A stretch of DNA of 64,000 bases from an uncultured virus (IMG/VR IMGVR_UViG_3300020577_011735) (lineage: Duplodnaviria; Heunggongvirae; Uroviricota; Caudoviricetes), in IMG/VR virus record IMGVR_UViG_3300020577_011735; one strand, written 5' to 3'. Below are positions 1 through 64,000 of this stretch, piece by piece. Below the pieces are notes generated by a model. It was not told where the DNA came from. It made no database searches and saw only the letters and a program-made list of their open reading frames with translations. Position 1 is the stretch's first letter; each line of letters starts with the position of its first letter. The translations under genes were made by a program, and so were the position numbers.

Positions 1-81
1 AACGAAGGAATTTTCTCAAAAGCTGCAGAATTATTAAGATATAATAGGAAGGCAGATCAATTAATCAAAAAGTATATTAAA

Positions 82-1128
82 ATGATATATGATGATTATA
101 ATAAAAACAAAGATTTATTCCGGGTATCTATAGTCGAGGATTCAGAATATATTGATTTTAAATATATGATAACAACAGGAGATCTAAATAATGTCCAATT
201 GGGAAATCGGGATGAGAATGCCATAACAATAGAATTGACTTTTATTGAAAACACATTTAAGTGGAGTAGTGATACCACACAGGCAAGACTTGAAGTTAGA
301 AAATTTAAATCATATCAAGGAGACCTTTTAATTGTTGGAAGAAATATAAAGACTGGCGAGATCATTGAAAATGAAAACGGGATTAAGAGTAAGGATGCAA
401 TATCTTATGTTAATACCCCATCTGGTGAGGTGAGTAAAATAATTAAATTTTTTATAAGAGAATTTAAGTCAAAATATCCAACAATGAGCAAGTATTATGG
501 AGCGAGGTCTATACTAAAAATTGACACCAAATTAAGAGATAAAATGGAGTCCGATTCTGATAAAAAAAGGATGTATGATAGAGAGAAATATGAAGAAGAA
601 AGAGAGAGAAAAAAACAATTTATTCTTTCTAAATTAGACACAATGAAAATGAAAGAGGAAGATATTATTGATTTTTTTATAGAAGTTGAGGATGAAGTTG
701 ATATTCAAATATCCCATGAAAGGAGCATATACATTGATAGAACTATATATACTGCTAAGATATTTAAATCACTAAAAGATCCAATAGTAGATGAATTTTC
801 ATTAGATGGATTATTAAATAAAAATAAATTAGAATTTGACGAGAGTGATATACCTCTTAAAAAGAATATACCATATCATAAATTAGTGATAGGTTTATTG
901 GATGCAGATTATTCTCCAGATGAATTTAAAAAGAAAATTGATAAGGTAATTAATAGATTAAAATTTGGATTAAAATTGGAAGCATCAGAGATGATGATTG
1001 ATAAGAATCCTTTTTCTGGCGATCATGGGCTACATAACAGCTATCTCTCATATGAGTGTAATGATGAGATATCTAGAATGTTTACCAGTAAAAAAGCTGT
1101 TTATATCATATACCTATCAGAAATTTAA
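82..1128 (+). CDS. hypothetical protein
   Basis: 348-aa ORF; internal EEDIIDFFIEVED segment resembles a motif shared with several other ORFs in the window. Confidence 0.7.
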   Translation: MIYDDYNKNKDLFRVSIVEDSEYIDFKYMITTGDLNNVQLGNRDENAITIELTFIENTFKWSSDTTQARLEVRKFKSYQGDLLIVGRNIKTGEIIENENGIKSKDAISYVNTPSGEVSKIIKFFIREFKSKYPTMSKYYGARSILKIDTKLRDKMESDSDKKRMYDREKYEEERERKKQFILSKLDTMKMKEEDIIDFFIEVEDEVDIQISHERSIYIDRTIYTAKIFKSLKDPIVDEFSLDGLLNKNKLEFDESDIPLKKNIPYHKLVIGLLDADYSPDEFKKKIDKVINRLKFGLKLEASEMMIDKNPFSGDHGLHNSYLSYECNDEISRMFTSKKAVYIIYLSEI

Positions 1129-1715
1129 ACTATTCCAAATCCGACTGGGTTAACAACATATTCTATTTCTCCGATATCTGAACTACCTCCATAAATATAT
1201 AAATTAGCAGTTGTAGTGGTTGGGTATGTATATAGTGTTGTCCATGATGATCCTCTGTAATATTTAGCATATAAAGTATTTCCAATTCTTTCAGTTCTCA
1301 TTTTATCACCACTTGATGCTGTTATCCCAGTATCAACATATCCATTAGTATCATCATATGTTTTATAGTGATCATTAGCCCCATCTATATAAAGTAAATA
1401 ATCATATACGTAATCTGGAGTTAATGCATTACTTAATGCAAATCCCATACCTATATTAAAATTATTAATTGTTCCAGCATTATCGGTTATATCACTCTGT
1501 ATATACCCATCTGTAGAAGCTGGTAAATATTGTGCCGATTTTCCACTACCATTAGCACCAGTTGCAATAGGTCTCCATGATCCTGCTGGGTTTTCTTCCC
1601 AGTTAACTAAACTCCCAAATATAATCGGTACTTCTTGTGTAGGGGTCGTAGTTAAAAGTGGATTGATAAACAAACCTCCATTTATAGTTACTCCACCCCC
1701 AATTATAATGCTCAT
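1125..1715 (-). CDS. hypothetical beta-rich protein, possibly virion-associated
   Basis: Gly/Thr/Tyr/Asn-rich 196-aa ORF preceded by TAATATATA (1745-1753, minus strand). Confidence 0.55.
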   Translation of the reverse strand: MSIIIGGGVTINGGLFINPLLTTTPTQEVPIIFGSLVNWEENPAGSWRPIATGANGSGKSAQYLPASTDGYIQSDITDNAGTINNFNIGMGFALSNALTPDYVYDYLLYIDGANDHYKTYDDTNGYVDTGITASSGDKMRTERIGNTLYAKYYRGSSWTTLYTYPTTTTANLYIYGGSSDIGEIEYVVNPVGFGIV

Positions 1716-1854
1716 TTTATAGTAATTTTTATTTTATTGTGATTTATATATTAAAATAATGGCCATATCCTGCCCTGTTAAACAATAAAGAGAACTTCAT
1801 TTTTAAACATTTTATCAATAATTTTTATAATATATATTAAAATAAACTAATTGG

Positions 1855-3693
1855 ATGGCAAAGAACATAGAGGAAAAATATAAAAAGTTAGATGATATAT
1901 CACACGTACTTCAAAGAAATTCAATGTATATTGGATCCATTAAACCACACACCGCTGATAAATGGATTATAGAAGAAGGAAGGATGATTCAAAAACAAAT
2001 AACTTATAATCCAGGATTCCTAAAGATATTTGATGAAATTATAACCAACTCTGTCGATGAGAGCAAAAGAATAGGAACTAAATTAAATATAATTAAAGTC
2101 TCAATCGAAAATAATATTATATCTATATGGGACAACGGTGGTATTCCAGTTGTTAAACATAAGGAACATGGGGAATGGATACCTGAAATGATATTTTCTA
2201 ATCTAAAGGCAGGATCTAATTTTGATGATTCAGAAGAAAGAAGTTGGGCGGGCACCAATGGTGTTGGATCAACATTAACTAATATTTTTTCAAAAAAATT
2301 TGTTATTTCTACTTGTGATGGTAAAAATCAATTCGATCAAACTTTTACCAATAATATGAGGGAGAGAACTAAAGTTAAGGTTAAAAAAGCAACTAGAAAT
2401 CACACCGAAATATCATATTTACCAGATTTTGAAAGATTCGGTATTGATTCAATTGATGAGAGTCATTTTAAAATGCTTGAAAAAAGAGTATATGATATAG
2501 CCGCCTCTAACCCAACACTTAAAGTATATTTTAATGGACATTTAATTAACTTCAAATCATTTGAGGATTATATTAAGTTATATACCGAAAATTATTTTTA
2601 TGATACAAAGAAAGATAAAACATGGTCCATTGGTATATCACTTTCTGAGAATGGTTTTCAACAAGTGAGTTTTGTTAACTCAACAGACACATATGATGGT
2701 GGAACGCACCTTGATTATGTTTTAAACCAAATTATATCGGCTTTAAGAGAATTCTTTAGTAAGAAACATAAAGTAGACATTAAACCATCTGAATTAAAAA
2801 ATCATATGTTTGTTTTTCTAAATTCAACTGTAATAAATCCAGCATTCTCTTCTCAAACTAAAGAAAAGCTGATTACAGAAACAAAAGAATTTGGTTCTAC
2901 ATTTGAAGTTTCATCTAAATTAATTCAATCTATATTAAAATCCGAAATCGTTGCTTCTATCTTGGATTGGATTGAACAAAAGAAAAACGCGGATGAGAAT
3001 AAAGCTGCTCGTGAATTAAATAAAAACCTAGCTAAAATAAAAGTTGATAAACTAATTGATGCTAAGGGTAAAGATAGATGGAAGTGTAGTTTAGCTATTT
3101 TTGAAGGAGACTCTGCTTCTTCTGCATTTAGAAAATATAGAGATACCAATACACAAGGAGCCTTTTCACTAAGAGGTAAGTTTATCAATGCTGCAGAAAT
3201 TACTAACCAAAAATTGGTTGCCAATAATGAAGTTATTAATCTAATGGGAGCAATGGGCTTAAAATTAGGACAGAAGGCTGTTCCTGGGACATTAAGATAT
3301 GGTAGAATATTATTCTACTGTGATCAAGATTATGATGGATATTCTATTGTTGGATTATTAATTAATTTCTTATATAAATTTTGGCCAGAACTATTCGAGC
3401 ATAACATGATCTATAAAGTTGAAACTCCAATTGTAGTTTGTCAAAATAAAGCAAAGAAAAAAATATCTTTTTATACTCAGCAAGAATACCTTGATTGGTT
3501 AAAAAAAGTAAATCCAAAAGAATGGGAAATTAAATATAAAAAAGGATTGGCAGCATTAGTAGATGATGAATATAAAGATATTATACATACACCTAAACTA
3601 ACTAAGATTAAAAAAGATGATATTAGTTCTGAGTCACTGAATATATGGTTTGGTAAAGAATCTGATTTAAGAAAAACCGAATTACTAAAATGA
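1855..3693 (+). CDS. DNA topoisomerase II large (ATPase/TOPRIM) subunit, T4 gp39+gp60/GyrB-like
   Basis: GHKL motifs EIITNSVDE, DNGGIP, GTNGVG; TOPRIM motifs EGDSA, LRGK, DQDYDG. Confidence 0.95.
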   Translation: MAKNIEEKYKKLDDISHVLQRNSMYIGSIKPHTADKWIIEEGRMIQKQITYNPGFLKIFDEIITNSVDESKRIGTKLNIIKVSIENNIISIWDNGGIPVVKHKEHGEWIPEMIFSNLKAGSNFDDSEERSWAGTNGVGSTLTNIFSKKFVISTCDGKNQFDQTFTNNMRERTKVKVKKATRNHTEISYLPDFERFGIDSIDESHFKMLEKRVYDIAASNPTLKVYFNGHLINFKSFEDYIKLYTENYFYDTKKDKTWSIGISLSENGFQQVSFVNSTDTYDGGTHLDYVLNQIISALREFFSKKHKVDIKPSELKNHMFVFLNSTVINPAFSSQTKEKLITETKEFGSTFEVSSKLIQSILKSEIVASILDWIEQKKNADENKAARELNKNLAKIKVDKLIDAKGKDRWKCSLAIFEGDSASSAFRKYRDTNTQGAFSLRGKFINAAEITNQKLVANNEVINLMGAMGLKLGQKAVPGTLRYGRILFYCDQDYDGYSIVGLLINFLYKFWPELFEHNMIYKVETPIVVCQNKAKKKISFYTQQEYLDWLKKVNPKEWEIKYKKGLAALVDDEYKDIIHTPKLTKIKKDDISSESLNIWFGKESDLRKTELLK

Positions 3694-4049
3694 TATCAAC
3701 TGAAACACAGTATCTATATTGTATGAATGATGTAGGTGGAGAGGATTTTATTACTACTTCATTTTCGTATTCTAATGAATCTGATAATATTCATATTTTT
3801 AATTTTAATCAAGTCGAATTTGATATAACGAGAATTAAATATGTGGCTATTGATTATACATTAGATCCTTTCACATCATTTAATAAAAGATATACAAACT
3901 CTAATGCTTTACGGATTTTTAAAGTAAAATTTATTGAACAAGATTTTGATCGAATGACGGTTACTCTATTGATAGAGGGGCAAATCAAATCATTTGATTT
4001 ACAAAGTTATAAAAGGGATATAAAAATTGAAAACATTATAAATGAATAA
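3690..4049 (+). CDS. hypothetical protein with C-terminal RDxKI tag
   Basis: 119-aa ORF coupled to both neighbours; ends RDIKIENIINE. Confidence 0.7.
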   Translation: MISTETQYLYCMNDVGGEDFITTSFSYSNESDNIHIFNFNQVEFDITRIKYVAIDYTLDPFTSFNKRYTNSNALRIFKVKFIEQDFDRMTVTLLIEGQIKSFDLQSYKRDIKIENIINE

Positions 4050-4827
4050 AATTCACAACATCGATTGTTTAGAAGGGATGAAAATGATGGATAAGGAATC
4101 TGTCGATTTAGTCATTACCTCTCCGCCATATTCTAATATGAAAGAGTATGTTGATTTTAAAGGAATACACCCAGATGATTACGTTGAATGGTTCATGCCG
4201 ATAATTAAAGAAATTTATAGAATTCTTAAACCAACTGGATCTTTTATCTTAAACATTAATGACAAAGTCAATGATGGATTTAGGCATCCATATGTTTATG
4301 ATTTGATATCAACTATTCACAAAGAAACGGAATTCAAAATGTATGATAGATTATTTTGGAATAAAAAGAAGTCTATTCCTAATAAACATAGATTTGGAGA
4401 TAAGGTTGAATATATATTCTGGTTTACTAAGGGGAAGGGGTTTAAAATTTATATGGATGAGATGAGAACAGAATATAATAAATCCTCTATCAATAGAATG
4501 AAATATAAATTAAAAACAAGACATGCTCGCACTGAGGATAATAACTATAAAGAATGGTCACCAAATTTAAAAGGTGCACTGCCCTCGACATTAATTGATA
4601 TCTCTTCTGAGGTTAAAAGAGTATCAACTAAACATGTTGCAGTATTTCCCGAAAAGTTAATTGAATATTTTATAAAAGGTTCAACCAATGAAGGAGATGT
4701 TGTTTTAGACCCATTTATGGGTAGTGGAACTACTGGAGTTGTTTGTCACAAATTGAATCGTCAATGGGTGGGATTTGAAATTTCAAAGGACTATATAATA
4801 GAAGCAGAATCTAGAATATTTAGATAA
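4042..4827 (+). CDS. DNA N4-cytosine/N6-adenine methyltransferase, beta class
   Basis: Catalytic VITSPPY precedes SAM-binding VLDPFMGSGTT; HVAVFPEKL. Confidence 0.92.
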   Translation: MNKIHNIDCLEGMKMMDKESVDLVITSPPYSNMKEYVDFKGIHPDDYVEWFMPIIKEIYRILKPTGSFILNINDKVNDGFRHPYVYDLISTIHKETEFKMYDRLFWNKKKSIPNKHRFGDKVEYIFWFTKGKGFKIYMDEMRTEYNKSSINRMKYKLKTRHARTEDNNYKEWSPNLKGALPSTLIDISSEVKRVSTKHVAVFPEKLIEYFIKGSTNEGDVVLDPFMGSGTTGVVCHKLNRQWVGFEISKDYIIEAESRIFR

Positions 4828-4830
4828 AGA

Positions 4831-5340
4831 TTATTTAAAGAAAACTAATATTGATACTTTATCTTTTGAACCATAACTTACCTTTGTAGTAAATCCATAA
4901 TATTCACATCTAGATGTTAGTGTTTTAATAGCCTTATATCTCTCGATCATCATGTCTATTGTACTTGAGTCAAAAATTTCATCCTCGGCCCATTTTGGTA
5001 AATCCTTTTGACTTTCATTTTTAAATTTAGTAAATGATATTATTGACTTCATTGATAATATCCATTTATCAGGAATTCTACCATCCTTAAAGTATTGTCT
5101 TATTTTTTTACTACCAACCATTTGTGTCGAATTAACAGAATGTGTATTATTAAGATTACTAATAGTTACATATCCTTTGGATATAACTACCTCGTCAACT
5201 TTGCCTGAATATGATTCCTTAAACGTTTGAAATAAATCTAATATCTCGGTAAATTCTGCTGGCAATTTATCTACACTTTTACCCAATAAATAGGTATTTT
5301 CAACTGACTCATTTATAATAATATCAGAAAACTTTTTCAT
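4831..5340 (-). CDS. hypothetical protein with N-terminal leader motif
   Basis: Starts MKKFSDIIINES. Confidence 0.7.
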   Translation of the reverse strand: MKKFSDIIINESVENTYLLGKSVDKLPAEFTEILDLFQTFKESYSGKVDEVVISKGYVTISNLNNTHSVNSTQMVGSKKIRQYFKDGRIPDKWILSMKSIISFTKFKNESQKDLPKWAEDEIFDSSTIDMMIERYKAIKTLTSRCEYYGFTTKVSYGSKDKVSILVFFK

Positions 5341-5774
5341 TTTTTCATTTTTCTACTTTTTTTTAGAGCAGTTACCTCTTTTTGAAGCATTATTAATGTT
5401 TCTTCTATATTATTTAAAACTTCAGATTCTTTAAATTCTTCTTCCTCCTCATCTTCTTTTTGCATCTCATCAATATTATCACTGATTTCATCAACATCTT
5501 CTTGTATTATTTCAATGAACTGATTACTTCTGTTAACAGACATTTGTATAAAAATAGAAAGATATATCGCTTCTAATGAAACAATAGTTGTTAAAACTAA
5601 CAGCATTTTTTCAAAAGGAACAACTTCGAATATAGACAATAAAAAGGAACTACCGAATAGAATAGTATGTATCAATAATGACTGTATTGATCCTATCCAT
5701 TTGATTGCGCGGTCTGGTGCCTTGTTTAATTTAATCATATCTTTTTTTGACGAGCCAGCAGTGTCCATAGACAT
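5337..5774 (-). CDS. membrane protein, DUF1003-like
   Basis: Two hydrophobic segments, LTTIVSLEAIYLSIFIQMSVNR, acidic coiled-coil tail. Confidence 0.65.
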   Translation of the reverse strand: MSMDTAGSSKKDMIKLNKAPDRAIKWIGSIQSLLIHTILFGSSFLLSIFEVVPFEKMLLVLTTIVSLEAIYLSIFIQMSVNRSNQFIEIIQEDVDEISDNIDEMQKEDEEEEEFKESEVLNNIEETLIMLQKEVTALKKSRKMKK

Positions 5775-5842
5775 TTCGTTTTATACTTCTACTTTTCAAC
5801 ACAACCCATTATTCACCAAATAAAATAGAATTAAATTATATA

Positions 5843-6373
5843 TTAAAAAAGTAAGTTTATTTTTATTTCTCTTTCTAATGATCCGATGTAATCTCTAATA
5901 TCTTCTCTTTTTGTATAGAAGACTTCTTTATTTATCCAATAGTCATAACTTTTTGATAGAAGTCTATTTTTTTGTATATTATATATCTCTTTAAACTCAT
6001 CATAACATCCGTATTTTATTAAATATCTTGATAAATTATTTGTATAGTCAAATCCTATTTTGTAGAATCCATCAAAAAAAACCGGATCTGTAATGTTTCT
6101 AACATATTGTGAAATATTAATTTTATGGAATTCTTCATCGGTAAATTTTTGATCAAAAAATATTTGAGTGGATTTGAATAAAAAATCAATATTATTATTC
6201 TTTAAAATCTTAACTAATTGTAAAACATATTTAGCTATTTTTATATCTAAATATACCCAGATATCGTCTCCACTTTTAACTAAGATTGGAATTTTAGCAA
6301 TATAATCCACATAGACAATATTTTTAGATATTATCCACCTATCATTGGTCGGTATAATGCTTGATAAGTTCAT
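5843..6373 (-). CDS. hypothetical protein with C-terminal tag
   Basis: 176-aa ORF ending REIKINLLF. Confidence 0.65.
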   Translation of the reverse strand: MNLSSIIPTNDRWIISKNIVYVDYIAKIPILVKSGDDIWVYLDIKIAKYVLQLVKILKNNNIDFLFKSTQIFFDQKFTDEEFHKINISQYVRNITDPVFFDGFYKIGFDYTNNLSRYLIKYGCYDEFKEIYNIQKNRLLSKSYDYWINKEVFYTKREDIRDYIGSLEREIKINLLF

Positions 6374-6701
6374 AACTTATATTAAAATGTTTGATACCAT
6401 AGTCACTATCTAACATTTTTTTAAATTTTATTTTGTTGGTTTCTCTATTTCCAATTTTACTATCACTCGCCCATCGCCTATATCCACTTCCTTTTTTACC
6501 ATATTTTTCCTTCCATTTACTATCCTTTGTTGTATATGTCTTATACATAAAATGATCGCATGTTCCAATTTGGTCTATCCAAACGTGATTTTCAATAATA
6601 TTTCCATTGGCATCACGATAGCTAGGATACCACTTCCGTTTTTTAAGACGTGTAATTATTTTTATTTTTTCTTTATGTCTTCTCCAATCCCTGGTTCTCA
6701 T
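6342..6701 (-). CDS. hypothetical basic protein
   Basis: 119-aa K/R-rich ORF. Confidence 0.6.
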   Translation of the reverse strand: MRTRDWRRHKEKIKIITRLKKRKWYPSYRDANGNIIENHVWIDQIGTCDHFMYKTYTTKDSKWKEKYGKKGSGYRRWASDSKIGNRETNKIKFKKMLDSDYGIKHFNISYELIKHYTDQ

Positions 6702-6733
6702 AATATAAGATATTATATTTTATATATAGGTAT

Positions 6734-8263
6734 ATGAAAGTTTACAAATATAGTGAATTATTTGAAGCTAACCTATCTATTCAAGATTTAGAAAAAAGAA
6801 GTAGAGAAAATGGATCGAGAGGTGATGTTCTAGTTAAAAAATTGATCAATGGTGATCAACTAACTATCAATAAAAAAGGACAAAGAAAAAACATATCAGT
6901 TACGAACTCAGGAGATATTGTCTCGAATATTATAGATGACCGAGGTAAATATGATTCTGATTTAGGTGAGGTGATTTTTAAACCTAATTATAGATATGAA
7001 GATGTCATAGATGGTGATGATGGTAAAAGATACAAATTAAATGATATCGAAAAAACACCTGACTTTGGAAGCAGTCGAGGTAGCAGCTTAGGCACACTAG
7101 AAACAAGAGCCGTGGAATCATTACAATGTTTAATATTGGCATATAGACAGTTTAAAAGAACCCACATTAAAGAATCAGATTTTATTGATATACTACGTCT
7201 TAGTGATACTGAATTTAATGGGTATTTAGAATATGTTGATGCAATGAATATAACAAAAGATTTATTTGAAAATTATGTATCAGAATGGGGAATAACATTT
7301 TTAAAAACTGCAAATGCTTTATTTTCTAAAAAGATTAAAATAACACCAAGAAATAAAATTGATATTATTTTAAGACCAGATATTCAATACAAATTCTACC
7401 AAGTATCTAGTAAAAATGGGGTTTGTGAAGCAATTAAAAGAGTATATCACATGTCAAAAGTGCCCTCAATGTCTAAGTGGAATCCAGCGGATATATGGGC
7501 GGTTGATATTAATAATGAGCAAGAAATAATAAATGAAATTGAAAAGCATAAAAGTGTTTATGCATTAAATAAGGTAATAGATTACTATTTTGATAATAGA
7601 CAGTTAGTTGGTATCTCACTCAAAAAGGTAGATGATAAAGATGAAAAAATAAAACTAGTTATTAATAAAATGACTAAACCACCAAAATATACATTTAGTG
7701 GTATTAAATTATCAGAAGATGCTCTGTCAACAGCTAGTTTAAGAATTGAAGTTAATACATCCAGTGAAGTTGGATTTGGAAATGCTCCCTCTTACATGAC
7801 AGTTAGATCATTTAGTGGAAGTAAAATTCAAAACATCAGTGGAGAAGTTGCTGGAAAATCGGCTCGGCAAGGAAAAATTAGTTTAATTAAAATTAATGAA
7901 ATTCTTAAAAAGCATATTGGTGAAACAGTACCAACAGTTAAAGAAATAGATAAGTATGGTTGGGATGATGAAGAATTAAAAAATCAAATTGAGAATATTA
8001 ATGATCTAATAGTGCGTAGATATGGCCATGTTTCTCATTCTAATAGGCAATATGTTGAAAATCGAATAAGACTCGTTTCAAAATATCAAGCTTTATTTTT
8101 AGCTTGGATATTTATAGAGAATGAAGAAAAAAGAAAAAACAGAAGAGCTGAGTTAACTGTTGTCGACCAAACAGTTGAAGAAATGTTTCACTATGCGTTG
8201 TCCATAATGTTTGATATAACTAAATCCGGAAGAACTCCAAAATACGTTAGAGTAGTTGACTAA
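6734..8263 (+). CDS. conserved phage protein with possible PD-(D/E)xK-like nuclease fold and N-terminal leader
   Basis: KWNPADIW...LVGISLKK motif; starts MKVYKYSELFEA. Confidence 0.55.
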   Translation: MKVYKYSELFEANLSIQDLEKRSRENGSRGDVLVKKLINGDQLTINKKGQRKNISVTNSGDIVSNIIDDRGKYDSDLGEVIFKPNYRYEDVIDGDDGKRYKLNDIEKTPDFGSSRGSSLGTLETRAVESLQCLILAYRQFKRTHIKESDFIDILRLSDTEFNGYLEYVDAMNITKDLFENYVSEWGITFLKTANALFSKKIKITPRNKIDIILRPDIQYKFYQVSSKNGVCEAIKRVYHMSKVPSMSKWNPADIWAVDINNEQEIINEIEKHKSVYALNKVIDYYFDNRQLVGISLKKVDDKDEKIKLVINKMTKPPKYTFSGIKLSEDALSTASLRIEVNTSSEVGFGNAPSYMTVRSFSGSKIQNISGEVAGKSARQGKISLIKINEILKKHIGETVPTVKEIDKYGWDDEELKNQIENINDLIVRRYGHVSHSNRQYVENRIRLVSKYQALFLAWIFIENEEKRKNRRAELTVVDQTVEEMFHYALSIMFDITKSGRTPKYVRVVD

Positions 8264-8304
8264 ACTTAGTTGATAAATTTTTTTATAAATTAAAAATCAT
8301 TTTA

Positions 8305-8652
8305 ATGGCTAAAGGCAAATCAACAGCTAAATACATACACCCAGCAGGGATTTCCAATAATACCTCAGTGACATCAACTTATAATGGTGGCACATTGATA
8401 TATAATGGATCGTCAATAGGATGGACTATACTTAAGTCTAAGTATATTATTTTAAATAGGGAAATTGAGGTAGAAGGTGATAAGGATTTTAATGTAGCAT
8501 TATGTGTTTCACTGATAAATACACTTGGAATAGAATATTATATTGAATTAAAAAAACAAGAAGTAAGTCTTCCCAAAGAAATTGATGATTTTTTAGAAAA
8601 GGAAATTGTTTCTTATTATAGAAATAAGACAATAGATGAAATCATGAAATAA
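8305..8652 (+). CDS. hypothetical protein with C-terminal tag
   Basis: Ends YRNKTIDEIMK. Confidence 0.65.
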   Translation: MAKGKSTAKYIHPAGISNNTSVTSTYNGGTLIYNGSSIGWTILKSKYIILNREIEVEGDKDFNVALCVSLINTLGIEYYIELKKQEVSLPKEIDDFLEKEIVSYYRNKTIDEIMK

Positions 8653-8707
8653 ATATGATTCATATTAAACATGTGTTAGATATTTTTGTATATAGTAAAA
8701 AACTTAA

Positions 8708-9685
8708 ATGATTTTAGTAGATTTAATTGTTGATGGAAATTACCTATTGAACCGACAAGTATTTGCGTTACATAAAAATAATCTTTTGTTTGGAGCTTTA
8801 TACAAAAGCTTAGAAATATCCATCTCTAATTATAGAAAATGGTTTCCATTTGCAAACATCTATCTTGTATCTGATTCAAGAGAAAAATCTTGGAGAAAAA
8901 AGTTAAATAAAGAATACAAAGCTAATAGAAAGCAAAATAGTGATATCGATTGGGATTTTGTTTTTGAATCTTATATAGAGTTTAAAAATAATATAAAATA
9001 TCATGGTATTAAAGTATTAGAGTCACCACATATAGAAGGCGATGATTGGATATCTTATATTACAAATAAATCTAATTCAGAAGGAAGATCTACCATAATT
9101 GTTTCTAATGATTATGATATTAAACAAATTGTTGGATATAATTTAAATCCTCTCTGTATAAATATTATGTCTAATGAGATGTTGAATAAGCAAAAGCTTT
9201 TTTTACCAAAAAATTATCAAATTTTTTTAAATGAGGTTAATAAGTTAGATAACAATGATATATTTAATTTAAATGATAATGTAGAGTTTATTAAACTACT
9301 CAATTCATTTATGGAGAAATATGAAATACAAGAGGTTGATCCGATTGAATCACTAATTGTTAAAGTTATATCTGGAGATCAGAGTGATAACATTTCTTCA
9401 GTGTGGTCTATAGTTAAAAATGGAAGAAAAAGAGGAATTGGTGAAAAAGGAGCAAAGTCTGTAGTTGATAACTATCATACAGAGTTTGGTGATATGAGTT
9501 TGTCCGATCCAGATTTGTTTGAAAATATAGCAGATTTGATTTGTGAAAAGAAGAACCTAAGTAAAACAACTATTTCTGAAATAAAAGATAACATAGTAAA
9601 CAATATGAAACTTATTCACTTGGATATTAAATCACTTCCTAAGGAAGTAATAAGGAGAATGGAAAATGAATTTAATAAATCATAA
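8708..9685 (+). CDS. 5'-3' exonuclease / T4 RNase H-like (FEN family)
   Basis: IVDGNYL, YKANRK, EGDD, VSNDYD, SGDQSDNI, GIGEKGA motifs. Confidence 0.88.
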   Translation: MILVDLIVDGNYLLNRQVFALHKNNLLFGALYKSLEISISNYRKWFPFANIYLVSDSREKSWRKKLNKEYKANRKQNSDIDWDFVFESYIEFKNNIKYHGIKVLESPHIEGDDWISYITNKSNSEGRSTIIVSNDYDIKQIVGYNLNPLCINIMSNEMLNKQKLFLPKNYQIFLNEVNKLDNNDIFNLNDNVEFIKLLNSFMEKYEIQEVDPIESLIVKVISGDQSDNISSVWSIVKNGRKRGIGEKGAKSVVDNYHTEFGDMSLSDPDLFENIADLICEKKNLSKTTISEIKDNIVNNMKLIHLDIKSLPKEVIRRMENEFNKS

Positions 9686-10214
9686 TAACTTACACGGAGA
9701 AGAAACCTTTGCTGAGTTTGTAATTAATAATAAAGAAAGTATCTTGAAAAGATGCACAAATACATTTCTTAAATCTACAAATAGTATATCAGGTAGTAAA
9801 GTTGAAAAAATCACTAGGTATAATGTAGACTTGATTCGCAAATGGGGATCGGCAATTAGCATCAATAGTTTATCAACCGACTTTACTGAAACACTTTGCT
9901 TTTTTTGTGAGGTGCTATCACTTTATGATGAAAGATGTAAAATGAGTATGTCATATAATATTATTAATATAGATAATGAGCTAAAATTAGTATATGAAAG
10001 AATATCAAAATATAAACATAGGTCAAAGATTGTTGATAAATACTATAATTATCACACAGGTAAAACCGAATACCTCCTAGAAGACGGATCATTTGTTCCA
10101 ACTGAGGGAGTTCCTGCAACTATAAATATAGACTATAGATATTTTCCAACAGAATTCTTACCACTGTTAAACGAATCAGAATATAGAAATGCTAAAATAG
10201 ATCAAATATTATGA
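9666..10214 (+). CDS. hypothetical protein with C-terminal tag
   Basis: Ends YRNAKIDQIL. Confidence 0.65.
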   Translation: MNLINHNNLHGEETFAEFVINNKESILKRCTNTFLKSTNSISGSKVEKITRYNVDLIRKWGSAISINSLSTDFTETLCFFCEVLSLYDERCKMSMSYNIINIDNELKLVYERISKYKHRSKIVDKYYNYHTGKTEYLLEDGSFVPTEGVPATINIDYRYFPTEFLPLLNESEYRNAKIDQIL

Positions 10215-10452
10215 CTAAAGTAGAACTGTATAAATACTATGATGTTGAAAACATACTTGGGCAGATTCTATTATCTTTAAAATAACCTCAAAGTATGATA
10301 AAAGTGAGTATTATTTTACTTTTGACACATCTGAAGTTACTGATTTTACTACCAATGGAATAGCTTCAAAAAATATTTTAAATATGCATAACACTTTGGT
10401 ATCCGATATGAGGGATTTTAAAATAAATAAAATATATGGCGGAATTGATTGA
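10211..10452 (+). pseudogene. frameshifted small gene with C-terminal tag
   Basis: MTKVELYKYYDVE continues in the -1 frame as HTWADSIIFK...MRDFKINKIYGGID*; break at A-run 10248-10251. Confidence 0.5.
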
Positions 10453-10837
10453 TGTTGCAAATGCAATATTTAAGGACAAAAATAAATGGAAAGACATATC
10501 TGATGAGGATAAAGAAAAATTCTTTTTTATCTTTAATAGATATTTTTCTAAAAAATATCCTGATAAATCACAACTTCTGAACGATAAATTAATAAATAAG
10601 GTAGCCGCATTGGATACCTGGTATCTATTTATGCTAAATATACCCTATCCAAAATGGTTTTGGTCTAAGTCAGAATCCTCAAAGGTTAAGCCTGAAATAA
10701 GTGAAGATGAAATTACTCAACTAATGTTTGAGTTAGACTTGAAAAAAGAAGATATAGAAATTTTAGTTAAATACTATCCAAAATTAATAAAAGAGGAATT
10801 GAAGTATTATAAGGATGCAAAGAAACCAAATAAATAA
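10436..10837 (+). CDS. putative clamp-loader small subunit (T4 gp62-like)
   Basis: Size and pattern (FFFIFNRYFS...KWFWSK...IEILVKYY) recall gp62 homologues; replication context. Confidence 0.45.
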   Translation: MAELIDVANAIFKDKNKWKDISDEDKEKFFFIFNRYFSKKYPDKSQLLNDKLINKVAALDTWYLFMLNIPYPKWFWSKSESSKVKPEISEDEITQLMFELDLKKEDIEILVKYYPKLIKEELKYYKDAKKPNK

Positions 10838-11129
10838 GGAAGCTATAATTCATTGGTCATCTATAGGACGTGATTTCAAGGCTTATTATACTTCAGAAGA
10901 AAAGATATATGAATTGAAGGTTTCTTTACCACTACGTATTGATAATGAGAAAGATGCAATAGAATGGATTAAAAATCTAGTAAGCTTTTCAGATGAAATA
11001 ACACTTAGTGAATTATTAAATAATGAGGATAGAATAATGACAAGTACTAATCATTTTAAGGATAAAGTAAACCCAATTATACAAAAAGAAAGAGATAAAA
11101 AAATAAACACAATAATAAATGGAAAGTAA
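10815..11129 (+). CDS. hypothetical protein with C-terminal tag
   Basis: Ends ERDKKINTIINGK. Confidence 0.6.
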   Translation: MQRNQINKEAIIHWSSIGRDFKAYYTSEEKIYELKVSLPLRIDNEKDAIEWIKNLVSFSDEITLSELLNNEDRIMTSTNHFKDKVNPIIQKERDKKINTIINGK

Positions 11130-11652
11130 AACTAAATGGTATACCGTGAAGGTAATGTCAAACAGGGAAAGAATAGTATCAGAAAGACTTAAATCCGAAA
11201 TGGATAGAAATGAAGTAGAATCAAAGGTTATTGTTCCTATGGAAAAGGTCTATTTTGCTAAAAATGGTAAAAAGGCACATCGTGACAAAATTATGTATCC
11301 GGGTTATATTTTTGTAGAAACAGCTAGTTTAGCTGTCTTACAAGAAGCACTTAAACTTGTATCGAATAATTCCGGCATTTTAAAATCAAAAACAGGAGAG
11401 CCATCCTTTCTTAGACAAGATGAGATAGATAAGATGATCAATGATGCTAATAAACCTGAAGTAGATATTGACTTTCTCAACTTTGTAGTTGGTGAAACTG
11501 TTAGAATAAATGGTGGTCCTTTTGATAATTTTAAAGGTGAGGTTGAAGAAATTAATAAAGAAAAAGGTAAGGTTAAGGTAAATGTTCTTATCTTTGGTAG
11601 ATCAACTCCAGTTGATTTACAAATTGATCAAATTGAAAAAATAATCGAATGA
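11119..11652 (+). CDS. nusG: transcription elongation/antitermination factor NusG
   Basis: NGN domain (KWYTV...YPGYIFVE) plus KOW domain (GETVRINGGPFDNFKGEVEE...IFGRSTPV). Confidence 0.93.
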   Translation: MESKTKWYTVKVMSNRERIVSERLKSEMDRNEVESKVIVPMEKVYFAKNGKKAHRDKIMYPGYIFVETASLAVLQEALKLVSNNSGILKSKTGEPSFLRQDEIDKMINDANKPEVDIDFLNFVVGETVRINGGPFDNFKGEVEEINKEKGKVKVNVLIFGRSTPVDLQIDQIEKIIE

Positions 11653-11939
11653 GAAAAGAAGATTTAGAATTTTTTGAAAAATTAATAGGTGACTTAAATG
11701 CTGGATTCGGTAAGGAATATAATCTATTTGCATGTGAAGAAGGTATTAAAATATCCGAAGCGTTAAAAACCAAAGAAAAAATAATTGAGTTTCACAAATC
11801 TACATGGGAAGTCCAAAAAGAAATGGTGCCAACTATTGATGATGGCCACTCTGGGAATACATTTGGGTTGGCTTGTAAATTAGCCATTGCTTATATACCA
11901 ATGATAAGAGATAAAAAAATTGATATTATAATAACTTAA
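11649..11939 (+). CDS. hypothetical protein with C-terminal tag
   Basis: DGHSGNTFG motif; ends IRDKKIDIIIT. Confidence 0.65.
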   Translation: MRKEDLEFFEKLIGDLNAGFGKEYNLFACEEGIKISEALKTKEKIIEFHKSTWEVQKEMVPTIDDGHSGNTFGLACKLAIAYIPMIRDKKIDIIIT

Positions 11940-12682
11940 TGCAAACATCAAATTTGATATATGGAAACTGTTGTGTACTCTCACCTGAGGGTATTTTGAT
12001 GTTTAGATGTAACACTAAAAAAGTAAATTGGTATTTAAATAGAGGTCTTGCCTCAATAGTAAGTGACGACCCACTAACAATTAAGCTAAACTTTACTCCA
12101 AATGGGTTAGGAAATCACAATAAAGGATATGGATTATCTAAAATGCATAATAAATGTGTTAATTGTGGAATAGAAGAAGGATTAACTAAACATCACGTCG
12201 TTCCTATAAGCTATAGAAAATTCTTTTCTGAAGAAATAAAGTCTCACAATTTTCATGATGTTTTGCCTATGTGTGTTGAATGTCACGAAAAATATGAAAG
12301 AAAAGCTGATGAATATAAAAGGGAGCTAGCTTCTAAATATGAAGCCCCAATAGATGGACTCATTATAAATAAAAGTGATGTGCCTGTTAAATATATAAAA
12401 ATGGCTCTTGCTCTTATTAAAGATTCAAAAATTCCAAGTAGGAGGAGAAAAGACATGAGGAATAAAATCAAATCCCAATTTAATCTGAAAAGATTGACTA
12501 GGAAAAAGATTAAAAAAATATCCGAAATAAAATCAACTATAGTTAAGAAAACACATGGGGAAATTGTTGTTAGTAAACTATCTAATATACCCTTGTTTAT
12601 AGAGTCTTGGAGGACACACTTTGTACAAAATAATGAATGTAATCATCTACCAGAAAACTGGAATATAAATTACAAATTGTAA
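11939..12682 (+). CDS. HNH-like zinc-binding protein resembling the EXD2 C-terminal domain
   Basis: YGNC..LSPEG..MFRC..KK..WYL.RGLA, CVNCG, HHVVP, KSHNFHDVLPMCVECH. Confidence 0.7.
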   Translation: MQTSNLIYGNCCVLSPEGILMFRCNTKKVNWYLNRGLASIVSDDPLTIKLNFTPNGLGNHNKGYGLSKMHNKCVNCGIEEGLTKHHVVPISYRKFFSEEIKSHNFHDVLPMCVECHEKYERKADEYKRELASKYEAPIDGLIINKSDVPVKYIKMALALIKDSKIPSRRRKDMRNKIKSQFNLKRLTRKKIKKISEIKSTIVKKTHGEIVVSKLSNIPLFIESWRTHFVQNNECNHLPENWNINYKL

Positions 12683-12710
12683 TTTAATATATAAAGAAAA
12701 TAATTTTCCA

Positions 12711-13016
12711 ATGAAAAAATATCAAACTAATGATGGTTCTATAAATGAGAGCAAGGCTGAATTAAGCTTACTAAATAATTTGTTGGATTTTTACATATCA
12801 AAATACGCTTCTTCTTCAATAGAAGAGACTGAACAACACTTTCTAAATGCTCTTGGATCTTTGGTTGATAGAGGTGAAATTGATGAAAGGGTAGTTAAAG
12901 AATTTTTAGATGATAAAGGAATCGAAGGTGATATTCCCAAATATAAACCAAAATCTCATAATTCTTCTTCTAATTATGATCCTTGTGGAAGAACTTCTTA
13001 TAATTCTCACTGTTAA
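12711..13016 (+). CDS. hypothetical protein with leader-like N terminus
   Basis: Follows TAATATATA at 12685; starts MKKYQTNDGSINES. Confidence 0.65.
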   Translation: MKKYQTNDGSINESKAELSLLNNLLDFYISKYASSSIEETEQHFLNALGSLVDRGEIDERVVKEFLDDKGIEGDIPKYKPKSHNSSSNYDPCGRTSYNSHC

Positions 13017-13025
13017 ATAAAAATT

Positions 13026-13913
13026 ATGAATAAAATTGAACTGTTTGGTAGAGAAATACCACTAAGAACTCATTACTGTCATATATTCGGTAAGGAAAAT
13101 AGGGAAGTCGATGAACCTTATGTTAACCTATATGTTAGATCAAAGTTCTGTAATGCAAAATGCCAGTTTTGTACATTCGCAGAAAATGCATCTAACTATA
13201 ACGAACAAAAATTCATTGACACGTTAAAAGAAATTACTTCAAAAGTTAAGATTAAAAAAATTGCATTTACTGGTGGTGAGCCTACACTTTATTGGGACAA
13301 GTTTAAAAGCGCAGTAACTATAGCAAAAGAAATGGTTCCTGATGCAGGCCTCTCAATGAATACTGATGGATTTAGACTACATCAATTAATGGAGGATCCA
13401 ATTTCGAAATGGTTTTCGAATATACATATTAGTCGCCATCATTTTGATGATGATTTAAATAATGAAATTTTTGGAACAAAAACTCCATCAATGGACGATT
13501 TGAAATGGGCACAGTCGATGACCGATGACAAATATCAGATACAACTAAGTTGTAACCTAATCAAGGGTTATATTGATGAAAAAGAAAAAATGTATCAATA
13601 TTTAGAATGGGTTAATTCATTAGAAATAAATAATGTTGGGTTTGTTTCTTTGATGCCTGTCAATAAATACAGTCGTGATAATTATATTGGGTATAATATG
13701 CACAATCTAATAAATGAACGATTTAATGTAACTAAAGAATGGTCTTATAAAGAATCTTGTGAGTGTACTAATTATATTTATATACCAGAAAATCTAAGAG
13801 AAACTATTCGAGTTTATCATAAAAATACATATCGTCCATTTGATGTCAATGAAACAATTATATTTGATGGTGAGAATGTCAAATTAGGATTTGATGGTGA
13901 GATTATTGCTTAA
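13026..13913 (+). CDS. radical SAM protein
   Basis: CxxxCxxC (CNAKCQFC), FTGGEP, NTDG. Confidence 0.9.
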   Translation: MNKIELFGREIPLRTHYCHIFGKENREVDEPYVNLYVRSKFCNAKCQFCTFAENASNYNEQKFIDTLKEITSKVKIKKIAFTGGEPTLYWDKFKSAVTIAKEMVPDAGLSMNTDGFRLHQLMEDPISKWFSNIHISRHHFDDDLNNEIFGTKTPSMDDLKWAQSMTDDKYQIQLSCNLIKGYIDEKEKMYQYLEWVNSLEINNVGFVSLMPVNKYSRDNYIGYNMHNLINERFNVTKEWSYKESCECTNYIYIPENLRETIRVYHKNTYRPFDVNETIIFDGENVKLGFDGEIIA

Positions 13914-14028
13914 ATGGAATACTTATATCTATTGAAGAATCATCAGAAATTGAAACTCAGATCCGTTTAATGAATCAGAAAATAGATTCTTTAATAAATC
14001 TAATAATGACGTGGTTTTTTACACTTTT

Positions 14029-14553
14029 TTAAAAATTAGAGAGGATGTATGTTTTTATAAAAATTCTTAGGTAAAAAACCTTTTTATTTGTTTCAGTATT
14101 CGTTGTGTCTCTGATTGACTCAATTTTATATTCAACATTAGATCTTTTCAATCTTTTTTCTATTTCATTAAGTTTATTTGATATATCAGATAGGCTATCA
14201 AACTCAGCAATTATAATTATTATTCCTGCTGATTTACTAAACTGTATAGTTATTCCACTTGATGGATTCTCAGTTATATCAAGAAAATAATCTTCGACTT
14301 CATCAATTATATCTGACTTTTTTTTGAAATAATCATAAGCATTTAATAATTTCCTCATATTGTCATAACTACTAATATTATAATTATCATTTTTAATATC
14401 AATAATAAATGGAACAAGCTCTTTGACTTTCGAATATTCTTGCTCTCCGATGAAGTCAATAATATCAATAAATTCCTCCTCTGTTAAACCAAAATCTAAT
14501 AATATTTTTTCTGTTATATCGTCTGATTCAAATATCTTTTTTAAATATTTCAT
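14029..14553 (-). CDS. hypothetical protein with N-terminal leader motif
   Basis: MKYLKKIFES; TAATATATA upstream at 14558-14566. Confidence 0.7.
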   Translation of the reverse strand: MKYLKKIFESDDITEKILLDFGLTEEEFIDIIDFIGEQEYSKVKELVPFIIDIKNDNYNISSYDNMRKLLNAYDYFKKKSDIIDEVEDYFLDITENPSSGITIQFSKSAGIIIIIAEFDSLSDISNKLNEIEKRLKRSNVEYKIESIRDTTNTETNKKVFYLRIFIKTYILSNF

Positions 14554-14588
14554 ATTTTATATATTAAAAAATAAACTATATTTGTATA

Positions 14589-14948
14589 ATGGAAGAATTT
14601 TATACACCCGAAACCTTTAATCAAGACAAATACAAAAAAACTGGATGGGAAATATTTTTAATTAATAGTAACCAAGATAATGGTAAAATAAGATTAGTGG
14701 TAAGGGTTGCGACCGGAAGAAAGTACTGGCCGATATTTACGGTATTGCCAAATTTTGAAATGGGTTTAGAAGATCCTATTCTTAAGGAAATAAAATTTTC
14801 TTTAAATTCATATACTTTTCCTATGGTTGATAGATTTATTAAAGAGTTAAATATTACTCTATGTGATTTATATAAAATAAACATTGATTTATATAAAATT
14901 GAATCTGGAATAAAAATTCCAGGATATTATTCATCGAATAATTTTTAA
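14589..14948 (+). CDS. hypothetical protein
   Basis: 119-aa ORF after TATATTTG. Confidence 0.6.
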   Translation: MEEFYTPETFNQDKYKKTGWEIFLINSNQDNGKIRLVVRVATGRKYWPIFTVLPNFEMGLEDPILKEIKFSLNSYTFPMVDRFIKELNITLCDLYKINIDLYKIESGIKIPGYYSSNNF

Positions 14949-14959
14949 TATATACTCTT

Positions 14960-15631
14960 ATGAGGCATATTAAAAAATTTGAGTCATACGAATCAAAGGT
15001 AGCTGAAAAAAATAAAAAGCACCATTACCTAAATTCTATTAAGGAAAATTTAATATCCAAAATGAGGCATAACCCGATTGATGTTTGGTATGACTTAGAT
15101 GATAGATTAATTGAATTAAAAGATAAGTTTGGAACGTTCATTAATAAATATGACTCCGCAAGACCAGTAATAGATTTTGACGATATTGATATTGAAGTAG
15201 ATATTAAGAAGGAAAATTATTACACATTAGCACATATTTCAAATTATAAATGGAAAGGAGGAGATAGAGTTAGTTTAGAAGAGGCTAATATGGAGTACAG
15301 TATGTATTTGTCTAGCTTTGATGATGAATTTCTAAAATATTATGAAAGGTATAAATACTCTAAGACAGATGTTTTAAAACCTTTCTACTCTATTTTAATT
15401 GGATTTGATATTGACTATAGAAAAGAAAATAAAGAAAAACAAGAAGAGCTTGCATCTGAATTAGGAAATGAAGTATCGTCTGCACTTCATAGAGTACCAT
15501 ATACTACTAAAATAAAAAGCATAGAATATTTTGACGATGAAAAAAGTGAATGGTTTAAACTACCACCATCATTTAACTCTTTGATGGAATTAAAGCATCC
15601 AAGAGTTAAAGTTAGTTTTTTCGTAGATTAA
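14960..15631 (+). CDS. hypothetical protein with N-terminal leader motif
   Basis: MRHIKKFESYES; TAATATATA at 14946. Confidence 0.7.
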   Translation: MRHIKKFESYESKVAEKNKKHHYLNSIKENLISKMRHNPIDVWYDLDDRLIELKDKFGTFINKYDSARPVIDFDDIDIEVDIKKENYYTLAHISNYKWKGGDRVSLEEANMEYSMYLSSFDDEFLKYYERYKYSKTDVLKPFYSILIGFDIDYRKENKEKQEELASELGNEVSSALHRVPYTTKIKSIEYFDDEKSEWFKLPPSFNSLMELKHPRVKVSFFVD

Positions 15632-15663
15632 ATTTAATATATAATAAAAATTAATATAATAAT

Positions 15664-15999
15664 ATGAATGATATATTAACCTTCGGTTCATTTAGAATGG
15701 TAGAAAGCGTAGATACAAAACTTGTACTTTATAGACTAGTTGCTGTTGAATCTGATGAACCTTTAGTAGTAGATACTAAAAATCCAGGAAAATACTATTT
15801 TAAAAATGAAAAAGACGTAACTACTGAAGTTCTTAAAAAGAAAGGAGAAGAATATCATGTTATTAAGGTTTCAGTATCTTCATCAAATGTTGATGAAGAC
15901 TTATCTAAAGAAGAGTCTGAAAAGCATGGTTGTGACTGTGTTGTTTTAAAAGATGACTCCAAAGTAGAATACGAAGGAACCGAACCATTTAATAAATAA
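15664..15999 (+). CDS. hypothetical protein with leader-like N terminus
   Basis: MNDILTFGSFRMVES; TAATATATA at 15635. Confidence 0.65.
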   Translation: MNDILTFGSFRMVESVDTKLVLYRLVAVESDEPLVVDTKNPGKYYFKNEKDVTTEVLKKKGEEYHVIKVSVSSSNVDEDLSKEESEKHGCDCVVLKDDSKVEYEGTEPFNK

Positions 16000-16085
16000 A
16001 AAATACTCATTTATACATCTCCATGGATAGTATCCATGGACCGACACCCACATAAAAAGTGGGTGTTTACTTTTATATATACCAT

Positions 16086-16550
16086 ATGAAATATCTTAAG
16101 AAATTGGTTGACTTTTTTAAATCAGTCAAGCCCGTGCCAAAAAAAGATAGGCCAATTGAAATAAAAGAAAATCTATATAGGGAAATTTCTGAAAGTGAAT
16201 TAAATAATTTTATAGATACGCACAAGAATGATTTTTTTTCATTATCTGAATTAGATGATATTCTTAAATTAGGAAAAGAAAACCGAATAGGTGGTATCAT
16301 CTATAAAGAAGGTGATTTTTCACGGCTGGAGTTTAATAAAGATAAATGCACCGATATAACAGGTTTCATTTTTAGTAATCCTTACTCGTTAGATTATCGT
16401 TGGGTATTCTCATTAAAAAAATATGAGGATGACTGGTATATTTTCAAAGAAAAAAGTAGAGAAATAAATAGGTTAGGCTTTAATGAATGTAACAAATATT
16501 ATTTATGTGATACCTTCGATGGTGTAAAACAATTATTAAATAAAAAATAA
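16086..16550 (+). CDS. hypothetical protein, paralogue of 41488-41895
   Basis: Likely start ATG 16086 (MKYLKK); C-terminal EDDWY...YLCDTFDGV matches EDSWY...FLCDDIVGI. Confidence 0.65.
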   Translation: MKYLKKLVDFFKSVKPVPKKDRPIEIKENLYREISESELNNFIDTHKNDFFSLSELDDILKLGKENRIGGIIYKEGDFSRLEFNKDKCTDITGFIFSNPYSLDYRWVFSLKKYEDDWYIFKEKSREINRLGFNECNKYYLCDTFDGVKQLLNKK

Positions 16551-17447
16551 TTCTCTATATTTTATCACAGCCAAATCTTTAGCCTTTGCCTCAATCTCAA
16601 TATCAAAGTCTTCACCAAATGTTTGTATAGATTCATAGATATAGTCAGCGTGTGCTGTATTCTTAGCTTTTGAATCTTCTAACTGTTTAGAAGAGGACAT
16701 ATGAGTAAGTGGTTTAACTTTCCATGTAGAAAGGGCTAATTTAAGTGCATCTTCCATATTTTGGTCTTGTGGACCGTATAAGAAATGAAATTGGTCAAAT
16801 ACAATCGGAATACCAATTCTCTGATATACTAACTCATGTAGCAATTTAACAGAATACTGAGAATCCTTATCATCATTCTCAACAGTCAGCCTACTTTTAC
16901 AGGAATCAGATAGTAATTCAAATGATTTACAAAATCTATCAGCTGCCAATTCTCTTGTTGGTTGTGTTGTGTTAATATGAATATTAATTGGGTAGTAATG
17001 TGATTGATCTAAACCCATTAAATCCATCAACTCAGAATGTTTATTAAGCTCATCAATAGTTTTTGTAACTACATCGGGATTCTCACTACCCAAAACATTG
17101 AAGGGACCAGGATGAAAGCTAACACGCATGCCACTTGATTTGACCTTATCACCAATCTGTTTAAGTAAATCTTTGATTGTATCAAACTTAGGAAGATCTT
17201 CAAATTTATAATGTGTCATCCAAGGAAATGAATCACTACTCATTCTATAAACAAGAATGTTATTTTTGATATTCCAATCTAACACTTTAATTGTGTCTTG
17301 CAAATTGGGAATAACTAATTCAGAAACATAGGATAATCCTTTTGTTTCGAATGTCTTTTTAACCATTCCTCTATTAACAGAGATTTGGTCTTTCTTTTTT
17401 AATCCTTCATTAATTCCTATGCAGATGCAGCAGTATCCTATATTCAT
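16536..17447 (-). CDS. uvsE: UV damage endonuclease UvsE/UVDE
   Basis: IGYCC, YRMSS, SFHPGPF, LTVENDD, IVFDQFH, HADY, IEAKAKD. Confidence 0.93.
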   Translation of the reverse strand: MNIGYCCICIGINEGLKKKDQISVNRGMVKKTFETKGLSYVSELVIPNLQDTIKVLDWNIKNNILVYRMSSDSFPWMTHYKFEDLPKFDTIKDLLKQIGDKVKSSGMRVSFHPGPFNVLGSENPDVVTKTIDELNKHSELMDLMGLDQSHYYPINIHINTTQPTRELAADRFCKSFELLSDSCKSRLTVENDDKDSQYSVKLLHELVYQRIGIPIVFDQFHFLYGPQDQNMEDALKLALSTWKVKPLTHMSSSKQLEDSKAKNTAHADYIYESIQTFGEDFDIEIEAKAKDLAVIKYRELFFI

Positions 17448-17456
17448 ATTACAAAT

Positions 17457-17948
17457 TTAAGAAGAGAAAGTGAGATAAATATCTTTTTTAATAATATCAA
17501 CATCATTTTTTTCTATAGGTAGGCTATTTAAAACAGATATAGGATTTTCAACACCGTAATCCTTTTTTATCAAATTTTGTTGTTTTATTACATTAAATAG
17601 TTCTTTATTAAACTTACCGTCTATATAAACATTATCTATAACTACATTCATAAAATTTTTTGATATATTGAGTTCTTTTCCCCAACTACGCAACTGAAAT
17701 AATCCTATCATCACTTTTAATTCACAAATTTCAAACTCATAGATACAGAAATATTCAGTAGTTGTCATATTTTCTGTTTTTTGATTATTATTAGATTCAT
17801 GAAAATAAATATTAATTGGGGTTTCACTTTTTATTTTTTCAATGAGTGCTAGTATGATTTTATTATCCTCTTTAGCACCAAATATTTTTTTGATCTTTTT
17901 AGTAATTTTACTAAAGTTAAATTTTTCAAAAGTAATAATGTATTTCAT
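17457..17948 (-). CDS. hypothetical protein with N-terminal leader motif
   Basis: MKYIITFEKF; TAATATATA upstream at 17954-17962. Confidence 0.65.
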   Translation of the reverse strand: MKYIITFEKFNFSKITKKIKKIFGAKEDNKIILALIEKIKSETPINIYFHESNNNQKTENMTTTEYFCIYEFEICELKVMIGLFQLRSWGKELNISKNFMNVVIDNVYIDGKFNKELFNVIKQQNLIKKDYGVENPISVLNSLPIEKNDVDIIKKDIYLTFSS

Positions 17949-17952
17949 TAAA

Positions 17953-18120
17953 CTATATATTAAAAAGGAGTTTCAATTTAAGTTTCTCCTTTTCAAGTTT
18001 TTGTTTATACTTTTCCCATTTATCAGGATCATTCTGTTTCATATTTTTACTATTAACAGCTTTCTCAAGAAATTTGATATATTCTTCAATTTCTTTTTTT
18101 GTGGGTTTTTTATTCTTCAT
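17953..18120 (-). CDS. small basic hypothetical protein (not in ORF track)
   Basis: 55-aa ORF MKNKKPTKKEIEEYIKFLEKAV...KLKLLFNI read by hand. Confidence 0.5.
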   Translation of the reverse strand: MKNKKPTKKEIEEYIKFLEKAVNSKNMKQNDPDKWEKYKQKLEKEKLKLKLLFNI

Positions 18121-18282
18121 CTAAAATATTTTTTAATATGCTAAGAAAAACCTTGCCCTTTCAGGAACAGTCATTTTTTTAACTCTTCTTTTAGGTGATC
18201 AGTAGCCAGTTTAAAAAAAGAATTTTCATCTAATCCAGATTGTTTTAATTCTAAATACTTTTCTTTTAGTTTATTTATTACC

Positions 18283-18564
18283 TCATTTATCATCTAATAT
18301 TTCTTTTATGATTTTATCTCTATGGTTGGATTGCAATATAGAAAATATTTCTTCCATACTCATCACATGTTCTTTTGTCATTTTACATGTATCTTCATAT
18401 TCAAATTGAGCAATATTAATTAGTTCATTTATATTGTTGCTATATTTACTATTTCCATTTTTTAATTCATCTTCAATCTCATTGGATATGGATTTTAGTG
18501 ACCAAGTGGTATTCCACTTTAATAGATATTTTAAGTAGGCTGATATAAATTCTAATTTAGTCAT
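18283..18564 (-). CDS. hypothetical protein with C-terminal tag
   Basis: Ends HRDKIIKEILDDK; TATATTTG upstream. Confidence 0.65.
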   Translation of the reverse strand: MTKLEFISAYLKYLLKWNTTWSLKSISNEIEDELKNGNSKYSNNINELINIAQFEYEDTCKMTKEHVMSMEEIFSILQSNHRDKIIKEILDDK

Positions 18565-18601
18565 ATTTACAAATATACAAAAATAATTTTATATATATTA
18601 T

Positions 18602-18991
18602 ATGAGGATAAAAACATATGAATCGTGGAAATCTGAAGATAAAGAAACTAAAGAATTAGTGGAAGATTTGTTCCAACCAGTGTATGACAAATGGAAAATT
18701 AAAAAAATACCATCAAATAACGTCGCTGGTGATTTCATGACTCGTGTTTATGACGATTCCATTTATTATCATATAGACGATAGTATTGATGGTATTGTAT
18801 TTAAAATATATCAAAATAGATTTGCTCCTTATGATGTATTTAATACATTAGTTAAAGACAGTATAGAAATATTAGATAGGTTAAAAAAATTTGATTTAAA
18901 ATACGATATAAAATTTGATACAAGTGTTATTCAAAACCCCTATAATTGGGGAATGTTGAATACATTTATATTAAAATTAAAGAGATTGTAA
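18602..18991 (+). CDS. hypothetical protein with N-terminal leader motif
   Basis: Starts MRIKTYESW. Confidence 0.65.
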   Translation: MRIKTYESWKSEDKETKELVEDLFQPVYDKWKIKKIPSNNVAGDFMTRVYDDSIYYHIDDSIDGIVFKIYQNRFAPYDVFNTLVKDSIEILDRLKKFDLKYDIKFDTSVIQNPYNWGMLNTFILKLKRL

Positions 18992-19660
18992 TTTTTTCAT
19001 AAATGATCTAACCAATTCCCTATCAACTTTTGATGTAGTATTACCACCTTTAAAATAACTACCAATTATTGATCCGTTAGCAATTTTTAATTGATCGATA
19101 TTATCAGAAGTTAACCCAGCACCAATGATAAGTGGAAAATCACCAATTATTTCTCTAAATATTTTTATCTTGTCCAATGGAGTTTCCTTTCCAGTTCCAG
19201 ATCCAGTTACAACGATAGCATCACACAATAGCTTTGCTTTTGTTAAATCCTCCTTTAAGTCTGAACCTTTGGTTGGTATATAATATTTAGGCCACACTCC
19301 ACCAAGAACAGATACATTAGGATATTTATTACGATAAGACATATAGTGATCGATATCTAAATATGTGTTTCTTTCATATCTACCAGAAATGTAATCCATT
19401 TGAATAAAACTACCATACTTATCAGCAAGTTCAAATGCCAAATCATATTCATTTGGTAAAATATTGATACCTATTTCAATTTTGACATCTTTTAAATTAT
19501 GAAGTACATCAATAACATCATCAGTACTTCCATGATAATTTTCGACTATTACACCTTGAACACCTTCCTCTTGATAAATTTTAATTTCCTCAAGTGCCCT
19601 TTCAAGTGGATCAGTCCCATAAAGGTGGATCATTCCAAATATTGATTTATTAAATTTCAT
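18977..19660 (-). CDS. BtpA/SgcQ-family TIM-barrel protein
   Basis: FGMIHL, GVIVENY, GINIL, DAIVVTGSGTG, IIGAG...IIGSYFK. Confidence 0.8.
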   Translation of the reverse strand: MKFNKSIFGMIHLYGTDPLERALEEIKIYQEEGVQGVIVENYHGSTDDVIDVLHNLKDVKIEIGINILPNEYDLAFELADKYGSFIQMDYISGRYERNTYLDIDHYMSYRNKYPNVSVLGGVWPKYYIPTKGSDLKEDLTKAKLLCDAIVVTGSGTGKETPLDKIKIFREIIGDFPLIIGAGLTSDNIDQLKIANGSIIGSYFKGGNTTSKVDRELVRSFMKKLQSL

Positions 19661-19991
19661 TTATAATACTATTTATTTTGTTATCTCTTATCGTTTGCTT
19701 ATAGTTTAATATGTATTCTTGCAAATCTTTACTTAAACTATGTTCACTGTCGTAACTTCCACTTTTATCAAAGTATGGATTAACACAGATTGATCCTCTT
19801 TCTCTATCTATTGAAACGGTACGACTACCATCTTGATATACATATTTAGGTTTATCTTCTATAGGCTCTATAATTAAGGAGGTACCATACATTATTCTTA
19901 AACAGATTTCACCTTTATTTTTAAAATAGTCAATAATATAATTAATATCTACATTTTCAACCATTTCTTTATCATTAACATAATATGCCAT
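19650..19991 (-). CDS. hypothetical protein with C-terminal tag
   Basis: Ends IRDNKINSIINEI; TATATTTG upstream. Confidence 0.65.
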   Translation of the reverse strand: MAYYVNDKEMVENVDINYIIDYFKNKGEICLRIMYGTSLIIEPIEDKPKYVYQDGSRTVSIDRERGSICVNPYFDKSGSYDSEHSLSKDLQEYILNYKQTIRDNKINSIINEI

Positions 19992-20064
19992 ATCACAAAT
20001 ATACTAAAATCTTTTCATAAAACTAAAATAATATATACATATAGTAAAATAATATTATCTTTGT

Positions 20065-21978
20065 ATGAAATATCTACACACATTTGAAAATCATGAAGAA
20101 ATGAATGAAGGACTAAAAAACTGGTTATCTACATTCCTTATTTTGGCTGGATTAGGATTAGTTCCACCAAGTATTGCACATGGTCAAAACAAAAAACAAC
20201 AAAAAGAATTTGTTGATAATCTTGACCAAGGTAAGATTGATGGTGCACTATTCGTTGACTATTTAAATAAACTCAATACAGGATTATTTCAAAAAAGCCT
20301 ATCATCTGAATTGCCATCATTGTTCGATAAATTTAAAGAACAAAATCCAAATATTAAATCAAGTTATGATAATATTAGAAAATATGTGAATAAAAGTGGT
20401 AAGCAATACATGTTTAATCAAGCGTATATTGAACATGATTATTCTGGTGTTGATATTACTAAATTTCATCCAGATAACTGGCTAACTGATATGGGTAATA
20501 TGATTGAAGACTCAAAAGAGCCAAGTATTAATAACTGGATTTCTGATTATGAAAAATTAACTACTACTGAAATTGGAATAATTACAATCAATAAGCTCCC
20601 TGAAGACAAATCTATTGAAGATTATGCACTTGATCAATTCAGAAGGATTGGTGTAGGTAAAGAAGGTGTAAATAATGGTGTTTTGATTGTTCTATCAAAA
20701 GAAGATAGAAAGTGGAATATTACAACAGGGTATGGTATGGAAGGATTCTTACCAGATGTTACTTGCAGTGAAATTGGTAGGGAGCAAATTGTTCCTCATT
20801 TTAAAGAGAAAGATTATTATGGTGGTATAATGGCTGCTTTAGAGCAAATAAAATCAGTTATAGGGAGTGATCTATTGGAAATAAGAAGAGAGGCCATTGC
20901 TAAAAAGAAAGCTTATGATGATCAAAAATCCGCAGAATTTTGGAATAACTTCTGGCAAATAACACTTCAAGGATTGATGGTGGCACTTCTAATTGCAATA
21001 TTCGCATATGGATATTATAAGAGAATGAAAAAGATTAAGGAGATGAAGGAGATGAAAGAAAACATTGATAAAATCCTTGCTAATATAGAGGGGTTGAAAT
21101 CAAAAATTCCATCAAATGTTGGTATAGTTGGAAGTAAATCCCTACAAGCTTCCTATGATGAGTGTAAGAAATATTTCAACAGTATAGTTATTCAAACCCC
21201 AAAAAATACAGCGGAGTTCAAAGAGGAAATAGAGTTAACATATAGTAGTATGTATTCATTATTTAGAAACTACAAATCTAAATACGATGAAATTAGTAAA
21301 TTTAAATCTGCCGCAAGTGGAGTCCAAGATATAGAATCTTCAGCATACACAACAATTGAAAAGGCAGTTAGAGATGCTAAAAAAATAAGCGATTATGGAT
21401 ATGATGCGGGCCCAATTCCAAATAAATCCGAAATTGAGTCTTTATCAGTAATGATACCTCAGATAATATCATTACTTAATACTGATATTGATAGTGCTGT
21501 TTCTTTATATAAGAAATACACCTCTGGTATATCATCAATTATACAAAAGGCCTCAGGAGTAGCAACTACATTAGGATCTATTGAGAATACTATAAGTAGA
21601 GTTAAAAATTGGGAAAGTGAGGTGGATAGACTGATGAGTAAATTTAAAACTGCTGGTGGTGATAAGTCTGAGCTAAATGATCTTATAGATAAATTTAAAA
21701 ATAAATTATCAGTAACTAAAGACTGGTTTGAACTTGAGAAAGCATTAGATAGTGTTATTAATTTTATGAATGATGTAATTGAAGAATATGAAGCAGAAAT
21801 AAGAAGGAAAGAAGAAGAAAGGAGAAGAAGAGAAGAGGAAAGAAGAAGAAGAAGGAAAGAAGAAGAAAGGAGAAGAAGTAGTTATAGCTCTTACTCATCA
21901 TCTTCATCTTCATCATCCTCATTTGGTGGATTTGGAGGAGGAAGTTCAGGAGGTGGTGGAGCATCTGGTAGTTGGTAA
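20065..21978 (+). CDS. TPM-domain membrane protein with coiled coil and Gly/Ser tail
   Basis: TPM signature IGVGKEGVNNGVLIVLSKEDRKWNITTGYGMEGFLPD; TM helix; ends SFGGFGGGSSGGGGASGSW. Confidence 0.85.
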   Translation: MKYLHTFENHEEMNEGLKNWLSTFLILAGLGLVPPSIAHGQNKKQQKEFVDNLDQGKIDGALFVDYLNKLNTGLFQKSLSSELPSLFDKFKEQNPNIKSSYDNIRKYVNKSGKQYMFNQAYIEHDYSGVDITKFHPDNWLTDMGNMIEDSKEPSINNWISDYEKLTTTEIGIITINKLPEDKSIEDYALDQFRRIGVGKEGVNNGVLIVLSKEDRKWNITTGYGMEGFLPDVTCSEIGREQIVPHFKEKDYYGGIMAALEQIKSVIGSDLLEIRREAIAKKKAYDDQKSAEFWNNFWQITLQGLMVALLIAIFAYGYYKRMKKIKEMKEMKENIDKILANIEGLKSKIPSNVGIVGSKSLQASYDECKKYFNSIVIQTPKNTAEFKEEIELTYSSMYSLFRNYKSKYDEISKFKSAASGVQDIESSAYTTIEKAVRDAKKISDYGYDAGPIPNKSEIESLSVMIPQIISLLNTDIDSAVSLYKKYTSGISSIIQKASGVATTLGSIENTISRVKNWESEVDRLMSKFKTAGGDKSELNDLIDKFKNKLSVTKDWFELEKALDSVINFMNDVIEEYEAEIRRKEEERRRREEERRRRRKEEERRRSSYSSYSSSSSSSSSFGGFGGGSSGGGGASGSW

Positions 21979-22077
21979 TTAATAAGGTAAAATTAATATA
22001 TACAAAATGAATCATATTAAACTATTTAATGAAAATTCACTGATATGATAACAGATTGGAAAAATAAAAATTAAAAA

Positions 22078-22611
22078 ATGATAATTAAATTTAATGACTT
22101 CGTAAAAATAAATGAAAATGTTCTTGATACACCAGAAGAATATGTTAAGATTGCTTTAATGAAAATTAAAACTAAATTAGAAAATATGTTTAGTAATAGC
22201 AATCCTGATAGAGTTGAAAAAATCGGAGAAAGAAAACCAGAGGGGACATCTTCACTATCTGATTTTGGGGTTGAACTTCAAAGTTGTGAGTTATCTAGAT
22301 ATTCTAAAACACTAGATAATGTTAAGTTAAAATATTCCGATAATAATGCACTGTATGATCTAACTATTTCAATTGATTTAAAAGAAGCTGTTCCTGAAAA
22401 CCAGGAAGGAGAATTTTCCGATAAAGATATCAAAAACTGTCATGTTAAATTTAAAAAATATGACTCTGATGAATTCAATTTGATTGGTGAAATAAGTAAG
22501 AATATTGAAATTAAAGATATTGATGAAGACTTCCTTGTATCATTAAAAATTGAAATTGATGATGAGTTTGGTGGGGGCGATGAGGAAGAATTAGAAATTG
22601 AAACCGAATAA
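22078..22611 (+). CDS. hypothetical acidic protein with N-terminal leader motif
   Basis: Starts MIIKFNDFVKINE. Confidence 0.7.
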   Translation: MIIKFNDFVKINENVLDTPEEYVKIALMKIKTKLENMFSNSNPDRVEKIGERKPEGTSSLSDFGVELQSCELSRYSKTLDNVKLKYSDNNALYDLTISIDLKEAVPENQEGEFSDKDIKNCHVKFKKYDSDEFNLIGEISKNIEIKDIDEDFLVSLKIEIDDEFGGGDEEELEIETE

Positions 22612-23429
22612 TGAAACATCTCTTTCTATTTGAAACATTTATAGAATTTGAAAAAGAAAGGCAATCTAAAAAAGAAACGCCGAAAAATACACATCTTATT
22701 TATAGTGATGAAGAAATGACTATTAAAGTCGTTAAAACTTTAGACTCATCTAAAACAATTAGTGATCCTCGATGGTGTTCTACCAGTTCTGAAGGATTTT
22801 ACAGGCATAATTTAACATCCAATATGTATAGGTTTACATTCAAAGATGGTTATAAACTTAGACTAACATGGGACTACTATTCCGGTTCCACTTGGGGACA
22901 AGGTGGTGTAATGTCCAATGGTGAAAAGGCTCCTTATTTTGTCATATCTCCAAATGATATTAATGACCCATTTAAATTCAATTATAAAAAAAATGATTAT
23001 AGACAATACATGGTAGATAAAATAGGACAAATTCCAAAAGAAGCCATTGATGCTGTATATGAATACCAACAAAAACATAGTATGGAGAAATCTGCATTAT
23101 ATAAAGGAATGTACAAAGAGATAGAAAAGATAATAATTATTGGTGTTGAAAAATCGGTTGATGATCGGAATGACTTCTATGATATAAACGCTAAATACAA
23201 TGGAAGTGTTTATAAATTTAAAATGATTTCTGGATTTAGCTTATGGTCTCTTGGTAGTGAATTTCGAAAGGATTTTAAAAATAAATATGCTTTATCTGAA
23301 ATTATTACATTAAGGAAGTATATAATTGACAAAACCATAGAATGGTTAAAGTCTAATAACAAAGTATTATATTTACAAATAAGGTCTAATAAAGTTAAGG
23401 ATACTGATAGTGAAGATAGCCCATTTTAA
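22611..23429 (+). CDS. hypothetical protein with N-terminal leader motif
   Basis: Starts MKHLFLFETF; RWCST motif. Confidence 0.7.
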   Translation: MKHLFLFETFIEFEKERQSKKETPKNTHLIYSDEEMTIKVVKTLDSSKTISDPRWCSTSSEGFYRHNLTSNMYRFTFKDGYKLRLTWDYYSGSTWGQGGVMSNGEKAPYFVISPNDINDPFKFNYKKNDYRQYMVDKIGQIPKEAIDAVYEYQQKHSMEKSALYKGMYKEIEKIIIIGVEKSVDDRNDFYDINAKYNGSVYKFKMISGFSLWSLGSEFRKDFKNKYALSEIITLRKYIIDKTIEWLKSNNKVLYLQIRSNKVKDTDSEDSPF

Positions 23430-23937
23430 TAAATATGATATGGTAAAAACATATAACGTAGTAACAAATCAGAAAGTTATACAAACAATCAAGAAAAGTA
23501 AATATTTCAAAGTTAATTTAGGGATGGCGGTCACTATGGAAAAAAACGGGGAACGTATCATTAGTGATAAAGATCAATTCTCAATATCCTATAATTTTCA
23601 ATATAAAACAACTATCTATGCTCAGGGAAATGTTGGTAATATTCGATTCTATCTAGATTATGGAATACATGAAGATATATTAGCTATCTATTATGATTTG
23701 GAAGAATTTTTATTTGATTATGACCAAGACTTTATCGCACATAAAGGGGTCGATGCCTATATAGGGTATTTACTAAAAGAGGTTGATGATAGGTATCATG
23801 AAAAAGTTCAAAAAGATAAAGAAAAGGCGGAAGAAAAAAATCAAAAAATTGGATCACCAGATAAGTTAACAATTAATCCAGGAGCAGTTACATATGAGGA
23901 CATACAGGCCTATATGAAAACTAAAAGGAAAATTTAA
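23410..23937 (+). CDS. hypothetical protein
   Basis: 175-aa ORF. Confidence 0.65.
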   Translation: MKIAHFNKYDMVKTYNVVTNQKVIQTIKKSKYFKVNLGMAVTMEKNGERIISDKDQFSISYNFQYKTTIYAQGNVGNIRFYLDYGIHEDILAIYYDLEEFLFDYDQDFIAHKGVDAYIGYLLKEVDDRYHEKVQKDKEKAEEKNQKIGSPDKLTINPGAVTYEDIQAYMKTKRKI

Positions 23938-24167
23938 TTATATAGAAAACTACATAATGATCGATAGATGGTTTTTCTATCTTCTTCTATTAAATCATCA
24001 TAGAAAAATTCAAGGTCCATATCATTCACAAATGAATGTAATACTATAGCAGATCCATCTCTAATTTCTAGAGAGTTTATTGTAAATCCATCTACATCAA
24101 TATCTATAAATATCTCATTATAACTAACTCCTAATATCTTTACAATACGGATTAGATCGTCCCTCAT
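23934..24167 (-). CDS. hypothetical protein
   Basis: 77-aa ORF with TATATA upstream. Confidence 0.55.
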   Translation of the reverse strand: MRDDLIRIVKILGVSYNEIFIDIDVDGFTINSLEIRDGSAIVLHSFVNDMDLEFFYDDLIEEDRKTIYRSLCSFLYN

Positions 24168-24264
24168 ATCACTATATATTTTTATAAATATTTGATAAAT
24201 AATATGTACAATAAATTTTTAAATTTTTAGTAGAAAATTAAAATCATAATTAAATATATAGATT

Positions 24265-25494
24265 ATGATCACAAATTATGAAGACTTTCAATTTGACCTA
24301 TTAATAGAATCAATGATATTAGAATCAAAAATTCACTATTCAGATAAATTTATTAACCTGGTTAGCCAAATTAAGCGTAATAGGATATCCAAAGAATTAC
24401 TCAGTCTAAATAAAAATGGTGTAGATAAAGATTTTACACAAAACTATATAGATACTGGAAAAATTAAAGATGAGGTAACATTTACATCAGATAGAAAAGC
24501 TAAGGAATTTTTCGGGGATGATAATCCAATTATGAAATATAAAGTAACGCATTCAGATAGATACTTAACTCACAATAATAGAAATGCTGATATATTTAGT
24601 AGATTAGGTTATACAGTCCCAGATAATGAACCATGGGAGCCACCGAGAGGTGCAGTGGGAATTATAAAATCTGAGGCTAAATCTAATATGAGTGATAAAA
24701 TTTATGTATGGTTTATATCAGATGATGGCAGACAATCTGTTATTAATAAAAATGCATTGATTCCATATGACGAAAAAATGACTAAAATATGGTCAACCTT
24801 TAGAAATAATATTAAAATAGGAAGACTAGTTAGGTCAATTTTATCTGCCGCTGGAATATCATTTACTGATAAGGAAATTGAAGACTTTGTTAACGCTTAT
24901 AAATCTACATATGATGTATTAAATGATGCATTTTTAAAATTTAGATTGGTTGAAGGCAATGATATTTCCTATTGGTATAGTCGTGATAATTATGAAAATG
25001 AAGAGTCTACACTTGGTAGCTCCTGCATGGCAGGTGTTGATGAAGATTATTTTGACATATATGTAAAAAACAAAAATTGTAAGCTTCTTATATTACAATC
25101 AGATAATGGAGTTATACAAAATGGAATTTATGTTTCCAAGAAAATAAAAGGTAGAGCACTTGTTTGGACAACCGAACAAGGAGATACTTTTATGGATAGA
25201 ATTTATACTAACTATGATTCGGATGTTGCTCTATTTCAAAAATATGCCTTTGAAAAAGGTTGGTGGTCTAAATCTCTTCAAAATTCATCACATAGTTTTA
25301 ATGTTACTAATGGAACAACTTCTAAAAATGCTGAATATACAGTAAAGTTAGATGAATCCAGATTTGACCACTATCCATATGTTGATTCATTAACTTATAT
25401 AAATTTTGATAATAAGATAATTTCAAACTATCCTGGTGGTATAGATGCACAAGCTGAGATGAACGATACCGAAGGATATTACAGAGAATTGTAA
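24265..25494 (+). CDS. conserved phage protein (TLGxSCM / GRALxW / FMDRIY family), paralogue of 46967-48298
   Basis: Multiple colinear motifs shared with the 46967 ORF; leader MITNYEDF..LIES. Confidence 0.75.
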   Translation: MITNYEDFQFDLLIESMILESKIHYSDKFINLVSQIKRNRISKELLSLNKNGVDKDFTQNYIDTGKIKDEVTFTSDRKAKEFFGDDNPIMKYKVTHSDRYLTHNNRNADIFSRLGYTVPDNEPWEPPRGAVGIIKSEAKSNMSDKIYVWFISDDGRQSVINKNALIPYDEKMTKIWSTFRNNIKIGRLVRSILSAAGISFTDKEIEDFVNAYKSTYDVLNDAFLKFRLVEGNDISYWYSRDNYENEESTLGSSCMAGVDEDYFDIYVKNKNCKLLILQSDNGVIQNGIYVSKKIKGRALVWTTEQGDTFMDRIYTNYDSDVALFQKYAFEKGWWSKSLQNSSHSFNVTNGTTSKNAEYTVKLDESRFDHYPYVDSLTYINFDNKIISNYPGGIDAQAEMNDTEGYYREL

Positions 25495-25575
25495 ACTTTT
25501 TGATTTTAAAATAATATATATAGTAACACAATGGAGATAATTTCACAAGTTGTAATTTAAAGATAATTTCAAAAA

Positions 25576-26295
25576 ATGGACACACATATTAATAATATTG
25601 TATCAATATTCGAATATTTCTCAACCGAAATTAATGATGATAAAACGAATTTCAGAAATCCTAATGTTTGGGATAACATCAATACTGCACTTAGAAGAAT
25701 TTATCGAATCGAATTATTAATTGGAATCGAATCCAAATTAGATCAGAAAAAACCTCAACAATTTCCTCTTGTTAAGAAAGGAGGATCTTACTCACAGATA
25801 TATTCAACACAATATAAAGCAAATGATGTTTTAAAAATTGAATTTTCAATGTTTTATCCCAATATTATTTGTAGATTACACGAAGAAGAAATTTTAGACC
25901 TTGATATAAAATACGAATCTTTCTATTATCTAATTAAAAAATATAAATTAATCCGAGGATTATTAAGTACTGATGGAAAAATGTGCTTGAAAATGTACGT
26001 CAACTACTTCTATGGTAAAAAATTAACAAAAGATGAAAGGGAGTTAGTAACAGGTAGAGGATACTCTATAATGGAACATTTTACAAAATATGACGGGTGG
26101 ATATATGCTGATACGGATATCTTTTTTATTAAAGACTCAATTGGATTAGATGAAAAATTAAAAAACGAGTTGTCTATTTTAGAATTACCTTATGAACTTG
26201 AATACATTCGTGAGATGTTGGTAATTGAGCCAAAAAGGTATGTAGAAATAGATATAAATGGAATTGGTAAAATTCATGGAAGGTACGGGAAGTAA
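25576..26295 (+). CDS. miniature family-B DNA polymerase-like protein (palm/fingers only)
   Basis: Motif A-like KIEFSMFYPNII, motif B-like LKMYVNYFYG, motif C IYADTD, downstream PKRY. Confidence 0.65.
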   Translation: MDTHINNIVSIFEYFSTEINDDKTNFRNPNVWDNINTALRRIYRIELLIGIESKLDQKKPQQFPLVKKGGSYSQIYSTQYKANDVLKIEFSMFYPNIICRLHEEEILDLDIKYESFYYLIKKYKLIRGLLSTDGKMCLKMYVNYFYGKKLTKDERELVTGRGYSIMEHFTKYDGWIYADTDIFFIKDSIGLDEKLKNELSILELPYELEYIREMLVIEPKRYVEIDINGIGKIHGRYGK

Positions 26296-26349
26296 GAAAA
26301 AAAAATAAAAAAAAGGTGTATCTTTGTATAGAAAAATAAATTTATTAAT

Positions 26350-27267
26350 ATGAAAATTAAAGACGACATAGACACAAGTAAGTATGAAATTGGAGTAATC
26401 ATTGGTCGATTCCAGTTACATCAGCTTCATAAAGCACACTGCGATGTAATTGAAAGTGTTTTATCTAATCACAAAAAAGTAATCCTTTTCTTGGGTGTTA
26501 CTAAAGTAATTGGATCAAGTTCTAATCCACTCGATTTTGCTTCAAGAAAAGCAATGATTCAGGAAAAATACCCGGAAATCGTTGTTCTATCTCTTCCTGA
26601 TACCAGAAGTGATGAAATATGGTCTAGAAATCTAGACTCAAGAATTAGAGAAGTATTTCAAATTGGAAATGTACTTCTATACGGAAGTAGAGATTCATTT
26701 ATTCCACACTATAAAGGCCAATTTGATACCGCTGAGTTAGAACAGGAAATCTATGTATCTGGAACAGAGGTTAGAAAACAAGTTTCAGAAGAAATTAAAT
26801 CCTCAAAAGAATGGAGAGCTGGTGTTATATATGGCAGTTATAATAGATATTCGACCTCTTATCAAACAGTAGATGTTGCAGTTTTTAATGAGGAAGAAAA
26901 CCAACTTCTATTAGCTAAAAAGCCAGGTGAGGATAAGTATAGATTTATTGGTGGATTTGTGGATGTTAAAGACACATCACTTGAACATACAGCCAAGAGG
27001 GAGTTTATGGAAGAAGCCGGCGCTGAAATTTCTATAACTGGGTATATCGGTAGTTTCAGAGTAGATGATTGGAGATATCGTTCTGAAAGAGATAAAATTA
27101 TGACTACCTTATTTAAGGCTAAATATCTATTTGGTCATTTAGAACCATCAGATGATGTTGAAGAACTCAGATGGTTTGATTTAAAAGATTTAAAAGAAAT
27201 TGGTGGAATACAAAAATTGATTGTTGAAGAACATCAATCAATGATGTCTATTTTACTAACAAAATAA
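26350..27267 (+). CDS. bifunctional NMN adenylyltransferase / Nudix hydrolase (NadM-Nudix)
   Basis: IGRFQ..HKAH (HxGH-like), SGTEVR, Nudix box GGFVD...TAKREFMEEAG. Confidence 0.92.
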   Translation: MKIKDDIDTSKYEIGVIIGRFQLHQLHKAHCDVIESVLSNHKKVILFLGVTKVIGSSSNPLDFASRKAMIQEKYPEIVVLSLPDTRSDEIWSRNLDSRIREVFQIGNVLLYGSRDSFIPHYKGQFDTAELEQEIYVSGTEVRKQVSEEIKSSKEWRAGVIYGSYNRYSTSYQTVDVAVFNEEENQLLLAKKPGEDKYRFIGGFVDVKDTSLEHTAKREFMEEAGAEISITGYIGSFRVDDWRYRSERDKIMTTLFKAKYLFGHLEPSDDVEELRWFDLKDLKEIGGIQKLIVEEHQSMMSILLTK

Positions 27268-27282
27268 AAATAAATTAAAAAA

Positions 27283-29028
27283 ATGGGAACACACAATAGT
27301 AACAACTACGACATTGAAGATACACAATTTGGAACTTCATTCGGATACTGCAGACCGTACACCGATCAATCAAATGAGTTCATAAGTGTAAAAAAAGTAA
27401 AACTACCTAAAAGAAAAATTCATAAAACCCCAAGATTACTAATCGCTGATTCTTATACAATTAGTTCTAATTTGTTCGCTTCAGAAGAAGCTAAAGAAAA
27501 ATCTGTTTATTACATTACCTATCGTAGGGTATTAGAAAAAGTCAATCACAATCTTTATAATAAAGGGGATAATCGTATTGTATTTACTGGTTTGTCAAGA
27601 ATACTTGATTATTTATTTTACGAGCCAATTACACATGAAGAAATTGATGAAACTAAAAGATTCTTAGCAGATAAGAAAGTAACTACAAAAGGCCTTAAAC
27701 CAATGTACTTCCCAGAGGAACTTTGGAGAAGAATTGTAGATGAGTATAATGGTCGACCTCCAATTAAAATTAGAGCGGTTAAAGAAGGATCGGTTGTATA
27801 TCCAAATGAACCAGTTGTTATCATTGAAAATATCCCAGAAGGATTTGGTGAATTAGCTGCTTGGTTTGAGAGTACAATTCTAAAGATTTGGGCTTCTTGT
27901 GAAATGGTTACACAACTTGCTCACTGGTTTGAATATTGTAAGAGTATAGTATATCATGTATATAGAGATACCATTTCTAAAGACCAGGTAAAGTTCTTAG
28001 CTGGATTAATGTTACATAACTTTGGATGTAGAGCGGGTATGGTTCCACAAGAATCCGAATGGCTAGCCGCAGATGCACTTTATATTTTTTCTGGTACAGA
28101 TACATTTTCTGGAGCATATCAAGCATGGAAAAATTCAGGAGAAGCTGCAGGTATCGCAAGTTCTGTATTTGCTTTGGCTCACAGAAATGTTCAAGGGTTT
28201 GAAAGTGAAAAAGATTGTCACGAAAAATTAAACAGTGTCGCTGAAGATGGATCTATTGACTCACACGTAGCTGACTGTTACGCATATTTCGACACTGTTG
28301 AAAACATTTTACTTCCGTTAGCAATGCAAAATGCAATTGAAGAAAATGGCAAAGTTGTTGTAGGTCGCCCTGACTCTGGAGATCCTGCAGAACAAGTATT
28401 ATGGTTATGTAAATTGGCACACAAACACGGATTGTCTACTGTACAAACAATTCTTAAAAAAGAATGGCGTTTTGGAACAAGTATGAAATTTATTGAAGGT
28501 GATGGTATGAGTTGGGAAAAAATGAAAGAGATTAATGAAGATTTGATTCTACATGGGTTTCCTCCTTTCGCTTGGGGTCTTTATGGAGTTGGAGGTGGAT
28601 TGAGAAATGAATTAGCAAGAGATAACTTCTCAGCTAAATATGCACTATGTGCTATTGGTAAGGAATTGAAACCTGTTTGTAAGTTCTCTGAAACACTTGA
28701 GAAAACAACATTACCAGGACCCTTTAAACTCTTAAGAAGTAAAGAGGCTTTAGAGTCTATGAAAACAGTTGTCTTCCCAGACGAGCCAGGAGAAGATGTA
28801 ATGGTCGATTATTTTAATGGGGCCGATATATGGGAACCTTTCAAAGAGGGTTATAATGACGACTTCTTGACTATTAAACAACGTATTCAAGACCAAATGG
28901 AAACAATGCCATTAACGCTATCAAATATGGACAATCACAATTATCCAACATCTGATAAGATTAAAGAGGTAAGGATTCAGTTATTAAAGAAATACGCTCC
29001 TAAAAAGTTAGCTCAAAACTATTCATAA
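27283..29028 (+). CDS. nadV: nicotinamide phosphoribosyltransferase (Nampt)
   Basis: ADSY, LHNFGCRA, FSGTDT, RPDSGDP, EGDG, GVGGGL; adjacent to NadM-Nudix. Confidence 0.88.
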   Translation: MGTHNSNNYDIEDTQFGTSFGYCRPYTDQSNEFISVKKVKLPKRKIHKTPRLLIADSYTISSNLFASEEAKEKSVYYITYRRVLEKVNHNLYNKGDNRIVFTGLSRILDYLFYEPITHEEIDETKRFLADKKVTTKGLKPMYFPEELWRRIVDEYNGRPPIKIRAVKEGSVVYPNEPVVIIENIPEGFGELAAWFESTILKIWASCEMVTQLAHWFEYCKSIVYHVYRDTISKDQVKFLAGLMLHNFGCRAGMVPQESEWLAADALYIFSGTDTFSGAYQAWKNSGEAAGIASSVFALAHRNVQGFESEKDCHEKLNSVAEDGSIDSHVADCYAYFDTVENILLPLAMQNAIEENGKVVVGRPDSGDPAEQVLWLCKLAHKHGLSTVQTILKKEWRFGTSMKFIEGDGMSWEKMKEINEDLILHGFPPFAWGLYGVGGGLRNELARDNFSAKYALCAIGKELKPVCKFSETLEKTTLPGPFKLLRSKEALESMKTVVFPDEPGEDVMVDYFNGADIWEPFKEGYNDDFLTIKQRIQDQMETMPLTLSNMDNHNYPTSDKIKEVRIQLLKKYAPKKLAQNYS

Positions 29029-29048
29029 TAAAATTTCATAATAAAATT

Positions 29049-29082
29049 AAACCACACCTGGTCTAAGGGTGTGGTTTTTTTT
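29049..29082 (+). terminator. Rho-independent terminator
   Basis: ACCACACC/GGTGTGGT stem followed by a T-run, downstream of Nampt. Confidence 0.75.
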
Positions 29083-29149
29083 GTACTATCCTAAGGTAGC
29101 AGTACGTATCTTATATATTAAAATAGTTTTTCAACTTAATATATACATT

Positions 29150-29554
29150 ATGAAAAATATTAAAACATTTGAAGGTTTCTTTAAAAAAAATTTAGATGTT
29201 GAAACAGCGAATGGTATCTTAAACAAATTAGATTCTTTATCAAATTTAGAAGTTGTTGTTGTAAGGAATCCTCACTCCTATGCTGATAGTACACATTCGT
29301 TTACACTTGATGATTTTAGTATTAAAATAGAATTATCGGAAGGACCTGCTAGGCTTTTCAATACCTCTATACCACTTGCCTCTGATGGTGGTGTATCTTA
29401 TAAGATATTTATAGATGATGTTAAATTAAACATAAGCCATCTTCTAGCTAAGAAAATTTATAAAAAAGTTAAATTTTTACACGAAGCAGCATCTAGAGAA
29501 AATATTGAATTTATTAAAAAAGATGCTCATACAAATTTTAGAAAGTATAGATGA
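29150..29554 (+). CDS. hypothetical protein with N-terminal leader motif
   Basis: Likely start 29150 (MKNIKTFEGF) just after TAATATATA at 29137. Confidence 0.65.
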   Translation: MKNIKTFEGFFKKNLDVETANGILNKLDSLSNLEVVVVRNPHSYADSTHSFTLDDFSIKIELSEGPARLFNTSIPLASDGGVSYKIFIDDVKLNISHLLAKKIYKKVKFLHEAASRENIEFIKKDAHTNFRKYR

Positions 29555-30099
29555 AATATCTTAAATTATATGAGAATTTTAATGATGACTATGAATTTAT
29601 AACAGACTTATTTATTGAAGTTGCAGATAAGTGGAATTTAAAGGAAGCAACGAATAATCAGTTTAATGGAAATAGTTATAGGTTTGTTAAACTTGAAGAT
29701 GTTCAACTCCAAACAGTATTAGTAATAATTAGATATGAAATATTTAATTATGATCCTAATAATCATTCATATGATAATTTAGATAAATTTATTGATAGTA
29801 AACTACTAAATGATTTAGAGAGGTATAGGAATAGAGTTTGTAACTACTATAATGGAATTGAAGATGAGAATGATACTATTTGGAAAAATTTTATTAAAAA
29901 TATGACAAATGATTATAATAAAACAAAAGAAATAACCGATGATCATATACAAAAAATTATAAAACTAGGAAATAAGGTTAAAAAGGAAAAAATATCATCA
30001 AATATATCTAAATCATTTTCAGATATTAGAGCTAATCCATATATTGATCAACCACATAGAAGAATAATGGAATTAACTATTGAATTTAAATTATATTAA
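29551..30099 (+). CDS. hypothetical protein with N-terminal leader motif
   Basis: Starts MKYLKLYENF. Confidence 0.7.
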   Translation: MKYLKLYENFNDDYEFITDLFIEVADKWNLKEATNNQFNGNSYRFVKLEDVQLQTVLVIIRYEIFNYDPNNHSYDNLDKFIDSKLLNDLERYRNRVCNYYNGIEDENDTIWKNFIKNMTNDYNKTKEITDDHIQKIIKLGNKVKKEKISSNISKSFSDIRANPYIDQPHRRIMELTIEFKLY

Positions 30100-30110
30100 A
30101 TATCACATAA

Positions 30111-30140
30111 AAAAATAACCGTAATTATTACGGTTATTTT
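30111..30140. terminator. bidirectional terminator
   Basis: AAAATAACCGTAAT / ATTACGGTTATTTT inverted repeat between convergent genes. Confidence 0.65.
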
Positions 30141-30391
30141 CCAAATTTACTTGCCATATTCGACATACCACTCATATATGAAGATGGGTTAAAATTAGGT
30201 GTATTCATCTTCTGTTTCTCTTCTTCTCGTTTCCTTTCCTTTTCTTCTTCATCTGTAATTTCATTTACAATTTTAATATTCTCTTCAAACATCCAGTATG
30301 GCCATGAATCAATACTTTTTTCTTGCAAGTGATAGTGTTTTTGAAGAAGTAGTTTATTCTTTAATAAACTTTTCAAAGGCATCATCATCAA
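30134..30391 (-). CDS. small protein downstream of baseplate-hub-like gene
   Basis: IDSWPYWMFE...EEEKER pattern, overlaps end of 30354-31286. Confidence 0.55.
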   Translation of the reverse strand: MMMMPLKSLLKNKLLLQKHYHLQEKSIDSWPYWMFEENIKIVNEITDEEEKERKREEEKQKMNTPNFNPSSYMSGMSNMASKFGK

Positions 30392-31286
30392 TGAAAAGAG
30401 CTGACGGTCCGTTGGGAAATATCATATCGCTGTGCACCTCCATTCCACAGCTACAATCCTTGGCAACTTTTTCAATACCAAATGATAATTTCTCAACTGC
30501 TGAATTTAAAAATTGGAATGAAGAATTATTCATTTTAGTAAATTCATCCAATTTAGCTTTAATTCCTTCTTGGGTAATAGTTGTTCTATCAAATAATACA
30601 AAAGGAATAATTTTTAAGAAAGATAAATTAGGTTTTCTCTTTTCTGCATTTTCTTTAACTATATAGTCAGTAAATGCTTTTTGTAAACCGATTGTAGGTG
30701 GAGATAAGTGATAGATATCACCATCTATTGTTTCAAACGTAAAACATCTATTAGATGGATCATAATACTTCTTTAACTTATCAGCTACAGAGAATACTCT
30801 GAAGTTTTCTCTTTTTAATTCTATTTGAACTTCATTACCACAAGAACAGTTAGCCTTTGTAACTAAAGTGTTTCCTGCTTGGAATGTTAATTCTCTAATC
30901 ATGAATATTAAATAAAATCTATCTGGATCTCTTAAATCCATATATGTTCCAATGCTACCATCTGGATATTTGATCCTAACACATGCTAGGAGCATTTCAT
31001 TCATCTTTTCAACAATATCATAATAGTTAGTATCATCAACCATTGAGTATGCTTGAATTTCTTTAACCTCAGCAGCTCTAATTTGAATAGTAGATCCAAC
31101 TGGATAGAAAATCCCACAAGGAAATTCTCTAACATCAAATGCTAGATAATTCAGATTATTAACAGTAGAGTTATCTACTTCTACTTTAACTTTAGGAGCA
31201 GTAGAGTTTACTTTATTTCCTTCAAGTTGTTCTAGGTGTTTTTTAAGATATTCCTCTTCGGTTACGTTTTTTAAATCTTCGGACAT
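30354..31286 (-). CDS. putative baseplate hub / tail assembly protein (T4 gp26/gp51-like)
   Basis: IRAAEVKE, DRFYLIFMIRELT, two CxC motifs (CSCG); TAATATATA upstream. Confidence 0.55.
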   Translation of the reverse strand: MSEDLKNVTEEEYLKKHLEQLEGNKVNSTAPKVKVEVDNSTVNNLNYLAFDVREFPCGIFYPVGSTIQIRAAEVKEIQAYSMVDDTNYYDIVEKMNEMLLACVRIKYPDGSIGTYMDLRDPDRFYLIFMIRELTFQAGNTLVTKANCSCGNEVQIELKRENFRVFSVADKLKKYYDPSNRCFTFETIDGDIYHLSPPTIGLQKAFTDYIVKENAEKRKPNLSFLKIIPFVLFDRTTITQEGIKAKLDEFTKMNNSSFQFLNSAVEKLSFGIEKVAKDCSCGMEVHSDMIFPNGPSALFIDDDAFEKFIKE

Positions 31287-31343
31287 ATAAATACTTATTT
31301 TTTGTTATATATTATATGACATATTACTCCCTTGTTTATCTCA

Positions 31344-32327
31344 TCAACTAATAAAATTTTTCCAATTTTTATACTCTTTATATATTTTATCTGGATTTGA
31401 TGGAATATTTTCAATATTATTAGTTTTTTTATAATTCCTCCATTCTCTGTATCCATTTATACCTTTTGATTTTATAAATTTTTTAGCTTCTTGATATGAA
31501 AGGAATTGCTTATTGAAATTAGCTACCTTTATGTCTCCTGATAAAACAAATTTTTCATATTTTCTTTTTAAATATAGAACTCCTTCTATATTAGTATAAA
31601 TATATTTCCCTAATCTTCTAGTATCATTAACCCCTATATTCAAAACATATGAGTTCTCTATTTTGGATATAGATCCTTTAAATTCATCTATTTTTCCCCT
31701 TAGTATTTCTAATAATTGATTTATGAATTTATAACTACCAGATGCAAAAGAAGATACATAACAGTTTTCATTTTTTTGAAATGTTATACATCCATCTCCA
31801 TCAAAAAATCCTCTTATAAAATCTGATACATATTCACTATTTATTTTAGGAAATTTTATAGTAAATGATTTAGATTGATGTAGGCCAAATTTTTTCAGAT
31901 CTTCAATAATTTCTTTTGAAGTTATTGAAAAATATACATTATTACCATAGTGTTTTTTAATTTTTGAATTGGAATTCATTTCCATCAAAATATTATTTAA
32001 TAAATATTTATCATCTACATGTTGTGTTAATAGTATATTATTATTTCTATCATTTAAATATCCGTCAGCATATAAAATTCCCATTATATAATACATGTTT
32101 CTACTTTCATTTTTAAAAAAATGATCATTAACTGAGTATTTTCTACTATCCTTAGACTTTCCTAACCAGTCATACCAATCAACCCATCCAATATTTCTAT
32201 ATTGCCTATTAGGATGTATAGATATTCCAATTTTAGAAAGTAGATTGCATCTATGATAATTTTTCCAATCTTTAACCGATTTTATTTTTAAATTTCTAAC
32301 TAAATTTCTTGCCTCTATAAAATTCAT
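31344..32327 (-). mobile_element. free-standing LAGLIDADG homing endonuclease
   Basis: Two motifs GILYADG and IRGFFDGDG; flanked at both ends by a repeated F.EA...W..Y...P...Y..W..W/F module. Confidence 0.85.
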
Positions 32328-32416
32328 ATTATATTTCTTGTCCTTTTATATTGTATATATAATTAATTATTTTCTCCCTTCATTTTTTAATAGTATATTT
32401 GTAAAAATAAAATTAA

Positions 32417-33541
32417 ATGGATATTAAATATTTAAGAGATAATAAACTAATAATATTTGAAGGTATAGTTGGATCGAATGCTTACGGAACTAACCTTGAA
32501 ACATCTGATATGGATATAAAAGGAGTTTTTGTAGCTCCAATAGATACTATATTAGGGTTTGGATATATTGATCAGGTAAATGATGCTAAAAATGATATTG
32601 TTTTTTATGAGGTAAAAAAATTTTTGGAATTACTAAGGGCTAATAATCCAACAATTATGGAAATTTTAAATTTACCAAAAGATTGTATTATATATAAAAA
32701 TCCAATTTTTGACCAAATTATAGAAAATAAAAATAAATTTATAACTAAGCAGTGTAGAAATACATATGGTAAATACGCACAATCACAAATATCTAAAGCA
32801 AAGGGGCAAGATAAAAAACAAAACTGGGAAAAAGATAGGGTTACTCGTAAGACTCCATTAGATTTCTGCTTTTTACATATCAAAGAAAAATCATTCCCAC
32901 TTTCTGACTTTCTATCTAAAAGTGGAATGGATCAAAAATATTGTGGTTTAGCAAAAGTCCCTCATAGTAGAGAAACCTATTCTCTATTCTATGACTATGT
33001 TGCTTCTGGTAAATCACCTGCTGGTACCGAAATTGTAGAATCTACTCAACCATTAATGGGATTTCGAGGTATTGCGTTTGAAGATTCTAATGATATTAGA
33101 CTAAGTTCTATTCCGGTTGATTGTCCACACCATTATTTTCTTGGATATGTTTCCTATAATAAAGATGGGTATACCACACATTGTGAGGATTATCGATCTT
33201 ATGAAACTTGGCTAAAGAATAAGAATGATGCAAGATGGGTTGATGTTCAATCACATGGTCAAAAAATTGATGGTAAAAATATGATGCATTGTCGTAGGCT
33301 TCTTGAAATGTCAAGAGAGATTGCTGAAGGCAAGGGTATAAATGTTCGTCGATCAAATGCTGACTATTTAATCTCAATTAGAAAAGGTGAGGTTGATCTA
33401 CAAACTTTAATTAACAATGCTGAAACTGATATTCGTGAAATTGATGAATTATTTAAATTATCTACATTACCAAATATAGTAGATTCAGAACTAATCAATG
33501 AAATTTTACTAAACATTCGTAAACAATTTTATAAAATATAA
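32417..33541 (+). CDS. nucleotidyltransferase (Pol-beta superfamily, RlaP/YcgL-like)
   Basis: GSNAYGTNLETSDMDIKGVF, NPTIMEIL, DGKNMMHCRRLL, IRKG. Confidence 0.85.
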   Translation: MDIKYLRDNKLIIFEGIVGSNAYGTNLETSDMDIKGVFVAPIDTILGFGYIDQVNDAKNDIVFYEVKKFLELLRANNPTIMEILNLPKDCIIYKNPIFDQIIENKNKFITKQCRNTYGKYAQSQISKAKGQDKKQNWEKDRVTRKTPLDFCFLHIKEKSFPLSDFLSKSGMDQKYCGLAKVPHSRETYSLFYDYVASGKSPAGTEIVESTQPLMGFRGIAFEDSNDIRLSSIPVDCPHHYFLGYVSYNKDGYTTHCEDYRSYETWLKNKNDARWVDVQSHGQKIDGKNMMHCRRLLEMSREIAEGKGINVRRSNADYLISIRKGEVDLQTLINNAETDIREIDELFKLSTLPNIVDSELINEILLNIRKQFYKI

Positions 33542-33542
33542 T

Positions 33543-34109
33543 ATGAACGGAATATATTTGGTAGTTGGAATTATTATTGGATTTACTCTAGCGGTCTTTT
33601 TTTTAAATCATATTAGGAATAAAAAGATGAGAGAGTACGAACAATCCATCGAAAATATGTTTTTACTAATTCTATCTAACTTTGATAAATTAATATTTAC
33701 TAAAAGGATTAATAGGTATGCCTACTTTATATATGAGTCATGGGAAATCATCTATCAATTAGATGATAAATCAATACATGTCTTTTCTAAAGAAAAATGT
33801 TTAGCTACCTCAAATCAACTCAATGGTTCATCTGTTATAGATAAGTTATTATCAAATATTGATAATTCATGGGGTAATGATATCAATAACACCATTATCA
33901 TAGACTCTAATGAGGTATCCATCAACTTTGTTGAAGAACAAAGAAAAAAGATACAATCAACATTTATTGATCCTATTTTGGCTAAAATTGAGAAGGAAAA
34001 TAAAATTTCTTATTTTACTGTAGATGAAATATTAGATAAGATAAATAAAGTGGGGTATAACAATTTAACTCAGGAAGAAAAAGATTTTCTTAATAACGCA
34101 TCCAAATGA
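33543..34109 (+). CDS. membrane-anchored protein with DUF6576-like C terminus
   Basis: N-terminal TM helix; VDEILDKINKVGYNNLTQEEKDFL. Confidence 0.65.
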   Translation: MNGIYLVVGIIIGFTLAVFFLNHIRNKKMREYEQSIENMFLLILSNFDKLIFTKRINRYAYFIYESWEIIYQLDDKSIHVFSKEKCLATSNQLNGSSVIDKLLSNIDNSWGNDINNTIIIDSNEVSINFVEEQRKKIQSTFIDPILAKIEKENKISYFTVDEILDKINKVGYNNLTQEEKDFLNNASK

Positions 34110-34199
34110 AATTAATTGCTAAAGCATCAAACCTTGCGTTGGATCGGATGGTCGATATCAACAGAAAAGTAGTCGAAACCCAGTAAATAAATTAGAAAT

Positions 34200-34445
34200 A
34201 TGATAGATCATTTTACATCTATACTTGTAGATCAGCCAATAGAAGTTGAATTTGATAGGATTAAAAATAATCATGATGTTAGCTCTAATAATATTCCATA
34301 TACTATAAAGTATATCAATATACTAATTAGATACTTTGAATTAAAGGAGGAATATGAAAAATGTCAAGTTCTTACATTATACAAGTCTAATAAATTAGAT
34401 CATAATAAAAAATTTAAAGATGTTTTTTTGGAAAAAGTTAACTAA
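34200..34445 (+). CDS. hypothetical protein with UVR-like helix pair
   Basis: YFELKEEYEKCQVL. Confidence 0.55.
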   Translation: MIDHFTSILVDQPIEVEFDRIKNNHDVSSNNIPYTIKYINILIRYFELKEEYEKCQVLTLYKSNKLDHNKKFKDVFLEKVN

Positions 34446-35208
34446 GAAATCTTTATATAAAAAAATAAAGCTTAAAAAGACTGTAGAGATTCCTATAGAA
34501 AAAGATAGATTTCTAGGAATACATTGTCATGATATAAATACTTACAAAAAACAAATACAAATATTTTCGGATGAAAATGGATATTTTGTTTTGGACCAAA
34601 GAGGGAATCCTTTGTTTACCACAAGACCAACAGGAGAATTGGTATTACATACTGGTAATGTTTTTAAAGATCTTCGACTAATTAGTGAAAAGCTAGGATA
34701 TAAAATAGGATCCGAGGTTTATGTTGCTAAAGAAGGAAAAAATTTTATTATTAGTGGAATAAAAAACCTTTGTTTATATCAGGTTTCGTTTAGTCTATTT
34801 GGACCCTATAACGATAAGAATCTTCGTGCCCTTTTTACATTAGCATATCAGCTAGAGGAGAATATTGATGAACACGTCAATAGAGAGTTGCCAGGATATT
34901 ATCAAATCGATGGCATTGAATTGGTTAAAACCGTAAGAGAAATATCTGTTGTTGAAGCGGTAATTGAAGATAATTTCATCGAGTTAATTGATGAAGAAGT
35001 TGTTAAATTTAGTTCAACTAAACATAGGGTTTTCGAACGAAGTGGATATGAATGTACAATTCATGTTAAAGACGTTGACCCATACATTCTTGATAGAGTT
35101 TGCAGTCAACTAATGCTAGCAACCAAAAGATTAGAAAAAGAAAATATTAGTGTAAATATTAAAGATATTAATAAAGAAAGGGTTATTTTTACAGCAGTTC
35201 AAAACTAA
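34420..35208 (+). CDS. hypothetical protein
   Basis: 262-aa ORF. Confidence 0.65.
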   Translation: MFFWKKLTKKSLYKKIKLKKTVEIPIEKDRFLGIHCHDINTYKKQIQIFSDENGYFVLDQRGNPLFTTRPTGELVLHTGNVFKDLRLISEKLGYKIGSEVYVAKEGKNFIISGIKNLCLYQVSFSLFGPYNDKNLRALFTLAYQLEENIDEHVNRELPGYYQIDGIELVKTVREISVVEAVIEDNFIELIDEEVVKFSSTKHRVFERSGYECTIHVKDVDPYILDRVCSQLMLATKRLEKENISVNIKDINKERVIFTAVQN

Positions 35209-35214
35209 AAATAC

Positions 35215-35691
35215 TTGTTAGACATCTACAAATATCTCCAATTATCTAAATTTTCTGTAATAGGATACACATCACACTATGAGTGGATGAAAAATGATAT
35301 TATCTCTAATCTTAATCATATTGTAGTAAATGAACCTAATAAACCAACCATTGAATCATTGATTAGAAATGATAAAATTAATCAGGTTTTAAACTATGAT
35401 AAGGAAGACTATGAATATCTTGTAGTTGATTTTATGAATTTAAAAGATGCTTTTGTTGTTAACAGTCAATCACATTATTTGTCTAATATTAAATATAAAA
35501 AAGAACAAGTAGAAAGGTTAGTAAAAATATCTAACTCATATAAAATAATAATAACTTCTCAAATGTATAACTCAGCTTTGAGTAAATCATCAGTGCAAAG
35601 GTTTTCGGGTGGAAGTGATTTAATCTCCAGATCTGATTTTGTTTTCTCGGTTGGTGAGGAAATAGAGATAATTAAAAATAGGTGGTGTTAA
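35215..35691 (+). CDS. truncated RecA/DnaB-fold-like protein
   Basis: YLVVDF (Walker B-like), IIITSQ, FSGG..L...SD, IIKNR; no Walker A. Confidence 0.4.
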   Translation: MLDIYKYLQLSKFSVIGYTSHYEWMKNDIISNLNHIVVNEPNKPTIESLIRNDKINQVLNYDKEDYEYLVVDFMNLKDAFVVNSQSHYLSNIKYKKEQVERLVKISNSYKIIITSQMYNSALSKSSVQRFSGGSDLISRSDFVFSVGEEIEIIKNRWC

Positions 35692-36476
35692 TCCCAGAGT
35701 TGGTTGATAGGAACAGATTCGATAAGCTTAAATATTTTTTCCATTTCTTCGGCTGTTGAATACTCCATAAAAAATTTTCTAAGAATATCATAATAGCTTT
35801 CTTTTATACCATCAGTATAACCAGTTTCACATTTCATTAATTTGATTATATTATCCCTTTTCATCATTTTCTTAAATTTAACAGCATTTAGTCTATCAGA
35901 AAATAGTATTTTGCTTTCATCTTCATTCCATCCAATTCCAATTCTTATAATACCATCTATTTTAAACGTATTGTCTTCTGACCATGTGATCGGAATCTCA
36001 TAATTAAAGGCGTGATGTGATACCCCCGACTCTAAATCAACAATAAAAAGATTAATATAAATAGTTGGAATTTTGTCCTCGTAAGCACATTCCTCTTCAA
36101 ATTCGTTGCAAGTCATTGATGACATAGAACATTTATTGGGTGATTCTCTTAATGATGAGATGGTGATAGAATTTTGTGGGCCTTTATCTTTATCATATTT
36201 ATAATTTTTATGAAAAATTTCAGTAAATTCATTTTCAATCAATCTTCGGGTATTAACGCTTAGGCGTCTGCTAGTTCCACTAACAACTTGGTAATTCATA
36301 GAGTATTCCCCATATTCTTGTAGTGATTTTCTTTTTTTTGCAGTATCTATCCAATCTAGAAGATTTTTACCTCTTTTTTCATGTGCCCCACCTAATTCCT
36401 TAAGCTTTTTAGCAGCATTTTGATAGGTAGAATCTTTCAGCTCTTCGTTAATATAATCATTAAACTTTTTAATCAT
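35688..36476 (-). CDS. hypothetical protein with N-terminal leader motif
   Basis: MIKKFNDYINEE; TAATATATA at 36481-36489. Confidence 0.7.
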   Translation of the reverse strand: MIKKFNDYINEELKDSTYQNAAKKLKELGGAHEKRGKNLLDWIDTAKKRKSLQEYGEYSMNYQVVSGTSRRLSVNTRRLIENEFTEIFHKNYKYDKDKGPQNSITISSLRESPNKCSMSSMTCNEFEEECAYEDKIPTIYINLFIVDLESGVSHHAFNYEIPITWSEDNTFKIDGIIRIGIGWNEDESKILFSDRLNAVKFKKMMKRDNIIKLMKCETGYTDGIKESYYDILRKFFMEYSTAEEMEKIFKLIESVPINQLWD

Positions 36477-36486
36477 ATACTATATA

Positions 36487-37269
36487 TTAAAATTGCTGAA
36501 AGGATCTTAGATACTCCTTTTTATCCACTGTAAGTGCTCCTGTTTTTTTATTCACTAGTCCAACTACAATTATTTCATCATCTGTAAAAAATCCTATCAT
36601 AACACTATCGGTATCATCCGATAAATCTTCCTCATTGATATCTATTGGTGGATCTTCCATCCCATCACTTCTATATAACATTTTTAATTTCTTAATAGCA
36701 TTATCTACACTTGTAACAATTAAACTTTTCTTCCATTTATTATATAGTTCTTTAATATCTACTGGATCCTTTTCGATAATTGATAAATGAAATCTCAATT
36801 GTATATTTCTAATATTATTTATGTTTGATTCAAACATATTGACCTTTAACTCCATTTTTGAATCACGTAAAGAAGCAACTCTTTTACAAACTTTTTCAAA
36901 TTTTTCAACTGTTACTTTAGACGAGATAATAAAATCATTGAAATCAGTTATAGATATTGGCTGTCTAAACAAACACCCAACATTAGATATTGGATCTGAT
37001 GTTTTGAAAATATTAATTAAAAAAAGCATTTCATGTTTAATAAAAATATCCTGATTAATATTTTTATTATTAAAGGTTCTAATTTCATTTCCATTTGAAT
37101 CAATAAATTTTTTATAATGCTGTTCACTAACTTTAGACGCCTCAATATTATCTATTTCTAAGGCATCTATAATATCATCTGGATCGAACGTTGATATTAA
37201 ATCAACGTTAATATTATAGGCTTGCATTGGAATGTCAAGTGATTCGTTATATGGTTTAAGATATTTCAT
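36487..37269 (-). CDS. hypothetical protein with N-terminal leader motif
   Basis: Starts MKYLKPYNES. Confidence 0.7.
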   Translation of the reverse strand: MKYLKPYNESLDIPMQAYNINVDLISTFDPDDIIDALEIDNIEASKVSEQHYKKFIDSNGNEIRTFNNKNINQDIFIKHEMLFLINIFKTSDPISNVGCLFRQPISITDFNDFIISSKVTVEKFEKVCKRVASLRDSKMELKVNMFESNINNIRNIQLRFHLSIIEKDPVDIKELYNKWKKSLIVTSVDNAIKKLKMLYRSDGMEDPPIDINEEDLSDDTDSVMIGFFTDDEIIVVGLVNKKTGALTVDKKEYLRSFQQF

Positions 37270-37801
37270 TTTTAACTATGATATAAATATGGCTAAATTT
37301 ATATAATTTATACCCAATGTTTGATAAATTTTTTAATAAATCAAATAAAGATTTATTGATTTTATATTGGTATTCTAAATAACCTTCGCTTATAAATTGT
37401 GCCTGATCTCCATGAGATTCAACCGGCATATATCTATTAAAATAACAATTTAAAAAATTTTTAGTTCCTTCGAACCTAGCATTCATATTTCCAATATCTA
37501 ATAAAAAAGCGTAGTATTTAAAATCTCCTGATTCAATCCAATTTTGGAAAAAGTCACCTTTGATAAATTTATTCAGTCTAATAAATAAATCCTCTCCATC
37601 TTCATCTAACCCACTAACAGATAAATGTTGTCCAGACTTCCAGGTGAAATGGAAATAAGAAGAACTCAAAGGATATAATTCTAAATGTGTTCTTAATTTT
37701 TTTAAACCACTATTATCTATAGCGGAAATTACTTTTTCTACCTCTTCTACATAATCGGTATCATAGACAATGTTTTCAAATTTTTTAATTTTGATATTCA
37801 T
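37256..37801 (-). CDS. hypothetical protein with N-terminal leader motif
   Basis: Starts MNIKIKKFEN. Confidence 0.65.
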   Translation of the reverse strand: MNIKIKKFENIVYDTDYVEEVEKVISAIDNSGLKKLRTHLELYPLSSSYFHFTWKSGQHLSVSGLDEDGEDLFIRLNKFIKGDFFQNWIESGDFKYYAFLLDIGNMNARFEGTKNFLNCYFNRYMPVESHGDQAQFISEGYLEYQYKINKSLFDLLKNLSNIGYKLYKFSHIYIIVKNEIS

Positions 37802-37839
37802 ATAATTAATTAATAGATAGTTTATTATATATCATGATG

Positions 37840-38613
37840 TTACACATTTTTACTTATCGTAGATTTCGGATTTAAAACCCATATATGATATCCTTTATAT
37901 TCTTGTTTATAAACATAGTGATTACCAGTTTTTAGAATGGCATAATCATTAATAAAACTATATAATATTTCTAATAATTTCTTCTCATCTAATGTAGTAT
38001 CAATATAATGTTGTAATTTATTATCATCTACTATATCACCCACATTGAAGGATATAGCCGTTCTTATTTCTTTACCAGATTTTAAACCTACATTAACCTT
38101 ATGTAAATCAATTGAAGATGAATTGGCACTTTTAAATAAAATGGGAAGTAATGATTTTTTAAAATCTTCTACATCCTCTTTTGAATAAATAATAACATTA
38201 ATCTCTTTTCCAAAATCTTTTACATTATATTTATGTTCTGTTTCATCATCTTTATCAACATGGCCAACACTGGTGTGATATAAATCAGCTAAAACTTTTT
38301 CATACCCCATATCGCTTGATTTAATCTTTATGTTACCTAAGTCTTCATTCATTAAGGCAAATTTTTCAAACTTCATAACTCCATCAGACTGAATGTGATG
38401 CCAATCATCAATCACATCCTCAACAACCCTTTTAATACCTTCAACATCATCTAATTTATATCTTTTTAAAAAAGTTTCTAATTTTGACGAATTCTTAAAA
38501 TATTTCCTTAGATTTGCTGGGTTAATTTTATGATTGGTGATGTAATCATCAATATATTCATTAACCAGCTTGTAGTATTGATTATTTTCTTCAGTATTAG
38601 ATATTTTTCTCAT
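37840..38613 (-). CDS. hypothetical protein
   Basis: 257-aa ORF; internal leader-like MKFEKFALMNE. Confidence 0.7.
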   Translation of the reverse strand: MRKISNTEENNQYYKLVNEYIDDYITNHKINPANLRKYFKNSSKLETFLKRYKLDDVEGIKRVVEDVIDDWHHIQSDGVMKFEKFALMNEDLGNIKIKSSDMGYEKVLADLYHTSVGHVDKDDETEHKYNVKDFGKEINVIIYSKEDVEDFKKSLLPILFKSANSSSIDLHKVNVGLKSGKEIRTAISFNVGDIVDDNKLQHYIDTTLDEKKLLEILYSFINDYAILKTGNHYVYKQEYKGYHIWVLNPKSTISKNV

Positions 38614-38699
38614 ATATTATATATAAAATTTTTAAACTTGGAAAACAAATCTATAAAAATATACTATACATACAGTAAAAAAATAAAAAACAAACATTT

Positions 38700-38858
38700 A
38701 TGAAAAAAGTGATTTTAAGTTTAATCGTGGCTTTAGTTTTAGTAGCATGTAATAACAGCGGTGAAAAGACTGAAACAACTGTGGATTCTACAAAAGTTGT
38801 AGTTGATACTACAAAAGTGGATTCTACCAAGGTTGTAGTTGATACAACTAAAAAGTAA
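38700..38858 (+). CDS. small lipoprotein (not in ORF track)
   Basis: MKKVILSLIVALVLVA-C lipobox, then two copies of VDSTKVVVDTTK; 52 aa. Confidence 0.8.
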   Translation: MKKVILSLIVALVLVACNNSGEKTETTVDSTKVVVDTTKVDSTKVVVDTTKK

Positions 38859-38925
38859 TTTTCTTTGTTTTTTAAAACAAAGTGGTGGAGCGACCGAGAC
38901 ATGAATTTCATTGTTCTACGGCCCC

Positions 38926-38955
38926 AAAGAGTAACTTCGGTTACTCTTTTTTTTT
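38926..38955 (+). terminator. Rho-independent terminator with UUCG loop
   Basis: AAAGAGTAAC-TTCG-GTTACTCTTT followed by a T-run. Confidence 0.85.
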
Positions 38956-38988
38956 ATTTTAGGATAAAGATATTTAATATATATTCCT

Positions 38989-39945
38989 ATGAATATATTC
39001 TATGTTTATGCTTATTTAGATCCTAGAAAGACTGGAAAATATATCTATGGTAGGTATGAATTTGATCACGAACCGTTTTATATAGGAAAGGGTAGTTCAT
39101 CAAGACATTTAAGACACTTAAAAAATTGGAGGGAAAAGCATAATAAATTAAAGACTAATAAAATAGATAAAATAATAAAGGATGGATTTATTCCAATAGT
39201 TAAAAAAATATTTATTAATCTAAGTAATGATGAGTCACTAGAGATTGAAAAAGATATGATAAATATCATTGGAAGAATTACTAAGTTAAATGGGCCACTT
39301 ACTAATATAGACGATGGTGGAAAATTATCGTTAATTGGATATAAACATAAGGAAGATTATATAAAAAAATTATATCGTCCTGTTATTAAATATGACATAG
39401 ATGGTAATATATTAGATGAATATGAAAGTGTTAAAGATGCTGGTGTGAAAAACCAGATTACTCCCCAGACAATAAGTAGCATATGTAATGGATCAATAAA
39501 AATTTATAAAAATAAGTATATTTTTTTATATAAAGGTGATGTATTCCAACATAGAATAAGATTAAAAAAACAGTCCCCTATAATAAGAATTGATTTTAAT
39601 GGAGAGATAAGGGAATACAAATCAATGCAACAAGCCGCAACTGAAAATGAATTATCACTTTCTAAAATAAGTGAAGTTTGTAGAGGTGATAAATTTCAAC
39701 ATGGATCTTTTTTATGGCGATTTAAAGAAGGTGAAAAATTTGAAAACAAAATAAAAGAAAAATATAAAATTTATTTAGACTATATGAACAAAAAAATAGT
39801 TGGTAGTGATGGGTTTATATATAAGAACATATTACATGTTATATACCTAAATAAAGATATTAAAATAAATAATTTAATAAGTAATTTATTAAATAATAAA
39901 AATTACAAATTCTATGAACATAAGAGAAGTACAATCATACTTTAA
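38989..39945 (+). mobile_element. GIY-YIG-like homing endonuclease with NUMOD1-like repeats
   Basis: YVYAYLDP...FYIGKG..R...H; repeated YD.DG....EY.S...A.......IS..C.G modules. Confidence 0.75.
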
Positions 39946-40816
39946 CAACAAGCCAGTTGAATTTGTAATAAGAGAAAACTACGAGCTAAGTGAAGATAAG
40001 GAGTATATTCCTAGATTCACATTAAAAAATGCTACAGAAATATCTAATATACCTATAAATCAACCAATTAAACCATCACAAGAAATAATTATTAAAGCCA
40101 TTAAGTATGGTATGATATTTCTTATTTCTTATAAAGGTGCAAAAGACAATTTACCAGCTGGTAGAGAAAGAACGATATATCCAATGGTAGTCGGAAGATC
40201 CTCAAAAGGAAAAATATTAGTCAGGGGATACCATCTTACTGGATGGAGTGTTAGTAATAACAGACACATTGATAAAATATGGAGAATGTTTAGACTTGAC
40301 AGGGTTCTTTCTGTTACATTTACTGGTTCATTCTATAGACTCCCACCTTCTGGATATAATATGAATGATAAGGGTATGAGAGGTGGTATTATTGCTAGAG
40401 CTGACTTCAATGAGATTAGAAGAAACCAACAAAACTTGGTTAAGGCAAACCAAATTCAAAATAAAGAAGAAATACAATTAGGAGAAGAAGGCAGATCATT
40501 TATTGCAGTTCGAGTTAAATCTACCGAAACACAATTGGATCTAAATAATGCATTAGATAATCCTTATATTAATAACGTCAAGGATATTGCTAATGTTAGA
40601 GTATCTTTCTTAAAGAGTATATATGGATCTAAATATGTTGCAATCTTAGGTGCAATGGGTAAACCTGGTAATACAGTTAAGCTATTAAACGAAAAGGGAA
40701 TCAATTTGGGTGTATTTAAGGTATTAGATTCCATAAGCGGTAGTGCATTAAAAAGAATTAAAAATATAAAGGGGAATTCAGTATATGATGTCTTCATCTT
40801 TGATAAAAAGGTATAA
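39914..40816 (+). CDS. WYL-like domain protein
   Basis: ISYKG...RERTIYP..VG...LVRGY...WRMFRLDRV. Confidence 0.55.
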   Translation: MNIREVQSYFNNKPVEFVIRENYELSEDKEYIPRFTLKNATEISNIPINQPIKPSQEIIIKAIKYGMIFLISYKGAKDNLPAGRERTIYPMVVGRSSKGKILVRGYHLTGWSVSNNRHIDKIWRMFRLDRVLSVTFTGSFYRLPPSGYNMNDKGMRGGIIARADFNEIRRNQQNLVKANQIQNKEEIQLGEEGRSFIAVRVKSTETQLDLNNALDNPYINNVKDIANVRVSFLKSIYGSKYVAILGAMGKPGNTVKLLNEKGINLGVFKVLDSISGSALKRIKNIKGNSVYDVFIFDKKV

Positions 40817-40822
40817 ATCAAA

Positions 40823-41134
40823 ATGAGAATTAGAAGATTTAATGAAAATAAAATAGAAGATCTTTCTGAATACTTACAAGAAATATTTGACAAATATCAA
40901 ATAAAGGAGTTTAATGGAGAATTTATGCCACTATCATGGACTAGGTATAAAAGAAATGAATCATTTTATATAATGATCGAAGGTGTTGATATGATAACTA
41001 TTTCAAATATTGCTGAGGATATTAACAATATTAAAAGTAATTTAAATAATAGAGTTGATGGTAATGTTAAAATTGAGGTTGGTCCGCTATGGATAAAAAT
41101 AATACTCAATGAAAATTTTAATGAAAAAAACTAA
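40823..41134 (+). CDS. hypothetical protein with N-terminal leader motif
   Basis: Starts MRIRRFNEN. Confidence 0.65.
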   Translation: MRIRRFNENKIEDLSEYLQEIFDKYQIKEFNGEFMPLSWTRYKRNESFYIMIEGVDMITISNIAEDINNIKSNLNNRVDGNVKIEVGPLWIKIILNENFNEKN

Positions 41135-41140
41135 ATTTTA

Positions 41141-41449
41141 ATGAGAATAAAAAAATTTAATGAATCTACTGGTGAAACTATAGAGGTACATTGTGTCATC
41201 ACAAATGATTCTGCTGGATATATCATAGAAGATGAGTGTAAATGTTTTTATGAAAAGATGAAAGCTGCAGATTATCTTATTAAAGAAATAAATCGTGTAC
41301 ATAATACAGTATATGAACCATTCTATGATAGTGATGGAAATAGATTTTTTACATTTTTAAATGAAAATGATGATTTAGAAAGATGCTTAGCTTTTTTAGA
41401 AGAAAATAATATAGATATTAATATAATATCTGTTCCGTTAATAAAATAA
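41141..41449 (+). CDS. hypothetical protein with N-terminal leader motif
   Basis: Starts MRIKKFNES. Confidence 0.65.
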   Translation: MRIKKFNESTGETIEVHCVITNDSAGYIIEDECKCFYEKMKAADYLIKEINRVHNTVYEPFYDSDGNRFFTFLNENDDLERCLAFLEENNIDINIISVPLIK

Positions 41450-41487
41450 ATAAAAACTATGATTAAAAAATTTAATGATTACTTATT

Positions 41488-41895
41488 ATGCTATTTTTAA
41501 GAAAATTTAACGAAAATGTCGAAGAGCAATTATGTAGATACGTAGATGACGACGACTATCATTATTGGAGATTAAAAAAATATATCAAAATAGATGATAA
41601 GGCTATTGGTATTTTTAAAAATCAGATTATTAAATTTCTAGATGGATATCCTCAAAATTTTGATGAATCTAAAATGAATTACTACCAATATAAAATAACT
41701 TTTAATGGAAATCCTCTATATGGACCAGGTGATCCAAATTTAAAAATATCTTTGATGCAATTAGAAGATAGTTGGTATCTTATAGAGGCTTATTTTAATT
41801 GGGCATTTTACACATTTCTATGTGATGATATAGTTGGAATAGAAAAATTGGCTGATACCATGATTCAAAAAATTGAAGATAGTATACGCATGTGA
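41488..41895 (+). CDS. hypothetical protein with N-terminal leader motif
   Basis: Starts MLFLRKFNEN; paralogue of 16086-16550. Confidence 0.65.
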   Translation: MLFLRKFNENVEEQLCRYVDDDDYHYWRLKKYIKIDDKAIGIFKNQIIKFLDGYPQNFDESKMNYYQYKITFNGNPLYGPGDPNLKISLMQLEDSWYLIEAYFNWAFYTFLCDDIVGIEKLADTMIQKIEDSIRM

Positions 41896-41927
41896 GCCCC
41901 TTACTCAGAATAAAAAAATATTAAGAT

Positions 41928-42266
41928 ATGAAACATATTAAAAAATATAATGAAAGTAGTAAAGAAAAAACTTCTTTTGAAGAAGCTAAAGAGTGGATAA
42001 AACAAAATTATAGCTCTGAACGAGTTTCCCAAATGTTTGACGAGGAAGTTTCTAGTGGAAATTGGATAGATAAAGATCAAATGGAAGAAGAAGGGTATGA
42101 TTCAGAATATGATTATTATATTGACTATGGGCATGGTGAAGCAGAGGATGCGGTAATGACTGAAATAGTAGATACTTTAAAATCTGAATTTGAAATAGAA
42201 TTTGATGAAATAGGATCAAAAACAAATATTTATGATTTTTTAAAAGATGAATATGATTGTTTGTAA
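41928..42266 (+). CDS. hypothetical acidic protein with N-terminal leader motif
   Basis: Starts MKHIKKYNES. Confidence 0.65.
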   Translation: MKHIKKYNESSKEKTSFEEAKEWIKQNYSSERVSQMFDEEVSSGNWIDKDQMEEEGYDSEYDYYIDYGHGEAEDAVMTEIVDTLKSEFEIEFDEIGSKTNIYDFLKDEYDCL

Positions 42267-42308
42267 AAAAATTTTAATATATAGACATAATAAAACAATG
42301 CAGTAAAG

Positions 42309-43460
42309 ATGATTCAAAGATATTTTACATTTTTAAATGAGGCTCACATTGACCTTCCTTTAGACAAATTAGAGGAATATAAAGAAAAACTAAATGATGA
42401 GTTAGACTTGTATATGAATTTCATTTTATCTAAAATAAGTTGGAAGAATAACCAAGTATTTTATAAGGATTTTGAGAATATTGATATTAATTTAATATTA
42501 ACTGATTTAGAAGAAAAGTTAGGTAAGGATGTTGTTGATATTTTTAATGTCGAAGCCTTTCTAAGAAAAATATATCAAATATTAGATTTAAGACAAAAAA
42601 GCACAAAGAGAAATGTTAGAGATGAATTTATTGAATACTACATCTCGTTGGATAATAGAGTAGAAACTATAGCAGGTGAAGATAAAGAAACCGCATATGA
42701 TAAATATTATGATGAAAGGGAAGGTGAGAGATCACTTATCTCCAGAAATGTATATGAAAAAGAAAAATTCGATATACAAGTAGAGTTATTAAAGTTGCAA
42801 GAGTGGGTTAGAGAGAATAAGAAGAAAATAGCTATTGTATTTGAAGGAAGGGACACATCCGGAAAAGGATCAACAATTAAAAGATTTATTGAATATCTTG
42901 ATCCTAAAGGATTTAGGATTGTTGCTTTAGGCGTCCCAACAGAAGAAGAAAAAAATAACTGGTTTGCCAGATATGAAAATCATATGCCAAAACCAGGGGA
43001 AATAGTCTTCTTTGATAGAAGTTGGCATAATAGATCAATAGTTGAGCCAGCTATGGGATATTGTACCGAAAAGCAGTATAAAGATTTTATGGAAAGTGTT
43101 AATGATTGGGAAGAAAGCTTAATAAATGATGGAATCATTTTAGTTAAATTTTGGTTCTCAATAACAAAAGAAAAACAACAAAAAAGATTCGAGTTAAGAC
43201 AAAAATCTCCTCTTAAATATTGGAAGTTCTCACCAAATGATGCTAAGGTGGTTGATAAATGGGATTTAATAACCTATTATAAAAATCAAATGTTTAACCA
43301 CAACTCTACTAGTAAATGTCCTTGGGTAGTCTTAAACTCTAATGATAAAAGAATTGCTAGATTAAATGCTATGAGATATGTTCTGAGTATTGTGGACTAT
43401 GACGATAAAAATGATGAGGTTAGCAAGTACTATCCAGAAGTTGTTAATATCCTAAAATAA
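42309..43460 (+). CDS. ppk2: polyphosphate kinase 2 with N-terminal extension
   Basis: FEGRDTSGKGSTIKR Walker A, FFDRSW, LVKFWFSI, WKFSPND. Confidence 0.92.
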   Translation: MIQRYFTFLNEAHIDLPLDKLEEYKEKLNDELDLYMNFILSKISWKNNQVFYKDFENIDINLILTDLEEKLGKDVVDIFNVEAFLRKIYQILDLRQKSTKRNVRDEFIEYYISLDNRVETIAGEDKETAYDKYYDEREGERSLISRNVYEKEKFDIQVELLKLQEWVRENKKKIAIVFEGRDTSGKGSTIKRFIEYLDPKGFRIVALGVPTEEEKNNWFARYENHMPKPGEIVFFDRSWHNRSIVEPAMGYCTEKQYKDFMESVNDWEESLINDGIILVKFWFSITKEKQQKRFELRQKSPLKYWKFSPNDAKVVDKWDLITYYKNQMFNHNSTSKCPWVVLNSNDKRIARLNAMRYVLSIVDYDDKNDEVSKYYPEVVNILK

Positions 43461-44250
43461 AATTAAATTCATTGTAATCCTTATTCAATATTAGTAAGTA
43501 ATTATATCCATTTTCTAATACTGAATTTTTCTTTAATATATTCATATCTAAGTATTTTTTATAATAATATTCTGATTTAATTTCTATTATTAAATTTTCC
43601 TTGTCATAAAAAAAGTCACTAAAGTAATACCTATTTTTATTTTGATATGTGTATGAAAATCTTTTACCTTGTTCTATTTTAATTTTTTTCTTGTAGCAAT
43701 AGTCTAAGAAATCTAACTCATAAGTTCCTCTATAATATAAATTCGTTTTGTCATGTTTCTTCATAGAAAATCCAGATATTTGTTGCTTCATATAAATTTC
43801 ATTAGAGTGTGATAATTCACTAACCCCATATCGTTCCATTATCGTCTTTCTGAAATTATTTTTAGCACTTTCAGACTTAAATGAATTATCATATCCTGTT
43901 TTTTCAATTAATATTTTTTTATACTTTTCTAAATTTTCTTCTGATTGCATCCAATGTTTAACTCCGAATAATTTAATATTCGATTCCTCTCTTTTAATAT
44001 TTGTACATTTACCAACACAAGTGTACATTCCTTTGTTTTTAATACAATAGTTATATAACTTATAGTCTATTATTTTTTCGTTTTTACATATATCGCAAGA
44101 TGCAATAATTTTTGTTTTTGATCCTTTCATTAAATGTTCTATGGGTATAGTAATTAGTTTATTTAAAACTAAATTTTTATAACCAATATTTTTAAAATGA
44201 TTTATGTTTTTATTATTAACTTTTATTGATACCTCTTTTGTAACTAACAT
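43444..44250 (-). mobile_element. putative homing endonuclease with C-terminal PD-(D/E)xK domain
   Basis: CDIC/CVGKC zinc motifs, (F/Y)GV repeats, YRGTYE, YFSDFF...IIEIKS. Confidence 0.6.
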
Positions 44251-44311
44251 TTTATTTTTATATATAAAATAATGCGGTGTCTCTACCTACAAAAATTAAA
44301 CATATTTAATT

Positions 44312-44320
44312 TAATATATA
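44312..44320 (+). promoter_or_regulatory. putative phage late promoter TAATATATA (representative copy)
   Basis: Same 9-mer lies shortly upstream of start codons at 12685, 14946, 15635, 21994, 29137, 38975, 42275, 45347, 59689 (+) and 1745, 14558, 17954, 31306, 36481, 48315, 50609, 52308, 58960 (-); resembles T4 late TATAAATA. Confidence 0.65.
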
Positions 44321-44324
44321 AATA

Positions 44325-44759
44325 ATGAAATATATTTTAGAATATAATAAAACAGAAACTTATAAAGGATTATATGTAACTCCTATTATTTTAGATAAGG
44401 CATATAATAGATTCCTTGATATGTATGATGTTGAAATAAGAAAAGCTATTTCTGATTTATGCAAATTTATTAATCATAAATATGAAAATGTTTTAGTGGT
44501 TAAAATGAAAAGAAATATACAACCAGGATTAATTATTAAAGAAGAAGGAAACATACAACACATTGCTAAGGATATATATGACTTTTTAAATAAAAGAGAA
44601 ATCGATAATAGAATTGTATATGGTGAAGGAACGGTTAGTCATTTTGAAAAAGACATACATAGATGTGATACTGGATATGGACCCAAGGGCAATCTACTTA
44701 TAAAAATTGGTAGAAAAACCGATGAGTTAAAAAATCAAATAGGAATATTTAAAGCTTAA
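44325..44759 (+). CDS. hypothetical protein with N-terminal leader motif
   Basis: MKYILEYNKTE; TAATATATA at 44312. Confidence 0.65.
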   Translation: MKYILEYNKTETYKGLYVTPIILDKAYNRFLDMYDVEIRKAISDLCKFINHKYENVLVVKMKRNIQPGLIIKEEGNIQHIAKDIYDFLNKREIDNRIVYGEGTVSHFEKDIHRCDTGYGPKGNLLIKIGRKTDELKNQIGIFKA

Positions 44760-44764
44760 TATGA

Positions 44765-44790
44765 AAAATCCCCTCAAGTGAGGGGATTTT
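44765..44790. terminator. bidirectional terminator
   Basis: AAAATCCCCTC-AAGT-GAGGGGATTTT between convergent genes. Confidence 0.8.
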
Positions 44791-44794
44791 CGTT

Positions 44795-45214
44795 TTACTG
44801 AATTTCTATCATTCTACTCTCTTTTTCTACCTTTGTTTTCTTTGGAACAGAAACAGAGAGGATGCCGTCAGTATACGATGCTTTAATATTTTCAGCATTG
44901 GATCCTTCGGGTAAGTAAAATGATCTTTCAAAAGAAGAAGAGAAAAACTCTCTACGATGATATTTATCACTCTTATCTTCTTTTGTAGATTCATTTTTAG
45001 ATGAGATAGTAAGATAATTATCTTTTACCTCAATATTAAATGAATCTTTCTTGTAGCCAGGAGCAGCCACTTCTATCTGAAATTCAGATTCTTCTTCCTT
45101 CACATTCACGGAAGGAACATTTGATTTACCTAGACTAAAAAAGTCTTCATTAAGGAAGTCTTCAAAGAGAGACCTCATTGGAGAATAATTGTTTCTTAAA
45201 ATTACACTTTTCAT
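44795..45214 (-). CDS. small heat-shock protein (Hsp20/alpha-crystallin)
   Basis: PSVNVKE, EVAAPGYKK, RREF..SSFERSFYLP, ASYTDGILSVSVPK. Confidence 0.93.
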   Translation of the reverse strand: MKSVILRNNYSPMRSLFEDFLNEDFFSLGKSNVPSVNVKEEESEFQIEVAAPGYKKDSFNIEVKDNYLTISSKNESTKEDKSDKYHRREFFSSSFERSFYLPEGSNAENIKASYTDGILSVSVPKKTKVEKESRMIEIQ

Positions 45215-45361
45215 AGTTTTTATTTTTTTATTAAAATAAAATCAAACGATATGCCAACACAATTTTAAATGAAAAAATGTCATCTTTTGATAAAAAATAT
45301 GCCAGTATTTCATAAAAAATATGTTATTTTTTCAACAAGTATAATTTAATATATAAACTGT

Positions 45362-46009
45362 ATGAAGAAATTCTCTAATATATTAAATGAGTCAGTAGAT
45401 ATTGAGGAAATAGAAGACTACTTTCTTAATATTAATGATGCTTTAGGTGAGCCAACTAAAAAATCTATAGGTGGTGATAAATTCACTATATATGAATTTA
45501 CTTGGACAATAGATATAAACATTTATCAATATAATGATGTTTCAAAAATTGAGAAACTATTAATATTTTTTGATTCAGTTAAAGAATTAAAAACTTCACA
45601 ACTTAGAATAAATGATTATGATATTGAATTTAAACTATCTGGGCTTACACTTTCCGTTAGGGTAACCCCTAAGGGAAAATCAGAGTCCAATAAATATAAA
45701 TTTTTTATAAATCAAGGTTGGAGAGAAACGAGATTAAAATACTCAGAAATTATTAGATTTTTTAAAGATAAAGGATATTCAGTTGTTGATATAGATGAAG
45801 ATGTAAATGAATATAGTAACTCATCCTCACTAACCATATACACCAACGCTAATTTGAATATTAATAATGAGTTCGCTACTTTATTGGAAGATGAATTTGA
45901 AAAAAATAGTGAAGAAATAGATCGTGAATTTTCCATAAGAGCTGCTGATACATATATTAGTATTAATCCCATAAGTGAAAAAACATATATAACAGTCGTT
46001 AAACAATAA
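45362..46009 (+). CDS. hypothetical protein with N-terminal leader motif
   Basis: MKKFSNILNES; TAATATATA at 45347. Confidence 0.7.
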   Translation: MKKFSNILNESVDIEEIEDYFLNINDALGEPTKKSIGGDKFTIYEFTWTIDINIYQYNDVSKIEKLLIFFDSVKELKTSQLRINDYDIEFKLSGLTLSVRVTPKGKSESNKYKFFINQGWRETRLKYSEIIRFFKDKGYSVVDIDEDVNEYSNSSSLTIYTNANLNINNEFATLLEDEFEKNSEEIDREFSIRAADTYISINPISEKTYITVVKQ

Positions 46010-46032
46010 TTAAGATTGATTATATAATATGT

Positions 46033-46524
46033 ATGAATTTATACGATACAGAAGAAATTGAAAGAATTAATAAAGCTAGAGAAACTAACGATAAATTGGA
46101 AGATTTCTTTGCTTCCAAAAGAGACACATGGAATAAAAACATAGATCCGCTTTATATCTCATTAAGAAATGATTTTACAATAGACAACTCACAAAAAATC
46201 ATTGAAATTCAATCACTTGCATTGTCATATCGTCAAGTTATTAATGAGGAGATCTCATTATTCTTAAATAAGAGAACTAAGGAAGAAGTTAAGATGAAGA
46301 AGTTAAAGCAGGACAAATTTGTTTTTTATGCAACTGGATTCGGTCTTAAAACTAACTTAGGAGAGAAAGCACTTCTTATAGATGCCCATATTGCTGAAAA
46401 CGAAAGGAACTTACAACTTATAGATGTTCATGTTGATTTTTTAAGAAACAGTTCTAAGAACCTTGAAACCTTAGGATATACAATTAAAAATATTATTGAA
46501 CTAATGAATTATTTAGGAAGGTAA
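46033..46524 (+). CDS. putative recombination mediator, T4 UvsY-like
   Basis: Helical 163 aa ending VDFLRNSSKNLETLGYTIKNIIEL, similar to the UvsY C terminus. Confidence 0.55.
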   Translation: MNLYDTEEIERINKARETNDKLEDFFASKRDTWNKNIDPLYISLRNDFTIDNSQKIIEIQSLALSYRQVINEEISLFLNKRTKEEVKMKKLKQDKFVFYATGFGLKTNLGEKALLIDAHIAENERNLQLIDVHVDFLRNSSKNLETLGYTIKNIIELMNYLGR

Positions 46525-46562
46525 TTATCTTCTAAACCAAGGAGTTTTAACTGGAACATGGG

Positions 46563-46970
46563 TTATACTAGCCCATATATACTAAATAGATCTTGAACAT
46601 CTAATTGCATATCAATTTCTAAATATGTATTATGTACTGTGTATTTAAAAACTTTAGATATCTTCATGAGGTCTGATATTATTTCCTCTTTGATATCATC
46701 TGGGATTTTATCACCACCCTCTATATCACTGATATAGAATTTAGTGAAATAATAAATATCCTCATTTATTTTCCTTTTGAATATTTCAAATTGATTTGCA
46801 GGAATATACCAACGATTAGATAAGTTAACTAGTTTATCTAATATGGACTTCCACTTTTTATGACTAGTTAATATTCCATATCCATCAAGGTATAGATTAA
46901 TAGTTTTATATGTTCTAATACGAACAAACATTCCTGTTTCGTATCTATAGTACTCTGTTATATATCTCAT
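46563..46970 (-). CDS. hypothetical protein with leader-like N terminus
   Basis: Starts MRYITEYYRYE. Confidence 0.6.
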   Translation of the reverse strand: MRYITEYYRYETGMFVRIRTYKTINLYLDGYGILTSHKKWKSILDKLVNLSNRWYIPANQFEIFKRKINEDIYYFTKFYISDIEGGDKIPDDIKEEIISDLMKISKVFKYTVHNTYLEIDMQLDVQDLFSIYGLV

Positions 46971-48298
46971 ATTGCTGATTTATATTCTGGATTCCATCCA
47001 CCCAATATCAGATCTTTTGCCTTTGATTCTAGACCAACACAATCTTCACACTCTTCAGGATCCCCATGACATTCTGGGCATTCAACAGTGCCTTCTCCTT
47101 TACATTCTGGGCAGTCAACAAATCCGGCATCATTTTTACACTTTTTACATCCTTTAAATGCCTTAGTTATTTTACCCACAATATTCTTAGAACAATCACA
47201 CTTTATAGTACCATCTCCATCACATTCTTCACAACCAATAGTACCCTCATCATCACAAGTGTAACATCTATTTATCCCTTTTCCGCGACAAGTATTACAC
47301 TCATCTGTATTACCATCGGTGTCATCTAACATCATACCATCTCTGAATCCAACATTACTTAGTAATGATTTATCTTCGTCAATAAATGTCAGTGTGTCTA
47401 AGTAGGGGTAACTATCAAAATCACCATCTTCAAGTTCTACGAGTATTTTACCAAATACGTGAGCTCCTTTATAGACGAATAATAAACCTTCTGGAAATCC
47501 TGAATTTTGTCGGTGTTTATACATCCATCCTTGTTCATCAGCATACTGCTTAAATTTTAAAACATCAGAGTCACTTGAGGTATAAATTCTATCCATAAAA
47601 TATTTTGCATCACATGGAGATTTTTTTAATTTCCAAATAAGTGCTCTACCCAGCAATTTTTTATTCTCATTAAAATAGATTAAGAGATTACATACTTTAC
47701 TATTTTCGGAATAGATATCAAAATAATCACTTTCAACATCCCTCATACAAGATCCACCCAATGTTCCTCTATCACTATCATATTTATCTTCCGCATACCA
47801 TTTAGGTATATCCTCACCTTTAACCAATTTAAATTTTTTACTATTATCTATACTTGTAGACTTGTAAAGATTGACAAACTCTTCAATTGATTTATCAGTT
47901 AATTTAAATTCAGATTTTACATATCTATCAAGTTCTGATTTTATATCAGCATTAGATAAAAATGCTTTAACAAATCTACCAACCTTAATAGATGATCTTC
48001 CTTTTGTTGTAAAATAAAGAGACTCGTCATTATCGTCAATTATTTTATCAGCTTTAATATCACTTAAAAAAGAAACAGTATCTTCGGCATCAGTATCTAT
48101 CCAGTTCTGTGGTAGATTATTTGAAATATAAATCTCATCTTCAAAAATATCAAAAAGTAGTTTAGCAATTGTATTTTTTTTAGACATTGATTTTAACTTA
48201 TCTAAAAAATTACCAGATGCTTTTACTGCACCCTCATTTATTAATTGTATAAGTTGACTTTCTAATAAAAAATCTTCGTATCTAGAAACCATATTCAT
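46967..48298 (-). CDS. conserved phage protein (paralogue of 24265-25494) with C-terminal DnaJ-type CxxCxGxG zinc-finger repeats
   Basis: TLGGSCM, GRALIW, FMDRIY, YPYLD; about eight CxxC repeats; start probably 48298 or 48292 after TAATATATA (48315-48323). Confidence 0.75.
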   Translation of the reverse strand: MNMVSRYEDFLLESQLIQLINEGAVKASGNFLDKLKSMSKKNTIAKLLFDIFEDEIYISNNLPQNWIDTDAEDTVSFLSDIKADKIIDDNDESLYFTTKGRSSIKVGRFVKAFLSNADIKSELDRYVKSEFKLTDKSIEEFVNLYKSTSIDNSKKFKLVKGEDIPKWYAEDKYDSDRGTLGGSCMRDVESDYFDIYSENSKVCNLLIYFNENKKLLGRALIWKLKKSPCDAKYFMDRIYTSSDSDVLKFKQYADEQGWMYKHRQNSGFPEGLLFVYKGAHVFGKILVELEDGDFDSYPYLDTLTFIDEDKSLLSNVGFRDGMMLDDTDGNTDECNTCRGKGINRCYTCDDEGTIGCEECDGDGTIKCDCSKNIVGKITKAFKGCKKCKNDAGFVDCPECKGEGTVECPECHGDPEECEDCVGLESKAKDLILGGWNPEYKSAI

Positions 48299-48347
48299 CG
48301 TAAATTTATTATCATATATATTACTTTTTATAAACCATTTAAATAAA

Positions 48348-48686
48348 TTGGATATAATTTTTATGAGAAAATTTTTATGCAAAACTGACTTTGTTATAAT
48401 GGGTAAGAAATTAGCCTTAGCTGGTGATTCTGTAAATGAAGGAGATATACTTCAATCAAATGATAATACACTCTCTTTAAAAATGGATATTGATACATTA
48501 TTAAACAATGCATCATTTGAAGAAGTCGTAGAAGTCGCAATGCTAGATATCAAAATACAAGAGCTACCTGAAGAAGAAGAGGATATAGAAAAAGATTGGG
48601 TGCTACAAATAAAAGTAACTACATCACGTAAGAAGTTACGAACTATAGAAAGATATATCCGAGAAGATTTGGTTAAATTATTATAA
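48348..48686 (+). CDS. hypothetical protein
   Basis: ORF of about 107-112 aa. Confidence 0.6.
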   Translation: MDIIFMRKFLCKTDFVIMGKKLALAGDSVNEGDILQSNDNTLSLKMDIDTLLNNASFEEVVEVAMLDIKIQELPEEEEDIEKDWVLQIKVTTSRKKLRTIERYIREDLVKLL

Positions 48687-48713
48687 TTCTTTATATTTAT
48701 ATAAATTATACTT

Positions 48714-49106
48714 ATGCAAATTATAAATGTCATAGAAATTATAAACGGAAATCTTTCCGGTATTGAATCTTTCCCTATTACAGGATCAAACACCCATGAT
48801 CAACAAGTTCAAAAAGCTGAGGAACTATTTCTACAAAAATCCAAAGAGAATAGTCTAACTGAAATAGAAGACGATGACTTACTTGATGATTCATATTGGT
48901 CGGATAACAATGGATATGAAGTAATGATAAGTTGGTCAAATGTTAACGATACGACATTGAAGTATTCCTTATCGGAATTTGAAACATTTAAGAATGGAGG
49001 AAGAGGATATTATGAGGATGGATGCGAATTTTATAGCCCACCAGGTAGTACAAATTTTCAAGCTGTGAGTAATGGATTCTTAAACACAATTAGAAATAGT
49101 CAATAA
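48714..49106 (+). CDS. hypothetical protein
   Basis: 130-aa ORF. Confidence 0.6.
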   Translation: MQIINVIEIINGNLSGIESFPITGSNTHDQQVQKAEELFLQKSKENSLTEIEDDDLLDDSYWSDNNGYEVMISWSNVNDTTLKYSLSEFETFKNGGRGYYEDGCEFYSPPGSTNFQAVSNGFLNTIRNSQ

Positions 49107-49525
49107 TGAGCAAATATACATCACCCGAATACGGAAAAGAGATTTTATCAACTGTCTTTACAACAGAAATTGTAATAAGAGATTATTCAAAAATTGAGCA
49201 TTGTAAAGACAAATATCCTATGTGGGGAATAACCGTAATGGGATATTCTGGTACACACAAAGACTTGTATGCAAGAATACATTATTTACCATCCAATGAA
49301 GTTGTTTTTAATATCGAAATGGATCAGAACACATGGATGGAATCCAAATGGAAAAATGAAGACGTAGACGATTCAACCTATGATTATTTTGTATATATTG
49401 TCAAAAAGGTCATGCTTGATTTTGAAGTATATCAAAAAAGAAAAAAAGAAACTTATTCAGATATTAAAAAATTTGACTCAAAATATTGGTTAGAAAGACA
49501 AAATAAAATAAATAGTCTTATATGA
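49106..49525 (+). CDS. hypothetical protein with C-terminal tag
   Basis: Ends LERQNKINSLI. Confidence 0.65.
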   Translation: MSKYTSPEYGKEILSTVFTTEIVIRDYSKIEHCKDKYPMWGITVMGYSGTHKDLYARIHYLPSNEVVFNIEMDQNTWMESKWKNEDVDDSTYDYFVYIVKKVMLDFEVYQKRKKETYSDIKKFDSKYWLERQNKINSLI

Positions 49526-49941
49526 AAGAATCAAAATATATCCTTTTTGGATTAATACTCTATACGTTACCAATATTATTATTTGGTGATTTTCGCAATG
49601 TCTATCAATGGATTTTTTTACCTATAACTATATTTATCCTCTACTGGAGAATGAAGTCAAAAGATAGAAAATTTGACTCATATATAAATGGTGCTTTATT
49701 AGGTCTTTTTCTAGGTATGTATGGGTTGAATACCTTTTCTATGCAAATAAATAAATCAATTATTGATATATCATTTACTTATAGTAACATTTTAGGATAT
49801 TGGGTATCTTTTCTCTCTTATTTTTTACTACACTCAATATACCGACATAAAATTAAAGAAAAACAATTAAAGGAGTTTGATTATGATTGGACTAAAATAG
49901 AAAGGGAACAAAAAATTGACGCAATACTCAATAAGTGGTAA
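49522..49941 (+). CDS. membrane protein with C-terminal tag
   Basis: About four TM segments; ends EREQKIDAILNKW. Confidence 0.7.
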   Translation: MKESKYILFGLILYTLPILLFGDFRNVYQWIFLPITIFILYWRMKSKDRKFDSYINGALLGLFLGMYGLNTFSMQINKSIIDISFTYSNILGYWVSFLSYFLLHSIYRHKIKEKQLKEFDYDWTKIEREQKIDAILNKW

Positions 49942-50583
49942 TTACACCGTATCTGATTCATCATATTCATCCTCATCAAAAGTGTTTGGATTGATCATCC
50001 TTCTTAAGTTTCTTAGAGCTCTTTCGTGCTCTGTTTCTGTTCTATGAGCAACATAATCTTCATCTTCATCCTGTGCAGATTTTTTAGTATTTTCTACTAC
50101 AGATTTAATAATAACCTTAAATTCATTAGAGTCTCTAATAGATTCTAAATCTACATTTAGTCTATGTGAATTATTTAAATGTTGCAAAAAGCTTGTGACT
50201 TCCGCAACTTTATCAAGGCGAGACTTACGAACACCTTTAGTATAAATTAATAATACTGCATATCCATCTGATGGAAAAACTTTTATTCTATATCCATTAT
50301 CAGTTAACTCAAGTAAATAATCTTCAATAGTTTCAGCCATATCAATTAATCTACTCGCACTATTATATCTAGATAAGATACTATCTATTTTCCATTTTCT
50401 TAAATCTCGATATCCTCTTTCTTTACTCTTTTTTAATTCGTTGACTAATACATGGTCTAAATTATATTTTTCTAACTTATCAATCATGTCATTTAACACT
50501 ACGATTGTAAGATTGTGCTCCTTAAATAAATCATGTAGACTAGAAGAATCAAAGGCTTCAAACTTAGCTATGTATTTTTGCAT
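49942..50583 (-). CDS. hypothetical protein with N-terminal leader motif
   Basis: MQKYIAKFEAF; TAATATATA at 50609-50617. Confidence 0.7.
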   Translation of the reverse strand: MQKYIAKFEAFDSSSLHDLFKEHNLTIVVLNDMIDKLEKYNLDHVLVNELKKSKERGYRDLRKWKIDSILSRYNSASRLIDMAETIEDYLLELTDNGYRIKVFPSDGYAVLLIYTKGVRKSRLDKVAEVTSFLQHLNNSHRLNVDLESIRDSNEFKVIIKSVVENTKKSAQDEDEDYVAHRTETEHERALRNLRRMINPNTFDEDEYDESDTV

Positions 50584-50638
50584 ATAATAAACATTTAAAT
50601 TTCTAAAGTATATATTAAATAGGAAAAATTATATTTTT

Positions 50639-51421
50639 ATGGCAGATAAACTAACACTCAAACTAAATAAAGATAAATTTTCTGATTTTGTTTCTAAGTT
50701 ACAAGACTTAACAAACATATCAGATGTTATCAAGTTAAAAATAGACGCTGATAACATCTTAGCCTATTCAATGCTATCCAATGATGTAGCTGTATTAGCA
50801 CTTAAAAATTATTTATTAGATACATCTGAATACATTACCAACTTCAAGTCTGATAAAATATTTGACTACATTATAACTGGTGCATCCAAATTTGTTAAAA
50901 ATCTTAAATTTTTTAATTCAGAGTTGCCTATAGAATTAGAGTTAAACTACAAACCAAATGAAGATGACGAAACAATGCATGTTAGATCCGCTAGGTATTC
51001 AAATGGTAAATTAAAAATATCTTGTGTGGGTGGTGAACTCTCTAAAGTTAGAGATATCAACAAGACCTCCTTGGAATCAAGATTAAATCCAAAAGCATCA
51101 AAATGGGGATTCAAAGTTGGAAAGTCAGACTTTATGGATATTAAAAAATTATCATCTATCAATTCAGAAGATAGAGTTCTTACTGTCTTAGTAAATAGTG
51201 GAAAAGTCCTTGTAACAGAAGAATATAAGTGGGAACTTGAAGTAGATGAAATAGAAGATAGAAATACAAAAATTATTTTTAATAAGAAATATCTTTCTAA
51301 TATTGATGATACAAATGAGGTTATCGAATTCAAAATATTTGAAACTTTTATTTTAGTGAAAGATGATAACTCAAATTTAATGCTGAGCTTCGAGACCGAT
51401 TTCCAAAACGATCAAGATTGA
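50639..51421 (+). CDS. putative DNA sliding clamp (T4 gp45/PCNA-like)
   Basis: 260 aa, two-domain alternating beta/alpha pattern; replication-gene context. Confidence 0.45.
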   Translation: MADKLTLKLNKDKFSDFVSKLQDLTNISDVIKLKIDADNILAYSMLSNDVAVLALKNYLLDTSEYITNFKSDKIFDYIITGASKFVKNLKFFNSELPIELELNYKPNEDDETMHVRSARYSNGKLKISCVGGELSKVRDINKTSLESRLNPKASKWGFKVGKSDFMDIKKLSSINSEDRVLTVLVNSGKVLVTEEYKWELEVDEIEDRNTKIIFNKKYLSNIDDTNEVIEFKIFETFILVKDDNSNLMLSFETDFQNDQD

Positions 51422-52287
51422 TATCTATTTCCTTTTGAAATATTTTCTCTCCACTCAAGAGGTTGAAAATTTGTATAATGATTTAATTTATAAATCTCCT
51501 CCTCTGTTTTCGCCCATGATACTGGTATAATATGATCCAATTGCCAATATGTAGCATAGTTATCCCAACTCATCTCTTTTGTAAACTTTGATTCAATATG
51601 TATTTTAAATTCGTCAAAGGTACATCCTAAAATTTCAATTGTTTTTTTAGCCTTTTTTGTATATCTAAGTTTAAATGACTGTGTTATCAATGTCCTAATG
51701 GAACACGAAAGTTTATATAGTGGATTATTGGATTTTTTATTTCTAATATAAATTCTATTTAATTCATTATATCTATCCTTATTTTTATGATAATGCTCCC
51801 TTTTTTTAGAAGTAAGATGATCTTTATTATCCTTTTGATATTTTTTAACTTTATCTTTATTTTCTTGATACCATTCTTTCTTTTTAAGTGATATTTCCTC
51901 TTTATTTTCCTCCCTATACTTCTTTTGCCTTATTAGAATTTCTTCTCTATTTTTTTCATGCCACTCATGCCCATATTTTAATTTTTCATCCTTATTGTTT
52001 TGATAATATTCTTCGACTTTACTTTTGATTTTGTCTTTATTTTTCTCATAATATTCCTTTTTATTATTTTGGATTTTATCTTTATTTTCCTCCCTATACT
52101 TCTTTTTTCTTTCCTTAATTGTTTTTTCATTTGATATTGAATATAATTTTCGATATTCTTTAATTTTATCTTTATTACGTTTTGCATATTCCTTTTTGTA
52201 TTCTGATACACAAGATTTACAAACACAACCCTTTTTTGGAAAATCTACTATTTCTTTTTCAATTAAACACTTATTACATAATTTCAT
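51412..52287 (-). mobile_element. HNH-type homing endonuclease with long K/E/Y/N coiled repeats
   Basis: CNKC/CKSC, Y(R/Y)E.NK(D/E)KI repeats, LGCT..EF..HIES.F...MSWDNY..WQLDHIIP...HYTNFQPL...N..K. Confidence 0.8.
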
Positions 52288-52365
52288 ATAATTTTTACCA
52301 TTTTATTTATATATTAAATATAAAAAATGAATTTGAAACAGATTTTACAACTGATGATGAATACT

Positions 52366-52614
52366 ATGAAAAAATATGAAGACTATAAAGATCTTAAAGA
52401 TGTTAAGTGGACTAAATACAAAATTGTAGTTCCAACAGAAGAAGATAGGCAAGAGTTGATGAAAGCCTTTAAACACTTTCATTATTCTGATATTGATACA
52501 AACTATGTTGCTGTTAATCAACTCGCACATGAGTATTTAACAGAAGAAGACCTACAGGGAAATCATAATAATATTATAGTTGATAAAGAGCTATATGAAA
52601 AACTAAATAAATAA
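52366..52614 (+). CDS. hypothetical protein
   Basis: Likely start 52366 (MKKYEDYK). Confidence 0.55.
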   Translation: MKKYEDYKDLKDVKWTKYKIVVPTEEDRQELMKAFKHFHYSDIDTNYVAVNQLAHEYLTEEDLQGNHNNIIVDKELYEKLNK

Positions 52615-52615
52615 T

Positions 52616-53461
52616 ATGAACATTTGCGTTATAATATCCTCACATAGTCCATCAGTTTATACTAAGCTAACAATTGCTACTTTATTAAGAGTAGTTCAAA
52701 ATAATCATGATCTAAATATTCATATTGGAGTTCATTCTAATTATGCCGACTACACATCTGATTTATCTTTATTTAAAGATTTAAAAGGAATTGCTCAAAT
52801 ACATTGTGTTGATGAAATTGATTGGATGGCTAACGCTAGGAATAACTATCGATATTCATTGATGCATTCCAAAAATATGGAAAATTTATTGAAGAATATT
52901 CGATACTATGATTTTGACTATGTTGTAATACTAGATAATGACCTTTATATAAAATCCGATTTTATTTCATTATTAACTAATAATGAGATTGAACATGACT
53001 TAATTTATAATTATTTTGTTAAAGATGTTAACACAATTAACAATGAGAGAAGACCAACTGGTGAATATACCGCCACAGTTCAATTTGCTCCAAAAATAGC
53101 ATGCTGGAACTTAATGATATCTAGAAAACTATATGATAGAATCATGGAAGATACGACCATTATCTATCCAGATAGAGTTACAGATCAATCACAAATAGAT
53201 TTTTATAAATCTTATATCCCACAATTTGATGGAACATATCCAATCGTATTTGACACTCTATCTAAGGTTTTATTTTACTCACAATACATTTGGAAAGATA
53301 TCAAAACATTAGAAGTGGGTATTAACGAAATGTCAGAAATGATTAAACATTTCTTCTGTAGTTCATTTAATTATGGAATCGGAATAGTCAATAATACAGA
53401 GGGTGAAAGTAATGTTACAAACATATACAATTCTGAGTTTCCAAATGGTTTAATAAAATGA
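52616..53461 (+). CDS. putative glycosyltransferase (GT-A fold)
   Basis: N-terminal ICVIISS strand; DYVVILDND DxD motif. Confidence 0.6.
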   Translation: MNICVIISSHSPSVYTKLTIATLLRVVQNNHDLNIHIGVHSNYADYTSDLSLFKDLKGIAQIHCVDEIDWMANARNNYRYSLMHSKNMENLLKNIRYYDFDYVVILDNDLYIKSDFISLLTNNEIEHDLIYNYFVKDVNTINNERRPTGEYTATVQFAPKIACWNLMISRKLYDRIMEDTTIIYPDRVTDQSQIDFYKSYIPQFDGTYPIVFDTLSKVLFYSQYIWKDIKTLEVGINEMSEMIKHFFCSSFNYGIGIVNNTEGESNVTNIYNSEFPNGLIK

Positions 53462-53703
53462 AATTTTTAAAAGATATTCCTTTACAGGAAGGGGACTATA
53501 TAGTTTGTGTAACTAAATCATGGAGTAAATATACCTACGGGAAAAAATATAAAGTTAACAGTTATAAAATTCGAAGTAGTATTATTGTCGATGTTTTAGA
53601 TGATGATGGATATAGAAGTTTGCCATGTTATTATGGTGTAGATGATAACTATTTTATTACGCTGCCAGAGTGGAGGGAAATGCAAATAGGTCATGTGATA
53701 TAA
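53458..53703 (+). CDS. small SH3-like hypothetical protein, paralogue of 62398-62643
   Basis: GDYIVC...TYGKKYKV...DD.G...FIT..EWREMQI. Confidence 0.6.
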   Translation: MKFLKDIPLQEGDYIVCVTKSWSKYTYGKKYKVNSYKIRSSIIVDVLDDDGYRSLPCYYGVDDNYFITLPEWREMQIGHVI

Positions 53704-53721
53704 TTTTAATATATTTGTAAT

Positions 53722-54066
53722 ATGGGTAAATCTAAGCTTGATAGGGCTAATAAATTTATAAAATCTCAGGGGTTTGAAAATAACGTGCTGAGGTTTATAC
53801 CTGATATAAGCCACATTAAGGTTAAGCCGGATGAGAATAAAAGGGGCTATTTTATAACCATTGTGCAGGATATAATAGAAGCCACGGATATTATTGATTA
53901 CTTTACTGATCGGTTTAACAAAAGATTTTCAAAAAAGAATGAAAAGAATAAAATAGTATTTGAAGGATATTCACAAGGTGATAACAAAGGAAAGAAAGTC
54001 TCTATTATAAGATTTTATTATAGAGCAAATTTATTTGAAAGAAAATTATTATTTAAATCATTTTAA
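53722..54066 (+). CDS. hypothetical protein
   Basis: 114-aa ORF after TATATTTG. Confidence 0.6.
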   Translation: MGKSKLDRANKFIKSQGFENNVLRFIPDISHIKVKPDENKRGYFITIVQDIIEATDIIDYFTDRFNKRFSKKNEKNKIVFEGYSQGDNKGKKVSIIRFYYRANLFERKLLFKSF

Positions 54067-54069
54067 GTT

Positions 54070-54495
54070 ATGAGATTATTTGGAAAAATAAACGATAAAT
54101 TTTCGGAGGAAATTCATAATCCTTTAGGATTAGAAACAGTTGATGGAAAAATTCCAATTCCACCCAAGCCTATTTTATATGGCAATAAATTTAAAATAAA
54201 AATTTCTACCAGTGATAAGGCATCATCAATGGCAAATGCTTTGCATAATATATCTATATTCGGTATTTATCGTATAAACGCGTCAACTGACATAGCAAAT
54301 TTTATAGCCTATCATCTCAATAAAATGAGTAAACAATTTTATACTGAAACGCTAGAAAAACTAGCTGATGATTACAGTTGTTTACCTGAATTAGGAAATC
54401 AGGAGTATTGCACAATAAGCTTTGAACTAAATAAGCAACAAACTATAGAGTTTATGGAGTTAATTGAAAAAGCAAGTCAAGGGGTTTCTATTTAA
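54070..54495 (+). CDS. hypothetical protein
   Basis: 141-aa ORF. Confidence 0.6.
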   Translation: MRLFGKINDKFSEEIHNPLGLETVDGKIPIPPKPILYGNKFKIKISTSDKASSMANALHNISIFGIYRINASTDIANFIAYHLNKMSKQFYTETLEKLADDYSCLPELGNQEYCTISFELNKQQTIEFMELIEKASQGVSI

Positions 54496-54537
54496 ATATT
54501 ATCCAAACATTTCTATCCTTATATCATATAAAACAAT

Positions 54538-54669
54538 ATGAATAGGGAAGAAAAATTAAAAAAATTAGAGAGCCTGAAAAGGAAAGCTACAGAGCTTAAG
54601 AAGGACGTTGATTACTACAACGCAATTCAGACAGCTTTGAAGTTGGTACTTAATGGTTCTTATGTTTAG
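54538..54669 (+). CDS. family-B DNA polymerase fingers segment with first part of motif B (not in ORF track)
   Basis: MNREEKLKKLESLKRKATELKKDVDYYNAIQTALKLVLNGSY-V-TAG; QxAxKxxxNxxY is PolB motif B lacking its Gly. Confidence 0.85.
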   Translation: MNREEKLKKLESLKRKATELKKDVDYYNAIQTALKLVLNGSYV

Positions 54670-54703
54670 TCCCCTTGCTGAAAGGTGAGGGGACAAAATG
54701 AAA
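54664..54703 (+). other. 40-nt structured intervening sequence in polymerase motif B
   Basis: Removal restores NGSY-GAFATQYF in frame; contains TAG and hairpin GTCCCCTTGCT-GAAA-GGTGAGGGGAC. Confidence 0.75.
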
Positions 54704-55993
54704 GGAGCATTCGCAACACAGTATTTCATACTGTTTAATGAACACGTAGCTGGTACTATTACCGCTCAGGGTCGTGACCTAACACAAACAATGCATCATG
54801 TGAATGAGGACTATTGGTATAATCAGTGGCACCTTGATACAGAATTGCATAAGAATCTCTGTGTTAAGAATGTGACACAGATATCTAAAGATGAAGGAGT
54901 TTCTATCTATGCGGATACTGACTCTCTATTCGTCTCTTTTAAGCCTGCAATTGATCACTCTGATTGGAAGAATTTAATCTTCAACAATATAAATGGTCTC
55001 AAAGATAGTTTTGTTGTATTGGAACATGCACACACAACCAAGATAGACAATGCAAATTGTCTAGGCACAGTTAATAATGTCAATGATTTAAAATCATTCT
55101 TAGAGTCAAATAATCCTAAAATAATTGTAATTGATGGTTATTATGTTAAGAATAGAGATTTAAAAAATGTAGATTTAAAAGATAAGAGAATTTTATGGAA
55201 CTGGTCTAACGAACTAGATTATATACACGGAATTGACCATTTTAGATATGGTGGTTACTTTAAAAAGCAACTAGAAGAGTACGCTGATAAGTATGGTGTA
55301 GAAAATAAGGAAGACTTTGAATTAGAAAGAATATCAGAATCAATCATTAATATTGCTAAAAAGAAATATATTCAACATATTGTATATGAAGATGGTATTC
55401 CTTATGATAGATTAACCTATATGTATCCGAAAGGTGTTGAGCTCGTTAGATCGTCTACACCTTTGTTTGCAAGAGATAAGATTGTAGGAATTATCAAATA
55501 TCTATTTAGTAATCCAGAAACCTTTAATATAAAAGAATTGTTGAAATTGGTTAAGGGATTAAGAAAAGAGTTTGATCTTTGTGTTCCTGATAAAATTGAT
55601 GAAATAGCAATGCAATCATCCTGTTCTAATTATGAAGAAAAAGTATTGAACGATAAGAATAAATTAGAGTTTGTTAGTGGCGCTCACTTTGCAGTAAAAG
55701 CAAGTGCTTACTATAACTACCTTCTACATAAGAACGTTTCATTACATGAGAAGTATGAGTATATAAAATCTGGTACTAAAATTAAATATTATTATTGTAA
55801 AAATAAATCAGTTAATGATATTTTTGCGTATATTCGTGGAACATATCCAGTTGAAATGGCACCAGATATTGATTTAGATGTTCAGTTTGAGAAATCAATT
55901 TTATCACCAATAAATTCGATCATTGCACCATTAGGATTACCAGAAATAAATAAGAGATTGAGTGTTGTAATGGACATATTTGGTGGGGAATAA
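54698..55993 (+). CDS. family-B DNA polymerase, C-terminal palm/thumb portion
   Basis: GAF...YF, ITAQGR, motif C IYADTDS, AKKKY, KGVELVRSSTP. Confidence 0.92.
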   Translation: MKGAFATQYFILFNEHVAGTITAQGRDLTQTMHHVNEDYWYNQWHLDTELHKNLCVKNVTQISKDEGVSIYADTDSLFVSFKPAIDHSDWKNLIFNNINGLKDSFVVLEHAHTTKIDNANCLGTVNNVNDLKSFLESNNPKIIVIDGYYVKNRDLKNVDLKDKRILWNWSNELDYIHGIDHFRYGGYFKKQLEEYADKYGVENKEDFELERISESIINIAKKKYIQHIVYEDGIPYDRLTYMYPKGVELVRSSTPLFARDKIVGIIKYLFSNPETFNIKELLKLVKGLRKEFDLCVPDKIDEIAMQSSCSNYEEKVLNDKNKLEFVSGAHFAVKASAYYNYLLHKNVSLHEKYEYIKSGTKIKYYYCKNKSVNDIFAYIRGTYPVEMAPDIDLDVQFEKSILSPINSIIAPLGLPEINKRLSVVMDIFGGE

Positions 55994-56012
55994 TTTAATA
56001 TAAAAATCTATA

Positions 56013-56483
56013 ATGAGGAAAAATACATATAAAATACCAGCGATTGGATCTTGTGAGGTGTGTAAAAAAAAGAATGTTAATTTAACAAGAACATATTTTC
56101 ATTACGATAATGTAAAATGCTCTTGTCATTCGCCGAATCACTTTATAGTAATTGATCATTGTGATACTTGTGTTCCGGTAGAGCCAGCTGAGACAAAAAT
56201 TCATATTAAAACAAAAGATTTAGATAGCCCAATTGATAAGCTATCTATATCATTGCGTGATGATGAGGGTTATTATATATCATGGAAATCAAATATTGCT
56301 ATGGCTTTCTATGATGTTTTTATAAATAAATCTAATATTTCAAATCAAGAAATTCACAAATTATCAAATCAAGCTGCTGATAATTTTTTACAATTATTAA
56401 TTTATCCTGAATCAGCGGCATCACATAGAAATAAAAAAATTGAAAAAATAATAGGTGTTGAATATATTGAATTAAAAAAATAA
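56013..56483 (+). CDS. hypothetical Cys/His-rich protein with C-terminal tag
   Basis: CEVC, CSCH, HCDTC; ends HRNKKIEKIIG... Confidence 0.65.
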   Translation: MRKNTYKIPAIGSCEVCKKKNVNLTRTYFHYDNVKCSCHSPNHFIVIDHCDTCVPVEPAETKIHIKTKDLDSPIDKLSISLRDDEGYYISWKSNIAMAFYDVFINKSNISNQEIHKLSNQAADNFLQLLIYPESAASHRNKKIEKIIGVEYIELKK

Positions 56484-56539
56484 AAAATGGAATACAGATA
56501 TTTCAATAAAAATAGAAAGGAGAATTAAAATTTTAAATA

Positions 56540-56998
56540 ATGATAAGTAAAGTAATAATAGAAAATGAATTCTTTGATGAATTAGTTGAAGTTGCAAGAA
56601 AATCAACTTGCCACCGATCTAAATGTGGATCTATAATCGTTAAAGATGGTAAAATAATTGGTGCTGGATATAACTCACAACCTTGTAATGTCGAGGGTGA
56701 GTGCTTTAAAGATTTTTTACCTAGTGAATTTAAGAGTGATAAGACTTGTTGCATTCATGCTGAACAGCGGGCTATCTTTGATGCACTTAAAAGAAATGGA
56801 AATATGTTAGAGGGTAGTATATTGTTCTTTATTCGGTTAGATGAGAATGATAATCCAAAGAGATCTGGTGATCCATATTGTACAATATGTAGTAAATCAG
56901 CTTTGGATGTTGGCATAAGTAAATTTTGCTTATGGCATCAATCTGGATGGACAGCATATGAAACCGAATATTATAATAAATTATCCTTTAAATTATGA
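56540..56998 (+). CDS. dCMP/cytidine deaminase-family protein
   Basis: STC, GYNSQP, HAEQ, PYCTIC zinc motifs. Confidence 0.85.
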   Translation: MISKVIIENEFFDELVEVARKSTCHRSKCGSIIVKDGKIIGAGYNSQPCNVEGECFKDFLPSEFKSDKTCCIHAEQRAIFDALKRNGNMLEGSILFFIRLDENDNPKRSGDPYCTICSKSALDVGISKFCLWHQSGWTAYETEYYNKLSFKL

Positions 56999-57286
56999 AT
57001 GTGGGTAAGATAATTAAAGAAATTAAAATTAAAAGATACAATCTTCAAAAGATGTATGAGTTCCATGAATTTTTGGCCTTAAACTTGCCACAAAAAGATA
57101 AAAAAAGTTTAAGAAATAAAAATAAAAAAATTGAAAATAAAAAAAATAATTAAACAAATTAGAATTAAAAGGAATCTACTTAAGAATAGGAAAGATTATG
57201 CTAATTTTTTATATTCAATTGTTAATGAAGATGGATCCCCACGTTTTTCTATTGACTATTTAAAAAAAATTATCAATGCAAAGTAG
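56995..57286 (+). pseudogene. frameshifted basic hypothetical gene
   Basis: 52-aa ORF continues in another frame after A8 run 57139-57146 to TAG at 57284-57286. Confidence 0.4.
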
Positions 57287-57518
57287 ATACTTCGATACCT
57301 TTTCTGAAGCTGAAAATTATTTTAATGAAGTTAAAGAACATAGTAAATATGTATGTTTTTTATATAGTCATCATGCATATTCAGAAGGATATTGGATTGA
57401 GTTTGAAAATCCAACCAATTTATTTGGTACAATAATAAATATTCACGATATTGTAGATATTAGGGATGAAAAAATAAGAGAAATATTAAATGAAAAAGAG
57501 AAAGATATTAGTATTTAG
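57276..57518 (+). CDS. hypothetical protein with C-terminal tag
   Basis: Ends IRDEKIREILNE... Confidence 0.6.
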   Translation: MQSRYFDTFSEAENYFNEVKEHSKYVCFLYSHHAYSEGYWIEFENPTNLFGTIINIHDIVDIRDEKIREILNEKEKDISI

Positions 57519-58209
57519 CGGAGCTGGTGTTTCCGCTGAAAGTGGAGTGAAAACATTTAGGGATCACGGTGGACTATGGGATAATTTCAAAGTAGAAGAT
57601 GTTGCAACAATTGATGCTTGGAATGCAAACCCTCAACCAGTTATAGATTTTTATAACTTTAGAAGAAAGGAATTAAATGGAGTTTCTCCTAATCAAGCTC
57701 ACTACACTATTGCTGAGTTGGAAAAGGATTTTGATGTTACTGTATCAACACAAAATGTTGATGATTTGCATGAAAGAGCTGGTTCAAGCAATGTAATACA
57801 TCTACATGGTGAATTAACCAAACTTAAAAGTGAAACAGATGACACTATCCTAAAATCATTTGATATTGATTTGAAGTTAGGAGACTTGGCACCAGATGGT
57901 GGTCAATGGAGACCTGATATTGTTTGGTTTGGTGAAGATTTAGATTTTATGAGAATGCATAATACTAAAGTTGCTGCTCAAGAATGTGATGTCTGTATTA
58001 TTGTAGGTACTTCTATGAAAGTATCTCCTGCAAATGGAATTCCTTGGCAGACAAAAGAAACGACAATTATTTACTATGTTGATCCAGGTGATATGGATTT
58101 CTATGTTCCTGAATATAGGAGAGGATTTTTCTATCACATACAAAAGCCTGCGACTGAAGGCATGAAAGAGGTTATGGATGATTTAAAAGAAATTTATCTT
58201 AATCAATAA
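57490..58209 (+). CDS. Sir2/CobB-family NAD-dependent deacylase
   Basis: SGAGVSAESG..TFR, TQNVDDLHERAG, HLHG, RPDIVWFGE, VGTS. Confidence 0.93.
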   Translation: MKKRKILVFSGAGVSAESGVKTFRDHGGLWDNFKVEDVATIDAWNANPQPVIDFYNFRRKELNGVSPNQAHYTIAELEKDFDVTVSTQNVDDLHERAGSSNVIHLHGELTKLKSETDDTILKSFDIDLKLGDLAPDGGQWRPDIVWFGEDLDFMRMHNTKVAAQECDVCIIVGTSMKVSPANGIPWQTKETTIIYYVDPGDMDFYVPEYRRGFFYHIQKPATEGMKEVMDDLKEIYLNQ

Positions 58210-58954
58210 TATTTGATTTTGGTGCAATAAAATAGGAAGGAAACACTGTTATTCCCTTACTTCGGAATACCTTTGTTTCCTTTTCATTTGTCACAATTAA
58301 GTAATCAGTTTTTAATTCTTTTAAGACCCCATCACAAAATATAATATAACTGGTTGGGTCCTTTTGATATGTCTCCATTTTAAATAATGGTTTTACTTGT
58401 ATAGTAAATCTTTTTCCTCTGTGCATAAAAGTTCCATCTATACCCCCATAGATATCTTCTTTTAGAGATGGATCTTCTATTATAACATCTATTCCTTTCT
58501 TAGCAGCTACCTCTCTAAATACTTTAAATGCATTATTTTCGAATTTCTTTCCTTTTTTAGAAGTACTAGATAATAAACCATATACATATCTGAAATATTT
58601 TCCATTATGGTTAAATAAATCAAAGGTATTATTCTTAACAAAATTAAAGAGTTCAGCTTTATTATTAACACCAGATACAATTTCTTTATTTGGATCTGAT
58701 ATAATTTTTTTAAGTAGTGTTCTATTATTAACAGCTTTTGATAGGTATTCTGGGTTAATAGTTATTCCATCGACTATAAATGGTTCTCCATTTTTGTTTT
58801 TATCTAAATTGTAAAATTGCTTTAAAGCATCAGCAATAATTTTGCACATTTCCATTCTTTCATTATTAGTTAAAACAATTCCTTTTGGCAAAGCCAAATT
58901 ATCGTGCCCAGCTGAATGACGGATATGTCCAGCATATTCTAATATAAACTTCAT
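58199..58954 (-). CDS. hypothetical protein, possible PD-(D/E)xK nuclease fold
   Basis: GKKFE...EDIYGGID...TIQVKP; leader MKFILEY; TAATATATA upstream. Confidence 0.5.
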   Translation of the reverse strand: MKFILEYAGHIRHSAGHDNLALPKGIVLTNNERMEMCKIIADALKQFYNLDKNKNGEPFIVDGITINPEYLSKAVNNRTLLKKIISDPNKEIVSGVNNKAELFNFVKNNTFDLFNHNGKYFRYVYGLLSSTSKKGKKFENNAFKVFREVAAKKGIDVIIEDPSLKEDIYGGIDGTFMHRGKRFTIQVKPLFKMETYQKDPTSYIIFCDGVLKELKTDYLIVTNEKETKVFRSKGITVFPSYFIAPKSNIID

Positions 58955-58987
58955 GAATGTATATATTAAAAATCAATATATAAATTC

Positions 58988-59245
58988 ATGAATAGTATTA
59001 AAGAACATTACTTATACCCAATGTATTTACAATATCTTGAGAAAAAGAGAATGTCTAAAGGAGCCTTAGAATTAAGTAAAATATGTGAAGAAGCGTTCTT
59101 TGAATTTAAATATATGTATGATAGTGATGATAAGTTTAGAAATAATCAGGAACAAATATATAAATCAATCGTTAGAGAAGATAAAATAAATGCTATTTTA
59201 GATGATGAACCTAACAGAAACCTCAAATCCGGAAGACCGGCTTAA
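58988..59245 (+). CDS. hypothetical protein with C-terminal tag
   Basis: VREDKINAILDD near the C terminus. Confidence 0.6.
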   Translation: MNSIKEHYLYPMYLQYLEKKRMSKGALELSKICEEAFFEFKYMYDSDDKFRNNQEQIYKSIVREDKINAILDDEPNRNLKSGRPA

Positions 59246-59660
59246 TTTAATTTTGGACAAAATATCCCAAAATGGAATAAAAAAACTCAATAAAGAAGAA
59301 ACGATTTTTCTAGAATCTTATTCATTAGGAAAGGAAGAAGATGTGCATAAGAAATTATCAGATGAGGAAAGTAACAGAACTTTTTTATCTGATGATGGTA
59401 ATTTTATATTTAAACTAGATAATGTAGAATATATTGATGATGTTCAATATATCAATGGAACATTAATTGTACCTGATCTAATTCTTAAGAATAAGAAAAG
59501 AGTTAAAGGTGAATTAAAAGGTAGCATTATTGTTTTTTCTGATAGTCATATAGCAGTAGATTTTCATAGAGGTAGGTATGATATTTTTGAATTTGTTGAT
59601 GGATTGGAGTATGAATTAGATTGTTTTGTTGATGATTTAGTATATAAAATAGAAGGATAA
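59202..59660 (+). CDS. hypothetical protein with N-terminal DUF6576-like segment
   Basis: LNLILDKISQNGIKKLNKEETIFL. Confidence 0.6.
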   Translation: MMNLTETSNPEDRLNLILDKISQNGIKKLNKEETIFLESYSLGKEEDVHKKLSDEESNRTFLSDDGNFIFKLDNVEYIDDVQYINGTLIVPDLILKNKKRVKGELKGSIIVFSDSHIAVDFHRGRYDIFEFVDGLEYELDCFVDDLVYKIEG

Positions 59661-59722
59661 TAAATGAAAAAAAGTGAGGATTAAAATTTAATATATAACT
59701 AAAATAAAAATTATTTTCAATC

Positions 59723-60277
59723 ATGAAATTAAAAAAATTTAATCAATTTATAAATGAGGATTTCGATCCTGAAAATGAAGTAGGATACGATAGTGTGGAC
59801 GACTTTAAAAGAGAACTAGGTGAAGAAGAATTAGGAGAAGAAGATTTCGATCATACTGATGATGATGATGATGATGATGCCTTTTCAACCGAAAGAGAGG
59901 AAGAATTCGCTGATGAACCTGAAGATATCGTAGGAGAACTAGGTGAAGATGGTTTTGAAGACGAAGAAGGTGAAGATGATTTTGAAGAAGAAGAAGAAGA
60001 GGGCCATGAGTATAAAGGAAATTTATTAATGAGAGAACTAGCTGATATGTTAGGAACAGAGGTAGTTAATAATCAAATTAATTATAACGGTCAAAAGATC
60101 AATTATTATTCAGAAACAGAAAAATTCCATATTGGAAGAGAAAAATTTGAAACAATTGAAGAAGTTGTGGACTTTTTAAAACCACAAACTGATGTTGCTG
60201 AAGAAGCTCCTGAAGTTGTTAGAGAAGAAAAATTGGAAGGAGTAGGGGAATCCAGAAAATATATAAAAAGATTTTAA
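59723..60277 (+). CDS. highly acidic protein with N-terminal leader motif (internal head/scaffold candidate)
   Basis: MKLKKFNQFINED; long D/E tracts; TAATATATA at 59689; terminator downstream. Confidence 0.65.
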   Translation: MKLKKFNQFINEDFDPENEVGYDSVDDFKRELGEEELGEEDFDHTDDDDDDDAFSTEREEEFADEPEDIVGELGEDGFEDEEGEDDFEEEEEEGHEYKGNLLMRELADMLGTEVVNNQINYNGQKINYYSETEKFHIGREKFETIEEVVDFLKPQTDVAEEAPEVVREEKLEGVGESRKYIKRF

Positions 60278-60279
60278 TT

Positions 60280-60303
60280 AAAGGGGATAATTTCCCCTTT
60301 TTT
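60280..60303 (+). terminator. Rho-independent terminator
   Basis: AAAGGGGA...TCCCCTTT followed by a T-run. Confidence 0.75.
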
Positions 60304-60313
60304 ATTTCTGGTT

Positions 60314-60790
60314 ATGATTAAATTGATAAGAAAAATCAAAGAAATTTACAGGGCTGAGCATTTACATTTTTTATTCGTAGATTATTCATTTTACAAAAAG
60401 TGGAAGTGGATAATTCGTATTGTAATTTTAATGAATAAAAGATATGTTTCTTGTGAAATATTTAGAAAGAAATACAAAATACATAAAAACTTGGTTATCA
60501 TTGGATTAAAATGGAATGGAAAAAATGTCAAAAGAAGAACCAATGGATATGCAAAAGGACATCTTGAAGAAAACCAGGGATTAAAATGTATCTATTGTGA
60601 TAAACTATTAACCACAGAAAATGCAACTTCTGATCATATTGTTCCAATATCGAATGGTGGAAATAATTGTCAAGTAAATATCGTTATCTGTTGCACAGAT
60701 TGTAATAACGAAAGAGGTAATTTGGATTTTGAAACATATTTAAAAATGAAGAATATAAACTACAAGGATCAAAAACATCCTTTTGTTTAG
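60314..60790 (+). CDS. HNH endonuclease
   Basis: CIYC...DHIVPISNGGNN...N....CTDCNNERG. Confidence 0.85.
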   Translation: MIKLIRKIKEIYRAEHLHFLFVDYSFYKKWKWIIRIVILMNKRYVSCEIFRKKYKIHKNLVIIGLKWNGKNVKRRTNGYAKGHLEENQGLKCIYCDKLLTTENATSDHIVPISNGGNNCQVNIVICCTDCNNERGNLDFETYLKMKNINYKDQKHPFV

Positions 60791-61179
60791 TGAAAGATGA
60801 ATTAATATACGATTTTAGCGAAAATAGAATTATAATAGCTCATACTATCAATGTATTGTTACTCACCAATAGTGGATATCTCGCTTTTGAAAGAAACAAT
60901 GTTGAAATTACAATGATTGTAAGTAGTGATAATTTTATGTGGGCATCAGATTGGTTCTCAATCCAATACGATAAACAGGGATATTCAAATACATATAAAA
61001 AGAAGATACACGTTGAATCATATAACTTAATGTTATATGGATGTTATTTAAAGTCATATAATTCAGTACAAATAGGAGAGTCAGAAGTGATAATCGGTTG
61101 TGATTATTATGAGCGGACTTCTGAAAATTTATATCAAAACTACTATCGAGATAAAAAAATAGATAAATTACTTAGTTAA
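60790..61179 (+). CDS. hypothetical protein with C-terminal tag
   Basis: Ends YRDKKIDKLLS. Confidence 0.65.
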   Translation: MKDELIYDFSENRIIIAHTINVLLLTNSGYLAFERNNVEITMIVSSDNFMWASDWFSIQYDKQGYSNTYKKKIHVESYNLMLYGCYLKSYNSVQIGESEVIIGCDYYERTSENLYQNYYRDKKIDKLLS

Positions 61180-62322
61180 TTTCTTATAATATTTCTTTTC
61201 TTTTTTGGGGATATATTTCATATCCATTTCATCTTTACTAAAATATTGATCTAAATGCAGCTTTCTATAAGGATCGTTTGCTAACTCTGAAAGTTTGTTC
61301 AAATCTTTAATCTTACTTATTCTATGCATTAGTTTATAGGGATCCTCCGATCCTTTCTTCTTTACAATATCTTCAAATAATTTCTTCCATAGAAATACTG
61401 GATATCCTTCTCTTAATTTCTTTTCAGATTGTTCATATCCCGCACTATCATTATCAAGAAAAAATTGTATCTCTAAGTTATTGTTTTCCAGGAATTTAAA
61501 ATCAGTATTAACACCCACAACCCCAATGCTATTTGGATAAAAAAGTGAATCAAGATACCCCTCAAAAATAGTTATCATATGTCCAAAGTCAACATTTAGA
61601 ATATTAAAATAATAACTTAATTTATTATAAATAACAAGTTGATTAATATCTATATCTATAATTTCCTCAACATTATGAATCCACTTATATAGTGTTTCAT
61701 AGTTGTAGATTTTAAACATTCTTCTTTTGCCCTCTTTAATATTCCTAACCTGAGCTCCGAGAACCTTATCACCTCTTCGGTTTAGGAAGCACATAATTGG
61801 TTCATACCTATCTGAATTATACCAATATTTTGCCTCATAAATATCCCTATGATATTGTGGTGATATTCCCCTGCCAATCAAATAGTTAAAAATGATACTA
61901 TTTTTTTGTATTGGTTGGAAATCTGTTATTGCATAATCACCACTTGTAAATATATCTTCTATATCTTTTATATTTAACATCTTATCTAAAGATGTTTCCA
62001 TTATATCATCCTCATAGTCTTTATAGGAAACAGCATTTTCTAAATGCTTTATTATTTCCATCTTTTTATCAGGATCTAATTGTTGATGATAATCCTTGGC
62101 AACTCGGTCGAAATTTGTTTTCTTACCACAGTTAAAACATACATACATTAACTTATTGAAGTATAAATTACCCCTTTTTTTATGATCACTTTTACCATCA
62201 CCACAATAAAAACAACAGAAATTAATACGATCATGATATTCATGTATCTTTTTCCTTTCGGCAGATTTAAATTCATTGTTTAAAATATTTCGAATTATGT
62301 TTGTTATATAAACTTTATCCAT
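61168..62322 (-). CDS. DNA primase (T4 gp61-like)
   Basis: Zinc domain NFCCFYCGD...KKRG...CFNCG; TOPRIM IFEGYLDSLF and FLDND; KDLN. Confidence 0.88.
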   Translation of the reverse strand: MDKVYITNIIRNILNNEFKSAERKKIHEYHDRINFCCFYCGDGKSDHKKRGNLYFNKLMYVCFNCGKKTNFDRVAKDYHQQLDPDKKMEIIKHLENAVSYKDYEDDIMETSLDKMLNIKDIEDIFTSGDYAITDFQPIQKNSIIFNYLIGRGISPQYHRDIYEAKYWYNSDRYEPIMCFLNRRGDKVLGAQVRNIKEGKRRMFKIYNYETLYKWIHNVEEIIDIDINQLVIYNKLSYYFNILNVDFGHMITIFEGYLDSLFYPNSIGVVGVNTDFKFLENNNLEIQFFLDNDSAGYEQSEKKLREGYPVFLWKKLFEDIVKKKGSEDPYKLMHRISKIKDLNKLSELANDPYRKLHLDQYFSKDEMDMKYIPKKEKKYYKKLTK

Positions 62323-62359
62323 CTAATTCATATAGTGAATATATTATTGTAAGTTTGAT

Positions 62360-62390
62360 TTTGTAATTTTACAAAAAGTTATTATATTTG
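62360..62390 (+). promoter_or_regulatory. Bacteroidota-type sigma70 promoter (TTTG-N19-TAnnTTTG)
   Basis: TTTG at 62360-62363 and TATATTTG at 62383-62390; the same -7 box occurs at 14577, 26319, 32394, 53710 (+) and 17452, 18570, 19996 (-). Confidence 0.7.
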
Positions 62391-62397
62391 TATTTAT

Positions 62398-62643
62398 ATG
62401 GGTGAAATAAAAGAACATAAGGGATTTGTCGTAGGTGAAAAGGTTATTTGTATTTTAAATAACCGTTCTAGTTTAACGGTTGGTAAAGAGTATATAATTG
62501 ATTCACTTGAAGTATATTCAGGTGATGAAAATTTTTGGATATGTGTCATAAATGACACAAAATTCGGGCAAGCATATCATTATAGTCGATTCATAAGCAA
62601 AGGAGATTTTAGAAAACATATAATTGATGATATTTTAAAATAA
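62398..62643 (+). CDS. small SH3-like hypothetical protein, paralogue of 53458-53703
   Basis: VGEKVIC...LTVGKEY...ND...RFIS..DFRKHIIDDILK. Confidence 0.6.
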   Translation: MGEIKEHKGFVVGEKVICILNNRSSLTVGKEYIIDSLEVYSGDENFWICVINDTKFGQAYHYSRFISKGDFRKHIIDDILK

Positions 62644-62649
62644 ATAAAT

Positions 62650-62913
62650 ATGAATATAGTAGATTTCTACAAAAAACTATCCCGTATATTAGAAATGTGC
62701 CGGGAAAAAAGCATTTCACACAGTGATGCTCAATTTCAATTATCACAGTTATTAGAAGAAGCTGCGAAGTCAAATTTGGATGTTGATGTATCTGATAAAA
62801 TTCTCAATATTGATAATCTTCTAAATTATGATGATGAAATGTCATATGAGGAACAATCCTATGATTCATATGAGTCTTCTTATGAGGATGGTGAAGAATC
62901 ATCTTATGATTAA
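62650..62913 (+). CDS. hypothetical protein with acidic SY(E/D) repeat tail
   Basis: 87-aa ORF ending SYEEQSYDSYESSYEDGEESSYD. Confidence 0.6.
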   Translation: MNIVDFYKKLSRILEMCREKSISHSDAQFQLSQLLEEAAKSNLDVDVSDKILNIDNLLNYDDEMSYEEQSYDSYESSYEDGEESSYD

Positions 62914-62924
62914 AAAATAATATT

Positions 62925-63839
62925 ATGTTAATTATTGGATCAAAAGCACTTACATACCATTATCCATCTTTAAATAGGAAGGTTAAGGATATTGATTTAA
63001 TCGGATATAAATCTGATTTACAATATTTGATTAGCACATTAAACCCATCAAAAATTAAGGAAGGAGATGGTATCACCTCACTAATTGGAATTCAAAATAA
63101 GTCAGCATTCTACGATACTGAAAATGTAGAGGTTCTAATTGCAGATGAGTCCAGCTCACTCCGGTTATACCTTGATTTTGATTCTAGTGATCGTGGATTA
63201 AAATGGGCTTCCTTAGAGGTTTTACTTTCTCTAAAGAAAAGTCATATACATTTCCCTATTAAATTTAATAAGCATATTGTTGACTATACCTTTTTAAATG
63301 AAAAATTAGGAGGAGATTATTTAGATAATATTACTAAACTACGTTATAAAGAAACCGAAGAAAGGCTTGGTAAGTTAAAAACGCCATCTTTAAATAAACC
63401 AATTACTGAATTTTTCGGACAATCAAAGGGGTTTGTTAAATCTTATTTCATTCACGATGATATTCATAAAGCAGTTGCACATTATGATAAACCACTGTAT
63501 TTAAATATGCAGAGGGATATAACTATTGCTAAATGTGAAAAAGATATGTGGAATAGATTTTCATTTGAAAACAAATGTAAATGTGTATTAGAAGAAGCCT
63601 ATGTCATTGCACTTGAAAGAAAAGTGTTACCTGGTATCTTTGGGAAAGCAAGTTGGGTTTCATCAAACGAAGCATTAGAATGGGCATTAATGAGGATATG
63701 CACTAACTTATGTTCTGGATGGTTTCGACAATTTGCAACCGATTATTTCTTTAAAATAAAAGAGTTTGTTAATGATAACTACGTTGTAGACTTTTTAGAA
63801 AAATATAATAATAACCAAATATGTCGGATCAAAGAGTAA
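62925..63839 (+). CDS. conserved phage protein with nucleotidyltransferase-like N terminus
   Basis: LIIGSKAL...KDIDLI; LKKSH; HDDIH..VA...P.Y; EEAYVIALER; GWFRQF. Confidence 0.6.
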   Translation: MLIIGSKALTYHYPSLNRKVKDIDLIGYKSDLQYLISTLNPSKIKEGDGITSLIGIQNKSAFYDTENVEVLIADESSSLRLYLDFDSSDRGLKWASLEVLLSLKKSHIHFPIKFNKHIVDYTFLNEKLGGDYLDNITKLRYKETEERLGKLKTPSLNKPITEFFGQSKGFVKSYFIHDDIHKAVAHYDKPLYLNMQRDITIAKCEKDMWNRFSFENKCKCVLEEAYVIALERKVLPGIFGKASWVSSNEALEWALMRICTNLCSGWFRQFATDYFFKIKEFVNDNYVVDFLEKYNNNQICRIKE

Positions 63840-64000
63840 TAGCCAAGGCTATTAAAATTGAATCATTTCAAGAAGGTAAAGTACTACAAGTTAAAAAAGG
63901 TGATATCCTTAATGGATATTTTTTTGAATGGCCTGTTGTAGGAAAAAGTTTTGTTATATATACATGTTCACCAGAAGATATTAATAGTTCACCTGCTCCA

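Follow-up and report, generated by a model that had tools for sequence, protein, structure and literature searches.

A candidate translational bypass cassette of the T4 gene 60 type in motif B of a huge-phage family-B DNA polymerase

An interrupted gene for the C-terminal polymerase half

How can a family-B DNA polymerase be made from a gene that is broken within motif B by 40 nucleotides with stop codons in both flanking frames? The question is raised by an uncultured tailed virus, of which a stretch of 64,000 nucleotides, here called the window, was analyzed; the parts of the interrupted gene described below lie on its plus strand. An upstream ORF at 54538-54669 encodes 43 amino acids and ends with Tyr, Val, and TAG, and the downstream ORF at 54698-55993 encodes 431 amino acids in the +1 frame, starting with Met-Lys-Gly-Ala-Phe. 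Four complete huge-phage genomes possess a single unbroken ORF at the same place, starting about 43 codons before motif B, and in comparison with them the window is longer by exactly 40 bases, which separate the codons for Tyr and Gly of this motif (54664-54703, the junction being ambiguous by one base). The family-B polymerase is a split one, and the insert lies in its C-terminal half. A first-pass annotation of the sequence had described two ORFs in different frames from which motif B is restored by removal of 40 nt, and the ORF calls as well as the uninterrupted relatives bear this out. TAG 54667 and TGA 54679 belong to the upstream frame and TGA 54686 to the downstream frame; since stops sit in both frames, as had also been claimed, no single frameshift or readthrough event can unite them.

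The first 42 codons (54538-54663), which encode the first finger helix and the beginning of motif B, are colinear with the uninterrupted relatives; the encoded residues, in which a nascent-peptide signal for bypassing in the exit tunnel would have to lie, are rich in Lys, equally so in gap-bearing and gap-free relatives. The insert, which is absent in the uninterrupted relatives, opens with the sense codon GUU and the in-frame stop UAG (54664-54669), continues with a hairpin, and closes with an A-rich spacer (54695-54700) and the triplet AAA (54701-54703). Coding resumes at 54704 with the Gly of motif B and runs through palm and thumb to the stop at 55993, so that, apart from the gap, the gene in the window is intact and of full length. 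The 431-amino acid ORF matches the Pfam family DNA_pol_B from profile position 170, and an uninterrupted relative aligns at this place with the motif B region of Sulfolobus PolB1 (1S5J). The premise of the first-pass annotation, by which the 43-codon ORF would open a whole polymerase, is incomplete: what it begins is a separate gene for the C-terminal half, and the N-terminal half is found more than 130 kb away in complete relatives. The only PF00136 matches above the cut-off in the four records searched are the two halves of this one enzyme. A PF03104 match in the nearest relative, G001, was rejected as a polymerase N-half; it belongs to a separate, exonuclease-like ORF of 263 amino acids.

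The 40-nt insert is real DNA. It is spanned without gaps by DNA contigs from two sequencing runs of different studies, X1 and X5, which agree base for base across the gap. The X1 contig is identical to the window and possibly its source; that of X5 covers 54492-55300 with 850 nt and shows a single difference. At least half of the sampled words of the stretch are contained in each of 11 runs, the contigs compared over the gap being those of X1 and X5. RNA contigs of X15 and X16 cover 55008-55300 only and do not reach the gap.

Coding gaps and their folds among related polymerase genes

The first-pass annotation had suggested aligning the polymerase genes of relatives; in this alignment the gap recurs and its hairpin stem covaries. 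Altogether, 161 loci were examined, and 137 with both anchors were scored, the 24 lacking one or both being omitted from all counts. Interruptions are present in 75 of the 137 scored loci and absent in 62, with L003, a 6-nt anchor artefact, counted as uninterrupted and related loci being non-independent samples. The interrupted loci represent 49 distinct sequences, among them L141 with two gaps. Six codon sites are used, namely, Ala, Leu, Val, Gly, Ser, and Tyr, all within the same 12 codons, and the gaps measure 36-48 nt, mostly not a multiple of 3. No other damage to the gene was seen in the 75 gap-bearing relatives. A literature search revealed no description of this gap family.

At the five non-Tyr sites, a synonymous copy of the codon preceding the gap (take-off codon) stands right before coding resumes in all 29 distinct gaps. 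The third base differs in 25 of these 29 codon pairs, with 24 changes from NNU or NNC to NNA and one from GCC to GCU; therefore, the copies are not perfect 3-nt repeats, and a 3-nt target-site duplication was rejected, although the doubled dinucleotides might stem from a target-site duplication of 2 nt. The landing triplets of the 20 Tyr-site gaps are more varied (UAY in 4, UAR in 6, NAY in 7, AGC in 1, and AAA in 2), with AAA standing against UAU in the window and L122 only. The codon following take-off is usually a common sense codon such as GUU or UUU, and of 48 distinct gaps, 34 have a stop at the second codon past take-off and another 4 at the first. The hairpin, built from a C-run and a G-run, begins at a distance of 5-6 nt from the take-off codon in 33 of these gaps and of 0-4 nt in the others; in 41 gaps, 4-9 nt separate the end of the hairpin or its G-run from the landing triplet, and a short A/U-rich spacer follows across the family. 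Between loop and landing site, triplets sharing the first two bases of the take-off codon, at which landing would be premature, occur in 12 of 48 gaps, against a mean of 19.7 and a minimum of 11 in 500 shuffles.

In the window, the core hairpin was found at 54669-54694, where the first-pass annotation had placed an 11-bp stem with a GAAA tetraloop; three of the pairs are G-U, the 5′ arm is C-rich and the 3′ arm G-rich. The further pairing over 54652-54711, likewise claimed, proved to be the minimum-energy fold of 54640-54725 (−30.9 kcal/mol, z = −4.8, none of 200 shuffles being as good). This extended helix, with 4 G-U pairs in its stem, sets the triplet 54661-54663 opposite 54701-54703 and also pairs the Asn-Gly-Ser codons with the Gly-Ala-Phe codons. 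Across the relatives, covariation preserves the hairpin, and the sense strand is favoured: stem positions 6-10, above an invariant C-G clamp, show 5-6 pair types each, 43 of 48 gaps fold more stably in the sense than in the antisense direction, and G-U pairs account for 39 of 559 pairs in the 48 distinct gaps. Loops of the GNRA or UUCG type close 20 of the 48 hairpins.

Outside the core hairpin, two arrangements are seen. An outer helix is present in 19 of 19 distinct Tyr-site gaps, the flanking triplets facing each other in some of the folds; of 18 gaps at the Leu site, 10 lack it and hold the end of the exon in a 5′ stem-loop instead. Such a stem-loop ending at the take-off codon has a mean energy of −21.9 kcal/mol at the Ala site (n = 5) and −22.4 kcal/mol at the Leu site (n = 21), as compared with −6.4 kcal/mol for the same span in 47 gap-free genes, and is weak at the Tyr site (class mean −7.7 kcal/mol, window −4.6 kcal/mol).

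Several other roles for the hairpin were considered. It occurs once in the window, both in a scan allowing up to 3 mismatches and in another with an expected number of 0.06. The only other comparable hairpins in the window and G001 are terminator-like ones with U-tails (window 44765-44790, several in G001) and three more (window 16043-16067 and 29049-29077, G001 91736-91760); the hairpin is therefore not a dispersed repeat. Its exact sequence gave no match in viral and metagenome collections, nor did a degenerate scan of viral contigs for the 3′ junction of the window/L122 type. No terminator-like site was detected in 53800-56200. Rfam returned no match at E up to 1 over 54300-55000, and a self-splicing group I/II intron or a known ribozyme was rejected, there being no match to a catalytic RNA family and the insert having just 40 nt. 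Neither the window nor the 185 kb of G001 contains tRNA genes which might account for odd decoding.

Proposed translational bypassing and competing readings

The best reading of the locus is a bypass cassette of the gene 60 type in a new gene. The 40 nt would be a non-coding gap of the kind known from T4 gene 60, and it would be the ribosome that skips it; the probability of this reading is put at roughly 0.58. A ribosome starting at 54538 would arrive with the last of the 42 codons, the proposed take-off codon UAU (54661-54663), in the P site, where the C/G-clamped GAAA hairpin, six bases on, and UAG, two codons ahead, would impede normal decoding. The peptidyl-tRNA(Tyr) would then release the mRNA, the ribosome would move past the hairpin, and decoding would restart at GGA (54704), so that the polymerase C-half would be made in one piece and with motif B unbroken. 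Two other registers were rejected. Take-off at the Gly of Asn-Gly-Ser with landing at GGA would drop Ser-Tyr-Gly from motif B and leave the duplicated Tyr codon of four Tyr-site gaps unexplained, and take-off at GUU with landing at AUG or GUG suits only L122 and would add two residues.

Flanking codons match in relatives with such gaps, in 29 of 29 distinct non-Tyr gaps and in 4 of 20 at the Tyr site. As stated in the first-pass annotation, they do not match in the window: AAA, the triplet proposed for landing, lies 7 nt past the hairpin, shares only the middle base with UAU and is not readable by the same tRNA. Given this non-cognate triplet, landing would either be set mainly by geometry, that is, by hairpin, spacer, and outer helix, or be inefficient. 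In the geometric version, the hairpin would be skipped as a folded unit, the helix putting the landing triplet directly opposite the take-off triplet. It is conceivable, if rather doubtful, that the window and L122 represent long-range bypassing without codon-anticodon re-pairing; the alternative to this would be a protein-dependent micro-intron in a phage mRNA.

The bypass in T4 gene 60 and its MobA element have reportedly been described by Huang in 1988 and Bonocora in 2011. The features used for comparison were taken from the preprint by Manning and Atkins (bioRxiv 10.1101/2022.08.31.505936), in which the 50-nt bypass is described within a MobA homing-endonuclease element; the cassette is called unique there and was found in topoisomerase genes only, and the word "polymerase" does not occur in the text. 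In both systems, an essential replication gene is split, and its second half is interrupted after about 40-46 codons by an untranslatable gap of 36-50 nt; a stop comes soon after take-off, and a stable tetraloop hairpin lies at or beside the take-off codon. The flanking codons are matched in most relatives, and a G-rich stretch 5-8 nt before landing is followed by an A/U-rich spacer. A 5′ stem-loop is shared by two site classes of the polymerase gaps (Ala and Leu), and in both systems an HNH-type free-standing endonuclease is linked, with repeated loss and gain. The differences concern the gene (motif B of a family-B polymerase versus a topoisomerase), the number of codon sites (six versus two), the hairpin, which takes up nearly the whole polymerase gap, and the stop, which here is usually the second codon after take-off, whereas gene 60 has a stop or rare codon directly 3′. 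Furthermore, the endonuclease gene is divergently oriented here, the polymerase halves are not adjacent, the hosts are probably SD-poor Bacteroidota, the landing triplet of the window is unmatched, and the Tyr-site class is devoid of a strong 5′ stem-loop. The MobA element itself, which lies in the gene of the topoisomerase large subunit beside mobA, is not matched by a polymerase C-half and a DUF7487 ORF family.

A second parallel is offered by the byp elements of Magnusiomyces capitatus mitochondria, as reportedly described by Lang in 2014 and Nosek in 2015. Both sets comprise many short, GC-rich, hairpin-forming mobile inserts that break coding sequence in an AT-rich genome, with take-off and landing triplets often, not always, matched. 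The byp elements are spread across many mitochondrial genes and are not endonuclease-linked, whereas the present gaps all lie within 12 codons of one phage gene. The byp elements are mentioned by Manning and Atkins (10.1101/2022.08.31.505936).

The window's copy is atypical in having an AAA landing triplet, an in-frame AUG, and no adjacent endonuclease gene, and for this reason reinitiation and RNA excision stay candidates for it. Reinitiation, which is judged unlikely, would make a split protein: translation would terminate at UAG 54667 and restart at AUG 54698, 29 nt downstream, and the 43- and 431-amino acid products would assemble with the N-half. The AUG (54698-54700) is in frame and lies 8 nt after the G-run; it is paired in the folded mRNA, and ribosomes translating the upstream ORF would open the 5′ arm of the helix before stopping and thereby unmask it. 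L122 has GUG in the equivalent place, and the enzyme is already built from two separately encoded halves. Some T4-like phages are said, by Petrov and colleagues, to have finger-split gp43A/gp43B polymerases, which likewise consist of two genes with a break near the fingers; in the present phages, however, the split is the background state of the whole clade and leaves the extra 40-nt gap unexplained. Against reinitiation, an in-frame ATG, GTG, or TTG occurs in the 3′ spacer of only 3 of 20 Tyr-site gaps (window, L122, and L037), about the chance rate, and is impossible in 7 of 20, where a stop immediately precedes the resume codon. Many Leu- and Ala-site spacers end with UGA or UAA before the landing codon, and the ATG found in many of them (as ATGA before the landing codon) is out of frame. 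In addition, the break would fall inside what we take, from RB69 structures, to be the motif B helix, adding Val to one end and Met-Lys to the other. The first-pass annotation had drawn attention to a GAGG preceding ATG 54698; as a ribosome-binding site it carries little weight, because, among the 70 long ORFs of the window, this one alone is preceded by GAGG. The genes here do not use SD sequences, and with a host that is probably Bacteroidota (Al-Shayeb 2020), a mini-SD role for the G-run within the bypass reading is doubtful as well.

RNA excision, a somewhat less likely route, would involve a protein endonuclease which cuts the hairpin out of the long helix and an RNA ligase which rejoins the exons, making the gap a protein-dependent micro-intron. 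In the window, a single helix brings the two junctions next to each other, the ends of the exons are base-paired through the outer helix in 19 of 19 gaps at the Tyr site, and unmatched landing triplets would pose no difficulty. In archaeal bulge-helix-bulge and HAC1/XBP1-type introns, a short RNA is removed by an endonuclease and a ligase, the junctions lying in a defined structure; to our knowledge, no protein-dependent intron pathway of this type exists for phage mRNAs, and we know of no bacterial or phage enzymology for excising such hairpins. The fold of the window has neither bulge-helix-bulge nor twin-loop geometry; two 3-nt bulges on opposite strands, 4 bp apart, were sought in it, and a near-continuous helix with single mismatches was found. 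The 4-nt stagger of the junctions suits neither a bulge-helix-bulge nor RNase III, whose stagger is 2 nt. With this fold, and with the outer helix missing from 10 of 18 Leu-site gaps, the bulge-helix-bulge idea of the first-pass annotation is not supported. Excision further lacks an Rfam match and leaves unexplained the synonymous codon copies, the asymmetry from NNU to NNA, and the in-frame stop after take-off. Among the four options which the first-pass annotation had left unranked, the comparative data favour bypassing, and bulge-helix-bulge excision is unsupported.

It is very improbable that the gene is a dead or crippled allele, inactivated by selfish DNA, with replication relying on another polymerase or on co-infecting phages. 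A decaying remnant would fit the weakest landing match, the 4 G-U pairs of the extended stem, and the missing endonuclease gene. Yet the gene is otherwise intact and of full length, the same allele is present in contigs of two studies and at least half of the sampled words in each of 11 runs, such gaps are carried by 75 of 137 otherwise undamaged relatives, and no PF00136 match other than the two halves of the enzyme turned up in the four records. An assembly or sequencing artefact, in favour of which no points were found, can practically be dismissed, as contigs from two studies concur over the gap and homologous gaps occur in dozens of independent assemblies.

Mobility and implications of the gaps

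The comparison of loci indicates that the gaps go together with a homing endonuclease gene and are mobile among polymerase genes that are nearly identical. Among distinct loci for which 1000 nt or more of upstream sequence was present, an ORF of the DUF7487/PHROG "homing endonuclease" family with an HNH-like C-terminus is located upstream at 30 of the 48 with a gap and at none of the 41 gap-free ones (Fisher 1.7e-11, without correction for phylogeny); the linked gene is divergently oriented, and in the window no endonuclease gene is adjacent. On a quick polymerase tree of 93 rows, in which the open frame after the gap has 380-470 amino acids, the gap labels change 36 times, the minimum being 6 and the shuffled mean 41.3. 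By analogy with MobA and gene 60, the gap would protect the gene against the endonuclease linked to it. From about 54727 on, the window and G001 share about 99% identity, yet they carry different gaps at different codons, and the tract 54538-54727 is mosaic, differing strongly between the two.

Efficient long-range bypassing in bacteria and phages rests on a single model, T4 gene 60. If the bypass reading is correct, the polymerase gaps would be a second natural system for this rare decoding trick, in another essential gene, and the 49 distinct interrupted sequences at six codon sites would form a ready mutational series on what bypassing requires. This series would include two architectures (5′ stem-loop versus closing helix) and matched, near-matched, and unmatched landing triplets, in hosts probably without Shine-Dalgarno pairing. 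If the window and L122 bypass without re-pairing, the huge-phage polymerase gaps would constitute a second class of bypass device, different in structure and represented by dozens of natural variants. By pairing with an untranslatable gap, homing endonucleases may in general be able to invade a gene where it is most conserved and yet leave it functional. In practice, gene callers break up or shorten this polymerase in huge-phage genomes.

The polymerase gene and its 40-base insert

Among annotated records, the window is closest to the four largest genomes described by Al-Shayeb et al. 2020 (634, 636, 642, and 735 kb), which are assigned there to the Mahaphage clade with Bacteroidetes as predicted hosts. 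All four contain a single continuous ORF that starts about 43 codons 5' of motif B and runs through the motif; an uninterrupted relative aligns here with the segment around motif B in Sulfolobus PolB1 (1S5J). In both complete genomes searched, the 515-aa N-half, comprising the exonuclease domain and motif A, is encoded on the opposite strand at a distance of over 130 kb; throughout the clade, the family-B polymerase is thus encoded by two genes. In the window, the C-half gene truly begins with the 43-aa ORF 54538-54669, which ends in Tyr, Val, and TAG, and 40 extra bases (54664-54703) are placed in the gene. Their position in motif B, after the Tyr and before the Gly codon, as proposed in the first-pass annotation, is confirmed by the four continuous ORFs. 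The 431-aa ORF 54698-55993 follows in the +1 frame with the N-terminus Met-Lys-Gly-Ala-Phe and matches Pfam DNA_pol_B from profile position 170 onward.

The 11-bp GAAA hairpin of the insert occurs only once within the window. The minimum-energy fold is an extended helix over 54652-54711 (-30.9 kcal/mol, z = -4.8), and its outer part brings the proposed take-off triplet (UAU, 54661-54663) and landing triplet (AAA, 54701-54703) face to face, which bears out the earlier proposal of a single helix holding both junctions. Likewise, neither readthrough nor a single frameshift can join the two frames, as had been claimed: the upstream frame has stops at 54667 and 54679, the downstream frame one at 54686. 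The insert is present in DNA contigs from two sequencing runs of different studies; one contig (X1) is identical to the window and may be its source, the other (X5) shows one difference in 809 compared bases and aligns ungapped. RNA contigs from two metatranscriptome runs cover 55008-55300 and not the gap.

Further insertions or splits of the polymerase gene, for example, by an intein, an intron, or another endonuclease gene, may be present in L065, L066, L068, L069, L058, L059, L071, L073, L126, and L084-L086, where the C-half match contains about 500 extra bases or the match to the window protein begins as late as residue 75 or 169. A phage-encoded homologue of translation initiation factor IF-3 (IF3_N and IF3_C) is located just 5' of the gap-free C-half gene in L022 (592-1131, plus strand), L023, and L024.

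Anatomy of the gap family

Polymerase relatives were compared for presence or absence of the insert and for covariation, a check proposed in the first-pass annotation. From 161 loci (76 from viral contigs, 80 from metagenomes, the window, and four phage records), 24 without both sequence anchors were dropped; 75 of the remaining 137 are interrupted and 62 uninterrupted, the latter including L003, whose apparent 6-nt insert is an anchor artefact. The interrupted loci comprise 49 distinct sequences. The metagenome locus L141 carries both a Leu-site gap (CUU to CUA) and a Tyr-site gap (UAU to UAA), separated by nine codons, and its polymerase would need two skips in succession.

The gaps have an anatomy in common that is both conserved and mobile. 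Among the 48 distinct single gaps, lengths are 36-48 nt, with multiples of three in the minority. The hairpin begins 5-6 nt past the last exon codon in 33/48 (0-4 nt in the rest) and ends 4-9 nt before the triplet preceding the resumed frame in 41/48, and an in-frame stop comes two codons past the last exon codon in 34/48 and one codon past it in 4/48. Selection acts on the hairpin as a structure of the mRNA: the fold is more stable for the sense than for the antisense strand in 43/48, G-U pairs account for 39/559 pairs, GNRA or UUCG loops cap 20/48 hairpins, the basal four to five pairs have C in the 5' arm and G in the 3' arm in 46/48, and stem positions 6-10 covary, with five or six pair types each, all Watson-Crick or G-U. 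Between loop and landing site, premature-landing triplets are depleted; triplets with the first two bases of the take-off codon occur there in 12/48 gaps (shuffled mean 19.7, minimum 11, 500 shuffles).

Two architectures are found. Over the 54 nt up to and including the take-off codon, the mean fold energy is -21.9 kcal/mol at Ala-site gaps (n = 5) and -22.4 kcal/mol at Leu-site gaps (n = 21), versus -6.4 kcal/mol (strongest -11.5) for the same span in gap-free genes (n = 47). By this test, a 5' stem-loop is absent from the Val (-8.4 kcal/mol, n = 3) and Tyr (-7.7 kcal/mol, n = 19) classes; the window alone has -4.6 kcal/mol. All 19 distinct Tyr-site gaps examined possess the outer helix, in which the Asn-Gly-Ser codons pair with the Gly-Ala-Phe codons. 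GGA is the resume codon in 18/20 Tyr-site gaps versus 24/49 gap-free genes.

Hairpins with a C-run, a G-run, and a U-tail (window 44765-44790; 146190-146217 and others in G001, the nearest record) resemble ordinary phage terminators. The gap hairpins have the same C-run/G-run clamp without the U-tail, which hints at a possible origin of the cassette hairpin.

Matched codons, the proposed ribosomal bypass, and rival explanations

Gaps occur at six codon sites, namely, Ala, Leu, Val, Gly, Ser, and Tyr. Outside the Tyr site, 29/29 distinct gaps repeat the last exon codon in synonymous form right before the resumed frame, and the coding sequence thus has one codon extra, which is a requirement of peptidyl-tRNA re-pairing and not of splicing. 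From take-off to landing, these are CUU to CUA (17), CUC to CUA (1), GUU to GUA (3), GCU to GCA (2), GCU to GCU (3), GCC to GCU (1), UCU to UCA (1), and GGU to GGU (1). Since the third base is unlike in 25/29, the copies are imperfect as 3-nt repeats; a target duplication of 2 nt is possible for the matched dinucleotides. The direction is regular, with NNU at take-off and NNA, or UAC for Tyr, at landing. NNU forms a wobble pair with a U34 or G34 tRNA, and the direction from NNU to NNA or UAC would favour release at take-off and capture at the landing site. At the Tyr site, which is that of the window, the 20 distinct gaps land on UAC (3), UAU (1), UAA (5), UAG (1), AAC (5), AAU (1), GAC (1), AGC (1), or AAA (2, the window and L122); most have two bases in common with UAY, the window one.

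For comparison, the parts list of T4 gene 60 was taken from the available text of the survey by Manning and Atkins (10.1101/2022.08.31.505936). As far as that text goes, the two systems have in common a split replication gene whose second half is broken by a gap after about 40-46 codons, a stop past take-off, a stem-loop with a tetraloop at the take-off site, a 5' stem-loop (here in the Ala and Leu classes), matched take-off and landing codons (here at the non-Tyr sites and in some Tyr-site gaps), a G-rich element a few bases 5' of landing in A/U-rich surroundings, avoidance of premature landing sites, and a linked endonuclease that is gained and lost. Since the parts match this list, the family is read as putative translational bypass cassettes, with the 40 nt of the window as one of them. 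The ribosome would be the agent that skips the gap, and the hairpin, from about +9 of the P-site codon, could impede A-site tRNA binding, an effect of the kind reported in 10.1101/2020.02.05.936120. Unlike in gene 60, the codon after take-off is mostly a common sense codon, the hairpin takes up nearly the whole gap, and the phage genomes scarcely use SD sequences. The GAGG noted earlier before ATG 54698 is indeed found, but a GAGG lies upstream of only one of the 70 window ORFs of at least 120 aa, the 431-aa polymerase ORF, and with SD motifs nearly absent a mini-SD role of the G-run is uncertain. The window has 28% GC, its start codons lie in A/T-rich leaders almost without SD motifs, and no tRNA gene is found along its whole length.

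For the copy in the window, reinitiation at AUG 54698 after the upstream ORF is attractive, as this AUG is in frame and would be unmasked by translation of that ORF, and the corresponding triplet of L122 is GUG. It does not fit the family as a whole: an in-frame start is found in only 3/20 Tyr-site gaps, a stop stands right before the resume codon in 7/20, and the many Leu- and Ala-site gaps with an ATG in the spacer have it out of frame. Excision of the 40 nt from the RNA would be compatible with unmatched triplets and agrees with the outer helix, but it leaves the duplicated codons, the stop, and the 5' stem-loop unexplained, has no counterpart in known enzymology, and is accompanied by no match to Rfam families. 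A dead allele is unlikely, because the rest of the gene is intact, the same allele is present in contigs of two studies, and the records searched contain no second family-B polymerase above the cut-off.

A literature search in which most subscription journals were out of reach yielded no account of a polymerase gap or bypass in these phages, which does not prove absence. The word "polymerase" is absent from the text of the gene 60 survey, section 12 of which calls the T4 cassette unique. Within the family, the member in the window is an informative outlier.

Mobility and linked endonucleases

From about 54727 onward, the sequences of G001 and the window agree at about 99%. G001 lacks an insert at the Tyr codon and carries instead a different 36-nt insert at the Val codon 18 nt upstream. 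The build is the same: after the Val codon come TAA, a hairpin of a C-run and a G-run closed by a GAAA loop, a brief spacer, a second Val codon, and the rest of motif B. The two records differ at many positions between the beginning of the gene and about 25 nt beyond the gap, where identity rises to about 99%; such a sharp mosaic would be expected after co-conversion during homing. The gap labels, mapped onto a quick tree of 93 C-half proteins, require 36 changes, compared with a minimum of 6 and a mean of 41.3 after shuffling; near-identical polymerases differ in gap presence or gap site.

In most gap-bearing loci, a divergent ORF directly 5' of the gene matches Pfam DUF7487 and PHROG "homing endonuclease"; the G001 ORF ends in an HNH-like motif, named by reading of the sequence. 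Among distinct loci with at least 1 kb of upstream sequence, an ORF of the DUF7487 type is found in 30/48 gap-bearing loci (one a 70-aa remnant) versus 0/41 gap-free loci (Fisher 1.7e-11, uncorrected for relatedness), and GIY-YIG genes in two gap-bearing loci and one gap-free locus. By inspection, two similarity groups of the endonucleases track the gap sites, Ala/Leu/Val versus Gly/Ser/Tyr. The gap would shield the polymerase gene from the linked nuclease.

No endonuclease gene adjoins the polymerase gene of the window. A 291-aa Lys-rich, HNH-type ORF at 51412-52287 (minus strand), 2.2 kb upstream, has a Cys-rich start, an HNH-like end, and PHROG endonuclease VII and HNH family matches; adjoining a 260-aa ORF (50639-51421), it is probably another free-standing homing endonuclease. 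In L099 (G001:C1:65464-68769), a GIY-YIG-like ORF (572-1351, labelled from the sequence) lies directly 5' of a 263-aa exonuclease-like ORF (1348-2139), the source of the PF03104 match, and this looks like another endonuclease-invaded replication gene. Further Pfam matches in the window are a GyrB-like topoisomerase subunit (1855-3693), a TPM-domain protein (20065-21978), a NAMPT/NAPRTase-like enzyme (27283-29028), a PPK2 polyphosphate kinase (42309-43460), a dCMP deaminase (56540-56998), and a Sir2 family protein (57490-58209).
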